A DNA stretch of 64,000 nt from Coraliomargarita sp. GTDB taxonomy: Bacteria; Verrucomicrobiota; Verrucomicrobiia; Opitutales; Coraliomargaritaceae. Shown here piece after piece: positions 1 to 64,000 of this stretch. Position 1 is the first letter of the stretch; each line of letters opens with the position of its first letter. The translations under genes and the position numbers were made by a program. The DNA lies in contig OZ244160.1 of assembly GCA_965216325.1 (NCBI GenBank), positions 1,728,001-1,792,000 of the forward strand, read 5' to 3'. Under the pieces are notes generated by a model. It searched no databases and had not been told where the DNA came from. It saw only the letters and a program-made list of their open reading frames with translations.

Positions 1-2
1 CC

Positions 3-299
3 CGCACCCTGGATCCGATCTGGCTGGATGCTCGCTCCGCAGCAGACTACAGCGCTGGTCACATCCCCAACGCGCTCCTGTTCAATGAGGAAACATTTGA
101 CGATGCCCTCATGGAGGTCGTCGGCACATGGCTTGATGCGCCACGACCGATCATAGTCTATTGCTCGAGCGCCCAGTGCCAAACCAGTTCGCGCGTGGCT
201 GACCGTCTACGCACCACCCTGCTCGAATCCGAGATTGAAGCGGAAATCTACACCCTGAAAGGAGGCTGGGACGCATGGACTCAAGTGCTCGCAAAGTAA
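3..299 (+). CDS. Rhodanese-like domain protein (5' partial)
   Basis: Frame open from window start: WLDARSAADYSAGHIPNA, then IIVYCSSAQC and TLKGGWDAW, which are rhodanese motifs. Confidence 0.85.
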   Translation, partial: RTLDPIWLDARSAADYSAGHIPNALLFNEETFDDALMEVVGTWLDAPRPIIVYCSSAQCQTSSRVADRLRTTLLESEIEAEIYTLKGGWDAWTQVLAK

Positions 300-733
300 A
301 TTTCTCACACCTCTGGGCACTGATTGTTCGGCTGATCATCGTCTATGTCTTCTTGCGGGCGGCCCTGCCAAAGATCCAAGATCCTGTCAGTTTCGCGGTA
401 GCGGTAGGCGGGTTTCGAGTCACCGGACCTGAATTGTCGATGTGGGTCGCCATCTTACTTCCATGGCTGGAGTTAGTAGCCGGGCTCGGCCTGCTTATCC
501 CCAAACTTCGACGCACCAGCGGCATCCTACTCGCAATCTTACTGGTGCTGTTCATCGGCCTACACACCAGCGCCTGGCTACGCGGACTGGATATTAGCTG
601 TGGCTGCTTCGGCAAAGAACTCACCCCCGAATCCCCCAACTATCTCTGGCTGATCGTGCGCAACAGCCTACTGCTGCTCGGGCTGGAGTGGGTTACATGG
701 CGTGATTTTAGGAACAATTCCACGCTAGCCTGA
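275..733 (+). CDS. MauE/DoxX family membrane protein
   Basis: KIQDPVSFA, LPWLELVAG and GLDISCGCFG motifs; four hydrophobic segments. Confidence 0.85.
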   Translation: MDSSARKVNFSHLWALIVRLIIVYVFLRAALPKIQDPVSFAVAVGGFRVTGPELSMWVAILLPWLELVAGLGLLIPKLRRTSGILLAILLVLFIGLHTSAWLRGLDISCGCFGKELTPESPNYLWLIVRNSLLLLGLEWVTWRDFRNNSTLA

Positions 734-778
734 CTCTCATACTTGCCTGTCAGGATCTCTCCGATAACTCTAACAGCC

Positions 779-1459
779 ATGAATTTCTCCAGCATCGTAT
801 CTTGTGTCATCGCCATCGGCCTACTGCCACTCAGCGCATCCGCATCGGTCCTAGTCTGGGACCAAACAGAAGTGCGGGTCGACATGGATCCCAACCAAGT
901 CGAAGCCAAAGCAAGCTATACAGTGAGGAACAACAGCGATCAAACGCTACGCATCGCACGCGTCAAAACCAGCTGCGGTTGCACCGGCTCGGTGATCGAT
1001 CGCAAAATTCTAGAACCAGGTCAGGCAACAGAGATCCGCGCAACTTTCAACAAGGGCAAGCGTAAGGGCAAAAACCACAGCAAGCTCTACGTCTATCTCG
1101 ACAGCCAGCCCGACGCGGTCGCAACGCTGCATTTTATTGTCAATATACCCGAGCTGATCTCCGCTCAACCACGCGTTGTCTACTGGAACAGCCGGAATAC
1201 CCAAAGCCCCCGTACCATTCAAGTCGAGCTTGACTCAAACTACGTCAATGAGCTGAGCGCAATCAACTACGACAAAAGTCAACTATCAGTGACAAAGGAA
1301 CTCGTCGACGATCCGAGAGCCCAACATCAGTATACGCTGACCATCACGCCGAACTCCTACGAGACCGACATGCGAGCCACAATAGAGCTCGAAGCCAGTG
1401 GACCCAACAATACCAAAGGCAGCACGAAGATCCACGCCTTCGTTCAGGGCGCCAAGTAA
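779..1459 (+). CDS. DUF1573-domain secreted protein
   Basis: Signal peptide followed by VKTSCGCT...ILEPGQ motif; ATG at 779 chosen as start. Confidence 0.75.
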   Translation: MNFSSIVSCVIAIGLLPLSASASVLVWDQTEVRVDMDPNQVEAKASYTVRNNSDQTLRIARVKTSCGCTGSVIDRKILEPGQATEIRATFNKGKRKGKNHSKLYVYLDSQPDAVATLHFIVNIPELISAQPRVVYWNSRNTQSPRTIQVELDSNYVNELSAINYDKSQLSVTKELVDDPRAQHQYTLTITPNSYETDMRATIELEASGPNNTKGSTKIHAFVQGAK

Positions 1460-1531
1460 TCGGCCGAAAGCTCCTTCGACGGCTTGAATCTACGCGCTTG
1501 GCGGGCCTGAAGCCGCAACTCCAAGGCACAC

Positions 1532-3064
1532 TCAGCGCCGCAAGTCGTGCTGATCAATACGCTTGCGCAAAGTCGCACGCGTCATGCCCAAAATTTCAGC
1601 AGCTTTGACCTGCTTGCCATCCGATTCTGCGAGCGCACGCACGATTAACTCGCGCTCAGCATGCTCGAGAATATTGCGACTATGCTGGCCACGAAGCTCA
1701 CGGTAAACCGCATCGAAAGGATTCTCTGCAGGTGCCCCGAGCATTGCTTCCGCAGATGCAGCATCCTCAGCAGGCGCTGGCTCACCGGGTACAGCAGGAC
1801 TTGGTGCGGGGTCTTCCTTCTCGGTGGCGCTAACCTCGACCGCAGGGACTGCGGAGGCCTCCCCCACCGAAGAGACCACCTCCTGCGGCAAGTCTTTAAT
1901 CAAAATCGTGTCCCCCTGAGCCATCACCGCACTGCGATAAACTAAGTTCTCTAGCTCACGCACATTTCCCGGCCACTTATACTTCGCCAAGAGCGCCAAG
2001 GCTTCAGGCGAGATCGCCTTGGCGTCAGCCTTGCTGTCACGCGCCAGGCGCTTGAGCACAAAATTCACCAACTGAGGCACGTCCTCCATGCGCTCGCGCA
2101 AAGGCGGCAACTGAATGCGGACCACATTCAGACGATAGTAAAGGTCTTCACGGAAGGTCTTCTCTTTGACCATCTCTTCGAGGGGCTTGTTCGTCGCAGC
2201 AAGCATACGGACATTGACCTTGATCGTCTCACTACTACCGACTCGCTGGATCTCGCCTTCCTGTAGAGCACGCAGAATCTTGGTCTGGGTCGTCAGTGCC
2301 ATATCGCCAATCTCATCGAGGAAGATCGTGCCACCATCGCAGAGCTCAAACTTACCGATACGTTGACTAGTCGCACCGGTGAAAGAGCCCTTCTCGTGGC
2401 CAAACAACTCGCTTTCAATCAGATTCTCCGGAATCGCCGCACAGTTGACCGCAATGTAGGGCTTATTCGCCCGCAAACTGTTTTGAAAAATGGAGCGCGC
2501 AATCAGCTCCTTGCCCGTGCCGCTTTCCCCAGTCACCATGACGGTTACGTCGCTGGCAGCCACCTGACCGATCGTCTTGAACACCACCTGCATCGTCGGC
2601 GAACTGCCGATAATGCCGCCTTCGACATCCTCCTGACTCACACTAGGACCACTCGATTCACCCGCGTTGGCCTTGTCCAGGTCCTTAGAGGAGGCGAGCG
2701 CCGACTCAGCCAGCGAAATGATCTTCTTCAGATCAAAAGGCTTCATGATATAATCGAAGGCACCAAACTTCATCGCCTCGATTGTCGTCTGAGTCGTGCC
2801 ATAGGCCGTCATCAGGATAATCATCGCATTCGGATTGATTCCACGCAGATGTTGCAGCGCTTCAATACCGCTCATGCCCCCCATGCGATTATCGAGCAAA
2901 ATCACATCCGGATCATGCTGTTCAGCCATCTTCAGGCCCTCTTCGCCGCTGGCAGCCTCAATCACATTATAATTCCGGCCAGATAGCACCCGCTTGAGCG
3001 AGTAGCGCAAATCATCGTCATCATCGATGACGAGCACGGTCGGTAAGGTATCGGTTGTCTCCAT
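1532..3064 (-). CDS. Sigma-54-dependent NtrC-family response regulator
   Basis: Receiver domain (VIDDD, LLD), [28 protein letters not shown] and a C-terminal Fis HTH. Confidence 0.95.
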
Positions 3065-3234
3065 AACTGAAAATTCGGGTCATAAACTGCAAAGCAACTC
3101 TCTCAAAGCAAGAAGGATGCACATTTGGAAGAAATCTAACAGCAATGTGATTTCATTTGATCAGTTATCAAGTTTGACGGGACAACAGTGTTCACTTTGC
3201 TATAAATACTAAGCAATAAAGCGTAACTCATCTA

Positions 3235-6200
3235 ATGTTAAGCGGGATACCAGCAACCATCCAAATACGTCATCATGGACACCGCAACGGTTTTGCACTC
3301 GTGCTATCCCTCTCATTGATGTCATTTGTACTCCTACTACTTCTGGCAATTACAAGTCTGGTCCGCGTCGAAAGCGCAGCCAGCACGCAAAGCTTGGACC
3401 GATTCCTCGTTGAGCAAAACGCCCGCCTCGCATTGATGATCGCACTCGGCGAACTCCAAAGGCATGCTGGTCCGGATCAGCGCATTACAGCACGCGCCGA
3501 TATCCTCGGCCCCGATATTGCCAATCCGTTTTGGACCGGAGTCTGGAATACGGAAGAGCCCACCAGCCCTCCCCGCTGGCTGGTCTCCAGTAACAACAAT
3601 GGCCCAAGGTCAACGACGAGACAACAGGCAACAGACCAGATCCAACTCGTCGGCCCTCAAACAGCAGGCGCAAACACAGCGCACCACGTAAGTGCACCCG
3701 CGCTCTACCTCACTCAATCAAGTAACACACACACGCGTATTGGATGGTGGATTGCCGACCAAGGAGTCAAAGCCAGCGTCGGAGGCCTGCCACTCAACAA
3801 ACTAAGCACACCCAACTACCAAAGTGATCGCAGGATAAAGTCACTCGAACTCCTACTAGCCAGTAGCCATGGGCTCGAAGAACTGTTCACCAGTTATGAT
3901 CGTTTCGACTCCGCAAAAGGCTCGGCCTTAGACCAAATCCACTCGCTGAATGACCTAGTCAGCGCTCGCGTCTTTTCAGACAAGTCCTCCCATGCATTCT
4001 CGAATGAACCACTCTTTCACACACTGAGCATCGCAAACTACGGGGTGCTCGCCAGCGTATTGCCAAGCAGCGATGGCGGACTCATGCGCGATCTCTCTCT
4101 ATACCCGGACATCATCGGTAGTGGACTGAAGAACTATGTCGAATTGGCAGAGGCGAACAAACGAGCGCTGAACCAGAGTACATCGGCACTCGGTGAATAC
4201 CGACTCCTTTCACAGCTAAGGGGCCTTGACCAGCTAGGCCCACTCACAGACGGGATGATCGCCACCCCGATTACGCCCATCCTCAGCAACTTCTTAATGG
4301 CCTTCACCCTGCGCTCACACAGTCCGGTAAGCCAAAACCCAAACATGTACTTGCGCATGCGCTTCTTCTGCGAGCTCTGGAACCCATACACGAATGGGCT
4401 AGCAATGCATGACAAGACCGGAAATCCACTGGATCTGGAACTAGAAATAACCGGCCTACCTACGGTCCGAGCAATTAAGACCACCGGAAATCGGGCAAGC
4501 AGTGACCCAGTCGACTTACAAAGCGTGCTCGGAGCTCCCAATAGCCCCACAGGAGCAATGATCATCCGCTTACAATACGATCACTCTCGGCAATGGCTAT
4601 CCGGGCAAACCATGAACTGGACCGGCGTGAACGCGGACGAAACAGCAGGCCCGTCCCCCTATCACTCAACCACTACAACAAGCAAGCAATGGGATGCCCC
4701 CGAAAACACCCTTGGTGGGTCACGCGGCATTGATACGGGCATCGCTCGAGTATCTGGCAACTTTCGCCACACCAGCTCGGAAATAAACAACATACACATT
4801 AAACTCTACGCCGTAAACACAGTCCTCAATTCGCGCACACTGCTCTCAGAGTATGGGGATCTGTCTTACGAACCGATCTCTACACGACTCGACGGGTATT
4901 CAAATACACACAGCGGCTCAACCTTCGGATATCATTTCATCCTACGCGGCCCCCACCTAAGCACTCAGGACCGCCACTACTATCGCGGCCGCTGGCTTCA
5001 CGACCACGACCCACGCAACCCACAACCAATTTTCCACCCAGATTGGCATTTGGACAACGACCCAACCGTCCCCAGCGGCAGCCCCTACACCGCAGTGAGA
5101 GACGGGATCACACCCCTACCCGTGCCCGCACCTGAAGAAATTAACGAAACCAACAATACGCTAAACACAGAAATCTTCCGTCGTATCCTCGACCGCAGCT
5201 GGGGCAACTCACTCTCATTCAATAAGCTTTGGCAAGACACTCCCGTCTTTGAGCTCCCACGCCAACGCCCCCTAAGTCTGGCCTCCTTACAACACCTCTA
5301 TTTCCACAACGAACGCCCCTTCCAAGTCGGTAACAGCTGGGGTGCGAACGGTCGCGTGAATACATCCGATTGGTTCGATCGCTATTACTTTTCGGGATTC
5401 CATCGCGATGACGATCCCGCCGTCTTCAGCCCCGAAGCACCTCTACCAAATCCCGCACTAATCAGTTACCCCCAAACCGATGATATTGGGCTGGCAAGCT
5501 GGATAAGCGCGACTCCATCCAGCTCGGTAGAGGCTCGAAATCCTGCATCCCGGTTAATGGTTAAGAATCGCTTCAATGTAAACTCCACTTCCACAGCGGC
5601 ATGGAAAGCGGTGCTAGGCTCACTTCGAATCAACGGATGGAGTTACCTCGACTACCCGGATGACACCGCTGACCTCAGTAGCCTAAGTCTAAAACAAGAC
5701 GGACGCGGCGGGATGTTCTCACGCTATTCGCACACGCTGTGCGAAACTTACGATAGCATCGCGTCACCCAAATTTGAAGGGTCCGAGCCTGTCGCGCCAT
5801 CCGCCTATTATCGGCGCGGTGCTCGTCATCTCCACAGCAGCGAACTCGAACGCCTCGCCACAGAGATCGTTCGCCTCCTCCAAGACAGAGCGGAGCCCTT
5901 TTTCTCCATGTCGGATTTTCTATCCGCTCAAGAAGGCAGCGAGCTCAGCCTCTTAGAACAAGCCATCGCAAATACACTAAGCAAAGAGGGCCGCCAGCAA
6001 TGGGACCACGAGTGGGAAACGAACGGCCGTTGGCCCAAAGTTGCAGCAGAGCAAGTCGATATCGATCACTTCTCACCAGGCTACCTGACACAAGCAGACA
6101 TCATGAGCGCAATCGGACCGATGTTGGCACCCAGATCGGACACGTTCAAAATCCGCGCACGCGCTGAAACCCGAACCCCAGATCAGCGCACTTACTCAGC

Positions 6201-6324
6201 TACGATTGAAGCGATCGCGCAACGCTTGCCTACCGCACTCGAGCCCGGCAACGCAGACCACGGGCCACTAAATCGCCGACTTAAACTGATTAGCCTACGC
6301 TGGCTAGCGGATGATGAATTATGA
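3235..6324 (+). CDS. Large PilX-N-like / Verru_Chthon cassette A-like protein
   Basis: GFALVLSLSLMSF prepilin-like N-terminus, ALGELQRHAGPDQRITA, FNVNSTS..AWKA, PGYLTQAD, RSDTFKIRA. Confidence 0.6.
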   Translation: MLSGIPATIQIRHHGHRNGFALVLSLSLMSFVLLLLLAITSLVRVESAASTQSLDRFLVEQNARLALMIALGELQRHAGPDQRITARADILGPDIANPFWTGVWNTEEPTSPPRWLVSSNNNGPRSTTRQQATDQIQLVGPQTAGANTAHHVSAPALYLTQSSNTHTRIGWWIADQGVKASVGGLPLNKLSTPNYQSDRRIKSLELLLASSHGLEELFTSYDRFDSAKGSALDQIHSLNDLVSARVFSDKSSHAFSNEPLFHTLSIANYGVLASVLPSSDGGLMRDLSLYPDIIGSGLKNYVELAEANKRALNQSTSALGEYRLLSQLRGLDQLGPLTDGMIATPITPILSNFLMAFTLRSHSPVSQNPNMYLRMRFFCELWNPYTNGLAMHDKTGNPLDLELEITGLPTVRAIKTTGNRASSDPVDLQSVLGAPNSPTGAMIIRLQYDHSRQWLSGQTMNWTGVNADETAGPSPYHSTTTTSKQWDAPENTLGGSRGIDTGIARVSGNFRHTSSEINNIHIKLYAVNTVLNSRTLLSEYGDLSYEPISTRLDGYSNTHSGSTFGYHFILRGPHLSTQDRHYYRGRWLHDHDPRNPQPIFHPDWHLDNDPTVPSGSPYTAVRDGITPLPVPAPEEINETNNTLNTEIFRRILDRSWGNSLSFNKLWQDTPVFELPRQRPLSLASLQHLYFHNERPFQVGNSWGANGRVNTSDWFDRYYFSGFHRDDDPAVFSPEAPLPNPALISYPQTDDIGLASWISATPSSSVEARNPASRLMVKNRFNVNSTSTAAWKAVLGSLRINGWSYLDYPDDTADLSSLSLKQDGRGGMFSRYSHTLCETYDSIASPKFEGSEPVAPSAYYRRGARHLHSSELERLATEIVRLLQDRAEPFFSMSDFLSAQEGSELSLLEQAIANTLSKEGRQQWDHEWETNGRWPKVAAEQVDIDHFSPGYLTQADIMSAIGPMLAPRSDTFKIRARAETRTPDQRTYSATIEAIAQRLPTALEPGNADHGPLNRRLKLISLRWLADDEL

Positions 6325-7019
6325 AATACCTGTTGCTCGCTCTACTACTCTGCCCAACACAACTCCTCATCAGCACTGAGCCGAGAGTTGCGCAATTCAG
6401 CACCTATGCCCAATCCCCAATGCGCAATACCATTTACCGACCAGTATCGCTTGCTTGCATCGCTGCAGGTGCGACAGCAGAACCCGCAGTTCAACTAAAC
6501 TCCCACACCTTATCCAGAACGGGCCCCTATCTCTACACAGGAGATGAGCCCATCCAATTTTTCGACTCCATCCGCAACGAATTGATTGCACAAGTTCGAC
6601 TGCCCAAAGACTCTAACCAATGGCTTCTGGTCTTTGTTCGAAATCCCAATTATCGCAAAGGGGCAGAGGATCAGTTAAAATTCTTAATCTATCCCTTCGA
6701 TGATTCACCGAGCCATTTGCCAAACAACTCCCTGATCTTTCTCAATCTCTCCGGTCGTGAGCTCGCAGGCCTAGTAGAAGGCAAGCGCATCAAACTCGAC
6801 GCAGGCGAAAGCGAACTACACCACGCCCAGGAAAGCATGCCGATCAACCTCTGGAGCCAAGGCTTCAACAGCGAAGAACTACTGCCAGCCCTAATAAAAA
6901 CCTATCAGTTCGACAAAAATCATCGCTACCTGATGATCTTTTTTCCTCCAGTATTGAAAGGCTCTGCAGATTTAGACGTCCGAGTCCTCGCCGAGAAAAC
7001 AACACCAGACGGCGGATAA
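6321..7019 (+). CDS. Hypothetical exported protein, coupled to the upstream gene
   Basis: ATGA overlap with upstream stop; N-terminal hydrophobic signal. Confidence 0.6.
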   Translation: MKYLLLALLLCPTQLLISTEPRVAQFSTYAQSPMRNTIYRPVSLACIAAGATAEPAVQLNSHTLSRTGPYLYTGDEPIQFFDSIRNELIAQVRLPKDSNQWLLVFVRNPNYRKGAEDQLKFLIYPFDDSPSHLPNNSLIFLNLSGRELAGLVEGKRIKLDAGESELHHAQESMPINLWSQGFNSEELLPALIKTYQFDKNHRYLMIFFPPVLKGSADLDVRVLAEKTTPDGG

Positions 7020-7028
7020 AAATTTCCG

Positions 7029-7595
7029 CTACAGTTTCTGATAAAGCGCCCAAAGGTGCACAAAGGACCAAGAGAAATCACGCGGAGCCTTCTCGATCCA
7101 GGCATTGAGCGCATCGATATCTATCCACTGCCCCTCGCTAACTTCCTCCGGGTCCAGCGAAAACGGGCCTTCAGACGTGCAGCGATAAAGCCAAACAAAC
7201 TCCTGACCTGTTTGCGGGCATGGCGCTTCTTTCAGAACACGCTCGAGACCCACTGGATCATAGAGGCCAATCTCCTCACCAAGCTCACGCGGCGCTGCAG
7301 TGTCGTAATCTTCGCCGGCATCGACATGACCGGAACAAGAGCTCACCCATTTCCCGGGAGCGGAGTCCTTTGTCATCGAGCGACGCTGGAGGTAGATTTG
7401 TCCAGCAGCATTAAACACAAAGACGTGAATCGCACGGTGCATCAAACGTTCTTTGTGCACGACCGAGCGTCGTTCCTGACGTATTACATTATCGTCAGAA
7501 TCGACGACATCAAAAATATCTTCTGAGCGAGAAGCAGGCATTTCTAGGGAGGGGCTAACTGTATTTTGTAGGGACGTAGGGTGCTGTTGTTTCAT
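7029..7595 (-). CDS. NUDIX hydrolase (IPP isomerase/YfcD-like)
   Basis: [15 protein letters not shown], Nudix box [22 protein letters not shown]; true start may be ATG at 7541. Confidence 0.85.
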
Positions 7596-7709
7596 ATAGG
7601 AGGACTACAAGTCAGCAGAAAGCTAACTGTGTTCCAAATGAAAAGCAATTTCTGTGCCCTCGGGATATTGGGGTGGGAGTGACTGCGCTGATTTAACACA
7701 GCCGTAAAG

Positions 7710-8690
7710 TTATCGGATCAAGCCCTTGTAGTCTTCGAAGTGGCCGGTGAAGCCGCCCGGCACACCCTTATTAATGACCGCAACCGCATCGTGCGAGTGT
7801 AGCGACTCAAGATGCGCACAGGCCACTTGGAAGTCTGCAATACGCGGCTCTGCATCGAGTTGTTCGTACAGCAAGCGCGCCGCATCTTCGACAAACTTGG
7901 TAAAGGCGCCATTGAGCTCGGCAAAGGCTTGCTCATCTTCACGCTTCACCATCACCTGCGTTTCAGTCTTCAGACCAGCCAAGCAAAGCTGCTGGATCTC
8001 TTCTATGCTCAGGTGCTGACCTTCGACAACTTCGACACTTACGCGAGCGGTGCTGCGTTGTGAGTGAGGGATGCCATAGATGTTGCGCGCCTCACGAGCA
8101 TGCTCCGATAGCTCCGAAGAGCATGGGCACGCAGAAGAGTAAATAAAATCAAAATGGATGTATTTGCGGAAGCGATCGAGATCGTCGATCTTACCTTCAA
8201 AGGCACAGCGGTAGTATTGCCAGCCTTCCAAGCCACTGCGGAGACTTGGCTTGAGAATCGGGTATTCAAATTCCAACTTCAACTGCGCACGGTGCGCGAG
8301 CACCTCCTTCTTATAAGCGGTCAGGATCTCTTCGAGAAGATCCGGTGTGAAGATTCGATCCTGATATTCGTAAAAGACGCGCATGATACGCGACATGTTG
8401 ATGCCCTTCTGGTTCGCTTCTAATGAAACTGTTCCGGTCACGGAAGTTTCCAGCGAGTGCGTATCCGAAGTCGGTGTAATATAGCGCAAGGGCAGACGGA
8501 AATTAGAGATACCCACCTTCAAGATCGGCACGTTGGCACCATAAATCTGCTGCGCATCCGCATTCTGCATATCCGGCAGGCTGGCGCGGTATTCGTCGGT
8601 GAGAACGAATTCCTCGTCGTAGATTTTGCTGGGCTTCTCGGATACGGAAGCCAGCACATCTGGCGATGGGCTGCTGGATTTGTTTTTCAT
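7710..8690 (-). CDS. folE2: GTP cyclohydrolase I type 2 (FolE2)
   Basis: [45 protein letters not shown]. Confidence 0.95.
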
Positions 8691-8874
8691 GTCTAATACT
8701 TTATCTGGAGCGGGCCTTGAACCTTACAGCTGTAACAAGTTGTGCACTAAGAACTAAGGAGCAAACCACCCGCTGTCTTTATCGAAGCGCGCCAACTAAA
8801 GGGATGATTTTCAATCTGGCAAGCGCGGAAAAAGCTTTGCCGATCGAGAAGGTGCAGACTATCCCAGCAGCAAA

Positions 8875-9657
8875 ATGTTCGCCGATTTTCAAATTTTAGG
8901 TTCCAGCAGCAGCGGAAACTGTGCCCTTTTACGCACCGGGCACAGTAAAGTGCTGATCGACGCCGGATTTTCCGGAAAACGTATTTGCGGCATGCTAGCC
9001 GAAGTTGGCGAAAGCCTCGATACACTGGACGCAGTCTTTCTCACACACGAGCACACCGACCACGCACAGGGCATTCGCGGCCTCTCAAAACGCGCCGATT
9101 TACCCGTATTCGCCAATCGTGACACCGCGGAGGCCGTGCAGGCCAAACTAACGAAGCGCCCCAGCTGGCATCTCTTCGAAACCGGCACCACCTTCAAATT
9201 TCGCGATCTGGAGATTCATGCATTCTCTATCCCACACGACGCATATGACCCGGTAGGCTACACCTTCCACTGGGGCGAAGAAGGCGACCTGTTCAGCCCA
9301 CCCAAAAGTCTCGCATGGGTGACAGACCTCGGATATGTCCCTCCGCATGTCCACGAACACATCCGCAGCGTCCAAACACTCGTGCTCGAAGCGAATTACG
9401 ACGAATCCCTATTGGATCAGGACACAAAGCGTCCTTGGTCGACTAAACAGCGCATCCGCGGACGCCACGGCCACCTCTCCAATGAGCACGCCCTGGAAGT
9501 ATTACGAAACTTAAACGGGAGCTCGAAGGTCGAAAAAGTGTACCTCGCCCACCTTAGCAAAGATTGTAATACGCTGGACAAAGTCGAAAATATGCTTTCT
9601 CAGCTTATCGGAGAGCAGTTCAGCATCAGTGTAGTCGATCCGACTCGCACCTGCTAA
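8875..9657 (+). CDS. MBL-fold metallo-hydrolase (YycJ/WalJ-like)
   Basis: [35 protein letters not shown]. Confidence 0.9.
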
Positions 9658-9763
9658 ACAGCACATCCCCCTATACATAAACATACAAGATTCGGCGGTA
9701 ACTCCTCGTAGCCCCAGATGATGATAATCTGGCCGATGATAAATCGAACACACCTATATTGAT

Positions 9764-11203
9764 ATGAGCCCAAAAGGCACCGAATACCGCAAAACAAAAA
9801 TCATCTTCACAATTGGCCCAGCCACTTCCGATGAAGAAACACTCGAAAGTTTGATCGCCGCAGGCGTCGACATCTGCCGTATCAACATGGCACACGCGGA
9901 CCATGCATGGACACGCGACATCGTCACCAAGGTGCGCTCCGTCTGCGATCGTGTCGACCGTCAAATCGCCTTCATGATGGACGTCAAAGGTCCGGAAATC
10001 CGCACTGGCGATGTACCCGAGACTTTCGAACTGCAAAAGGGCGAAACCTTCGACTTCACTTTCGGCGAAGGCATTGGCAGCACCGGTCCCGATGGCATCC
10101 GCCGTGTGGATGTAAACTATCCAGGCTTTGCGAATGACATCAATGTGGGCGACACCGTGCTGGTCGACAGTGGCCTAATCCGCCTCAAAGTACTGGAGAT
10201 CAATGGCCAACACGTGCGTTGCGAAGTCTTAATTCCCGGCCCGATGGGCAATCGCCGCCACATCAACCTCCCTGGCGTTCGCGTGAAACTTCCTGCCCTC
10301 ACGAAGAAGGACCAAGCCGACGTCGACGTGGGCATCAAGCTTGGCATCGACTTCTTTGCACTCTCCTTTGTGCGCGAAGCCGAAGATCTCGACATCTTCC
10401 ACGACTACCTCAAGCAACGCGGCTCCGAAGCCCACGTGATCGCGAAAATCGAAGACCAGCAAGCGATCTCGAATCTCGAAGGTATCATCAAAGCATCCGA
10501 CGGCCTGATGGTCGCCCGCGGTGACCTCGGAATCGAGTGCCCCTTCGAAGACCTGCCACTGATTCAATCTGTCGCGGTCAACACCTGTATTCAGAATTCC
10601 AAACCAGTGATTGTCGCAACCCACATGCTGGAGTCGATGATCGATTCGCCGATCCCAACACGCGCGGAAGTTACCGACATCTCCAACGCAATCCGTGAGC
10701 AAGCCGACTGCGTGATGCTCTCCGGCGAAACCACCGTAGGTAAATACCCAGTCGAGTGCGTTGAAACCATCAATCGCATCGCGAATCGCATGGAGGCTCA
10801 GGAAGCGCTCGATTGCGAACCAGTCCGTGAAGACCTTGAGCTCTTCCTGCCAAAGTCGAAGATGCTTCGCTCCGCAGCTTACCTCGCGAGCGAGATGGAA
10901 GCGGCCATCGTGGTCTTCACCCGTCGTGGTTTCTTCGCACAGAAGCTCTCGTCTCTGCGCGCACAAGTGCCAGTTTACGCATTCACCGACAATCCGGTAC
11001 TCTTTAAGCAGCTACTGATTATGCGAGGCATTGAGCCTTTCTTCATGGACTTCGATCACGACCACGAAACCACCATTCAGAATGCGTTTACGAAGCTGAA
11101 GGAGGGCAACTGGGCAGTCGCCGGCGATCCAATCGTCACCATCACCAAAATGTATGCGGGTGAAAAGTTGATCGACAGCACCCAAATCAGAGAACTAGAG
11201 TAG
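9764..11203 (+). CDS. pyk: Pyruvate kinase
   Basis: [43 protein letters not shown]. Confidence 0.97.
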
Positions 11204-11250
11204 GGAAAGATTGGGGTAATCACCCCACCCCACCCGACTTCCTGATTACA

Positions 11251-11724
11251 ATGGACAAGCTTAAAGGTCTCCTACTTCCGCTGGCACTCGTCTTCGGAGC
11301 AATTGCCGTCTTTGAAACGGGAGCGCGTTACGGTGCCGATAACTTCAGGGCACAAGCGATTGCGATTGAGATGCGCAACCCGCTCAACGTTTACGTCGCT
11401 TCTCAATCCAAGATGGACCCCACCTTCAAGGCTCAATTGGAGATGTCTATTGACCGCCAGATTGCTTCCGGTGCAGTGCACCGGAAGGTCTGGTATCTGT
11501 CCAAGGAATCGAAGGAAATCCTAAACAAGACCCTTGCCTACGCACTTTCCGTCCGTGGTGATGCCACACTCGCTCGCTTCGAAGCAACCACTTCACAAGA
11601 AAGCAAAATTCCGCAGGCAGATTTGAATCGCATTATAGCAGCACTCAAAGAGGCTCAGATCGACCTCATCGACAACGCTCCCAGCGTAGCCCAAAAAGAA
11701 GCCGCTGCGGAAGCAAACAAGTAA
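11251..11724 (+). CDS. Hypothetical protein with N-terminal membrane anchor
   Basis: 157-aa ORF filling the gap; hydrophobic N-terminus. Confidence 0.65.
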   Translation: MDKLKGLLLPLALVFGAIAVFETGARYGADNFRAQAIAIEMRNPLNVYVASQSKMDPTFKAQLEMSIDRQIASGAVHRKVWYLSKESKEILNKTLAYALSVRGDATLARFEATTSQESKIPQADLNRIIAALKEAQIDLIDNAPSVAQKEAAAEANK

Positions 11725-11725
11725 G

Positions 11726-13294
11726 CTAGCCTTCGACACGACGACGCGTATTGGCTAACATCGTCAATACGAGCATGGCTGCGCTAACAGCCACAAACCA
11801 ATCCCCGTGGCGGGTGTAAAAGCTTTTCCGGCGAAGCCAGTCTGCGTATTGAAACACGGAATACGTGCCCCCTCCTTGAAAGTAGACACTGCCCTCTTCC
11901 ACAAGAACCTCTCGAATCGTTCCATACGCATCGATCCAGCCACTCCAGCCAGCGTTGCCACAGCGCATGACTGGGCGACGATTCTCCACTGCACGTAAGA
12001 CCGAGTGCGCGGCATGCTGCGGAGCGCCGCCCTCTTCGCCATACCATGCATTATTGGTTGCGACGAAAAACAACTGAGCTCCGGCCACGACCGAGTCCCG
12101 CGCCAATCCGGCATAGGTATCTTCATAACATACCAGGGAGCCCACCTTCCAGGTAGCTTCGCCAATCGTCAGCGGAATGATTCCGGGATCCTCACCTGGC
12201 ACAAAATCGCCGCCGACCGGAACCACTTTATCAATAAAACCAAAACCCTTCGGCACATATTCACCAAAGGGAACCAGCTCGCGCTTCGTGTAATCGTCAT
12301 CACTCAGTCCAGCTCCTGGTTCCACCAGATAGACGCCATTCGACCAGAACTCAGTCTCTGGATAAAACGCTAAATTCCCCATCAAGATCGGCTTCTCGAT
12401 CTCATCCACCAGAGCTTCTACACGATACTGCATCTCAGAGTAGCCCTTCACCGGCCAAGGCGTCGACGCCTCCGGCCATAGCAATAAATCACTCTCCATG
12501 ATCGCGACCCAACGAGTCAATCGCTCCAGTGTCTCTAAATTCTCCAACTCCAACTGCGCATCCCATTTCAGCTCTGGCGTAATGTAGGGCTGCACAACTC
12601 CCGCGGTAAACATGGGCACCGTAGAATTCGGAGCAGGCAGGCTTCTAAAGAACACCGTGATGCACAGCCCCAGACAGCCCATCGCCACATAGAGATCCGG
12701 ACTAAACCAGCCCGTCCATACCTTGCGCTCTCTACGGACCGCACGATTCCGCAGCGTGTGTGCCACGCAAAAACTAAACAGCACCAGCATGAAGGATATA
12801 CCATAGGCACCCGTCCACGCAGCAATCTGCAGCACAACCGGACGCTGCCACTGGCTCAGCGACAGCGGCGCCCATGGAAAGCCCCAAAGAAACCAATTGC
12901 GCGCCCACTCCAACACAACCCAGCCACCCGCCAGACCGAAAAAGGCGAACAGCCGCACCGCAAACGAAGCACTCGCAAAGCGCGGCAGCACCCAGCGCAC
13001 CAGCAGCACCCAAGCAGCAAAAATACCGGCCATGATCGCCGAAAGCGCAAGCGTGCCAAAAACAGTCACATGCCGGAGCCAAATCAGAATCACCAACCAA
13101 CTTACCCAGCCTGTGCCGAAACCAACCAAGGCAGCAGTCTTCCAGCTCGGACGCGTGTACAGCCAGAGCAACAGCGGCACAAAGGCAACGTAGGCACCCT
13201 CGGAAAACTCAAACGGCGGTATCGACAACACCCAAAGCAGTGCTGTCAGCACTCCAGAAAATACCCCCCAGTATGTCGAAAATCCACGCATCAT
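11726..13294 (-). CDS. lnt: Apolipoprotein N-acyltransferase
   Basis: GFPWAPL, nitrilase-fold WPE, KRELVPFGEYVP, CYED, TNNAWYG, RAVENRR. Confidence 0.95.
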   Translation of the reverse strand: MMRGFSTYWGVFSGVLTALLWVLSIPPFEFSEGAYVAFVPLLLWLYTRPSWKTAALVGFGTGWVSWLVILIWLRHVTVFGTLALSAIMAGIFAAWVLLVRWVLPRFASASFAVRLFAFFGLAGGWVVLEWARNWFLWGFPWAPLSLSQWQRPVVLQIAAWTGAYGISFMLVLFSFCVAHTLRNRAVRRERKVWTGWFSPDLYVAMGCLGLCITVFFRSLPAPNSTVPMFTAGVVQPYITPELKWDAQLELENLETLERLTRWVAIMESDLLLWPEASTPWPVKGYSEMQYRVEALVDEIEKPILMGNLAFYPETEFWSNGVYLVEPGAGLSDDDYTKRELVPFGEYVPKGFGFIDKVVPVGGDFVPGEDPGIIPLTIGEATWKVGSLVCYEDTYAGLARDSVVAGAQLFFVATNNAWYGEEGGAPQHAAHSVLRAVENRRPVMRCGNAGWSGWIDAYGTIREVLVEEGSVYFQGGGTYSVFQYADWLRRKSFYTRHGDWFVAVSAAMLVLTMLANTRRRVEG

Positions 13295-13297
13295 ATA

Positions 13298-14206
13298 CTA
13301 TTTCCAAAGCGGATGTAGCTTCCAGTCCGATGGCAGCCCCATGTCCCTCACAGGAATATCTGGATATTCATCAAAAAGCTGCTCGACTCGTTCGCACCAT
13401 CGACTCGTAGGAGATATTTGCGTCAGAAACGCATTGCAGATCATCAAAAGAATACCAACACGGTCATTAACTAAAAGCTTCTTGCCATCTTCATTCTTAA
13501 GATGCCAGTGCGGATACTTGTTCCTTTGAGGTAAACTTGGAGCATAACCTAAAACACGGTTCCAAAGCCGTGAATGGTGTGCACAAATATTACGAGCGGC
13601 ATACAAACTTCTCAACCAACTCAAGAGCAGTTCATCGGCCATATCAAAGTGCGCAGCCACTTTTGAGGCAATTGCGCCGTCCACACCTTTAAGCAAAGTT
13701 AAAAGACTCCCCATGCTCATTAACTCTGAAGCCATCCAAACCGGTAGGTTCCGATGCGTATTACCGTATTTCTTGAAGAAGTGTCTCTTAAACGCCTCTT
13801 TACTCCGATTGGTTTCAGTTAGCAAACTGTCACGCCAATCAATGTAGTCACCGATCTTCAGGTTCGGGAAATGCCCCTCCTCGCAATGGCCAAATGCCCC
13901 ATGAGCGTGAGAAAAGTAGTAAGTCAATTGCGTCCGAACCGAGACTTCAACACGTTCAATAGCATCAAGAAACAATACGCGTAAACGACGATCAAAACAA
14001 TAACGCCTCCAAATAGTCTCCAATGTTGTGCCCTCCATGTAGCTCTCTGAATCACACTGACGAAAGGGATATAAATAGCCTGAAAATCGGTAATAGCTAA
14101 CAGCACGGAGTCGCTTAATCAGCTCTTGCTTATCTGCAATAAGACCACGCTGAATCAATCGCTCTGCTTGCTCTTCAAAACTCAGTGCTTTCTTTGGATA
14201 ATTCAT
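13298..14206 (-). CDS. Abi family (Abi_2 / AbiF-AbiD-like) HEPN RNase
   Basis: KALSFEEQ...RGL, SYYRFSGY, FDRRLR...IERVEVSVR, LPVWM, HEPN RNICAHHSRLWN; more AT-rich than its neighbours. Confidence 0.9.
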   Translation of the reverse strand: MNYPKKALSFEEQAERLIQRGLIADKQELIKRLRAVSYYRFSGYLYPFRQCDSESYMEGTTLETIWRRYCFDRRLRVLFLDAIERVEVSVRTQLTYYFSHAHGAFGHCEEGHFPNLKIGDYIDWRDSLLTETNRSKEAFKRHFFKKYGNTHRNLPVWMASELMSMGSLLTLLKGVDGAIASKVAAHFDMADELLLSWLRSLYAARNICAHHSRLWNRVLGYAPSLPQRNKYPHWHLKNEDGKKLLVNDRVGILLMICNAFLTQISPTSRWCERVEQLFDEYPDIPVRDMGLPSDWKLHPLWK

Positions 14207-14245
14207 TTGAATTCTAGTCCTTCAAATCCCGGAAGATTAGGACAC

Positions 14246-14295
14246 AAAAAAACCCCCCGAATTACGCATTCATTTAGAGGCGCGGGGGGCATGCT
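14246..14295 (-). ncRNA. Putative abiF-type antitoxin RNA / leader terminator
   Basis: Minus strand GCCCCCCG-N23-CGGGGGG-TTTTTTT about 40 nt upstream of the Abi ATG. Confidence 0.55.
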
Positions 14296-14379
14296 AGAGT
14301 TTAAGGTGCGAATCCTATGCCCGTTTTCAAGCATCGATTCTAAATATTTTTCTAACTAAAATCTGCCGAGCTATAGAAC

Positions 14380-17300
14380 TTATTTCTGCACGAGCTCCCA
14401 ACCATCGTTGAGGATCATGCTTTCAGCCTTCTTAAACTTGACCTGCTTTTCTTCGCTACCCTTGCGGAGGGTCACGGTTTCATTGCGACCGATCTTTGGA
14501 AGCTCACGGCGAACCGGCTCCACCTTCGGCAACTCGACTTGCTTTTGTTGCTGAGCCTGCTGCGGTGCTGCCTGCGCAGCCGCAGCAGCCATTGCGCCCG
14601 GTTGCGCACTGCCAGTCCCCGGACCCGCTACCTGCACTTGCTGAGCCAGTCGGCCTAACATGTTTTGGAAAGCCTCTTGGTTTGTCGCAGAGCGGAAAAT
14701 CGTGTGACAAATCTCCGTGCGGACATTGGTCATCAACTCTTCGAAGAACTTATACGCCTCACTCTTGTATTCGTTGAGTGGGTCCTTCTGACCGTAGCTG
14801 CGCAAGTTCACACTACGACGCAACTCTTCCATCTCAGTGAGGTGGTCCTGCCAACGGCGATCGAGCGAACGAATCACCACATAGCGCTCCAGGCCAGTGA
14901 GTGCTTCGCGATCTTCAAACTCTTCACGCGCGGCGTAGGCGTCCTTGATCTTGCTTACGATCAGTTCATGGCGCGCATTGATATCCAAGCCATCCAACTC
15001 TTCGACCTTCAAAGCAATCGGGAAGTAGGCATTCACCCATCCGATAAACTCCTCCTTGGCTTCACCTTCATCACCGTCGATGGCTTCCAGACGCTCTGCG
15101 GTTTCCTCTTCGATCATTTCGTAAACGATGTCGATCGGTGTGTCGGACTGAATCGCCTCATTACGGATGCCGTAGATCACCTCACGCTGTGTGTTCAACA
15201 CGTCGTCAAACTGAAGCAGGCGCTTACGAATGGAGAAGTTCTGTTGTTCGACCTTCTTCTGTGCGTTTTCAATCGACCAATTTAGCATGCCGTGCTCAAG
15301 CTCCTCGCCCTCGCTCATCGACTTCTCAAGCACACGTGAAATTGGCCCAGCATTGGCGAACAAGCGCATCAAGTCGTCTTCCAAAGAAACAAAGAACTTG
15401 GACATACCCGGGTCACCCTGACGTGCACAACGACCACGTAGCTGACGGTCGATACGACGTGACTCGTGACGCTCAGTGCCAATCACAAATAGACCGCCAA
15501 GCTCAGGCACACCTTCGCCGAGCTTAATGTCGGTGCCACGACCCGCCATATTGGTTGCAATCGTAACCGCACGTTTCTGACCAGCGCGGGCAACAATTTC
15601 CGCTTCCTGTTCGTGGAACTTCGCATTCAACACGCTGTGGGTAATCTTAGCGCCCTTGAGGACATGGCTCAGCGCTTCAGATGCTTCAACCGATGCGGTG
15701 CCCACCAGAACCGGTTGGCCCTTGCCGTGCGCCTCTTCGATTTCGCGCAACACCGCTTTAAACTTCTCACGACGCGTCTTATACACCACGTCGTTCTGAT
15801 CGATGCGCAGGCACGGCTTGTTCGTCGGAATGATCATTACCGACAGGCCATAAATTTCGTTAAACTCTGCAGCTTCGGTTTCCGCGGTGCCGGTCATACC
15901 CGCAATCTTCTCATACATTCGGAAGTAGTTCTGAATCGTAACCGTCGCGTACGTCTTGGTCTCCTTCTCGATGGTGCAGTTTTCCTTCGCTTCCACGGCT
16001 TGGTGGAGGCCATCCGACCAACGGCGGCCCGGCATCACACGACCCGTGTTTTGGTCGACAATGTTTACCTTGCCCTGCTGGACCACGTATTCCTTGTCCT
16101 TCTCATAAAGGCTGTAAGCACGGAGCAACTGACTGATGCAGTGGATGCGCTCGCTGGTCTGTTGAAATACCTCCTCAGCCGCCATCTTTTGCTTTTGGCG
16201 CTCTTCGGCGGCCACCTCTTCTTGCTTATCGATCTCGATAAACTGCGTCGGCAGATCAGGAAGCATGAAGGCGTCCGGATCATTCGGGCTGAGCAGGTTG
16301 CGCCCCTTTTCGGTAAGGTCGGCAGCCTGGTTCTTTTCTTCGATTACGTAAAAGAGTTCTTCTTTGAGAGCATAGCGCTGCTTCTTGTTGAAGTCGCTAT
16401 TCATCTCGAGGTCGTATTTGTCTAAGGCACGGCGAATGCGAACCACTTCGTTGAGCTGCATGAGCTTGTCGTTCTTCGGCATGCCCAGCTTGACTTGAAA
16501 CAGCTTGGAGATCGCAGCGGTTTCTTTATCAAGGTCGTCGCCAGCAGACTGGAGTTCCTTCTCGGCCTCCGCAGCAAGCTTGTTACAGAAGGACTGCTGC
16601 TTGGAAACCAAGTTCTGGATGCTCGGCTTGTGCTGCATGAATGGCAGCGGGTTGTCATCCTGCATCGGACCGGAAATGATCAGCGGCGTGCGCGCTTCGT
16701 CGACGAGCACGGAGTCCACTTCGTCAATAATACAGAAGAAGTGATCGCGCTGCACCTGGTCCGCCTTGCTGCTGGCCATGCCGTTATCGCGCAAGTAATC
16801 AAAGCCAAACTCCGAGGCAGTGCCGTAAGTGATGTTGCGGCCATACATCTCGCGGCGCGTAGCCGGATCCATGCTGTTCTGAATACAGCCAACAGTCAGA
16901 CCGAGGAACTGGAACAAGTGGCCCATCCACTCGGAGTCACGACGAGCGAGGTAATCATTGACCGTGACCAACTGTACATTGCGCCCGGAAAGCGCATTCA
17001 AATAGATCGGGCAGGTGGAAACCAGCGTCTTACCTTCACCGGTCGCCATTTCCGCGATACGCTTTTCATGTAGGGCAATACCGCCGAGCAGCTGCACATC
17101 GTAGTGCACCATTTCCCAAGGAAGCTGGTGGTCACAGACCTCGTAGCTATTACCACACATACGGCGAGCCGCGTTCTTCACCGTCGCAAAGGCTTCCGGC
17201 AACAGATCGTCGAGGCTTTCACCCTTCTCGAAACGCTCCATATATTCCGCGGTTTTTGCACGGAGCTGCTCATCACTGAGCGACTTGAATTCTTCGTCGT

Positions 17301-17391
17301 AGGCGTTGATACGCGCAATGATCGGTTCGCACTTCTTCTGATACTTCGTGTAGTGACGACCGGAGAACTTCTTGAGGATCTTAGAGATCAT
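14380..17391 (-). CDS. secA: Preprotein translocase ATPase SecA
   Basis: [58 protein letters not shown]. Confidence 0.98.
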
Positions 17392-17532
17392 TGTGACCTG
17401 TTGCTATTGATTACTTTATAAAATTGAATCGAAAACCCGGCCCACGGGGACACCGAATTCGCGAAAAAGCTCCGAAGCTGGCGAAAGTCCCGCACGCTGG
17501 CAAGTGTCTTTCCCTACACCTCGCAGAGGTCA

Positions 17533-17588
17533 AATCTTACTGTTAATCCTACTCTTCGAAACAGGCAGCGATTAGGATTATGATTGAG
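17533..17588. repeat. Inverted hexamer-repeat element
   Basis: aatctt actgtt aatcct actctt ... gattag gattat gattga; similar element at 57071-57132. Confidence 0.55.
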
Positions 17589-17693
17589 GCACCGATGCCA
17601 ATGCCCTCAGGCGAAATCTACCCACCGGGAAATAATAAACATTGTTCAAAATAAGTCTTGTCGCCCAGTCAAACATCTGCAATAAATGCCCCC

Positions 17694-19016
17694 ATGCGAA
17701 AGACCCCAGCCAAACACCGGCAATGGATTCTCCGCGAGCTACCCTTACTCGAAGAATACGGACTGCTCGACACGCCCGCCCGGAAGCGCCTCGAAGACCA
17801 CTACAACAGTCAGCCCACCACACAATCCAACTGGATCGTGATCGCATTTGCGATTCTCGGAGCGCTCCTCATTGGTGGCGGCATCATTCTGCTGTTTGCC
17901 CACAACTGGGAAGAACTCAGCCGCTCAACGCGGGCCGTGCTCTCTTTCTGCCCCCTGGCTGTCGGTATCGGATTTGGCTGGATTGCCCTCAAGCGCAATG
18001 GAACCAGCCTTCAGGAATCAGCCGCGCTCTTTCAGACGCTTGCCGTGGGAGCCAGCATCGCACTGATTGGCCAAACCTACCACATCCCAAGTAATACACC
18101 GGCATTTCTACTGACATGGGCCCTACTGATAATGCCCCTAATTTTCCTGCTGAAATCTGTAGGCAGCTACGTGTTCTATCTGGCTCTGATTACTTGCTGG
18201 GCCGGCGCCGCTCAAGATCGCTACGATCAGGCGATCGGCTTGTGGGCGCTACTATTGCCTGCTCTATTCTGGATCGTTAATTGCTGCCGAGTCAGTTGGC
18301 ATAGCCCACGAACACTACTCTCCCTTTGGGCGCTGATGTTGTGCCTTCCGATCGCACTTGGAATCACCATGGAGCACGAAGTGCCCGGATTATGGATCGT
18401 GGTCTATGCCAGCTTCTTCAGTTTGATCGGCCTGCTTGGCTTACGCTACCTGCCCGAATCCCAGGGCTGGAGCAATCCTCTGGGCTCAGCAGGCATCCTC
18501 GGCATCACAGGACTGACTTATTTGTTTACCTGGTATGAACTCTGGGGCAAAGTGCACTGGAGCTACCGCCACTGGGCACAAGTAAGCAATTGGGAGCTTT
18601 GGCATGATGCATTCGTTGCCCTGCTGCTACTCATCCCATGGGCCATCACCGCGGTGAAAACCTTTGACCGCCACTCGCTCCCCAACCTAATCCTCGCCAG
18701 CTTTCCTCCACTGGCAGTGATCGCCTTCGCCACGTCACTCACCCGAGACTTTGAACTGATCAATACCCTGATCTTCAACCTCTACATGCTCACCCTAGGA
18801 CTGGCCTATCTGGTGCAGGGATGTCGAACAATCCGCCTGCGGCTGGTCAATTTCGGCATGGCTGTCCTCAGCCTCCTATTAGTTTCACGCTTCTTCGACA
18901 GCGATTTTGGCTTCCTAGCCAGAGGTATCGCATTTATCCTGATCGGCTGCGGATTCCTCATCGCGAACCTGTTGATCGCACGGCAAAAACACAAACTGGA
19001 GGCACACCAATCATGA
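17694..19016 (+). CDS. DUF2157 membrane protein
   Basis: LGALLIGGGIILLFAHNWEEL and GASIALIGQTYHI motifs; multiple TM segments. Confidence 0.85.
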   Translation: MRKTPAKHRQWILRELPLLEEYGLLDTPARKRLEDHYNSQPTTQSNWIVIAFAILGALLIGGGIILLFAHNWEELSRSTRAVLSFCPLAVGIGFGWIALKRNGTSLQESAALFQTLAVGASIALIGQTYHIPSNTPAFLLTWALLIMPLIFLLKSVGSYVFYLALITCWAGAAQDRYDQAIGLWALLLPALFWIVNCCRVSWHSPRTLLSLWALMLCLPIALGITMEHEVPGLWIVVYASFFSLIGLLGLRYLPESQGWSNPLGSAGILGITGLTYLFTWYELWGKVHWSYRHWAQVSNWELWHDAFVALLLLIPWAITAVKTFDRHSLPNLILASFPPLAVIAFATSLTRDFELINTLIFNLYMLTLGLAYLVQGCRTIRLRLVNFGMAVLSLLLVSRFFDSDFGFLARGIAFILIGCGFLIANLLIARQKHKLEAHQS

Positions 19017-19579
19017 AAATGCGCACTGTGATCTTCCTACTGCTTGCACTGGCCCAAGTGGCCGTGCCGCTGCAAATGATCCGCCAACGCGAAGCCGTAT
19101 TGAGCGAGGGCACCTTGTATCGCTTCATAACCGAACCGATTGACCCCGCAGATCCCTTTCAAGGGCGCTACGTCTGGCTGAGGATTGAACGCGACACCAT
19201 TCTCCTCCCACGAGATAGCGAACAGCCACCGCGTTACAAGAGTCACGGATTTGCAAGCGTGGCCGTCGACGAGGAAGGCTACGCCTACTTCGACAATTGG
19301 CATACAGAGCGCCCGACCGGCTCGAACTACCTCGAAACCCGCAGCTGGGGGCGGTATCGAAACGGTGACGACAAATCAAAAACCGAAATATACATCGAGA
19401 TTCCCTTCAACCGCTTCTATATGGACGAAGCCAAAGCACCCCGAGCCGAGATCATCACTCGCGAAGCCTCGCGCGACAAGACCTGCTGGGTGGAAGTGCG
19501 CATCCTCAACGGCTCAGCAGTCATTGAGGACGTCGTGGTCGAAGGTCAGTCACTGCGAGACTTAGCAGCCACCGAATAA
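19013..19579 (+). CDS. GDYXXLXY-domain protein
   Basis: PIDPADPFQGRYVWL and RFYMDE; ATGA-coupled to DUF2157, its usual partner. Confidence 0.85.
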   Translation: MKMRTVIFLLLALAQVAVPLQMIRQREAVLSEGTLYRFITEPIDPADPFQGRYVWLRIERDTILLPRDSEQPPRYKSHGFASVAVDEEGYAYFDNWHTERPTGSNYLETRSWGRYRNGDDKSKTEIYIEIPFNRFYMDEAKAPRAEIITREASRDKTCWVEVRILNGSAVIEDVVVEGQSLRDLAATE

Positions 19580-19618
19580 AGTCGCCCAGATCGCACATCG
19601 CGTATCTCGTATCCCGCG

Positions 19619-21076
19619 ATGAAATCCCTTTCCATTCTCGGCACGACTTCAGACGCGGGCAAAAGCTGGTTGGCCACCGCTTTCTGCGCCCTACTCAAGC
19701 GCGAAGGCTTTAAAGTTGCCCCCTTTAAGGCGCAAAACATGTCGAACAACTCCTACGTCACACTGGAGGGCGGCGAGATCGGACGCGCTCAGGCGGTGCA
19801 AGCCGAAGCCTGTGGCTTACGACCGATTGCAGAAATGAACCCGGTGCTACTCAAGCCCTGCGGCGACTCCACCTCACAGGTGGTCTTCCGCGGCGTGCCC
19901 GGGCCTCACATTCAAGCGGGCAAATACTACGAAGAGATCGGGAATCTATGGGAAAAGGTCGCTGAGGTGATCGATTGGTGGAAGCCCCGCTGTGATGTGC
20001 TGCTGATGGAAGGTGCGGGCAGCCCCGTCGAACTCAACCTCATGGAACGCGATCTCGCCAACCTCCTTCCAGTCGAATACACCGACGGTCGCTGGCTCCT
20101 CGCATGCGACATCGAGCGCGGCGGCGTCTTTGCCCAAGGCATCGGCACCGTGCAACTCATGCCCAAAGCCATGCAGCAACGCGGGCTCGGCCTCATCATC
20201 AACAAATTTCGCGGCGACATCAAACTCTTCGCTGGCGCGGAGGCGCATTTCGCAAAACATATCGATGTCCCCATGCTAGGCACCCTACCGATGCGCTACG
20301 ACCTGCAGCCAGAATCCGAGGACGGCTTTTCCCGCCAACCCGAAATTGGTGGGAACGATGATCCGCTCATGGCTTGGATCGCCCTACCCCGCGTTTCCAA
20401 TACCAGCGATGCCCACCCCTGGACGCTCGACAGCGGGATCCGAATGGAATGGACCCGAAGCAAGGACAGTCTGAGCCGCGCCCGTATCATCGTCATTCCC
20501 GGATCCAAGAACACGATCGAAGATCTTCGCTGGCTCCGCGAGCAGGGCTTCGATCAGATCATTCAAGAGCGCGCGGCCGCTGGCGTGCCGATAGTCGGCA
20601 TCTGCGGTGGCTACCAGATGCTCGGCCAACAAATCACCGACCCCGAGGGTATCGCCGGAGGTGCTGGCTGCATCGAAGGCCTCGGACTACTGCCGATCAA
20701 AACCACCTACGAGCCGGAAAAATGCGTACAACAAGTCACTGCCCAGTGGCAAAACACAACATGGACCGCCTACGAGATCCACATGGGCCGCACCCAGTTC
20801 ACCAAGGAGATCACACCCCTCCTGCGGACCAGCGAGCACCCCGAAGGCATTCGCCAACAAAACGTCTGGGGCACCTATCTGCACGGGCTCTTCGAAACAC
20901 CTGAGCTACGTCGCTCACTCGCCGAAGCCGCTGGCATCACAAGCCATCGGGCTCCCGACCAGAACTGGCAGCAGCACAAAGAGAACGTCTACAGCCAAAT
21001 GGCAGACTGCATTGCGGAGCACTTGAATTTGCATTCGGTCTTTCACTATCTCGACCAGGCCAAAAGCAAACGCTAA
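19619..21076 (+). CDS. cobQ: Cobyric acid synthase
   Basis: [44 protein letters not shown]. Confidence 0.95.
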
Positions 21077-21147
21077 CAAGAAAATCCTTGAAACCTTAGT
21101 TGCCTCTTCCTAAGTTCCGCATTCGAATCACTCAACCCCCTCAAATT

Positions 21148-21744
21148 ATGACCGCACTTATTGTTCTCGGAGTCCTCCTTGTTCTAGCCATCGGCCTCGC
21201 CCTGTTTGTAATGGGCATTTACAACTCGTTGGTCGCACTACGAAACCGCTTTAAGAATGCCTTCTCGCAGATCGATGTGCAGTTGAAGCGCCGCTACGAT
21301 TTGATCCCGAACCTCGTTGAAACGGCCAAGGCTTATCTCTCACACGAGCGCGAGACCCTTGAAGCGGTGATCCAAGCCCGCAATGGAGCCGCCAGCGCAG
21401 CCAGCACTGCAGCCGCAAACCCGGATGATGCGGGTGCCATCAAAGCACTGATGGGCGCTGAAACCGCACTGACGGGTGCGATGGGCAAATTCTTTGCACT
21501 GTCCGAAGCCTATCCGGACCTCAAAGCCAACCAGAACATGAGCCAGCTCACCGAGGAGCTGACTTCAACTGAAAACAAAATCGCATTTGCCCGTCAGGCC
21601 TACAACGACTCGGTCATGACCTACAACACCAAGCGCGAGAGCTTCCCGGACACGATCATCGCCAGCATGTTCAACTTCAAGGAAGCGCAGCTTTACGAAA
21701 TCACCGAAACTGCCGAGCGCGAAGCGGTAAAAGTCGAATTTTAA
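21148..21744 (+). CDS. lemA: LemA family protein
   Basis: YNSLV, IDVQLKRRYDLIPNLVE, EAYPDLKAN, ENKIAFARQAYN. Confidence 0.95.
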   Translation: MTALIVLGVLLVLAIGLALFVMGIYNSLVALRNRFKNAFSQIDVQLKRRYDLIPNLVETAKAYLSHERETLEAVIQARNGAASAASTAAANPDDAGAIKALMGAETALTGAMGKFFALSEAYPDLKANQNMSQLTEELTSTENKIAFARQAYNDSVMTYNTKRESFPDTIIASMFNFKEAQLYEITETAEREAVKVEF

Positions 21745-21749
21745 TCAAG

Positions 21750-21814
21750 GTAGCGCAGGCGCGTCTCGCGCCGCAGTTCATCTGTAGGTGCGCACCGAGA
21801 CGGTGCTGCGCTAC
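21750..21814. repeat. REPIN-like inverted REP pair (GTAG...CTAC)
   Basis: GTAGCGCAGGCGCGTCTCGCGCC ... GCACCGAGACGGTGCTGCGCTAC; related copy at 41654-41730. Confidence 0.8.
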
Positions 21815-21831
21815 CCTCAGAATTTCTCTTC

Positions 21832-23739
21832 ATGGACTTTTTCGACGCTCAAGAACAGGCGCGTAAGCGCACCGTATGGATGGTCGTGCTGTTTGGCCTC
21901 GCGGTGCTATGCATCGCACTAGCGATCTATGGCGTCACACTCGGTGCGCAGTATTACCTGTTCGGCGACAACAAGCCGCCAAAGCCGCAATTCGGCGGTT
22001 TCTGGCAACCGAAGCTCTTGCTCGGCAGCCTGATCGGGGTCGGCGCACTGGTTTCCATCTGCTCAGCGTTCAAGATCACCCAACTCAAATCCGGTGGCAG
22101 CTATGTCGCGAAGTCTGTTGGCGGCCGCGAGATCAATCCAAACACCCAAGACGCCGATGAGCACAAGCTCCTCAACGTGGTCGAAGAAATGGCCATCGCC
22201 TCAGGCGTGCCGATGCCTGCCGTGTTCATCATGGAGGAAGAGGGCATCAATGGTTTTGCCGCGGGATTCCAACCCGCCGATGCTGCGATCGCGATTACCC
22301 GCGGCTGTATTCGCTCACTCTCTCGCGACGAGTTGCAAGGCGTGGTCGCTCATGAGTTCAGCCACATCCTCAACGGCGACATGCGCATGAACATCCGACT
22401 CATGGGTGTGCTCTTCGGCATCTTAGTCATCGCCGTAATCGGCCAAACCATTCTCCGCGGCAGTGCGGAGGCCAATTTCTGGAGCGGCGGCAGTCGTCGC
22501 AATAAGGAAGGAGGCGGTGCCATCATCGCAATCATGGCATTATCTGCCGCAGTGATGGCGATCGGTTACATCGGGGTCTTCTTCGGACGCTTAATTCAGA
22601 GCGCGATTTCGCGCCAGCGTGAATTCCTCGCCGACGCCGCTGCGGTGCAGTTCACCCGCAACCCCGACAGCATCGGAGGCGCCCTTAAAAAGATCGGCGG
22701 CTCCAGTATGCGCGGCCGCGTGAATAATCCGCACGCTCAGGAATGCGCACACTGCTTCTTTGCCAATGCGGTGAGTTCACTCGGCGGCGGCTTTGCGACC
22801 CACCCCCCACTCGACCAACGTATTCGCGCAATCGAGCCGAACTGGGACGGCAAATTTGTCAGCCCAGAGGCCGCTCGCCGCAAAAAAACGGCACCGCCGA
22901 AACTCCCGAAAAAACAGCAGAAGCCCGACGAATTTATCCAATCCATTGGCCAACTTGGCGCAGCGACTATTCTCATGGCCGAAACATTGCGCAAAGACCT
23001 CGAGGCCCCTCTAGAGCAAATCCATGCCAGTCGCGAAGAAGCCGGAGCCGCCTTGCTGGCACTACAAATAACAGCCAGTGCCGAAGCCGACGACGAAGCC
23101 CAATTGGCGATTTTAGAAACAGCTGTCATCACCTCCGTCCATGCGAAGGTTCGCGAATGGCTGCCGAGAGTCCGCGATCTGGATCTCAACCATCGCTTCG
23201 CTCTGTTGGAACTGGCACTGCCACGCGCAGTAGGTGATGCATCCCAAACCCTTCAGGTCTTGCAGCACTGCCTGAGAGAGCTCGCTCAACACGACGGCCA
23301 AATCGAACTCGAGGAACTGGCCCTGCTACGGATTACCAAGAACTTCGCCGAGAACCGCGCCCAGCCACATCGGCAGTTCAAGGCGCTTTCACCACAGGCG
23401 CTGCAGCAGCCAATCGCCGTGCTCTTTTCCGCTCTGGCGCATCACTCGGACCAGAATGAGGAAGCGAAGCAAAGCGCGTTCACAACCGGCACCCGCAGCT
23501 TCAACCGCTACCTGCTCCAGCAGCCCGAACTACTCCCAGCGGACGCAATCACCTATGAGCAGCTGGAGGCGACACTCGATCAAGTCGCGCATTTACCACT
23601 GCCTCAAAAGAAGGCGCTCTTTGCTGGTGCACTGGAAACCATTCTGGCCGATGGCAAAGTCGAGCCTAACGAACTCAGCTTAATCCGCGTGCTCGCAGCC
23701 TGCCTAGACCTGCCGATGCCACCGCTGCAGCTGTCTTAA
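21832..23739 (+). CDS. M48 (HtpX-like) metallopeptidase
   Basis: NVVEEMAIASG, AHEFSH zinc motif, SRQREFLADA, THPPLDQRI; follows lemA. Confidence 0.92.
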   Translation: MDFFDAQEQARKRTVWMVVLFGLAVLCIALAIYGVTLGAQYYLFGDNKPPKPQFGGFWQPKLLLGSLIGVGALVSICSAFKITQLKSGGSYVAKSVGGREINPNTQDADEHKLLNVVEEMAIASGVPMPAVFIMEEEGINGFAAGFQPADAAIAITRGCIRSLSRDELQGVVAHEFSHILNGDMRMNIRLMGVLFGILVIAVIGQTILRGSAEANFWSGGSRRNKEGGGAIIAIMALSAAVMAIGYIGVFFGRLIQSAISRQREFLADAAAVQFTRNPDSIGGALKKIGGSSMRGRVNNPHAQECAHCFFANAVSSLGGGFATHPPLDQRIRAIEPNWDGKFVSPEAARRKKTAPPKLPKKQQKPDEFIQSIGQLGAATILMAETLRKDLEAPLEQIHASREEAGAALLALQITASAEADDEAQLAILETAVITSVHAKVREWLPRVRDLDLNHRFALLELALPRAVGDASQTLQVLQHCLRELAQHDGQIELEELALLRITKNFAENRAQPHRQFKALSPQALQQPIAVLFSALAHHSDQNEEAKQSAFTTGTRSFNRYLLQQPELLPADAITYEQLEATLDQVAHLPLPQKKALFAGALETILADGKVEPNELSLIRVLAACLDLPMPPLQLS

Positions 23740-23745
23740 CAGTCC

Positions 23746-23770
23746 GTAGGGCCTTTGCTTGCAAAGCGCC
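23746..23770 (+). repeat. Single REP-like palindrome
   Basis: GTAGGGCCTTTGCTTGCAAAGCGCC, related to the GTAGGGGCTT(C/T)GCTTGCG family. Confidence 0.6.
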
Positions 23771-23832
23771 GGCTAGGTAGCACTCCGATAATAGTTTGCC
23801 GAACAAACAGGCTTAGCTACACTCCCGAAATA

Positions 23833-24255
23833 ATGAGCGAATGGATTGAGCAAAACCAAAGCCTACTACAATGGCTGGGCAGTCTTTCGCTGCTGATGTT
23901 CGTGCTCAGCTTGGTCGCACTGGCGCTTGCCATAATCTTCCTCCCGCAGGACTACTTTGTCCGCGACCAGCGTCCGAGCTGCCACCAACGGCCAGTGCCC
24001 CCCATCCTCTGGGCAATCCTCATCATCCTGAAGAATGTGATCGGCTGCCTGCTCATTCTACTCGGACTCATACTACTGCTCCTCCCTGGGCAGGGCCTGC
24101 TGACGATCTTAATTGGTATTTCCATGACGAACTTTCCCGGCAAATACAGACTCGAACGCCGCCTTGTGAGTCGCCCTACGATCCATAAAAGCCTAGATGC
24201 AATCCGCAGCTGGGCCAATCGCCCGCCACTTTTGATACCAGACGCAACTAAGTAG
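23833..24255 (+). CDS. PGPGW-domain membrane protein
   Basis: KNVIG...LLLLPGQGLLTILIG...FPGKYRLE. Confidence 0.75.
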   Translation: MSEWIEQNQSLLQWLGSLSLLMFVLSLVALALAIIFLPQDYFVRDQRPSCHQRPVPPILWAILIILKNVIGCLLILLGLILLLLPGQGLLTILIGISMTNFPGKYRLERRLVSRPTIHKSLDAIRSWANRPPLLIPDATK

Positions 24256-24278
24256 CACAGGCGTCTCGCCTGTGCTAC
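24252..24278. repeat. Perfect REP palindrome overlapping a stop codon
   Basis: GTAGCACAGGCG-TCT-CGCCTGTGCTAC. Confidence 0.8.
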
Positions 24279-24279
24279 C

Positions 24280-24561
24280 TCACTCAGCCTTCAGCCAAGC
24301 AATCGTTGCGCCCCAGCCACCTTCCGTCTGATCACCGATCCGGAAATTCTCGACCAGCGGATGCTTCTTCAGAATTGCGTGCACCGTCTCGCGTAAAGTG
24401 CCAATGCCTTTGCCATGGATAATCCGGACACGGGTATACCCCTTCTCCAAAGCCAGCTCGATGTAATCTGGCACCAACTCCCCGACCTCCGATGGGCGGA
24501 AAGTGTGCAGGTCCAACTCATCGGTAATCTCAAATTCAATGGGCTCTTGGTCGTCGTGCAT
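24280..24561 (-). CDS. Smr/MutS2 C-terminal domain protein
   Basis: ELDLHTF, RIIHGKGIGTLR, GGWGAT; ATG at 24561 chosen as start. Confidence 0.92.
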   Translation of the reverse strand: MHDDQEPIEFEITDELDLHTFRPSEVGELVPDYIELALEKGYTRVRIIHGKGIGTLRETVHAILKKHPLVENFRIGDQTEGGWGATIAWLKAE

Positions 24562-24571
24562 GGTTTTAAAA

Positions 24572-24738
24572 TTAACAAACTTTGCTCCAGGCGCTACTCC
24601 ATTTCCATGCTTCTGGCGTATAACACAAATTCGCTTTGACCGGGTTCTCGTGGATGTAAGCGACCGTTGCGTCGAAATGCTTCTGATTGCGCATATAGCG
24701 ATCCCAATACTCTCGGTGCCAAATGGGCTGATCACTGA
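24572..24738 (-). pseudogene. Truncated REP-associated tyrosine transposase (RAYT, IS200-like Y1) remnant
   Basis: WHREYWDRYMRNQKHF..TVAYIHENPVKANL...WKWSSA is a typical RAYT C-terminus with the catalytic Tyr; the HUH N-terminal half is absent. Confidence 0.8.
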
Positions 24739-24829
24739 TGGGATCGCCAGACTCCCGCCTGGCTGTTTGCGGGCTCGACTCTGACGAGCTGCTCATGCGT
24801 AAATGCCGGACAGGAGTCCGGCGCTCTCA
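24739..24829. repeat. REPIN-like inverted pair abutting the RAYT remnant
   Basis: TGGGATCGCCAGACTCCCGCCTGGC ... GCCGGACAGGAGTCCGGCGCTCTCA; the arms are degenerate inverted copies. Confidence 0.7.
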
Positions 24830-24830
24830 A

Positions 24831-26141
24831 CTACTCCTCTTCCTTAGGCAACGTGGGCATTTTCTCAATCGCTTTTACCTCAGCCAGCTCGTCCGCAGAG
24901 GCACTCTCAAGCGCTTCAAACTTCCTTGCTGTCACCATCAGGCGACTTTCTACAGAACTAATCGCCTTGTTATAGTGACCTACGGATTGATCAAGGCTCT
25001 TACCGAGCTTGGTGAAGTGGCCGACCACGACTCCGATACGATCGTAGAGTTCTTTGCCCAGAGCGCTGATTTCTTTGGCCTCGCGGGCGATGGCCTCTTG
25101 CTGCCAGCCGTAGGCGATTGCTTTCAGCAGTGCGATCAGCGTCGTCGGTGTCGCAAGGATCACGCGGTTCTCGACGCCCTGCTCGATCAACTGTGGATCC
25201 TGTTCCAGCGCGGCACTGAAGATCGCCTCGTTCGGAATAAACAGCACCACAAATTCGGGCGCGTTGTCGAACTGACTCCAATACTTCTTCTGCGAGAGGC
25301 CCTTAATGTGATCGCGAATGTGGCGCGCGTGACGCTCCAGCTGAGTCTGCTTTGCGGTAGGATCGGCTTCGTCCAGTGCGTCGAGGTAGGCAGCCAGCGG
25401 CACCTTCGAGTCGACCACCACTTGGCGCTCGTTGGGCAAACGGATCAACATATCGGGACGCAAGCGATCCCCCTCGTCCGTTTCGACCGAGGCTTGCTCC
25501 TCGAAGTCGCAGTAATTAATCATCCCCGCGAGCTCAACGGTGCGGCGTAATTGCATTTCGCCCCAGCGGCCACGCCCCTCCGGCTTACGCAAGGCGCTGA
25601 CCAGGTTCGTCGTCGTCTCGCTGAGGCGCAGCTGTGAGTCGGCAAGTTGCTGGAGCTGTTGCTTGAGGCTGGCGTCGGTCTCCGTGCGGCGCTCTTCGAT
25701 TTTGTGCACACGCTCGTTAAACAACTTCAGCGCTTCGCCCACTGGCTCGACCGTTTTGTTGATCGCCTGCTGACGTTTCTCCAAGTCGCCCTTCGCACCT
25801 TCCTGATATTTCTCCAGTGTGGTCTTCGCAAGATTGAGAAAGGACTCGTTGTTCTTGGACAGCGCATCGGCGGACAAGGCTTTGAAGCTCTCCTGTAATT
25901 TGGCCTTGGTTTCTTCCAGTAAAGCCAGCTTCTCGTTGGCAGCTTTGAGCTCAGCTTCACGTTGGGCTTCGATGCGCGCAAGGGACTCCTTCGCAGCTGC
26001 GTGTTCACTACGCAGCTCGTCACGCTCTGCTTCAGCAGCGGAGAGCGACTGCTGTGTGCGTTTCTGCGAACTGCCCAATAGCATGTAAACGAGTCCCGCA
26101 CCTGTCAGAACACCCACGACTACACCGATCAAAATCTCCAT
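24831..26141 (-). CDS. rmuC: DNA recombination protein RmuC
   Basis: N-terminal TM plus coiled coil, RGRWGEMQL, RPDMLIRLP, VVDSKVP, PEFVVLFIPNE. Confidence 0.95.
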   Translation of the reverse strand: MEILIGVVVGVLTGAGLVYMLLGSSQKRTQQSLSAAEAERDELRSEHAAAKESLARIEAQREAELKAANEKLALLEETKAKLQESFKALSADALSKNNESFLNLAKTTLEKYQEGAKGDLEKRQQAINKTVEPVGEALKLFNERVHKIEERRTETDASLKQQLQQLADSQLRLSETTTNLVSALRKPEGRGRWGEMQLRRTVELAGMINYCDFEEQASVETDEGDRLRPDMLIRLPNERQVVVDSKVPLAAYLDALDEADPTAKQTQLERHARHIRDHIKGLSQKKYWSQFDNAPEFVVLFIPNEAIFSAALEQDPQLIEQGVENRVILATPTTLIALLKAIAYGWQQEAIAREAKEISALGKELYDRIGVVVGHFTKLGKSLDQSVGHYNKAISSVESRLMVTARKFEALESASADELAEVKAIEKMPTLPKEEE

Positions 26142-26222
26142 GTCGTGATTCAGCCACATTTCAGTAAACTGGCAATCGTGGACTTGACGACTTTGCTATT
26201 ATCCGCCCTGTTTCAACACCCG

Positions 26223-26600
26223 ATGCACACACAACAACAGACCAGCAGCTTACTGACCCGAATTATTTCGGGATGCTTGGCTGTGTTCATTCTGTTGCTG
26301 GGCATTGCAACGGTCAGCCCACAGATACACGAGGCACTCCATGCCGGAGACGCTGAGCATCAATGTGGTGGCCATCACCACAATCACCCGGAGCCTCCGG
26401 CAGATGACTGCGACAAGGCGCCGACCTGTGCGGTTAGCTTTTTCGACAATGGCGCCACTTCGGTGATGCCACTCGTTGAGCTCCCGGCGCGCACCGATGT
26501 CATACTCGCGATTGTTTCGCTAGGTGCGGAAATCGTCTGGTGTGGGCAAACTCCGATTCGGCGCTGCAGTCGCGCCCCACCGATAGAAAACGTTGTGTAA
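26223..26600 (+). CDS. DUF2946-like His/Cys-rich leader protein with C-terminal RAPP motif
   Basis: N-terminal hydrophobic segment, HEALH...HQCGGHHHNH...CAVS, ends SRAPPIENVV; upstream of a TonB receptor. Confidence 0.7.
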   Translation: MHTQQQTSSLLTRIISGCLAVFILLLGIATVSPQIHEALHAGDAEHQCGGHHHNHPEPPADDCDKAPTCAVSFFDNGATSVMPLVELPARTDVILAIVSLGAEIVWCGQTPIRRCSRAPPIENVV

Positions 26601-26612
26601 CTAACAGCCAAG

Positions 26613-26680
26613 GTAGGGCTCGTTGTCCCCAACGAGCCGCTTCAGATCTAACGCGGTTCGATAAGGATATCGAACTCTAC
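26613..26680. repeat. REPIN-like inverted REP pair
   Basis: GTAGGGCTCGTTGTCCCCAACGAGCCGC ... GCGGTTCGATAAGGATATCGAACTCTAC. Confidence 0.8.
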
Positions 26681-26742
26681 CCTGTAAAAACCAGGCGTGC
26701 ACCGAGCACACCAACCACCAACAACAGTTTTCTATCAATTCT

Positions 26743-28794
26743 ATGAATCGTTTATTTTTTAAACGCGGTGCACTTGCTTGCACTGCATTGGGCCTAGCCT
26801 CCCAATTCGCATACGCCAAATCGTCCGAAGAGACGATTTATGAACTCGACGAGTATATCGTCTCCGCCGGTCCAGGCCTGCGCTCGATCGCTGACTACGC
26901 ATCTCCAGTGAATGTCGTCACCTCCGAGGAACTAACCCGTCAGAGTAGCGGCACCCTCGGCGACGTGCTTGACTGGCAGCCAGGTGTGACCAGCAGCTCC
27001 TTTTCCAGTGGTGCCAGCCGCCCAATCCTACGTGGCTTTGACGGCCCGCGCGTTCGTATCCTGGAATCCGGCTTAGATACCGCCGACGTTTCAGACACCA
27101 GTCCGGACCACGGTGTTGCCGCTGAGCCACTCCTCACTGAGCGCATCGAAGTGCTCCGCGGCCCAGCAACTCTGCTCTATGGTAGCTCCGCGATCGGTGG
27201 TGCCGTCAATGTGATCGGCAAAGAAATCCCTCGCCAACCGGTCGACCCGACGGGTTATGAAGGCGGTTTCGAAGCTCGCTACGATACAGTTGCCGATGGC
27301 GAGACCTTCCTTGGTTACACAACCGTCGGCCAAGAGAAATGGGCACTGACTGTGACCGCTCTCGATCGCGATTTCGATGACTACGAGATCCCCGACGATG
27401 CTCAGGATCATGACGAGGATGAAGAACACAGCGGCAGCACACTGGAGAACAGCTTCTTCGAAAGCACTCAATACTCCATCGGTGGCAGCTGGTTCTTCAC
27501 TCAGGACAACCGCCTGAGCTTCAGCTATGCACGCTATGAGTCGGAGTATGGCATCCCGGGCCATGGCCACAGCGAACACCATGATGATCCAGACCCAGAT
27601 CCAGATCACGAAGAAGAGTCCGTAGCGATCGACTTAGAGCGTGACCGCTACGACATGGAGCTCGAGCTCGTCGATCCAGCCGAATGGTTCACCGCACTTC
27701 GCCTACGTCTTGCTTACACGGACTATGAGCACGAAGAGTATAGTGACGACGAATCCAACATTTTTAAACGTGATGGTTGGGAACTCCGCACCGAAGCAGC
27801 ACATACTCCATGGTGGATCATCGACCAAGGCGTCATCGGCATCCAAGCATCCGACTCGGACTTCGAGATCATCGGCGACGAATCATTCGTCGAACCATCG
27901 ACCACTCAGACTCAAGCGGTCTTCGTAACGCAGCATATCCACAACGGTGACCTGCACTACGAATTCGGTGGCCGTATCGAACGCGCAGATATCGACATCG
28001 ACGATAGCAGCCTCGACGACTACGACGAAGTGACCTTCAGCTTCGCAGCCTCTGCGATCTGGAATATCGACGAAGTCAATTCGCTCGCTCTCGTGCTACA
28101 ACGCGCCGAGCGCCACCCGAACGCGACCGAGCTGTATGCCGAAGGCGTGCACCATGCCATCGGCATCTATGAGCGTGGCGACGACGACCTCGACAAGGAA
28201 ACCGCATACGGCGTCGACCTGACCTACCGCACCACGATTGCTGGCTGGGCCACCGAAGTCTCCGCCTTCTACACCTACTTCGACGACTACATCTTCGCCG
28301 AAGAAACCGACGAAGAAATCGACGAGGAGCACGTCTTCCAATATGTTGGCGTTGAAGCTGAATTCTACGGTTTCGAAGCTGCGGTGTCGACCGACCTCGT
28401 GCGCACCGACAGCAGCGCACTAACACTCGGGTTCATGGCCGATTACGTTCGCGCAACCAATGAAGACAGCGGTGACGACCTACCACGCATCCCACCAATG
28501 CGTATCGGTTCCCGCCTTGGCTGGCAAACTGGCAACTGGGACATGGGCGGCGAACTGCGCTATGCTTTCAAACAGGACGACACCGGCCCGGAAGAGACTG
28601 AAACAGACGATTACGTCGAGCTGAATCTCGATGTGAACTACACCTTCGATCTCGGCAACAACCTCACGGCGGTCGTCTTTGCTCGTGCTGAAAACCTGCT
28701 CGATGAGGAAATCCGCCTGCACACTTCCTTCACCAAGGATCAAGCACCACTACCAGGACGCAACCTGACGATCGGTGCACGCTTCGAGTTCTAA
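26743..28794 (+). CDS. TonB-dependent receptor, ZnuD-like (Zn/metal uptake)
   Basis: Signal peptide, ASRPILRGFDGPRV, SPDHGV, IEVLRGPATLLYGSSAIGGAVNV, His-rich loops, LPRIPP, terminal Phe. Confidence 0.9.
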   Translation: MNRLFFKRGALACTALGLASQFAYAKSSEETIYELDEYIVSAGPGLRSIADYASPVNVVTSEELTRQSSGTLGDVLDWQPGVTSSSFSSGASRPILRGFDGPRVRILESGLDTADVSDTSPDHGVAAEPLLTERIEVLRGPATLLYGSSAIGGAVNVIGKEIPRQPVDPTGYEGGFEARYDTVADGETFLGYTTVGQEKWALTVTALDRDFDDYEIPDDAQDHDEDEEHSGSTLENSFFESTQYSIGGSWFFTQDNRLSFSYARYESEYGIPGHGHSEHHDDPDPDPDHEEESVAIDLERDRYDMELELVDPAEWFTALRLRLAYTDYEHEEYSDDESNIFKRDGWELRTEAAHTPWWIIDQGVIGIQASDSDFEIIGDESFVEPSTTQTQAVFVTQHIHNGDLHYEFGGRIERADIDIDDSSLDDYDEVTFSFAASAIWNIDEVNSLALVLQRAERHPNATELYAEGVHHAIGIYERGDDDLDKETAYGVDLTYRTTIAGWATEVSAFYTYFDDYIFAEETDEEIDEEHVFQYVGVEAEFYGFEAAVSTDLVRTDSSALTLGFMADYVRATNEDSGDDLPRIPPMRIGSRLGWQTGNWDMGGELRYAFKQDDTGPEETETDDYVELNLDVNYTFDLGNNLTAVVFARAENLLDEEIRLHTSFTKDQAPLPGRNLTIGARFEF

Positions 28795-28822
28795 GCACAC
28801 AGCAAAAGTAATACTTAATCAC

Positions 28823-28854
28823 AACGCGGGGTTCCAATGGGCCCTGCGTTTTTT
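28823..28854 (+). terminator. Rho-independent terminator after the TonB receptor
   Basis: AACGCGGGGTTCC-AAT-GGGCCCTGCGTT followed by TTTT. Confidence 0.8.
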
Positions 28855-28866
28855 ATATGGTCAGAC

Positions 28867-28890
28867 GTAGCTTAGGCGTCTCGCCTGAGC
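28867..28890 (+). repeat. Single REP-like palindrome
   Basis: GTAGCTTAGGCGTCTCGCCTGAGC, same AGGCGTCTCGCCT core as at 24252 and 56483. Confidence 0.7.
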
Positions 28891-29099
28891 CTCAACCAGG
28901 CCTGAACATTGTATTCCTATTGATTCCTGTCACTGCTGTGTTGAGGGCCACAAAAAGCACAAGGACACACACAAACTAAGCTCGGCATATGGATCCTTTT
29001 CGTGACGATTTATCAATGCCACGGTGCCCCGCCTGAACAGCCGGCAGCCAAGCGTTGATTCATGTTGATACCTGTGTGCCACTGAACATTATTCAAGCT

Positions 29100-29531
29100 G
29101 TGTCCGACGCGAGTATAGTTACCCAGATCACCCAAGCACTCAAAGAGAGTGGCGCCCGCATGACGAAGAAGCGCGCGAAGATCCTCTGCGCGATGGAAAC
29201 CTTCGATCATCCTGCGACCGCCGAAGAAATCCGCGAGCGCGCCGAACTGCCACCGAGTGATTTGGTCACCGTTTATCGTAATCTTGAGGCCTTCGATGCC
29301 ATCCATGCTCTGCAGCGCATCCCTCTGGAAAACGGCACGCAACTGTTTGAGCTCACTGCTCCCGGCGAACACTATCACCATTTAATCTGCCGCAGTTGCC
29401 ACAAAGCAGAACGCCTCGACCTTTGCGTCGGGCACGACGTCGAACACAAAGCCAAAGCCAAAGGCTTTACCGAGGTCACTCACCTACTCGAGGTTTACGG
29501 CGTCTGCGACGAGTGCGACGACGAAGCGTAG
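29100..29531 (+). CDS. Fur-family regulator (probable Zur)
   Basis: RMTKKR, TAEEI, VTVYRNL, HYHHLICRSC, EVYGVCDEC; GTG start inferred. Confidence 0.9.
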   Translation: MSDASIVTQITQALKESGARMTKKRAKILCAMETFDHPATAEEIRERAELPPSDLVTVYRNLEAFDAIHALQRIPLENGTQLFELTAPGEHYHHLICRSCHKAERLDLCVGHDVEHKAKAKGFTEVTHLLEVYGVCDECDDEA

Positions 29532-29589
29532 TGCGCGCACTTGTGCGTCACTCAGGCCTAAACCATGCACCCACAAGTGGAGCATCTAC
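29528..29589. repeat. REPIN-like inverted pair
   Basis: GTAGTGCGCGCACTTGTGCG ... CACCCACAAGTGGAGCATCTAC; the GTAG contains the fur TAG stop. Confidence 0.65.
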
Positions 29590-29608
29590 GAATCTCTCAG
29601 GAAGCACC

Positions 29609-30088
29609 TCAGTGCGAGCACTTTGCGCGGCGGCAAAGGCGATAGTTACGCACATGTCCACTCGCGAGGAACAGACCGCCGAGCGTGTTGATCCACGCCG
29701 CAGTTTGCATCGGCACCGCCTCCTCATTCATATCACGCACACAGTGTGGACAATGTGCACCGTCCTCTGTTGCATGCGTCGCAGCATTTTGACGCTCAAC
29801 GATCAAGGCACACAGCAACACACTGACACCCAGTGCACTTAAGGTAGCCACCCATTTGTCCTTGTGCTTACGGCACCCCATGTAGATCGCAAAGCTCGTG
29901 GTCGGAATGACCAGATACAGCATCCAAAGGTGAAAATCCTGATGCACAAAGAAGGAGGTAGCGATGATTGGCAGCATCACAACGAGCACAGGCGTCAACA
30001 AGCAGTGAACTGCGCAAATCGCAGCCATACTGATCGCTAACTTATCCACCCAACCGTGGGAATTGCACTGTGCAGAGGCCTCTTTCAT
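29609..30088 (-). CDS. MerC-domain membrane protein
   Basis: DKLAISMAAICAVHCLLTP, GCRKH, CPHC, GHVRNYRLC. Confidence 0.85.
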   Translation of the reverse strand: MKEASAQCNSHGWVDKLAISMAAICAVHCLLTPVLVVMLPIIATSFFVHQDFHLWMLYLVIPTTSFAIYMGCRKHKDKWVATLSALGVSVLLCALIVERQNAATHATEDGAHCPHCVRDMNEEAVPMQTAAWINTLGGLFLASGHVRNYRLCRRAKCSH

Positions 30089-30105
30089 GAATAGCGGGAA
30101 GTTAA

Positions 30106-30120
30106 TGCAAAAGACTTGCA
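30106..30120. promoter_or_regulatory. Putative metal-regulator (Zur-type) operator
   Basis: TGCAA-AAGAC-TTGCA palindrome 18 bp upstream of the MerC-domain ATG, just downstream of a minus-strand TTGACA. Confidence 0.45.
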
Positions 30121-30441
30121 ATAAGTTCAAGTGTCAAATTCACACCTCATTTTGACCGAAGCCGATGCACAAGGACAAAGTAGAAGCGCACTTCCAGCCG
30201 CTTCATGTCAGGCAGCTTCTACTTTGGGCGAAGCCAGCACCCCAGTGCCACTTTAGCAAATGCTCAGCCGAACAGGAGCCGATGCCTTCTCCCCCAAAGC
30301 GTTTGCTAAAGCAGCACGCGACGACGCCCCGCCACTCCCAACCCACGCTTCTAGGTCCAATTAGGCCGAATGATGATTTCGGCGCATATTTGACAAAGTT
30401 TTCCTCCAGCGGTCTAGCTCTGCAACCAAGCAGCACCCCCC

Positions 30442-31764
<1,323 letters not shown>

Positions 31765-31782
31765 TAGCTTGGACACCAAAGC

Positions 31783-31882
31783 ACCACCCCGCCCTACGGG
31801 CACCCCTCCTCATCAAGGAGGAGAGTTCCCCGAAGCTCCTCCCTGCCAAGGGGGAGTCGCCCACTCGCAGGGTGAGAGGGGT
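31783..31882. repeat. GC-rich multi-hairpin insertion between cydA and cydB
   Basis: ACCACCCCGCCCTACGGGCACCCCTCCT..AAGGAGGAG / CTCCTCCCT..AAGGGGGAG..GAGGGGT inverted arms. Confidence 0.6.
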
Positions 31883-31899
31883 CTTAACCGGATTTTAGT

Positions 31900-32913
31900 A
31901 TGACTTGGGAAATTTTTCAAAACGGCGAGTGGTTGCCCTTCGTCTTCGCCTTCCTGATCGGACTCTCCATGCTGCTCTACGCGGTGCTCGATGGCTACGA
32001 CCTCGGCGTCGGCCTTCTGTCCCGCAGTGTGGATGCGGAAGACCGCGATCGTATGATCGCCTCAATCGGGCCCTTCTGGGATGCCAACGAAACCTGGCTG
32101 GTGCTCGGTGTCGGCCTCTTGCTCGTGGCCTTTCCGGTCGCACACGGCGTGGTGCTCACGAATCTCTACCTGCCAGTAGCCGTGATGATCATCGGTCTGA
32201 TTTATCGAGGGGTCTCTTTCGACTTCCGCAAGAAAGTCGCTCCCAAACAACAGGACCGCTGGAACCGCAATTTCTTTCTCGGCTCACTGGTCGTCGCCCT
32301 GAGCCAGGGCTATATGGTCGGACGCTTTATCATTGGCTTCAAGGAAGGCATCAGTGGACAAGTCTTCGCGGCCTTTTTCGGCCTGCTGGTAGTGGCGGGC
32401 TACATCTTGATGGGCTCCTGCTGGTTGATTCTCAAAACCGAGGGCGAGCTTCAAACGAAAGCCGTGGGCTGGGCACGCAAAGCCATCTGGGTCATGGTTG
32501 CCGGCGCGCTACTCAGCAGTCTGACCGCACCCTTCGTCGCAACGCGTATTTACGACCGCATGTTCTCCTTCCCGGAGGTGACGCTGCTCATAGCCATGCC
32601 ACTGATCTCGATCATGCTGACCTTGTTGATGCACTTCATCTTGGGGATTCTACCAATGAAAGATGACCGCTTGGCATGGATGCCCTTTGCGATCTCAATC
32701 GGTATCTTCGTCTTAGGCTTCCTTGGCCTAGTCTATAGTTTCTATCCCTACATCATTCCGGGGCACCTGTTGATCACCGAAGCAGCCGCAGCCCCCGAGT
32801 CGCTAAAAGTCATTCTCTTTGGTGCCGCTTTCGTGTTGCCTGTAATGATCGGCTACACCGCACTCGCCTACTGGATCTTCCGCGGCAAAGCCAGCGAGCT
32901 TAGTTATGACTGA
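31900..32913 (+). CDS. cydB: Cytochrome bd ubiquinol oxidase subunit II
   Basis: YAVLDGYDLGVG, IGPFWDANETWLV, RGVSFDFR, YWIFRGK. Confidence 0.97.
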   Translation: MTWEIFQNGEWLPFVFAFLIGLSMLLYAVLDGYDLGVGLLSRSVDAEDRDRMIASIGPFWDANETWLVLGVGLLLVAFPVAHGVVLTNLYLPVAVMIIGLIYRGVSFDFRKKVAPKQQDRWNRNFFLGSLVVALSQGYMVGRFIIGFKEGISGQVFAAFFGLLVVAGYILMGSCWLILKTEGELQTKAVGWARKAIWVMVAGALLSSLTAPFVATRIYDRMFSFPEVTLLIAMPLISIMLTLLMHFILGILPMKDDRLAWMPFAISIGIFVLGFLGLVYSFYPYIIPGHLLITEAAAAPESLKVILFGAAFVLPVMIGYTALAYWIFRGKASELSYD

Positions 32914-32917
32914 GCTC

Positions 32918-33000
32918 TGAACGTCGAACATTGAACACCCAACTTCGAACATCGAATAATTCATTATTCTACGTTCGACGTTCGATGTTCGATGTTCAAA
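32918..33000. repeat. Inverted heptamer-repeat element (TCGAACA)n/(TGTTCGA)n
   Basis: tgaacg tcgaaca ttgaaca cccaact tcgaaca tcgaata ... cgttcga cgttcga tgttcga tgttcaa. Confidence 0.8.
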
Positions 33001-33010
33001 TTCTGTCAGC

Positions 33011-33511
<501 letters not shown>

Positions 33512-33523
33512 AGCGTTGCCCCA

Positions 33524-34198
33524 ATGATTCGCCTGCCAATTGCACTACTTGCCACGCTACTTTGCTTAGCCCAGCAAGTGGCATCGGCAGGCAACACCAA
33601 GCTGAGCGACTTCTCCAGCCTCGAAGGCTACCTCGCTTGCCTGTTGATCAATGAAGTCGCGTTCCCCGGGGAGCAGGGCTACATCAGCGAGCAGAACTCC
33701 ATGCAGGCGATGGAGAACATCCTCCTAGTGCTGGATGCACGCATCTTCCACGTGCCCAGCCCCTACACACGATTTCAAATCGCGCAGACCAGCTCGGACA
33801 AACTCTTGGATGTGATTACCGCTGGGGGCAAAAACGGCCAAGTGCAGGGCTTCTACCGCGATGCCGAAGGTTATGCGACCATGGACTCGAGGATCCCGAA
33901 GCGCATTCACTACCTCGAAGGCATCGCCAACGACGGAGCTCCCGGGCGCTTTGCTCGGCTACTGAATCATGGGACTCAATTGTCGATCAACTACATTGCC
34001 AAGCTACGCCGCCCAGAAAACCTCTTCGTCAACCTCCGCAAGGTCAACACGACTCCAGTCACCGGGCGCGCCTATTCCTGGATGACTGATCGCCATTACT
34101 ACCATTCCGGCGGCCGCTTCGTGCGCATTCCCAACAAACTGAACGGTTCACTCGGCGGCAACCGCTTCTTCACGCTGCAAGCGATCTCCACGCAATGA
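33524..34198 (+). CDS. Exported hypothetical protein, possible SleB-like cell-wall hydrolase
   Basis: Signal peptide; YLACLLINE near the N-terminus; LGGNRFF near the C-terminus. Confidence 0.45.
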   Translation: MIRLPIALLATLLCLAQQVASAGNTKLSDFSSLEGYLACLLINEVAFPGEQGYISEQNSMQAMENILLVLDARIFHVPSPYTRFQIAQTSSDKLLDVITAGGKNGQVQGFYRDAEGYATMDSRIPKRIHYLEGIANDGAPGRFARLLNHGTQLSINYIAKLRRPENLFVNLRKVNTTPVTGRAYSWMTDRHYYHSGGRFVRIPNKLNGSLGGNRFFTLQAISTQ

Positions 34199-35028
34199 AA
34201 GCCCTCACCTCCAGCCTACTTCTCCTCTTGAGCTTGGCACCTCTGAGTGCTCAGCCCTTTGAGCAAAGCTATGCCTACGAGTTGTTTCGCTACCTATATC
34301 GCTGGCACATGGACGATGCCATTCTAGGCGAAACATTCGTCAATATGGGCGACGTCGAAGTCTACTACCGTAGCGTCGAGCCCAAGCAACGTGACCAGAA
34401 CGACCGGTCCGAGTATCTCGAACTGTGGATCCCTTGCGCGAAACTCGAAGTCAGCCTCAAGCGCGCCGACTACAAGATCCCCAAGTTGGACGTCGAGATC
34501 AGCGACCAACACTACAAGGTCCTCTCCGCACAGCACTACAAGTCCGCCGAATTCGACCCAAGGCAGTTCAAGAAAGTCGTTTATGCGCACGACGCGCTCT
34601 TCGATCATCTCGACAAAACACGTAACGACGCGACCTTTCCCGAAGAGGCAACCCGCGAGCGGATCAGCAAAGAAGCAACTCGCATCCTGAAAGAACGCGG
34701 GCTGTATGATCCCGCTGTAATCAACGAAGCAGTCCAGTTTGGCTACGCGGCCCCCATCTCAATTGCGTCCAACGAACTCTGGTTTTACTGGGTCAACGGC
34801 CGGAAGTTCATCCGTTTCAACGCGGATATCAGTCATGAGCATCCCTCCTTCTGGAAGCTTGCCGACGCCAGTGTCGAAGTCATCGACGTCGACACCCAAG
34901 TCATCGTCTCACCACACGAGAAATCCCCACACGGTCATTTCACTAAAGACTACATTGGCCGCGTGCTTTTCAACTGCGTGGTGCACGGCCAACATTTGGT
35001 CATTCCGCGCGAAGAAGCAGTTGACTAA
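34195..35028 (+). CDS. Exported hypothetical protein
   Basis: ATGA-coupled to the upstream gene; signal peptide ending LSA-Q. Confidence 0.65.
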   Translation: MKALTSSLLLLLSLAPLSAQPFEQSYAYELFRYLYRWHMDDAILGETFVNMGDVEVYYRSVEPKQRDQNDRSEYLELWIPCAKLEVSLKRADYKIPKLDVEISDQHYKVLSAQHYKSAEFDPRQFKKVVYAHDALFDHLDKTRNDATFPEEATRERISKEATRILKERGLYDPAVINEAVQFGYAAPISIASNELWFYWVNGRKFIRFNADISHEHPSFWKLADASVEVIDVDTQVIVSPHEKSPHGHFTKDYIGRVLFNCVVHGQHLVIPREEAVD

Positions 35029-35648
35029 GCTTCCAGTGCTTCGGCCAAGTCGCAAAGCACCTCAGTCGCTTGCTCGAAGCGCTCACGAGTCTTGTCGTCT
35101 GCAATCAGACCGAGTTCGACCATCGAAAGCACACCCTTGCCGAGATAGAGTGTGGCCTTCGAGTTCTTCATCAAACCGAGCAAAGCGCGCTGCTCGGCCT
35201 CACCAAGAATCATCGCCAAGCGCACGCCATCGTTGGTGCGCACATCCACTGCGGCGTCAAATGCGTTGTCCCCACTCACCCAGCGGTTTTTCTGTCCGCT
35301 ATCGCGCTGTTGCATCTTGCCCAACAGGCCCGTGCTGGTCATCTGCATGCTGAGCTCGCTTTCAGCCAGCTGCAACTTGATCATGGTTTCACTTTGGCGG
35401 GTATTTTGCAGCCCCTGCCCCGGAGCCGAAATCGACAACTCGCGCCCACGGTAAGTCCCATGCACAAAGGGCTCCGGACGAAGAAACCCGCCCATCGATG
35501 GCTCCGGCACAGTGAGCTCCAACTCAAAGCGCTCTGACAACTTTTGGTATTGGTCGGCAATCTTCTGCGCAGATGCACGCAACATCCACCAAAACAGACC
35601 CGTGACACCCGCTGCCAGCAACACTGCGATAAGGATTTGAAAAAGCAT
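35025..35648 (-). CDS. Hypothetical membrane-anchored protein
   Basis: 207-aa ORF with N-terminal TM helix. Confidence 0.65.
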
Positions 35649-35757
35649 ACCTTATGCTTGCTGACTCGATCAACGACTTGCGAGTTCTTTCTTCCTCAGC
35701 AAAGCAAGAGTAAGGGATTGCTCCACTCGCAAAAGAAAACATGCTCAGCCAATAACG

Positions 35758-36189
35758 ATGCTCAATTTGATGAAAGTTCTCCTGCTCACCGCCCTGCTCG
35801 GCACTGCCATTTTGGCAGGCTGTGCCAGCACCAAGAGCTCGCAGATGAGCCCGCAGGATCAGGCATTATTCAACGCTTACAGCCCACAGGAGCGCTATCT
35901 CATTCGATCGGGGAAGATTGATATCGGCTTTGACCAGGATCAGGTGCGCATGGCTTGGGGTGAGCCGGACAATGTGCGCTCATCAACCAACGCGAGTGGC
36001 ACTGCGCTCGTCTGGGAATACCACGAGCTCGAGCCCAACTACCGTGCCATCAGCGGTGCTGGTGCGACCATCAACCGTGGCTTCGATGCCGGTGTTGGTG
36101 TGGTCGGCAATCCCGTCAAACCGACCCTGCGCAAACGCGTTTATTTTGACCGGAGCACCCATGAAGTCTCCAAGTTTGAAACCTTTTAA
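35758..36189 (+). CDS. Lipoprotein (SmpA/OmlA-like hypothetical)
   Basis: Lipobox [21 protein letters not shown] motif. Confidence 0.65.
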
Positions 36190-36191
36190 CT

Positions 36192-37121
36192 ATGTCTGAC
36201 CAACGTCGCTACAGCAAAGAAGATTTCCTCACCCAGTTACACTGGGATGCACTGGACGCCGATTACCTGCGCCAACTCGTAGGCCTCGCCAAGATCGAAG
36301 ACCTCGCCGGAGCGGGTCTCGCCAAACGCCCCGAGCGACTGGGCGATGTGACCACCGCACTCATGCCCGAAGGCACAATGGGCAAAGCACTGCTCAAAGC
36401 CCGCGAGCCAATGGTCATCTGCGGACTCGGCATCATCCCCATCGTTCTAGATACCTACGGCGCAGGTTGTGAATTCGAAGCCACAGTAAGCGATGGCACC
36501 GATGTGCTGCGCGACGATGTGCTCGGCACCCTAAGCGGCCCATCCGAAGCACTGCTGCAAGCCGAGCGTGTGCTACTCAACTTCATCCAACATCTTTCCG
36601 GCATCGCAACCGAAACCCGCCAATACGTTGACGCCCTCGAGGGCAGCGAAACCGCATTGCTGGACACCCGTAAGACTCACCCCGGCTACCGTGCCTTGCA
36701 GAAATACGCCTTTGCCTGCGGTGGCGGTTACAACCACCGCATGGGCCTCTTCGACCGCGTCATGCTCAAAGACAATCATCTGGCGGTCGCCGGTGCAACC
36801 GGTGGCGAGCGCCTGACCGACACCGTTGCCATCGCACGCGCTGCCTGCGAGACACTCGCGATCGAGGTCGAAGTCGACAGCCTGGACCAAATTCCACCCG
36901 TGCTCGAAGCCGGCGCCGACATCATTCTGCTCGACAACTTCACCCCCGAAGAACTCAGCGAAGCGGTCGAACTGATCGATGGCCGTGCTTGCACCGAAGC
37001 CAGCGGCGGCGTGACCATCAACACCCTCCACCGCCTCGGCGACCTGGGACTCGACTTTATTTCAACCGGTGCCCCCGTGCACCAAAGCCGCTGGAAAGAC
37101 ATCGGCCTCGACTGGCAATAA
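36192..37121 (+). CDS. nadC: Nicotinate-nucleotide pyrophosphorylase (carboxylating)
   Basis: [44 protein letters not shown]. Confidence 0.97.
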
Positions 37122-37135
37122 GCAATCCTCCCATC

Positions 37136-37198
37136 GTAGGGGCGAGCCTTGGCACGCCCGCTATTCGACACCCTGGGCGCGTCAAGTCGCGTCCCTAC
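37136..37198. repeat. REPIN-like inverted REP pair
   Basis: GTAGGGGCGAGCCTTGGCACGCCC ... GGGCGCGTCAAGTCGCGTCCCTAC. Confidence 0.8.
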
Positions 37199-37203
37199 AG
37201 ACA

Positions 37204-38229
37204 ATGACCGCAACAGACCAAGAATACAGCCAAGTCATTTGCTCGGACGACGAGTTTATCATCCTCAAAGCACTGCTCGAGGCCAAGGGCGAGTTCGTCT
37301 CCGGTAGCCTCCTGTCGGAGCAGCTCGGCGTTTCACGTCCTGCGGTCTGGGGCAAGCTGGAGAAGCTACGCACCAAAGGATTCGAATTTGAGGCCGTGCG
37401 TAACCGCGGCTACCGCCTCACCAAGCAGCCCGAAATTTTTCATCCGGCACTGTTCCGCTATGCACAGGAGCAACTCGGCAATCACACTGACCTCCTCTAC
37501 TTCCCGGTGATCGACAGCACCAACAACGAAGCGGATCGCCAGATCTCTTACCAACGGAAGAGTCCCTTTGCCGTCGCCTCCAGCTGCCAGACGAAGGGCC
37601 GTGGACGCCTCGGCCGCGAGTGGTATAGCGCCTCCGCCGATAACCTCTACCTCTCGGTGCTATTTGAGCCAAACTTGCCGCCGCCACTACTCCAGCATTT
37701 CACCCTGTGGGCCGGCATCACCATCTGCCGCGCGCTACAAAGCTTCGTGCCGAAAGCACCGCTCAAAATCAAATGGCCAAACGACCTGCACTGCGACGGG
37801 CGCAAGTTTGCCGGCATGTTAACTGAAGCTAAAATGGACGCCGATGGCCTCAAAACCATCGTCTTCGGCATCGGCATCAACCTGAACAGCAACCCGAACG
37901 AGTATCCCAAAGAACTGCGCAAACTGGCGACCAGCCTCTATGCAGTGAACGGTGAAGAGCTCCCACTCAACGAAGTAACCGCAGCAGTCCTCAATGCCAT
38001 CGAAGGTGCTTACGAACACTGTATCAATAATTCCGATACGTCTTCACTCAGCAAAGCGTGGGCTCCACTGGATGCACTGGATGGCCAACAAGTCACTGCA
38101 CGTATGGGCGATAAAGAAATTTCCGGTATAGCCAGTGGCATCGACGACAGCGGCGCGTTGCTACTGAGCCAGGCAGACGGCACGCTCGAAGCCGTGCGCG
38201 CGGGTGATGTCACTTTGAAGAAACGCTAG
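37204..38229 (+). CDS. birA: Bifunctional biotin ligase/repressor
   Basis: N-terminal HTH ([16 protein letters not shown]), [27 protein letters not shown]. Confidence 0.95.
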
Positions 38230-38230
38230 C

Positions 38231-39001
38231 ATGAACATTCTCTGCATCGACGTTGGTAACACCAGCACCCATTACGGACTCGTAAAGGGACAAGCGGTCT
38301 CTGAAACCGGCGACTTCCGAACCAACAGCTTTCGCGATGGCCCCTCGCCGGAATTTGCCAAGCTCCTCGCAGACTCATTGGAACAAGCCGATGGCATCGC
38401 CTTTTGCTCCGTCGTGCCCAAGATCAACGATAACCTCCGCTCCAGTCTCAGCCATTCCGGTAAACGCATCTTTCACCTAACCTGCGATAGCTGCCCGGGC
38501 CTCGACCTTGCCTATCCCAAGCCAGAAGAGATCGGCCAAGACCGCATCGCCAACGCCATTGCGGCTCAGGAATACCATGGCGTGCCCGCGATCATCATCG
38601 ACATGGGCACCGCAGTGACCTTCGACATCGTCACCAGCCAAGGCTACGAAGGCGGCATTATCGCCCCCGGCCTCAAGGTCATGACCCGTTACCTGCACGA
38701 ACAAACCGCACTGCTTCCTGAGCTCGCCACTGAAGACCTCGTCGACGTCGAGGGAGCCATCGGTAAATCGACGGTGCATGCAATGAAGCTCGGGGTGGCA
38801 GTCGGTTTTTCCGGTATGATCGATGCGCTGCGCAAGCGAGTAGTTGCCGAGCTCAACGAACGCGGCGAACAAGACGCTGTGGTGCTTTCAACCGGTGGCA
38901 GTATTGCCAACCTCACCCAAGACTGGGCCGACAAAAGTGAGTTCGTCGAAAACCTCACCCTGATGGGCCTCGCGGTCGCCTTTGAACGCCAACATGGCTG
39001 A
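38231..39001 (+). CDS. coaX: Type III pantothenate kinase
   Basis: [31 protein letters not shown]. Confidence 0.95.
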
Positions 39002-39281
39002 ACCAACAGCAGTCGTTCATCAGCCGGAGCAGGCGCGCTTCATCATCCAACTCGAGGGTGAGCTCGCTCACTTGGACTACGCTTTGAATGGCAGTGTGAT
39101 GGACATCCATCACACCTTTGTGCCGCCCGCACTGCGCGGAAAAAATATTGCGGGGCAACTTGCCAAGGCCGCCTTCGATTATGCTGGGGGACAAGCGCTA
39201 CAGGTCATTCCCAGTTGCAGCTATATCACCCGCTACGCCGAGCGATACCCCGAAGCCGGCGCGTTGATTCAACAATCGTAG
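38994..39281 (+). CDS. GNAT N-acetyltransferase (YjdJ-like)
   Basis: [15 protein letters not shown] and VIPSCSY. Confidence 0.9.
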
Positions 39282-39354
39282 GGGCTTCGCTTGCGGAGCC
39301 CACTCCAGCAGAATCGTTCACCCGACTTGCGGGCTTCGCAAGCAAAGCCCCTAC
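39278..39354. repeat. REPIN-like inverted REP pair
   Basis: GTAGGGGCTTCGCTTGCGGAGCCC ... GGGCTTCGCAAGCAAAGCCCCTAC. Confidence 0.85.
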
Positions 39355-39396
39355 ACCTTTCTGAGCACACTACTTGCGTTAGCCCCAGTCCCGAGC

Positions 39397-40278
39397 ATGA
39401 TGAGCCGGATGTTAAAAGCGCTGTCTGCACTCCTTCTGGTTCTTACCCTATTACCGGCATCCCTTCTCGCCCAAAGCTCGGTTTGGAAAGTTTCCAAGGG
39501 CGATCAGTCACTGTATCTGGGCGGCACTTGCCACCTACTCCGTAAATCGGACTACCCGCTGCCGGCAGAGTTCGATCTGGCCTATGCGGCATCCGACACG
39601 CTGGTCTTTGAAATCGACCCTGCCGCTGCCGCCGATCCGACTTTCGGCATGATGCTCTTAGGCGCAGCAACCTACACCGATGGCCGCAGTCTGAAGTCCG
39701 TGCTCTCCGACGACGCCTATACCGCACTGGCCGAACAGGGTGCCGAGTCCAACCTCCCCGTCCAAGTCCTCAATAACATGAAGCCCGGTATGGCGGTCAT
39801 GATGATCACCATTCAAGAACTCACGAAGCTCGGGATCTCTGAGGAGGGCGTCGATATGCACTACGCCATGCAGGCGAAGCAAGACAACAAGCCAATCCTA
39901 GCCCTTGAGACGCCAGAGTTTCAAATCGACCTATTGGCCAACATGGGCGAAGGCTACGAGAGCGAGCTGGTCCTCTACAGTTTGAAAGACCTCGATAAGC
40001 TCGAGGAGTTCTTCGACCAACTCCTGCTCGCGTGGAAAGACGGCAATGTCACCCAACTGGAGAAACTCTTTGTCGACGACATGAAGGACTATCCGCAGCT
40101 CTATAAAGACATGCTGGTTGACCGAAACCAAAATTGGATTCCCAAGATCGAAGCCTATTTGCAAAGCCCCGAAACCGAATTCATCCTCGTCGGAGTCGGC
40201 CATGCTGCAGGCGACGATGGCCTCTTAGCACTGCTTAAAAACAAGGGCTACTCAGTCCAGCAAGTCGCCAAACCATAG
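39397..40278 (+). CDS. TraB/GumN family protein
   Basis: WKVS..LYLGGTCH, GVD, LETPEFQ, RNQNW, VGVGH. Confidence 0.9.
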   Translation: MMSRMLKALSALLLVLTLLPASLLAQSSVWKVSKGDQSLYLGGTCHLLRKSDYPLPAEFDLAYAASDTLVFEIDPAAAADPTFGMMLLGAATYTDGRSLKSVLSDDAYTALAEQGAESNLPVQVLNNMKPGMAVMMITIQELTKLGISEEGVDMHYAMQAKQDNKPILALETPEFQIDLLANMGEGYESELVLYSLKDLDKLEEFFDQLLLAWKDGNVTQLEKLFVDDMKDYPQLYKDMLVDRNQNWIPKIEAYLQSPETEFILVGVGHAAGDDGLLALLKNKGYSVQQVAKP

Positions 40279-40283
40279 AAGAA

Positions 40284-40350
40284 TGGAGGGACGACGTCCT
40301 CGTCGTCCACAACTAGACCTGATTCGGACCGCGAGGACGCGGTCCCTCCA
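40284..40350. repeat. GGAG-type REPIN-like pair overlapping the MFS 3' end
   Basis: TGGAGGGACGACGTCCTCGTCGTCC ... GGACCGCGAGGACGCGGTCCCTCCA. Confidence 0.8.
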
Positions 40351-41551
40351 CCAAATCAGAGCTCTTCACCACCAAGCCACTGCAGAAATAAGCCAGCGGC
40401 ACCGCCGTCATCAACGCCAGTAGCGCCCAAAAACCAGCCCAATTTGGCTCAGCCTCCACAATCTGCCACTGATAAATCAGTTCACACCCAAAGGCACCGA
40501 TTACACCCGCGACACTCACGGATAAAAAGGCATGAAGTGCCTGACCTTGCCCGCGCATCTCCTTCGGCACCCGCTTATCCAAAAACATGCGACCGGTCAC
40601 CATCATAAAGGCATAGATCGGCCCGTGCAGTGCGATCCCCAGCCAGATAATTTCAATCATACTGACTGCACCGGCCAAGGCAAACAGGCTAAAACGGGCT
40701 ACCCCCAGCGCCATCGCAACCACTAGGAACCAACGGATTCGAAAGCGCCCAGCGACCAAGCTGAGAAACAGCATCGCCAGGATCTCCGAACTCTGCCCCA
40801 GAGTCATCTGCCCCGACGGAAAACTACTGCCAAACTCCTTTAGCATCGTGGGTACCATCATGTAGAAGGCCACACAAGGAGCCGCAAACATCGCCGACGC
40901 GAGATAGAAGGCACGCAGCTCGCGATCCTTCAGCAATCCAAACGCATTCAAGCCCAAAGCAGCCCGCCAACCGCGGCTCTTCGAATCCGCCGGCGGTGTG
41001 GACGGCATCAAGAAGCACACAAAGCCCATCATCAAACGCACCGCCGCAGCGATCAAACCGGTCTCGGCCGAGGCATCCAGCGCGAGGAGACTCACCGTCC
41101 AACCTCCAGTGATCCAACCAATCGTCCCACACATCGAATACAGTGGAAAGCTCTTCTCCGCATTCGGTAAATTCGCCAACTTGATCTTCGTGATCAGCGG
41201 GAACATCGGCGCTGAGATAAAGGCATTGCAGCCCTGAAAAAATAAATACCAGCCCGGATGCCAGCCCCACTGCAGTGAGGCAAAGGCCAACCACAAAAAG
41301 CCGGCACCTGATATGGCAAGTATTCCCAGTAAAGTCTGCGCCTCCATTCTACGGTCTGAAAGCGCGCCAAAAAACAAGGCCGAGAACATCGCCAAAAATG
41401 GGCCAAGCGCCGTCGTATACGGTAAGACCCAGCGCGCATCATACGCTTCCAGTATATTCGGCAACGCCGGCAACCACATGCCCGGCGGAATGAACATCGC
41501 AAACATGACCACCCCCATCAGGTAGCGGCGGTGCTGGAGCGTCATGTTCAT
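40313..41551 (-). CDS. MFS transporter (nucleoside:H+ symporter-like)
   Basis: About 12 TM segments; GALSDRR, GTIGW, MTLGQSSE, GIALHG, RGQGQ. Confidence 0.85.
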   Translation of the reverse strand: MNMTLQHRRYLMGVVMFAMFIPPGMWLPALPNILEAYDARWVLPYTTALGPFLAMFSALFFGALSDRRMEAQTLLGILAISGAGFLWLAFASLQWGWHPGWYLFFQGCNAFISAPMFPLITKIKLANLPNAEKSFPLYSMCGTIGWITGGWTVSLLALDASAETGLIAAAVRLMMGFVCFLMPSTPPADSKSRGWRAALGLNAFGLLKDRELRAFYLASAMFAAPCVAFYMMVPTMLKEFGSSFPSGQMTLGQSSEILAMLFLSLVAGRFRIRWFLVVAMALGVARFSLFALAGAVSMIEIIWLGIALHGPIYAFMMVTGRMFLDKRVPKEMRGQGQALHAFLSVSVAGVIGAFGCELIYQWQIVEAEPNWAGFWALLALMTAVPLAYFCSGLVVKSSDLVEGPRPRGPNQV

Positions 41552-41653
41552 TAGCCGCGTTCTAAGTCCACAGAAGTTAATGGCAAGCAGGCAGACTTTT
41601 TACTTTAAAATAGTGAACATATTTATACTTAAAGTTGTCTCTTATCTTAACAG

Positions 41654-41730
41654 CTAGCGCAGGCGCGTCCCGCGCCGCACCGATCAAACAAGCATGGACT
41701 CAATGCGGAGCGTGGACGCTCCTACGCTAC
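41654..41730. repeat. Degenerate REPIN-like pair
   Basis: CTAGCGCAGGCGCGTCCCGCGCC ... GGAGCGTGGACGCTCCTACGCTAC. Confidence 0.7.
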
Positions 41731-41837
41731 CAACAGGACAGCACACCCTCATTTGGTCCGGTTCGCTACGCGCCCGGTCTTGTCGTCGCTTCGCTCCTCG
41801 GAACACTTTTCACCATCACTCTCACCTTCACTTCCGC

Positions 41838-43076
41838 GTGTCCCTTCGCTACATCTTTCTCGATTTCGACAGCTTCTTCGCCTCCGTCGAACAGCAACAC
41901 CGCCCGGAACTGCGCGGCAAACCGGTCGGCATCGTCCCATCACTAGGTGTTGACACAACTTGCTGTATCGCGGCCAGCTACGAGGCAAAAGCCTATGGGG
42001 TAAAAACCGGCACGGCGGTGCGCGAGGCTCGTTATCTGTGTCCCGACATTCAATTCGTCGAAGGCAACCATCGGCGCTACATCCGCACCGCTAACACGAT
42101 CCATGAGGTCATTCACCAAATCGTCTATATCGACAAGATCGCCAGTATCGACGAAATGTATGGGCGCCTCCCGCCACACTGGCAGCCGCCCGCAGTCGCC
42201 AAGCGCAAGGGCGAGGAAATCAAAACCGCCCTCTCCCAAGCCATCGGCCCCCACATCACGGTTTCCATCGGCCTCGCCCCCAACCGCTTTTTAGCCAAGC
42301 TCGCCAGTAAGCTGGAAAAGCCCAATGGCCTCACCACGCTCGATTTCGACGAGCTGCCCGACAAGCTCTACCGCTTCGACCTCGACGACATCACCGGTAT
42401 TGGGCGTAGCATGCAGCGGCGCCTTCACACCGCCCGCATCCTCGACCTGCCTGCACTCTGTGCCGCCAGCCGACGCAAACTCCACAAGATCTGGGGCTCG
42501 GTTGAAGGGGATCGCATGTGGTATCAGCTCCGTGGCATCGATCTTCCCGAAATTGAGACCAAGACGCAGACCATCGGACACTCCCACGTGTTGCCGCCAC
42601 GCCTACGCACCTTCCACGGCGCCCACGCCACCCTCCACCGCATGTTGCAAAAGGCCTGCCGCCGACTACGAGCCGGTAAGTTCTTTACCGGCCACCTGTT
42701 CGTGCAAGTCAAGTTCGGCTTCGATCTACGCTGGCGGGCAGAGGCACATTGCTTCCCTACTCAAGACAGTGTCACTCTTGGGAGACTTTTAAACTCGCTT
42801 TGGGAAGCTCATCCCCGCGACGCCGACAAACCAACTAAAGTCGCCGTCACCCTCACTCACCTGGAACACCTCAACAGTCATACCCCCTCCTTATTCGAAG
42901 CCGACAACCAAACGCGCCGCATGCAGCTCCAGCACGCAATGGACCAAGTCAACAAGCAGCACGGCGGCCGCACACTGTATTACGCCGATGCCATGGAAGC
43001 GCAACAAAGCCAAGAAGCCGCCCCCATGCGCATCGCCTTCACCCACATCCCCGATTTGGAGCTGGAGGATGGTTAA
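41838..43076 (+). CDS. Y-family DNA polymerase (DinB/UmuC-like)
   Basis: FLDFDSFFASVEQ, IAASYEAKAYGVK, SIDE, SIGLAPNRFLAKLAS, GIG; GTG start inferred. Confidence 0.92.
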   Translation: MSLRYIFLDFDSFFASVEQQHRPELRGKPVGIVPSLGVDTTCCIAASYEAKAYGVKTGTAVREARYLCPDIQFVEGNHRRYIRTANTIHEVIHQIVYIDKIASIDEMYGRLPPHWQPPAVAKRKGEEIKTALSQAIGPHITVSIGLAPNRFLAKLASKLEKPNGLTTLDFDELPDKLYRFDLDDITGIGRSMQRRLHTARILDLPALCAASRRKLHKIWGSVEGDRMWYQLRGIDLPEIETKTQTIGHSHVLPPRLRTFHGAHATLHRMLQKACRRLRAGKFFTGHLFVQVKFGFDLRWRAEAHCFPTQDSVTLGRLLNSLWEAHPRDADKPTKVAVTLTHLEHLNSHTPSLFEADNQTRRMQLQHAMDQVNKQHGGRTLYYADAMEAQQSQEAAPMRIAFTHIPDLELEDG

Positions 43077-44243
43077 CTAACTCCGCCTCAAGAAATCATC
43101 GAAGAGCGGCACCGTAAACGCTAGCTGCCCATATTTTGGGCTATAGATCATGCCCTTATGAATAAGCTTGGCTCGGCGTGGACTGAGGCTTTTCGGTTGG
43201 ACCTGCATCGCTTTGGCAATCTCAGTCATCCGATACGGCCCTGAGCCCAGACGCGCCATCGCGAAGAGAAAGGCCTTTTCGCTATTCGCCAATCGATCGA
43301 AACGCACGCGAAAGAAGTTTTCATCCAGTCGTTTGAGCGCCTGCGCACGCGCCTGCTCCACATCGTTCAATGTGATCGGTGACGCCTCTGCCACATTCCA
43401 TGACATATAGCCCAGCTCTTGAATGAAGTAGGGGTAGCCGCGGGTCAGCTCGACGATGGCTTGCACCGCATCGGGCTCAATCGCTGCGCCTTCTTCCTGA
43501 ATCGGTAGTTCTATTGCCTTGGCGGCATCCTCCGGTTCCAGCGCGGCGATAATCGGAAACTGAAACAGTCGCTCGGCATAGCTTTTCGAATTACCCGCCA
43601 AACGAGGCAGAATCGGCAAGCCCGCACCGATCAGCACTAGCGGCAAGCAGCGCTGCTGCATGCGGTGCATCGCCATAATCAGCGCACTGAGTTCCTTTTC
43701 ATTAAAATACTGGAGTTCATCAATCAGCAGCACGACCTCGACACCGCGCTCCTTCGCAGCCTTTGCAACGACTTCCAAAAGATCCGGCAAATCGAGCTCC
43801 AAATCACCCGAGTCCGCAGTGCCTGCTTCCGGCTCAATATCCAAACCGATCGGCATCTCATCGACCGTGAGCTTCACAGAGCGAATAAAACTCTTCAGCA
43901 CCGCCAAGCCACGACGGATCTGCAACTTCGCACCCTCCATCCGATCCAGCTTGTGTAACAACGCACGCAAATGCGGGGCGAGTAGCACCGCCAAGGATTT
44001 ATCCTCATGCGCTTCGATGAAAATGGTCCGGCACTCTGCCGCTTCCGCTAAATCCATCATTCGATTCAACAGCACCGTTTTGCCCACACCACGTAGGCCG
44101 GTCAGCAGCAGGCTTTTTTCCGCCCGCCCCTGCTGCACTCGCGCAAACAAAACCTGCGCATCCTCCAAGATGCTCTCACGACCAACCAATTCGGGGGGCT
44201 GTGAACCAGCGCCAGGAGAAAAGGGGTTGCGAATCTTATCCAT
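43077..44243 (-). CDS. Stand-alone AAA-family ATPase with probable C-terminal winged helix
   Basis: NPFSPGAG..P..LVGRE, Walker A GLRGVGKT, Walker B LLIDELQ, GYPYFIQ, RAKLIHKGMIY, FTVPLF. Confidence 0.85.
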   Translation of the reverse strand: MDKIRNPFSPGAGSQPPELVGRESILEDAQVLFARVQQGRAEKSLLLTGLRGVGKTVLLNRMMDLAEAAECRTIFIEAHEDKSLAVLLAPHLRALLHKLDRMEGAKLQIRRGLAVLKSFIRSVKLTVDEMPIGLDIEPEAGTADSGDLELDLPDLLEVVAKAAKERGVEVVLLIDELQYFNEKELSALIMAMHRMQQRCLPLVLIGAGLPILPRLAGNSKSYAERLFQFPIIAALEPEDAAKAIELPIQEEGAAIEPDAVQAIVELTRGYPYFIQELGYMSWNVAEASPITLNDVEQARAQALKRLDENFFRVRFDRLANSEKAFLFAMARLGSGPYRMTEIAKAMQVQPKSLSPRRAKLIHKGMIYSPKYGQLAFTVPLFDDFLRRS

Positions 44244-44258
44244 CGATACGACTGAGCC

Positions 44259-44408
44259 CTACCAAAACCTACCAAAATGCCAATAGTTTTTAATAGAATT
44301 TGGTAGAAATTTATAGCTGAGAACGGGCTTCAAATTAAAGCGACTCAAGGCTGCCAACAACTACACAGAACTACCAATGTTTTATTAGATTTAAGTAGTA
44401 TTGAATAG
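44259..44408. repeat. Two palindromic arrays of 10-bp-phased repeats upstream of the ATPase
   Basis: CTA/CTG at 44259, 44269 and 44351, 44361, 44371; TAG ending at 44296, 44306, 44316 and 44388, 44398, 44408. Confidence 0.65.
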
Positions 44409-44435
44409 AAGCATGCCCCAGCCGTAGCGTAAAAG

Positions 44436-47069
44436 CTACATCGCATCAAGATCGACCATGATCTCGCGTGGGCTGGAGCCATTTTCGGGACCAACGATAC
44501 CGCGTTCTTCGAGCTCTTCCATTAGGCGGGCTGCACGGTTGTAGCCGATGCGCAGGCGCCGCTGCAGCATGGAGGTGGAAGCGCGCTTCGTGCTACGCAG
44601 CACATCGATTGCGTCACCAAGTAGTTCGTCGCCACCCTCAGCTCCGCCGGCACCACCACCGCCTTCGTCGCCTCCGGCGTCGATTTGGTTTTGGATTTCT
44701 TCGGCAAAGTTTGGCGGATCGTTGTGTTCCTTGAGATAGTCGACCACGCCATTGATTTCGTCATCCGAGACGAAGGCACCCTGCGCACGCACCAAGTTCG
44801 AGGTGCCTGGCGGAATGAAGAGCATGTCACCCTTACCGATGAGGGCTTCCGCGCCACCACCATCGAGAATCGTGCGGGAGTCCACCTTGGAGGCGACCTT
44901 GAAGGAGATACGGCTCGGCAAGTTGGCCTTAATCACACCGGTGATGACGTTCACCGATGGACGCTGCGTTGCGAGGATCAGGTGAATACCTGCCGCACGC
45001 GCAAGCTGGGCGAGGCGAGCGATACCCGTCTCGATATCGGCCGGTGCCACCATCATTAGGTCGGCGAGCTCGTCGATAATACAGACGATATAAGGCAGCT
45101 TCTTGCGTGGAATTTCGAACGCATCGTCATCACGCGGCACTTCCATCTTGCTCACCGCAGCGCGCTCTTCCGGGGTCATCTCGGCGTTAAGCTCGGCTTC
45201 CATTTCGGCTGCCTTCTCCTTCTCTGCCTTGGTCTTGGCAATCTTGGCATTGAAACCGGCGATATTACGGACGTTCTCGGTAGCAAAAATTTGGTAGCGG
45301 CGCTCCATCTCGGCAATCAGCCACTTGAGTGCGCCAGGCACCTTCTTCGCCTCCGTCACCACTGGAATCAGCATGTGCGGCAGCGCATTATACATCTGCA
45401 TTTCGACCACTTTCGGGTCGACCATGATAAAGCGAATGTCTTCAGGTCCGGAGTGATACAGTAGCGAGGCAATGATCGCATTGATACAGACGGTCTTACC
45501 GGAACCGGTGGAACCGGCGATCAAAACGTGCGGCATCTTGGTCAGGTCGGTGACCATTGGCTTACCGGTCACATCCTTACCGAGCACGATTGGAATCTCT
45601 GCATTGGCGTCGGCCCATGCTCTGGACTCGACGATGTCACGCATACAGACGGCCTGTGCGATCTTATTCGGCACCTCAATACCGACCGTGCCCTTACCCG
45701 GAACGGGCGCGAGAATACGAACGGACATCGCCTTCAAGCCGAGGGCAATGTTCTTGTCGAGATTGACGATCTTCTCAACACGCACACCTGGCGCAGGCTT
45801 CACCTCATAGCGAGTGATCACCGGACCTGTGTGGATCTCTCCCGGGATGACTTTCACCCCGAATTCTTCAAGCGTGCGAACCAAGGCCTCCATGGTTTCC
45901 GCATGGTCCTCCGGCGACTCGTGCGACATATCCGGTGCTTCAGACAGAAGATTGATCGGTGGGAATTTGTAATCGCCGCGCTGTTCAGGAATCGTGGCCG
46001 CTGCCTTTTCGGTCTTTTCACCGGAAATGATCTTAATCGTCGCGGGATCGAGCTTTGGCTTGGCCGGTGCCGGCTCTTCAACCACCTCAGGCTCTGGCTC
46101 GGGCGTCTCAACCGGTGGCTCCGGCTCATCCATCAGCGGCTTGGCTGGCTTTTTCTTTTTCGAGTTCGCGGCAGCCTTTTTGGCAAGCTTCTCATCCGCA
46201 CGCTTAAGCCCCGGAGGCGGACCCACCGGTGCCTTCAACAAAGATGGGCGTGAATCGCCCTCATCCTGATCATCGATTGCATCGTCAGGCTCCTGCTCTT
46301 CCAGCTCAGGCTTTTCGGCCTTAGCTGCTTTGCGGTCAGCCTTAGCCTGTGCTTTGGCTTCGGCACGTTCACGCTTGGCCTCGATCTTCGCCAAGCGTTT
46401 GGCTTCGGCACGCTCAGCCTTGAGCTTTTTGCGCTCCTCCTTCGACGCAGAGCGATCGGCGACGAGCTTATGGTAACTGTTCTGCAGGTGGTCGAGTAGT
46501 GCGCCTAGATTATCCGAGAAAATAACAATCGATCCGAGCATGAAGCCCATCAGTAAGAGCATGAAGCTACCGAAAGAGCCAATGATCGGTTCCATATTTT
46601 GCGCCACAAATGCACCAAAGATGCCCCCGACACCTTCCATCAGCTGGTGCTCAAACATGCCGCCTTCCATTTTCATCGTCCCAGTCGACTGTAACATCGC
46701 GGCCAAACCGGACGCACAGAGCACCGAGGCCATTATGGCCAATATCGTAACTAAGCGCTTCTTATGCGGCTGTTGGAGAAGAAAGCGAATCCCCAGCCAA
46801 AAGATAAAGACCGGGCAGAGCCAAGTCGCGACACCGAAGACATAAAAGGCCCAGAAACTGCCCTCCGCACCAATCCAACCGACCAAATTCGCCTCCGGCT
46901 CCGTCTGCACCTGCATGGACTGGCTCTTCTCAAAGTCCCAAATGGCGACAAAGCAGCAGACCGCGATGAAAAACAAGAACAACGCGGTAACTGGTCTGGA
47001 GGGTGCTTTGCGGGGCTGCTGAGATACAACCTTTTTACGGGTCGCTCGCTTCTTCTTTGGTCTCGCCAT
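44436..47069 (-). CDS. ftsK: DNA translocase FtsK
   Basis: N-terminal TM domain, GPVITRYE, PHVLIAGSTGSGKT, IIDELADLM, ATQRPSV, gamma domain SMLQRRLRIGYNRAAR. Confidence 0.97.
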   Translation of the reverse strand: MARPKKKRATRKKVVSQQPRKAPSRPVTALFLFFIAVCCFVAIWDFEKSQSMQVQTEPEANLVGWIGAEGSFWAFYVFGVATWLCPVFIFWLGIRFLLQQPHKKRLVTILAIMASVLCASGLAAMLQSTGTMKMEGGMFEHQLMEGVGGIFGAFVAQNMEPIIGSFGSFMLLLMGFMLGSIVIFSDNLGALLDHLQNSYHKLVADRSASKEERKKLKAERAEAKRLAKIEAKRERAEAKAQAKADRKAAKAEKPELEEQEPDDAIDDQDEGDSRPSLLKAPVGPPPGLKRADEKLAKKAAANSKKKKPAKPLMDEPEPPVETPEPEPEVVEEPAPAKPKLDPATIKIISGEKTEKAAATIPEQRGDYKFPPINLLSEAPDMSHESPEDHAETMEALVRTLEEFGVKVIPGEIHTGPVITRYEVKPAPGVRVEKIVNLDKNIALGLKAMSVRILAPVPGKGTVGIEVPNKIAQAVCMRDIVESRAWADANAEIPIVLGKDVTGKPMVTDLTKMPHVLIAGSTGSGKTVCINAIIASLLYHSGPEDIRFIMVDPKVVEMQMYNALPHMLIPVVTEAKKVPGALKWLIAEMERRYQIFATENVRNIAGFNAKIAKTKAEKEKAAEMEAELNAEMTPEERAAVSKMEVPRDDDAFEIPRKKLPYIVCIIDELADLMMVAPADIETGIARLAQLARAAGIHLILATQRPSVNVITGVIKANLPSRISFKVASKVDSRTILDGGGAEALIGKGDMLFIPPGTSNLVRAQGAFVSDDEINGVVDYLKEHNDPPNFAEEIQNQIDAGGDEGGGGAGGAEGGDELLGDAIDVLRSTKRASTSMLQRRLRIGYNRAARLMEELEERGIVGPENGSSPREIMVDLDAM

Positions 47070-47323
47070 GGATTCGTCTTAAAAATAGCTGAAACAAGAG
47101 GTAAAACAAGATTCGATTCGATCCCGCAACCCCGAAAAACAAGGGGATCGCAGGAATTTGTATGGGGTAGCAACAAACTACGCAAAAGACGCAGACAATC
47201 CTGAGGCGGAGACCTGATATGACTGCGGCCTTGAATTCTTAAAATTTTTGCCCACACTGCCGCGCTCACTTTTGAAACAGATCGGCTCCTTTGCGGTCTG
47301 TGGATCAACATTTTATAAAAAAC

Positions 47324-47911
47324 ATGACAGACAAGAAGACAGAAACCTCCGAAGAAGTGGAAGCCAAGACCAATGACGAAGCAGAAGCCGTCGTTGAAGA
47401 AACACCTGAGGTCGTCGAAGAGCAGGCCAACGAGCCTGTGCTGACCGATCTTGAGAAGGCACAAGCCGAAGCTGCTGAAATGAAGAGCCGCTACCTACGC
47501 TCGGTAGCCGACATGGAAAACTACCGCAAGCGCATCGGCCGCGAAAAGCAGGACATTATCCGTAGTGCGGCTGCAGGCGTGATCGAATCACTTCTGCCCG
47601 TCCTCGACAACATGAAGCTTGGCCTGCAAGCCGCGGACAACCATCCAGAAGCTAAGGATGTAACCATCGGCTTTAAGATGGTCGACGATCAGCTCAAGAA
47701 GACGCTTTCCGAGCAAGGCCTCGAAGAACTGATCCCGGACGGCGAGATCTTCGACCCGAACCTCCACGAGTGCATCGCGCACCAGCCTTCCGACGACGTC
47801 GAAGAGGACAAGGTGATCCAAACCGTGCGTGCGGGCTACCGTCTGAACGAGCGCCTCATCCGTGCAGCGAACGTAATCGTCTCCAGCGGCCCAGCCAAGG
47901 AAGACGCTTAA
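47324..47911 (+). CDS. grpE: Nucleotide exchange factor GrpE
   Basis: [40 protein letters not shown]. Confidence 0.97.
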
Positions 47912-47994
47912 CCATACTATTTCAGATGTCAGAAGACAGAGCTCACTCTAATTCAGCTTCTAACTACTGACTCCTAACTTCTCTTTTAAGGATA

Positions 47995-49146
47995 ATGTCC
48001 AAAGCCGATTACTACGAAACCCTGGGAGTCTCCCGCGATGCAACTGCGGATGAGATGAAAAAGGCCTACCGCAAGCTCGCGGTGAAATACCACCCGGACA
48101 AAAACCCGGGCGACCAAGCTGCCGAGGCCAAGTTCAAGGAAATCTCCGAAGCCTACGACATCCTCAAGGACGAGGAGAAGCGTGCAGCGTATGATCGCTA
48201 CGGTCACGCAGCCTTCCAAGGCGGCATGGGTGGACGTGGAGCCGGCGGCGGCTTTAGTGGACACGACCCATTTGATATCTTCCGCGAAGCCTTCGGTGGT
48301 CGCGGTGGTGGCGGTGGCGGCATCTTCGAAGAGTTCTTCGGTGGAGGCGGCGGTGGTGGCGCAGGCGGCGCCCAACACGGCTCGGATCTACGCTACGACC
48401 TGGAGATCACCCTTGAGGAAGCCTCCAAGGGCACCGAGAAGGAGATTCGCTACAAGCGCGCAACCAGCTGTAAAAAGTGCAGTGGCTCCGGCGCCGAGCC
48501 AGGCTCCAAGAAAGTGACCTGCCAAACCTGTGGCGGTGTGGGCCAAGTCAGTTCAAACCGCGGTTTCATCAGCTTCCGCCAAGTGTGCCCAACCTGTCAG
48601 GGTGCGGGCCAACAAATTGAAAAGCCCTGCACCGAGTGCCGTGGCGAAGGCCGCGTTATGGAAACCAGCACGGTCAAAGTGCGTATTCCAGCCGGTGTCC
48701 ACACTGGCTCCAAGCTCCGCTCTGCGGGCAAGGGCGAAGCCGGCCACATGGGCGGTCAAGCAGGCGACCTCTACATCATCATTCACGTCAAGGAGCACGA
48801 GCTGTTCGAGCGCCACGACGATGACCTGTTCTGTGAAATCCCCATCAAGTTCACCCTCGCAGCGCTCGGTGGTGCTATCGATGTGCCCACTTTGTTTGGC
48901 AAGGGTAGCCTGAAGATTCCATCCGGCACCCAAAGTGGCACAACCTTCCGCCTGCGTGGACAGGGCATGCCTCACCTGCGTGGTAACGGCAAGGGCGACA
49001 TGCTCGTGCGCGTTCACGTCGAAGTGCCAACCAAACTCAACAGCGACCAAAAGGCCAAGCTGGAGGAATACGCCGAAGCCTGTGGCGATCCCTCCAACCC
49101 GGTGAGCGAGTCCTTTGTCGAGAAGGCCAAGAAGTTCTTCAAGTAA
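47995..49146 (+). CDS. dnaJ: Chaperone DnaJ
   Basis: J domain with HPD, G/F-rich region, four CxxCxGxG repeats. Confidence 0.98.
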
Positions 49147-49173
49147 TTCACCATCACTTTAATTTCACTTACT

Positions 49174-49770
49174 GTGGCTTATCCAATCGTCATTCTCGGC
49201 TCCGGCCGCGGCAGCAACGCCGAGGCTCTGTTAAAGGCTGAAGCATCCAAGAAGCTCGGCGCTGCGAGCATTGCCGCAGTCATCAGTGACAATGAGGAGG
49301 CGGGTATTCTCGCCCTGGGGCAGAAGTTCAAAGTGCCGGCGATCTACATCGATCCTCAGCGCAAGGGTGGATATCTCTCAGAAGAAGCCGAGCAGGCCTA
49401 CATTGAGCGCATCGAAAAGTTCTCGCCCAAGCTCATCGTGCTGGCTGGCTTCATGCGCATCCTGCGTGCACCTTTCATCGAGGCCTTCGGCGGGCGTGTG
49501 ATCAACTTGCACCCAAGCCTGCTTCCAAGCTTTAAGGGAGCGAATGGGATCCAAGACGCCTTCGACTACGGAGTGAAGGTCACTGGCTGCACCGTGCACT
49601 GGGTCACTCCGGCACTCGATGCTGGACCGATCGTCGACCAGAAGGAAGTGCGCATCGACGACTCGGACAGTGTCGAAATGCTCGCCAAGAAGGTCCACAT
49701 TGCGGAGCATCAACTACTCCCCGATGTGGTCGCACGCCTCAGTAAGGGCAAAATCAAAGAGCCAAAGTAG
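49174..49770 (+). CDS. purN: Phosphoribosylglycinamide formyltransferase
   Basis: [39 protein letters not shown]. Confidence 0.96.
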
Positions 49771-49826
49771 TACAGGCTTCCAGCCTGTTTCCTATAGTTG
49801 ATCAACAGGCGAGACGCCGGTTCTAC
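49767..49826. repeat. REPIN-like inverted pair
   Basis: GTAGTACAGGCTTCCAGCCTGT ... ACAGGCGAGACGCCGGTTCTAC; the GTAG contains the purN stop. Confidence 0.8.
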
Positions 49827-49829
49827 GAC

Positions 49830-50831
49830 TTACCGACTCAACACGATCCGATAGCGCGCCTTGCCACTGTGTAAGTGCTCCATCGCCTCGTTGACCTCTT
49901 CAAATTTGAAGTGCTCGGTCACTGGCTTGAGCTCATGCAACACCGCAAAGTCCAACATCTTTGCGATAGTTGCCGGACTGCCAACCGGTGAGCTTGAGAC
50001 ACTGAGCTGCCCAAACAGCATCGGCATCAAACTCAGGTCCAACGGATCAACAGTCACCCCGAGGAAGTGCAGTCGGCCTTTGGGCTTAAGTGTATTCAGA
50101 TAGGCATTCCAATCCAGCTTCACGTTTACCGTGGACAGAATCATGTCGAAACTGTGCGCGGCAGCTTCGAGTTCAGCCGGATCGCGAGAATTCAGCGTTT
50201 TGTGTGCCCCCAACTCCAGTGCTTCCGTGCGCTTTGCTTCACTAGAGGTAAAGGCGGTGACCTCACAACCCCAGGCATTCAGGAAGCCCAAAGCAATATG
50301 CCCAAGGCCACCGATCCCGATCACTGCAACTTTTGAAGTCGGCTTGATATCGAACTGTATCAGTGGGTTAAATACCGTAATCCCACCACAGAACAAGGGT
50401 CCCGCCGATGGAACATCGATCCCCTCTGGCAGTGGAATCGCACTCATTGCCTGCGCACGCACCTTATCCGCAAAGCCTCCATGGTTACCGACAATGGTTT
50501 GTTGGGGGCTAACGCACAGATTATGGTCCCCATCCAAACAGGACGGGCAGGTCTGGCAGTAGCCCGAATGCCAACCAAGTCCAACACGCTGCCCAACTTG
50601 TAGGTGAGTGACATCTTCACCAAGAGCTCCAATGGTGCCCACAACCTCGTGACCTGGGACAAATGGATAGGTGGTGATCCCCCAATCGTTGTTGATCATG
50701 CTGAGATCACTGTGACAGATACCACAGTGCTCGACATTGATCTCCACTTGATCCCGCCCGAGTGGTCCGGGGTCATATTCAAAGGGTTCCAGTTTTCCAC
50801 CGGGCTCGTGTGCTGCGTAGGCTTTGATCAT
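49830..50831 (-). CDS. Zn-dependent NAD(P)H alcohol dehydrogenase / aldehyde reductase (Ahr/YjgB-like)
   Basis: [45 protein letters not shown]. Confidence 0.92.
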
Positions 50832-50849
50832 GATCTTTGGAGTTAATGG

Positions 50850-51377
50850 TTATTGTCCGTAGGTGCCGCGAATCGGGTAGTCGTTCTCCTGAATCCAAAT
50901 GACTGTATCGAGCAATTCGACTAGATCGGAGCGGTTAAAGGGTGTGTTGGATTGGTCAATCAGCTGAATCTTACCGTCCGTATTAATCGCGAAGAGTGCC
51001 GGTTCCGCGAAGGGGCGGTCCGTTTCGTCATCCGAACGCGGCTCTGAAATCCAGAGCCCCAGTGATTGCATTTGCTCGATACTCAAACCATAGGCCACTT
51101 GGAGGCTTAATCCCTCCTGCTCGACCATCGCTGTAGCCCGTTCCTCAGGATCGCCCGATGCCACGATGATCTCAGCCTTAGCGTCGAGGAAGTCGGCCTT
51201 CAGTGAGTCCAACTTCTTCAGATATTGATGACAAATCGGGCAGTGTAAGCCGCGATAGATAAACACCAGACGCCAATTTAAAGCATGGTCCGCCTGGCCC
51301 AGTGTGGCTTCTCCCCCGCCAACGAGCGGAAGTGTGATTTCAGGGAGCGTTCCACCGGACGGTAACTTGCTGGTCAT
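50850..51377 (-). CDS. Peroxiredoxin-like AhpC/TSA redoxin
   Basis: YRGLHCPIC and [10 protein letters not shown] at 51377 chosen as start. Confidence 0.85.
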
Positions 51378-51481
51378 GCATCTGAAGCTTAAGAGCCGTC
51401 CATCCACTGTCAAAAAAACAACCCATTTTAGTCGAAAGCCCCGCTTGATCCCCAAGGTCGAGACTGTATACATCAGCCCAT

Positions 51482-52378
51482 ATGAGCACTCAATTTGAAC
51501 TTCGCGCCATCGTGCCTTCCGAACTCGCCGACGAGTTGGAAGCTTACTTCTTTGAAACCGAGACTGCCCACTGGGGCGTGATGCAGAAGGAGCGCGGCGA
51601 TCCCTACGAAGTATTCGGCTTCTTCCCGGACGAAGCAACCGCCGACAAGGAACTCGAAATCCTACGCGCAGAGTTCAAGGACCTACCCGAGGACTTTGAG
51701 CTCACCACCATTCACGACGAAGATTGGCAGAACGCCTACAAGGAATTCGTAAAGCCTTGGAACGATCGTCAACTTCACTGGATCCCACTCTGGGAGCGTG
51801 AAAACATCACTCCCCCCGAGGGCTCCACAGTGGTTTACCTTGATGCCGGCATGGCCTTCGGCACGGGTGCTCACGAAACGACACGCCTCTGCGCCCGCCG
51901 TCTGCTTGACTACCTTGACGCCAACCCCGACAAGACCGAGACCATCGAGCTGGTCGATGCCGGCTGCGGCTCTGGCATTTTGGCACTTTCCGCATCGGGC
52001 CTCGGCTTCAAAAACGTGCGAGGCTTCGACTTCGATCCGCTGGCCATTGAAGTCTGCGCAACCAACCTCATTGAAAATAGCCATATACCAAAGGTAGCTT
52101 TCGAAGTCGCCGATTTGGAGCAGGGTCTCGTGGATCGCCCGCAAGTTGAACTGATGCTCGCCAACATCCAGACCGATGTGCTCATCCCGCACTCCGATCC
52201 AATCGTGATGGCAATCAAAGACGGCGGCACGCTTGCACTCAGCGGCATCCTCACCAAGGAACTCGATCAAGTGCGCGATCACTACAAGGCTCGCTTCGCT
52301 GACCTGCGTGGCGTCGACGTCAAAATTGACAGCCGTGAAGATGGCGAATGGGCCGACCTATTGATCGAGCTAAGCTAA
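51482..52378 (+). CDS. prmA: Ribosomal protein L11 methyltransferase
   Basis: [39 protein letters not shown]. Confidence 0.93.
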
Positions 52379-52443
52379 GTCACTGTCACCGCGCGATTCA
52401 TGCTTGCGGTTGCAATTAAAGGACTTCAGAAAATCTAACATAC

Positions 52444-53286
52444 ATGACCATTGGGGAACGACTAGAAGAAGCACGTAAACGTAAGGGCATTTCTCTGCGC
52501 GAAGCCTCCGAGGCCACCAAGATCCGCAGTGATTTCCTCGGTAGCATCGAGCAAAACAAGTTCGATTTCGACCTGCCCGACATTTACAAACGCGGCTTCA
52601 TCAAAAACTACGCACGTTACCTCAAGATCGATCCGGAAAAAGCTCTGACCGATTACAATGCGCAGATGCTGGGCGCTAACCGCCTGACCAAGAAGGCGGG
52701 TTCCGAATGGTTTGGAAAAATGGAGATCAAGTCTGCGGCTCAAGAACAAGCCGAAGCACTTGAAGATATTCCTGAGCGTCCAAGCTACGGCAGCATGAGT
52801 GCGCAGCCGAACAGCGACGAGGCTGCGGCAAACAATGGCGAGCCAGAGGAAGACAATGACAAGATCTTCTACATGAAGGCAGGTCTGATCTTCGTTGGCG
52901 TCATTGCTTTGGTCTTCGTGCTCTTCGGTCTCGTTAAGGCCATCCTTGGTAGCTCCGGTGATGATGAAGCGCCGCTCCGCGATGAAGCTGCGATCACAGC
53001 TCCGGTTGAAGCGCCGAGCGCTCCGGTTGAGACTCCTGAGCTTGCTCCGACAACCGATGATAGCGTCACTTTGATCGCCACTGGCACCGTCTATGTGATC
53101 GTGAAGCAGCGTGACAATGGTGAAGAAATCTACCGTGGCACGCTTGCAGCTGACCAAACTGTTCCTCTGAGCAAGCAAGGCCCAGTCGACATTCTATTTA
53201 CTGCGGGCGAAAATCTCGTGATTGAGAGTAACGGCGAGCGCATGCGTCCTAGCACAGCAGGCACCGCCAAGATTACTATTCCTTAG
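52444..53286 (+). CDS. rodZ: RodZ-like HTH membrane protein
   Basis: [16 protein letters not shown]...[17 protein letters not shown], single TM, C-terminal periplasmic domain. Confidence 0.8.
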
Positions 53287-53295
53287 AATATGATC

Positions 53296-53399
53296 GCAGG
53301 GGCGCGTTGCTTGCCGTTTCGACTGGCTCACGGCCCCGAGTCTGTCAAGGGGCGACGCCCGCGGCCCTTCTAGTCGGGCGCGTCAAGTCGCACCCCTAC
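53296..53399. repeat. Degenerate REPIN overlapping the prmC 3' end
   Basis: GCAGGGGCGCG ... GGGCGCGTCAAGTCGCACCCCTAC; same right arm as the 37136 element. Confidence 0.7.
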
Positions 53400-54237
53400 A
53401 AACGAAAAAGAATCGCGGGCGCCCAGAGAGGTCCTCTTGGCTTTGACCATTCGTCAGACCTGCACTTTGGGCCAGTTCGGCAAGCACCTCGTGCTGCGCA
53501 ATACCGGTTTCGACGGCAAGCAAGCCGCCCGCATTCAGATAGCTCGGTGCCTCCGCGAAGATGATACGTAGATCGTCCAAGCCGTCTGCTCCGGAGACCA
53601 AGGCATTCTCTGGCTCATACTCAACCACTTCCGGCTCAGCAGTCGTCATTTCTGCTTCGGTCAGATAAGGCGGATTGGAAACGATCAAATCGAACTGCGC
53701 ACTCTCTGGCACTGAGCTAAACCAGCTGCCTTCAAGAAAGCGCACACGGCCCATGAGGCCAGTGCGTTCAGCGTTCTCCTGCGCGAGCGCCAAAGCGTCT
53801 GCACTGAGATCCACCGCCGTGACTTCAGCATCGGGATATTTGCTCGCCAAGGCCAGAGCGAGTGCACCCGTGCCGGTGCCCAGATCGAGAATGCGCCGCG
53901 GAGCCTCATCCAGCCGCGCACCAATATATTCGACCAACTCCTCGGTCTCTGGACGCGGAATCAGCGCGCGCGGGTCCACTTTTAAAGTGAGATCACAAAA
54001 CTCCACACTGCCGAGGATGTATTGCAGGGGCTCACGGTTGGCTCGGCGCTTTACCAAGGGACGCAGCGCATCGAGCTGCGCCTCAGTCAGCGGGCGCTCC
54101 AAATCCAAATACAACTCAAGTCGCTTCACTCCAAGGGAGTGGGCGATCAACAAGTCGGTATCCAGCTTCGCATTCGGCACCCCCTTTGATTCGAAGAAGC
54201 CAACCGTGCGCTGCTGAATGTCGCGGATACTTAGCAT
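53383..54237 (-). CDS. prmC: Release factor glutamine methyltransferase
   Basis: [31 protein letters not shown]. Confidence 0.97.
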
Positions 54238-54245
54238 ATAAAAAC

Positions 54246-54308
54246 GTAGGGGCTTCGCTTGCGGAGCCCGATCAGAGCAGAAGCGGGCGTCGCAAGCAAG
54301 GCCACTAC
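54246..54308. repeat. REPIN-like inverted REP pair
   Basis: GTAGGGGCTTCGCTTGCGGAGCCC (identical to the 39278 arm) ... GGGCGTCGCAAGCAAGGCCACTAC. Confidence 0.85.
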
Positions 54309-54310
54309 CA

Positions 54311-55399
54311 TCAGGAAGACTGGGCCTTCAAGAGGTTTTCAATGCGCGCTTCGTAGTCCACATTGTGCAGACCATCGATCAGCTCATCGAGCCCACCATC
54401 AATCACACCGGGGAGGGAAAGATTCATCCCGATGCGGTGATCCGTCAGGCGACCCTGTGGATAATTGTAAGTGCGGATGCGTTCCGAGCGGTCACCAGTG
54501 CCGATTTGGCCCTTACGCTCGGCTGCATATTTGGCGTTTTCCTCGTCGACCTTCGCTTGCAGGAGACGCGAGCGCATAACCGTCAATGCCTTCGCACGGT
54601 TCTTAATCTGCGAACGTTCGTCCGCACAGTAAACAGTCACGCCAGTCGGCTTGTGCACCATCATCACTGCAGAGTCCGTGGTGTTCACGTGCTGACCGCC
54701 CGCACCCGATGCGCGCATGGTAGAGATCTCCAGATCGTTCGGGTTGATCTCAATGTCGACTTCTTCCGCTTCTGGAAGCACCGCCACCGTCGCGGTCGAG
54801 GTATGGATGCGACCTTGAGTCTCCGTCACTGGCACACGCTGCACACGGTGCACACCACTCTCAAACTTGAGGTGCTTGTAGGCGTCTTCACCACTGATGT
54901 TGAAAATGATTTCGCGGTAGCCGCCGGTTTCCGCCGGACTGGTGCTCATGACCTCGACACGCCAGCCCTTTGCCTCCGCATAGCGGCAATACATACGATA
55001 CAAGTCGCCGGCAAAGATATTGGCCTCGTCACCGCCCGCACCGCCGCGGATTTCCATCACCGAGTTACGGCTGTCGGTTGCATCGGGCGGCACCATCGCA
55101 CGCAGCACGGCAGTTTCCAAGTCATCCATCTGCCCCTTCAGCTCTTCAACTTCCTCGGCAGCCATTTCGCGCAGCTCCTCTTCGACCGAGCTATCTGCCA
55201 TCAAGGCTTCGTTTTCTTCGATCTGGGTTTGTGCACTGTGATAGGCTTCAAACTTCTCGATCAGACTGCTGATACGCTGGTGCTCACGCGAGACCTCAGC
55301 CGCCTTGCGCTGGTCGGAGTAAAAGTTCGGCTCGTTCATTTGCGCATCCAGCTCGGAGAGCTTGTCGCGGAAGGGAGCGATATCAGGAATCTTTGCCAT
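54311..55399 (-). CDS. prfA: Peptide chain release factor 1
   Basis: [18 protein letters not shown] (PxT), [21 protein letters not shown]; upstream of prmC. Confidence 0.97.
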
Positions 55400-55457
55400 G
55401 TTTTGAAAATGCGTTGCAGTAAAGGCGCCACGACATAACAGTTGTGGCTTACCTGCA

Positions 55458-56480
55458 ATGACGAAAAAGACCCTCCACCGCCAAAACATCGTCGCCTGTG
55501 TCTGGGATTTCGACAAGACGCTCATCCCCGGCTACATGCAGACTCCGATCTTCAAAGCCTATGGGATCGACGAGGAAGCCTTCTGGAAAGAGGTCAACGC
55601 CCTGCCCGCCATCTACGCCGAGCGCGGCACCCGTATTTCGCAGGACACCATTTACCTGAACCACCTGCTCAGCTTCGTGAAGAACGGCGAACTCAAGGGC
55701 CTGACTAACGCCCGCCTGCGCGAACTCGGTAAGGACCTGGTCTTCTATCCCGGTATCATCGAACTGTTTGACCGACTCAAGAACGTCGCCGAATCGAAGC
55801 CCGAATATCAGAAGCACAACATCAAGCTGGAGCACTATATCATCAGCACCGGTCTGGCGGAGATGATCCGGGGCAGCGCAATCGCTCCACACGTGGATGG
55901 TATTTTCGGCTGCGAGTTCATTGAGGCGCCGCTGCCACCGCATTATTCGCGACAGGATGAACTGCCACTGCACATGGAGTTCGAGATCAGCCAAATCGGC
56001 ACCATCGTCGATAACACGATCAAGACTCGCTTCATTTTTGAAATCAATAAGGGCAGCAACAAGAACCCGAAGATCGATGTGAATGCGTCAATGGAGCGCA
56101 GTGATCGCCGCGTGCCAATTGACCGTATGATTTACACCGCGGACGGCCCGAGTGACGTGCCAGTATTCTCCGTAGTTAAAAGCAATGGCGGCAAAGCCTA
56201 TGCCGTCTTCAACCCAGACAGCGAGGCCGAGTTCGCGCAGAATGACGCGCTCCTACACGCAGGCCGCATTCACGCATACGGTCCGGCCGATTATACAGAG
56301 AAAAGCACTTCCGCCAAGTGGCTCCGTATGCACGTGCGCCAAATCTGCGACACCATCGTCGAAGAGTGCGAACACGCCCTGGCCAAAAACGTGCGCAGCG
56401 CACCGCGCCATCTGCACGACGATGATGAGCCCGTACCGGAAGCGCTAGAGCAGGACGTGCCGCAAAAGGAATTGTTTTAA
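55458..56480 (+). CDS. HAD-like hydrolase
   Basis: [23 protein letters not shown]. Confidence 0.85.
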
Positions 56481-56482
56481 AA

Positions 56483-56544
56483 GTCGCGTAGGCGTCTCGC
56501 CTGCGCACTACAAAGTAGATGAACAAGCAAGATGCCTGTTCTAC
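56483..56544. repeat. Degenerate REPIN-like pair
   Basis: GCGTAGGCGTCTCGCCTGCGC ... ACAAGCAAGATGCCTGTTCTAC. Confidence 0.65.
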
Positions 56545-56616
56545 ATCGCTTAACTTTTCGCTCCTCCGACTTTAAGTTTCTATAAGCTGTGCTAACGTAT
56601 CTTGGTAGACACTCTT

Positions 56617-57067
56617 ATGGGAACATTTGCTGCCATATTTTTAGGTGCGGCCTGCGGGCTGGCTGGCGCGTATGCGATGAATTTCTTCATGCGACGAGTG
56701 AGTGCGGCCTACAGTGAGCGTGTCGATATGATCCAAGCACTTGGTAGCTACTTTACCGGCAATCTCGACAATGCGCGCCAAGTCGGCACCAGCATCCGCA
56801 GGCATCCTCTTCGGAATGCTATATTTTGGGATTATGCACGCCATGGGCGCGCTCGTATTTCCCTACGCAATTTTCTTGGGTATCGGCTTCGGCTTTTTCC
56901 ACGGCTTGGTGATGAGTTATGGGCTTATGTTTTACGCCAGCGAAAATCACCCCATCGAAAAATATCGCAAAGCTACGCTAGAGGAAGGTCTGCTCCATTT
57001 GGTTGGCCACATAATCTTCGGCGGTGTCGCTGGATTGCTCGGAGCCCTATTGAGCTTTCTGTTCTAA
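56617..57067 (+). pseudogene. Frameshifted small membrane protein
   Basis: N-half (MGTFAAIFLG...VGTSI) and C-half (SAGILFG...HLVGHIIFGG) are in different frames, switching near 56795. Confidence 0.65.
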
Positions 57068-57070
57068 GCC

Positions 57071-57132
57071 GATCTTAATCCTCCTCCTAATCATAATCAT
57101 GCCAGAGAGATTAGGAGTAAGAATAAGATTAC
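57071..57132. repeat. Inverted hexamer-repeat element
   Basis: gatctt aatcct cctcct aatcat aatcat ... gattag gagtaa gaataa gattac. Confidence 0.65.
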
Positions 57133-57246
57133 TTCCGAGAAGCGGGCCACGACAAAACCGACAGTTTACTGATCGGACCATGAAGATGAGCCCCAAAACA
57201 CTCCCTAGTCTTTACAGGATGCCTTCATGCGTTAGAACTATGCGCT

Positions 57247-58842
57247 ATGAAACGTGCTTCTTCTTTAATCACACTCTGTACGGCGTTGGCCTCAATCATA
57301 TTTACAGGCTGCGAAACCGCTCAGCCGACTCAAGCGAGCGCTCCAACCCCATCATCCGCGACCACAACCAGCAGCAATACCACGAAGAGCCAAACAGTGT
57401 GGACGGCTGTGCCGAGTGATGCTGCAAAGCCGGCGCCTACAGCCACTCCCAAGCCAGCATCACAGCCAATACCAGCGGAAAAAGCCGATGGCAGCGATGT
57501 CATCATGCGCACCGACCAGCTAAAGGTCACCAAGACAGTCATCCAACCCGGTCAAGTCGGTGAAGAAGTCCGCTATCGCATCGAGCTGTATGCACTCGCT
57601 AACGTAAAAAACGTCCGTGTCACCGAGACCCTTCCAGAGCACGTTGAGTTCATTACCGGAAAGCCAGCCGCCTCACGTGCCGGTTCCGATGTCAGCTGGA
57701 ACTTCGCTAAGATCAGTTCCGGTGAAACGCGCAAGATCGACGTCACCGTTAAGCCGCTGAAGGAAGGTGACTACACCATCGATTCAACCATCACCGTCGA
57801 TAACAATTTTGGCATCAACTTCTTCGCAGGTCAGCCCAAGCTCGAGGTCGAAAAGAAGGGCCCCGCAACCATTGAGTTGGGTGACGAAGGGATTTGGACG
57901 GTCACCGTTACCAACAACGGCTCCGCCGAGGCGACCAACGTGGTCGTCACCGACACCCTTCCCGATGCGTTCCAAGCGACCACTAGCCTCAGCCAAAACA
58001 TCGGCACGATTGAGCCAGGCCAAAGTGCAAGCGCGACTTTCACCGCCAAAGCGGTCAAGCAAGGCGAATTCACCAACAGTGCCACCGCCGATTACGAGGG
58101 CAATACCAGCGAGATCGACGGTAGCGACAGCACACCGATCCGCGTCGTGCAGTCTGGCATCCGCGTGCGCAAGCTCGGACCAGCAGAAGCTTATGTCTTC
58201 AAGCCGACCAAATTCGAAATCTCGATTGAAAATGTTGGCGACACCGATCTGCAGAACGTACGCATCACCGATCTTCTGCCAAAGGGTAGCTCAGTTTCCA
58301 GCACCGGTGGTGGTCGCAAGAGCGGCAACGCCATCGGTTGGATGATTCCAACTCTGCCAGCCGGTGCCAGCCAGTTGATCAGCACCGAAGTCGCCGCAAC
58401 CCAAAAGGGCAAAACGACCACGACTGTCAAAGTGCTCACCGCTAGCGGCCTCGAAGCCAGCGATGCGCTCGACACGAACTGGCTCGCCGTTCCGGGTGTG
58501 ACCATGTCGATCACCGACAGCAAAGACCCCATCCGCGTCGGCGACAAAACCGTCTATAGCATTGAAGTCCGTAACCAAGGCCAGTTCGAACCCGTCACCG
58601 GCACCGTAACCGTTGAGTTCACTGACAAGGTGAAGCCCATCTCCGTCGCAGGCGATGCTCAAGGGGTGATCAAGGGCCAGACCGTGACCTTCCCAAAGAC
58701 CACACTTGAAGCCGGTAAGGACATCAACCTCAGCATCACTGCTGAAGGTGCCAACATCGGCCCGGGCCGCGCAAATCTAAGCTTCAGCGCTGGCTTCCTC
58801 AACGATCCAATCGTCAGCCAGGAAGCGACCAACGTCTACTAA
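57247..58842 (+). CDS. DUF11-repeat lipoprotein, OmcB-like
   Basis: Lipobox FTG-C; four DUF11-type repeats (e.g. [19 protein letters not shown]); [24 protein letters not shown]; ends SQEATNVY. Confidence 0.8.
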
Positions 58843-58865
58843 CCCCAAGTTCAGCTACGCTTTTC

Positions 58866-58896
58866 AAGCCGCCGGGTAAATCCGGCGGCTTTTTTG
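58866..58896 (+). terminator. Rho-independent terminator
   Basis: AAGCCGCCGG-GTAAAT-CCGGCGGCTT followed by TTTT. Confidence 0.85.
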
Positions 58897-58913
58897 TCGG
58901 CTTGCAATTTTTA

Positions 58914-58934
58914 ATGTAATACATAGTTTTACAT
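58914..58934. promoter_or_regulatory. Putative TA autoregulatory operator
   Basis: ATGTAA-N9-TTACAT overlapping a candidate TTGCAA-N16-TAGTTT promoter just before the antitoxin ATG. Confidence 0.5.
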
Positions 58935-58936
58935 AC

Positions 58937-59164
58937 ATGATCAAAAAGCTAACTAAAGTCGGCAATTCCCGTGGCATTATCTTCGATACCGCTCTCATGG
59001 AGCAGGCCCACTTGAAAGAAGGTGACGAAGTCAACGTAACCGTGCACGAAGGCGGCACGATCACATTGACACCGATTCGTAGGCGAGTGACGACTGAGGA
59101 AGTCGTCGATCTAGCCAAAGAGATCATAGATAAGAATGAAGGCCTCTTTCGCCGTCTCTCTTGA
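58937..59164 (+). CDS. AbrB/MazE-family antitoxin
   Basis: KLTKVGNSRGIIF...LKEGDEV; TGATG overlap with the toxin. Confidence 0.9.
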   Translation: MIKKLTKVGNSRGIIFDTALMEQAHLKEGDEVNVTVHEGGTITLTPIRRRVTTEEVVDLAKEIIDKNEGLFRRLS

Positions 59165-59559
59165 TGAGCGATTACCTACATCCCTCCGTTGACCAAGTAA
59201 TCGCAATCCATGCAAACGTCATCGCCAAGAGTGGCGGTTCAGACGGTATTCGCGACAAAGGTCTTCTCGAATCTGCAGTCGCAGCACCACAAGCGACCAT
59301 ATTCGGAGAACCCATTTTCGAGGACGGAATCGAAATCGCCGCTGCATATCTCTATTATCTTGGCCAGCATCACCCCTTCATCGACGGTAACAAACTCGTC
59401 GCTCTCGCGACCTGCCTCGTCTTTCTCTCCCTCAATCGACTACTGTCGAACCTGAGTCTAGACGAAGATGTCTGGGTTGAGTTCACACTGGATGTCGCAG
59501 CGAGTAAATTTACTCGCGAAGAAATGACTATGAAACTTCGCGACTTAATCAGTGAATAG
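59164..59559 (+). CDS. Doc/Fic-family toxin
   Basis: [28 protein letters not shown] (canonical Doc ...GNKR). Confidence 0.9.
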
Positions 59560-61332
59560 CTAAATAGCCGCGCCAACCACCGCACGCAGAAATGTCTTCA
59601 GCACCTCCAGCTGCTGCAGCTTCGCAGAGAAAGCCGTGCACCTTGCGACCATCGCTCAACTCAAGTTGGCCAAGCCCTAAAGGCTGCTGAATCGTAGAAA
59701 GAAACTCACCTAGGCTTGCTTTCGGGAAACGCCACTCTTCTGCAGCGATCGAAGTCCCCTCTGCACCCACTCGAATGATTCCGGGGCGATGTGGCGCCGG
59801 CTCCGAGAGATAGATCATCTTGTAGAACGGTGCGGTTTTCACCTCGCCGACGAACTCAGCTCCGAGGCGAAGCACTTGCTGGTTCAAAGCAAGTCCGGAC
59901 ATGTGTGCACCGAGGAGTAAGACTGAAAGGGTGTCATTAGAGGTAGGGTTCGTTATCCCTAACGAACCGCCCGTCTGCTGAGCGGCAAGATGCGGAAATC
60001 CCACCCTACCTTCGGGTCCATCTGCAGCAATCTGCACCAAGGCCTTGTCCGTATCGCGTGGTGCGATCCAAGTAATCCCAAAGGGTAATCCATCCACAGT
60101 TTCGCCTGCAGGTGTCGCGACCGCACAGAGATCCAATAAATTCATGAAATTGGTATAGTAACCCAGCTGTGAATTGGGACCGATTGGATCCGCTTCCATA
60201 TCTGCCAAAGTCGGAAAACCGCCAGCGGTCGGTGTTACAATCGCCGCAAGCCCATCCCACACAGACTCGCTCTCACGCTTCAAGGCTGCCAACTTGTAAG
60301 TCGCGGCAAATGCTTCGCATGCAGAGTTGTCCAGCCCGCCGCCAATGATACTGCGCGTGGCCGGATAGAAATCGTCGGCATTACTTTCGAGGAAGTCTTT
60401 CAGTGCCGTGGTGCGCTCCGAAACCCACGGGCCCTCATATAACAAACGCGCCGCCTTTAAAACGGTTCAAAATCGATCTCAACGATTTCCCAGCCCTTCT
60501 CCTTGAGCCGATCCAAAGCCTTCAGCCAGACGGGTTGATAATCGGCATCCCCGAAGAACAACAACTGCTCCGGCTTCGGAATACCCAACTTATTGGATCT
60601 TGGTAGCGCAACATCACGCGTCGGCTGTGAATAGGCATCCGCAGCATCAAAGCCTTCCGCGACTTTCAAAACAGCCTGTCCGTCCTCAGCGTTGAGTGTA
60701 AAAATCGATACACAGTCCAAAGTTCGGCAGGCAGGAACGACACCACTGGTGCTCAGTCGACCACAGCTCGGCTTCAAGCCCCAGAGCTTATTGAACATCG
60801 CAGGCACACGTCCGGAGCCCGCAGTGTCGGTTCCTAAAGAAAAACTCACGAGCTGCTCAGAAAGCGCTACCGCCGACCCGGAGCTCGAGCCGCCCGGAAC
60901 ACGGTCCGGAGCGATCGGGTTGCGCGGCACTCCATAGGGACTCCGCACACCAACAAGGCCAGTCGCAAATTGATCCAGATTGGTTTTACCCAGAGGAATC
61001 GCACCTGCTTGTATCAGCTTTTCCACTACAGGTGCAGATTCTTCTGGTGTATAACTATACGCCTCGCACGCAGCAGTAGTCGGCACACCCGATAAATCAA
61101 TGTTATCCTTAATTGCAAACGGTATGCCATACAGCGGCAAGTCCGCTGGATCTGAGGACTCCAAGTTTTGCAAATACGGTTCCAACTCATCCCCACTGAG
61201 TTGCGTAATCCAAATCGCAGGGTTGTCGACTTTCTGAATGCGCTCAAGCAACTCATCTATCAACGTTCGAGGCGTAAGCTCACCTGAACGATAGGCACTT
61301 AACAGGCTTTGTATCTCTAATGTCTGCATCAT
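59549..61332 (-). pseudogene. atzF: Allophanate hydrolase, split by a 1-bp frameshift at about 60460
   Basis: [38 protein letters not shown] in the 5' part; [29 protein letters not shown] in the 3' part; adding one T at CCG TTT TAA AGG restores [13 protein letters not shown]. Confidence 0.85.
59943..60009. repeat. REPIN-like element inside the atzF reading frame
   Basis: GTAGGGTTCGTTATCCCTAACGAACCGC ... CCACCCTAC; left arm matches the 26613 element. Confidence 0.75.
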
Positions 61333-61337
61333 GTTTA

Positions 61338-61397
61338 GTAGGGGCTTTGCTTGCGAAGCCCGCTCGTATTCATGGGCTTCACAAGCAAAGCCCCTAC
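61338..61397. repeat. REPIN-like inverted REP pair
   Basis: GTAGGGGCTTTGCTTGCGAAGCCC ... GGGCTTCACAAGCAAAGCCCCTAC. Confidence 0.85.
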
Positions 61398-61403
61398 ATC
61401 AAG

Positions 61404-64000
61404 TTAATTGGGAGTCACACCGAATAGAGCCTGCCCCGGTTGAACTGCTTGGCCCTCCTTGCACAGGCACCCGCTCAGCGTGCCCGCAACTGGTGCATCG
61501 ATCTTAATCTCCATTTTCATGGATTCGAGGACAGCCAAAGTCTCACCCGCTTCAACCGACTTGCCGACTTCACTGACTAGTATCTTCCATACGCTCCCTG
61601 CCACCGGACTCTCAACGGCTTCAGCGCCTTCAGGAAGGCCTGGCCCATCGTCCTCAGCCTGCATGATCTCTTCTTCGACAAAAGTGTCCAGGCCAGTCGC
61701 TTTCCAATGTGCACGCTCATCGTCAAAGGCTACCTGCTGTTGTGATTTAAACTCTGCGATACTCACTTCATTCTTCGCCAAGAATGCTTCGTATTCGCTT
61801 AGGCTGAAATGTCCCTCTTCGATCTTTGGCTCAAAGCGCCCTTGTGGGAAGTCTTCACGCAGCTCCAAGAGTTCCTCAGCGCTTACCGGATAGTAGCAAA
61901 TCTGGTCGAAGAAGCGCAGGAGCCATGGTTTGCCTTCCTTGAACGAAGCGGTGCTGCGATAGCGATTCCACATTTGCACCGTGCGCCCAACAAACTGGTA
62001 GCCTCCGGGCCCCTCCATGCCGTAGATGCACATGTAGGCGCCACCAATGCCCACCGCATTTTCCGGTGTCCAGGTTCGAGCGGGATTATACTTGGTCGTA
62101 ACCAATCGATGACGCGGATCGAGCGGCGTGGCAACCGGCGCACCAAGATAGACATCACCCAGTCCCAACACGACATAACGTGCATTGAAGACTACATTGT
62201 AGACATCCTTCACGGAATGCAGGCCGTTGATCCGACGAATGAACTCGATGTTATCCGGACACCATGGCGCATCCGCACGCACCGATTGCATATACTTTTC
62301 GGTCGCCAGTTCGGTCGATGGGTCATCCCAAGAGAGTGGCAAATGCACGATACGTGAAGGCACCGTAATATCCTCCAGCGCCGGCAATCGTGCATTAGTC
62401 AATTGGATCCAGGCTGCTATCGACTCCGCGCCGACTTTGCCCGGATCGAAGTGGACCTGAAGCGAACGAATGCCCGGCGTGAGATCTTCGACCGCATCAA
62501 AGGCGTCCTGCTTTAATGCCTCGTAGAGCACGTGGATGTGAAAGCGCAGTTTGAAATCGAGCACCATCGGGCCGATCTCGGCGAGCACGTAGGCATCACC
62601 CGCCTGACGAATCACGAGACGATCATCACCCACTCCTTCGTCAACTAGGATCATTTCACCCTCATCCGGAATCCGCACCTGATTCGGCACCTCTAAATCA
62701 GTTTTCAAGGTCAGGATGCTCTCTTCATGAATGCTTCGTAGGATCTCTGCCTGCTCACGAGTTACACACCGAAAGCGCACCTTATCGCCCGGCTTGAGCT
62801 GCCCCATCTTCCAGAGTTCGCTTTGAATTATTGTCGCTGAGCAAACAAAGCCACCGAGACTAGGCCCATCGGGACCAAGGATCACCGGCATGTCACCGGT
62901 AAAATCAATCGCACCGATCGCATAGGCATTGTCGTGGATATTAGATGGGTGCAGGCCAGCTTCACCTCCATCAGCACGCGCCCACTCAGGCTTCGGTCCA
63001 ATCAAGCGTACACCCGTGCGGGCTGAGTTATAGTGCACCTCCCACTCGGCTTCGAAGAAGTCTTGAATGTCGTCTGGCTTAAAGAAATCAGGCGCACCGT
63101 GCGGACCATAGAGCACAGCGATATCCCAAGTATGAGTGAGCACGGGCTGCTGATCAGCCTCCAGGACGTATTGCTCAGCACCTTCGGGTTCCTCACCAAT
63201 GTGCAAGATATCGGCAACTCGTAAGGCCCGTCCGCCGTGGCCACCAAACTGGCCCAAGCTGAAGGTCGAACGGCTCCCCAAATACTTCGGCACATCGATA
63301 CCACCTAAAACACTTAGATAGCTGCGCACCCCAGCGCCGGTTGTCTTGCCAATATCCAGGATGGCCCCGGCCGGCACTTCAAAGGGCTTGTAGAAATCGA
63401 CCGATTCCCCATCGAGAGTGGCGTCCATTGCGGCACCCGTCAGCACGACTGTACATGTAGCGAAAAACTGGATACGCGGACCATTTGCAGTGATCTCCAG
63501 TCCAGCCGCATCGAGATCATTTCCCAGCAGGCGATTACCTAGACGGAACGCAAACAGGTCCATCGGCCCCGAAGGTGGCACACCCACTTCCCAATAACCA
63601 ACTCGCCCGGGGTAATCCTGCACCGTAGTCATCGTGCCACCACGCAGAATTTCAAAGCTGCGCGGTTCGAATTGGTGATCCGCCAACGACTTGGTTAAAA
63701 TGCGACCTTCGCGATACATCTCCGAATCGACGATGGAGCGGAGGTAATAAAGATTCGTTTCAATGCCATCCAGACGAGTTGCAGCTAATGCTGATTCAAT
63801 CGCTTTTACCGCTTGTTCGCGATCCTCAGCATAGACCTGAAGTTTCGCGAGCAATGGATCATAATACGGGCTCACGTCCATGCCTGACTCCAACCAGTGG
63901 TCGCAGCGAACGCCTTCCGGAAAATCGACATTGGTCAACAAGCCACTCGAAGGCTGAAAATTCTTGTTCGGGTCCTCTGCATACAGACGTGTCTGGATTG
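61404..64000 (-). CDS. uca: Urea carboxylase (5' partial)
   Basis: Frame open to window edge ([15 protein letters not shown]), [26 protein letters not shown], biotinyl motif ESMKME; upstream of atzF. Confidence 0.95.

Follow-up and report, generated by a model that had tools for sequence, protein, structure and literature searches.

A putative AbiF/AbiFr toxin-antitoxin cassette with a divergent abiF-motif RNA between secA and lnt of Coraliomargarita sp.

Described AbiF systems and the locus in Coraliomargarita

AbiF and its RNA partner AbiFr form an RNA-antitoxin defense system that was solved recently and that has been proposed as an ancestor of Cas13. The HEPN fold is common to AbiF and Cas13, the latter having two HEPN domains, and the toxin fold of AbiF is unrelated to that of ToxN. 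Lactococcal AbiD, AbiD1, and AbiF are plasmid borne and have demonstrated phage phenotypes, whereas the copy reported here is chromosomal and known from its sequence. The structurally characterized pair, PbAbiF-AbiFr (PDB 8VZ6), reportedly comes from a Prevotellaceae bacterium and is said to have been described by Zilberzwige-Tal et al. in Cell in 2025.

AbiF/AbiFr has been described as a type III toxin-antitoxin system in which the upstream noncoding RNA blocks the HEPN active site (PMC13064643, PMC12737573, PMC12373285). Entry 8VZ6 is given as PbAbiF complexed with its noncoding RNA (PMC12737573, PMC12373285), and substitution of R210/H215 inactivates PbAbiF according to the Discussion of PMC12373285. 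The same source describes AbiFCd-RCd22 of the Clostridioides difficile phi027 prophage, which resembles the locus reported here in having an Abi_2 toxin, an RF03085 RNA upstream, the order promoter, noncoding RNA, terminator, and gene, and expression by read-through, the last being mapped experimentally in its section 7. The lactococcal AbiD/F group reportedly needs an upstream RNA (PMC13064643), and Abi_2 genes are described mainly in Bacillota and Pseudomonadota in section 6 of PMC12373285.

The window is a 64,000-nucleotide stretch of Coraliomargarita sp. (contig OZ244160.1 of assembly GCA_965216325.1), the minus strand of which carries, in order, secA, a 173-nt spacer, a 302-aa open reading frame (ORF), and lnt (Table 1). 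The ORF matched Pfam Abi_2 (PF07751) at 3e-49 (168.3 bits against a cutoff of 25.6; profile positions 3 to 184 of 184) and was assigned to AbiD by PADLOC at 2.6e-65, the same Pfam and PADLOC family as that of lactococcal AbiD/AbiD1/AbiF. Residues 3 to 302 aligned with residues 7 to 300 of 8vz6_A ("Abi family protein"; E = 3.3e-35, 125 bits), and thus homology to PbAbiF extends over the full length, although the similarity is distant and the phylum is another. In that alignment RNICAH paired with RNSCCH at 8vz6_A positions 210 to 215, which places R205 and H210 on the catalytic pair and gives both proteins an R-N-x-C-x-H motif. The Abi_2-type gene with an intact RxxxxH motif that a preliminary description of this DNA had claimed was thereby confirmed. 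Moreover, R205, N206, C208, A209, H210, and H211 were invariant in protein alignment A2; related loci were recovered with A2 as the query, and a single-protein query alone gave none. The nearest named AbiF relatives came mostly from Verrucomicrobiota/PVC MAGs, and no other Abi_2 gene was found in the 3.06-Mb single-contig source genome. We conclude that the ORF, judged by its homology, encodes an intact AbiF-type HEPN protein of the Abi_2/AbiD-F group, a predicted RNase toxin.

The 302-aa protein has one Abi_2 domain and a single HEPN domain. Those stretches of the window that were read showed no CRISPR array, and the flanking genes are secA and lnt. The locus therefore lacks the two HEPN domains of Cas13 (type VI CRISPR) and, within the stretches read, an adjacent array.

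Table 1. Features of the abiF locus, in window coordinates
Feature	Position	Strand	Basis
secA	14380..17391	-	Pfam SecA_DEAD (1.1e-115) and further SecA domains; 5' flank, outside the cassette
Inserted cassette, ~1.09 kb (promoter-like box, noncoding RNA, leader, abiF)	~13286..14373	-	BLAST breakpoints
43-aa ORF across the hairpin, stopping on the abiF ATG (ATGA)	14203..14334	-	Open frame; not conserved
-35-like box TTGAAA, 41 nt upstream of the hairpin	14325..14330	-	Conserved TTG; promoter function putative
Weak -10-like box CACCTT, 16 nt past the -35 box	14303..14308	-	Position logo; function putative
Conserved 5' tail AGCAUG (family A-N-C-A-N-A)	14290..14295	-	Position counts; putative transcription start at A14295
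abiF-motif hairpin, candidate antitoxin RNA (AbiFr)	14252..14289	-	RF03085, R1, covariation, folding energy
U7 tract abutting the stem, intrinsic-terminator tail	14246..14252	-	Sequence read; termination putative
Second hairpin over SD-like AAGGA (14218-14222)	14217..14243	-	Predicted fold, -8.1 kcal/mol; not conserved
abiF, 302 aa, Abi_2/AbiD-F group HEPN protein	13298..14206	-	Pfam, PADLOC, and 8vz6_A match
HEPN catalytic motif R205-N-I-C-A-H210	13577..13594	-	Residues 205-210; aligned to RNSCCH of 8vz6_A
lnt	11726..13294	-	Pfam LNT_N and CN_hydrolase; 3' flank

The hairpin upstream of abiF

Upstream of the gene the preliminary description had noted CCCCCCG-N23-CGGGGGG-T7 (14246 to 14289) and had taken it for a candidate antitoxin RNA of the abiF-motif kind. 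The sequence is present as it was given and consists of an outer stem (CCCCCC/GGGGGG), an inner stem (CGC/GCG), the loop CUCUAAAUGAAU, and a 3' internal loop, UAAUUC. Its predicted fold of -19.0 kcal/mol is beyond chance (z = -2.4; 3 of 200 shuffles were at least as stable). The Rfam abiF model, RF03085, aligned with the hairpin end to end (14252 to 14289 of the minus strand; model positions 1 to 37) with no nonstandard pairs, and three matches were returned by a search of the whole 3.06-Mb genome, of which this hairpin, upstream of the genome's only Abi_2 gene, was the top one and the other two scored 16.6 bits. The Rfam search that the preliminary description had proposed thus yielded the best match in the genome over the full length of the model, but the score of 30.4 bits (E = 0.0062; 2.1 kb searched) lies under the gathering cutoff of 37.

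The hairpin shares with the RF03085 consensus two stems, the GCCUCU start of the loop, the asymmetric 3' internal loop, the trailing U, and the position upstream of abiF. It departs from the consensus in three respects: a seventh pair is possible, owing to a G at motif position 7 and a C preceding the 3' stem; the loop has one extra nucleotide; and the stem sequence is CCCCCC/GGGGGG, which is a compensatory change relative to the usual CCCGCC/GGCGGG. Among Abi_2 homologues in genomes of the same taxonomic family, RF03085 matched at the same position in L010 (49.8 bits), L008 (42.7 bits), and L006 (31.0 bits) and gave no match at L007 and L009 (L numbers are loci and G numbers are genomes). Twelve of the 20 closest named loci had a match at an E value of ≤1. 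Each of these matches shared the strand of the gene and stopped 26 to 98 nt ahead of the protein match, and one of the 20 loci, L030, reached the cutoff with 37.1 bits. The window hairpin is tied by graded similarity to the members above the cutoff, L008, L010, and L030.

A covariance model, R1, was seeded with 13 hairpins (that of the window and those of 12 loci), with the exclusion of three hairpins that have a 7-nt internal loop and were shifted by MAFFT, and was searched against the window and 85 homologous loci. The window hairpin scored 60.0 bits, and same-strand upstream matches at an E value of ≤0.01 were found at 58 of the 85 loci. When filters were turned off for 18 loci without an upstream match, L029 and L049 were added at the same threshold, for a total of 60 of 85 (48 of 73 among nonseed loci), and 18 further loci had weaker matches (E = 0.014 to 8.7) exactly where expected, which brings the count to 78 of 85. 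All 20 of the closest named loci were recovered, and the search of the 85 loci indicated no upstream hairpin at L009, L045, L053, L066, L071, L075, and L082. In the R1 alignment, which was fitted to the model and comprises 74 rows (62 distinct), including 4 reverse-strand rows and 1 weak match elsewhere in the window, 98.7% of cells were paired and eight of nine pairs had compensatory double changes; 0 of 500 shuffles and no slid control was comparable. At L053, the sole R1 match lies downstream of the gene.

Co-occurrence was then tested blind and independently of the homologous loci. Of 301 genomes in a phylum sample, 26 had Abi_2, the source genome (G000) included, and R1 was run on 25 Abi_2-positive genomes, 25 Abi_2-negative genomes, and G000 with strict filters at an E value of ≤0.01. 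A match was present in 15 of the 25 positive genomes versus 1 of the 25 negative genomes, and in 13 positive genomes it lay directly upstream of Abi_2 on the same strand. Ten of the 25 positive genomes had no match under the strict filters, and 8 of 23 matches were located away from Abi_2 genes. An abiF-like hairpin before a Schlafen/AlbA_2-HATPase_c_4 gene (G311) was considered separately and was not recurrent, G311 alone having the hairpin among 19 homologue loci.

By score the hairpin falls outside RF03085, and by structure, covariation, and position it falls within it. We conclude from these comparisons that the hairpin is a divergent, PVC-type copy of the abiF motif, and both its homology and the comparative evidence support its candidacy as the antitoxin RNA. 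The AbiF/AbiFr kind is already published, and the locus adds to it a member with a PVC-type RNA variant that the Rfam threshold misses. A clade centered on PVC/Verrucomicrobiota carries a compact, one-hairpin version of the system, and because its RNA is under the Rfam cutoff, standard annotation would label the gene a "solo" Abi protein. The variant is of use for annotation and for the choice of minimal AbiF-RNA pairs, and it leaves the known mechanism unchanged.

Predicted transcription unit and alternative readings

Promoter-like sequences were surveyed in 56 distinct upstream sequences, with positions counted back from the hairpin. TTG starting at -44 to -39 occurred in 48 of the 56 (background mean, 5.1 per 8-nt window), and CTTGAAAAC in the region of the -35-like box is kept in L006. 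The -10-like block of the family lies at -18 to -13, with T at -13 in 47 of the 56. The window box, CACCTT, agrees with TATAAT at 2 of 6 positions and fits the family register only with a 1-nt shift, and the close PVC relatives of the window have similar boxes ending in CTT. In the 5' tail, positions -6, -3, and -1 are occupied by A in 54, 55, and 49 of the 56 sequences, respectively; the window has G at -1, as do 7 of the 56. Transcription presumably starts at the A at -6, since that position is 7 nt past the family -10 block. A sigma-70/generic promoter scan called no promoter ahead of the window hairpin, and because of this and the poor -10 box, the RNA may come mainly from secA read-through.

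On the other side of the hairpin, every one of 58 loci (57 homologues and the window; L010, with its partial protein match, was left out) had 6 to 9 T residues in the 10-nt stretch that opens with the final model position. The gap between hairpin and start codon was 18 to 57 nt in 56 of 57 cases and 138 nt at L083, and L089 had no assignable start. A basal stem that abuts the U-tract is the common arrangement in the data set, and tandem motifs occurred in L063 and G266 alone; in the window leader, as in the genome, there is a single R1 match. A terminator scanner missed the window hairpin because the loop is too large for its rule. The leader between the hairpin and the abiF ATG is 45 nt long, which is too short for a separate promoter, and therefore abiF would be transcribed through the hairpin and U7. 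Leader length and hairpin/U-tract architecture thus favor expression by terminator read-through, as had been proposed for this locus. We conclude that RNA gene, terminator, and toxin gene appear to lie in one transcription unit, which is the type III layout, and that the small RNA should be ~50 nt in size.

RCd22 requires a pair of abiF motifs, has its terminator hairpin apart from them, and is ~100 to 130 nt in length as described in PMC12373285, whereas the window RNA, with one motif doubling as the terminator stem, would be ~50 nt. Moreover, the AbiFCd copy is located in a prophage lysis module (PMC12373285) and the window copy in a housekeeping operon. PbAbiF-AbiFr is similar to the window in having one cis upstream hairpin RNA per gene. 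ToxIN/AbiQ offers an analogy, as an RNase restrained by a cis-encoded RNA that is made in excess by means of a terminator, but the tandem antitoxin repeats, typical of ToxIN and not of AbiF, are absent from the window, which has one R1 copy.

We propose that the locus is, very probably, a self-contained AbiF/AbiFr module, that is, a type III-like toxin-antitoxin unit that serves as an abortive-infection anti-phage system. Driven by the weak promoter TTGAAA-16-CACCTT, transcription would begin ~6 nt ahead of the hairpin. The bulk of the transcripts would stop at U7 and supply the ~50-nt small RNA in excess, and a minority would read through the leader and allow AbiF to be translated. AbiF would act as a dimeric HEPN RNase. 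If PbAbiF/AbiFr and AbiFCd/RCd22 are a guide, AbiF would be bound by the small RNA and have its active site occupied, with the 3' internal loop UAAUUC as the likely plug. The cell would be poisoned only when the balance of RNA and protein was upset, for example, by phage infection. Points that count against the module are the RNA score under the Rfam cutoff, the poor -10 box, the single motif where RCd22 needs two, the 7 homologous loci and 10 Abi_2-positive genomes in which the hairpin was not found, and the matches located away from Abi_2 genes.

One alternative is that the hairpin and U7 are a cis-acting stop alone, a secA terminator and attenuator that keeps abiF low and provides no trans-acting antitoxin. 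Consistent with such a stop, a GC stem followed by U7 is found 91 nt past the secA stop codon, the window's own promoter is weak, and a cis effect through early termination has likewise been described for the C. difficile RNA (PMC12373285, section 7). The conservation across phyla of the GCCUCU loop, the 3' internal loop, and the 5' ANCANA would be unexpected of a plain terminator, however, and the homologous RNA is reported as bound in the 8VZ6 complex (PMC12737573). The preliminary description had itself allowed that the hairpin might prove to be just the secA terminator, with no conserved hairpin upstream of homologues; instead, the hairpin follows abiF into unrelated contexts, as at L006, and we consider a purely cis-acting element quite improbable. 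That the cassette is an inactive relic, in which toxin or RNA no longer works, might be suspected from an RNA under the Rfam cutoff, a poor -10 box, and a solitary copy without defense neighbors. Nevertheless, the ORF is full length relative to 8VZ6 and keeps every family-invariant catalytic residue, and the hairpin has no mismatched pair and reaches 60 bits with the model of its own clade, R1, such that decay is highly improbable.

Two further readings concern the leader, one of them a second layer of control within the AbiF/AbiFr module. The preliminary description had reported a hairpin, GUCCUAAUCU-UCCG-GGAUU-UGA-AGGAC, over AAGGA and had inferred "double hairpin control"; if so, the hairpin would sequester the Shine-Dalgarno (SD) sequence, and read-through transcripts would be poorly translated until it opened. 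The hairpin is present as described and belongs to the minimum-energy fold of the leader, and the SD-like GAAGGA has a predicted pairing probability of 0.68. Its stability is nonetheless within chance (z = -1.2, with 24 of 200 shuffles at least as stable; z = -0.7 for the whole leader), and at L006 it is replaced by a different hairpin, GUGCA-CGAAUUC-UGCAC, that leaves AAGGAG free (P[paired] = 0.32). In a survey of 50 leaders, from which near-identical duplicates (L056, L058, L060, L032, L033, L035, and L048) and L089, which has no assignable start codon, were dropped, there was no general excess of structure (median z = -0.01; 6 of 50 below -2), and SD-like elements in 40 leaders had a mean pairing probability of 0.45, with values of at least 0.7 in 7 of the 40. 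We conclude that the second hairpin is probably incidental and that double control, which is unlikely, should be dropped from the description of the locus. The other reading, that the 43-aa ORF encodes a small protein antitoxin or leader peptide, is exceedingly improbable. Its frame is open in the window, and 13 of 16 close loci have a frame that spans the hairpin, 9 of the 13 ending on the abiF start codon; yet such a frame is absent at L006, L016, and L019, the N-terminal parts are unrelated, and the lengths are very different. Moreover, stop codons simply happen to be missing from two of the three frames across the hairpin, and the 43-aa ORF would begin upstream of the predicted transcription start. 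The frame in which the hairpin is read also differs between loci, two frames being represented, which places the constraint at the RNA level. The ORF was therefore rejected as a peptide or antitoxin on the grounds of nonconservation, differing frames, and unrelated N termini.

The cassette in the secA-lnt region

To locate the limits of the insertion, the segment from 12700 to 14900 of the window was compared by BLAST with same-genus genomes. Homology broke off at query positions 520 to 527 and restarted at 1616 to 1634; relative to the genes, it ends ~6 nt past the secA stop codon and restarts ~9 nt inside lnt. Nothing but a short spacer parts secA from lnt in G002 and G003, and G005 is similar; therefore the window contains an insertion of ~1.09 kb in place of that spacer. 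The insert holds a promoter-like box, the RNA, the leader, and abiF, and nothing else. An abiF homologue was present in 0 of 3 same-genus and 4 of 18 same-family genomes, and GC content was 0.43 to 0.46 over 13200 to 14399 versus 0.51 to 0.60 in the flanks. The preliminary description was thus correct that an AT-richer gene is inserted between secA and lnt, as the Pfam-identified flanks and their adjacency within the genus indicate. Its claim that there is no protein antitoxin holds as well, as the homology of the relatives ends shortly past secA, the abiF stop codon is 3 nt before lnt, and the sole other frame in the leader is the nonconserved 43-aa ORF.

There was no sign of an integrase, a transposase, or a clear target duplication, and the cassette is solitary, without defense neighbors. 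L006, a 75%-identical copy, has the same unit between ruvB and a SpoU methylase, which indicates that the unit moves as a whole. The mobile unit comprises the predicted promoter, the 6-nt tail, the hairpin, the U-tract, a short leader, and the gene, all spaced with nearly nucleotide precision, and a housekeeping operon is among the places where it can insert. In a rough ORF survey of 83 loci, no pattern of a conserved codirectional partner downstream emerged: the next gene was codirectional at 40 loci (within 50 nt at 13), convergent at 34, and absent at 9.

In the window, the lnt start at 13294 is 3 nt past the abiF stop codon as read from the sequence, and the final codons of abiF contain the ribosome-binding site of lnt. 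The hairpin and U7 are the only terminator-like element ahead of lnt, and lnt is single copy, with one LNT_N match in the source genome. Because lnt is single copy and starts so close to abiF, the defense module could have become entrenched in an addiction-like manner within the apparent secA-lnt operon, lnt, if it has no internal promoter, needing read-through of both the antitoxin terminator and abiF; we offer this tentatively and think it rather doubtful. In that case the toxin mRNA would be constitutive and control would lie wholly at the RNA-protein step. Entrenchment of this kind would mean that the host forfeits lnt, an envelope-biogenesis gene, if the cassette is excised precisely or if termination tightens.

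abiF RNA sub-variants and their proteins

In many of the abiF motifs of the A5 alignment, the hairpin RNAs upstream of AbiF toxin genes, GCCUCU was followed by an additional apical stem whose length varied (e.g., at loci L027, L028, L037, L015, and L054), and these stems often ended in GNRA or UUCG-type tetraloops. The window motif had no extra apical stem in that alignment. Moreover, distinct RNA sub-variants (GGCUAU...CCUCAAAC; CUCGGACGG...) followed protein clades, a correspondence suggesting that abiF RNAs and AbiF proteins form cognate pairs.

Hairpins and toxin genes in atypical arrangements

An abiF-like hairpin (L100/L104), accompanied by a U-tract and TTGACG box, scored 32 bits with R1, the covariance model built here from 13 abiF hairpins. 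The gene that it preceded, by 27 nt, was not an AbiF gene but encoded a 557-aa Schlafen AlbA_2 + HATPase_c_4 protein. Homologues of the Schlafen protein were encoded at 19 loci, and the hairpin was found at only one of them, that of genome G311; the pairing is therefore probably a one-off rearrangement.

Two further abiF-motif RNAs, L099 and L101, were orphans, with promoter-like boxes and U-tracts present but no Abi_2 open reading frame downstream. The L099 hairpin was identical to that preceding the AbiF gene in L008, a locus in a genome of the same taxonomic family as that of the window. Both orphans may be antitoxin-only remnants. L010 (G019:C2), another locus from that taxonomic family, gave the highest RF03085 score among the relatives (49.8 bits), and downstream of the match was only a 167-aa open frame matching AbiF residues 203 to 301, possibly a truncated or divergent toxin.

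Positions of the hairpins, −10-like box, and insert
Feature	Sequence	Position	Strand
L100/L104 hairpin locus	G311:C1	1172155-1173889	
L099 orphan RNA	G311:C1	2304187-2304223	
L101 orphan RNA	G014:C127	6043-6079	
12-pair hairpin	window	14300-14340	-
−10-like box, CACCTT	window	14303-14308	-
L091 secA-lnt spacer with insert	L091 (G001:C21)	2020-2800	

Promoter-like boxes and the secA-lnt junction

The −10 position of PVC-clade cassettes (L006, L011 to L015, L017, L030, and the window) read ..(C/T)CTT rather than TAnnnT, with the variants GATCTT, ACTCTT, TTCCTT, ATCCTT, and CACCTT; proteobacterial cassettes had TATAAT-like boxes at the equivalent spot. The PVC-clade form could be a hint that promoter preference differs in these hosts.

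In the window, the stretch that separates the secA stop codon from the abiF hairpin also contained a 12-pair hairpin (GAAUC-G-AUGCUUG-AAAA-CGGGCAU-AG-GAUUC) that overlapped the −35-like box, lacked a U-tract, and was not kept in the 75%-identical cassette L006.

In another genome of the genus, the same secA-lnt site held a different insert of ~780 bp (L091), which encoded a 185-aa IS200-like Y1 transposase (Pfam Y1_Tnp, 3.4e-6) flanked on either side by palindromic repeats (gtaggagagg...cctctcctac) and looks like a REP/RAYT-type element. The secA-lnt junction is therefore a hot spot for insertions in this genus.
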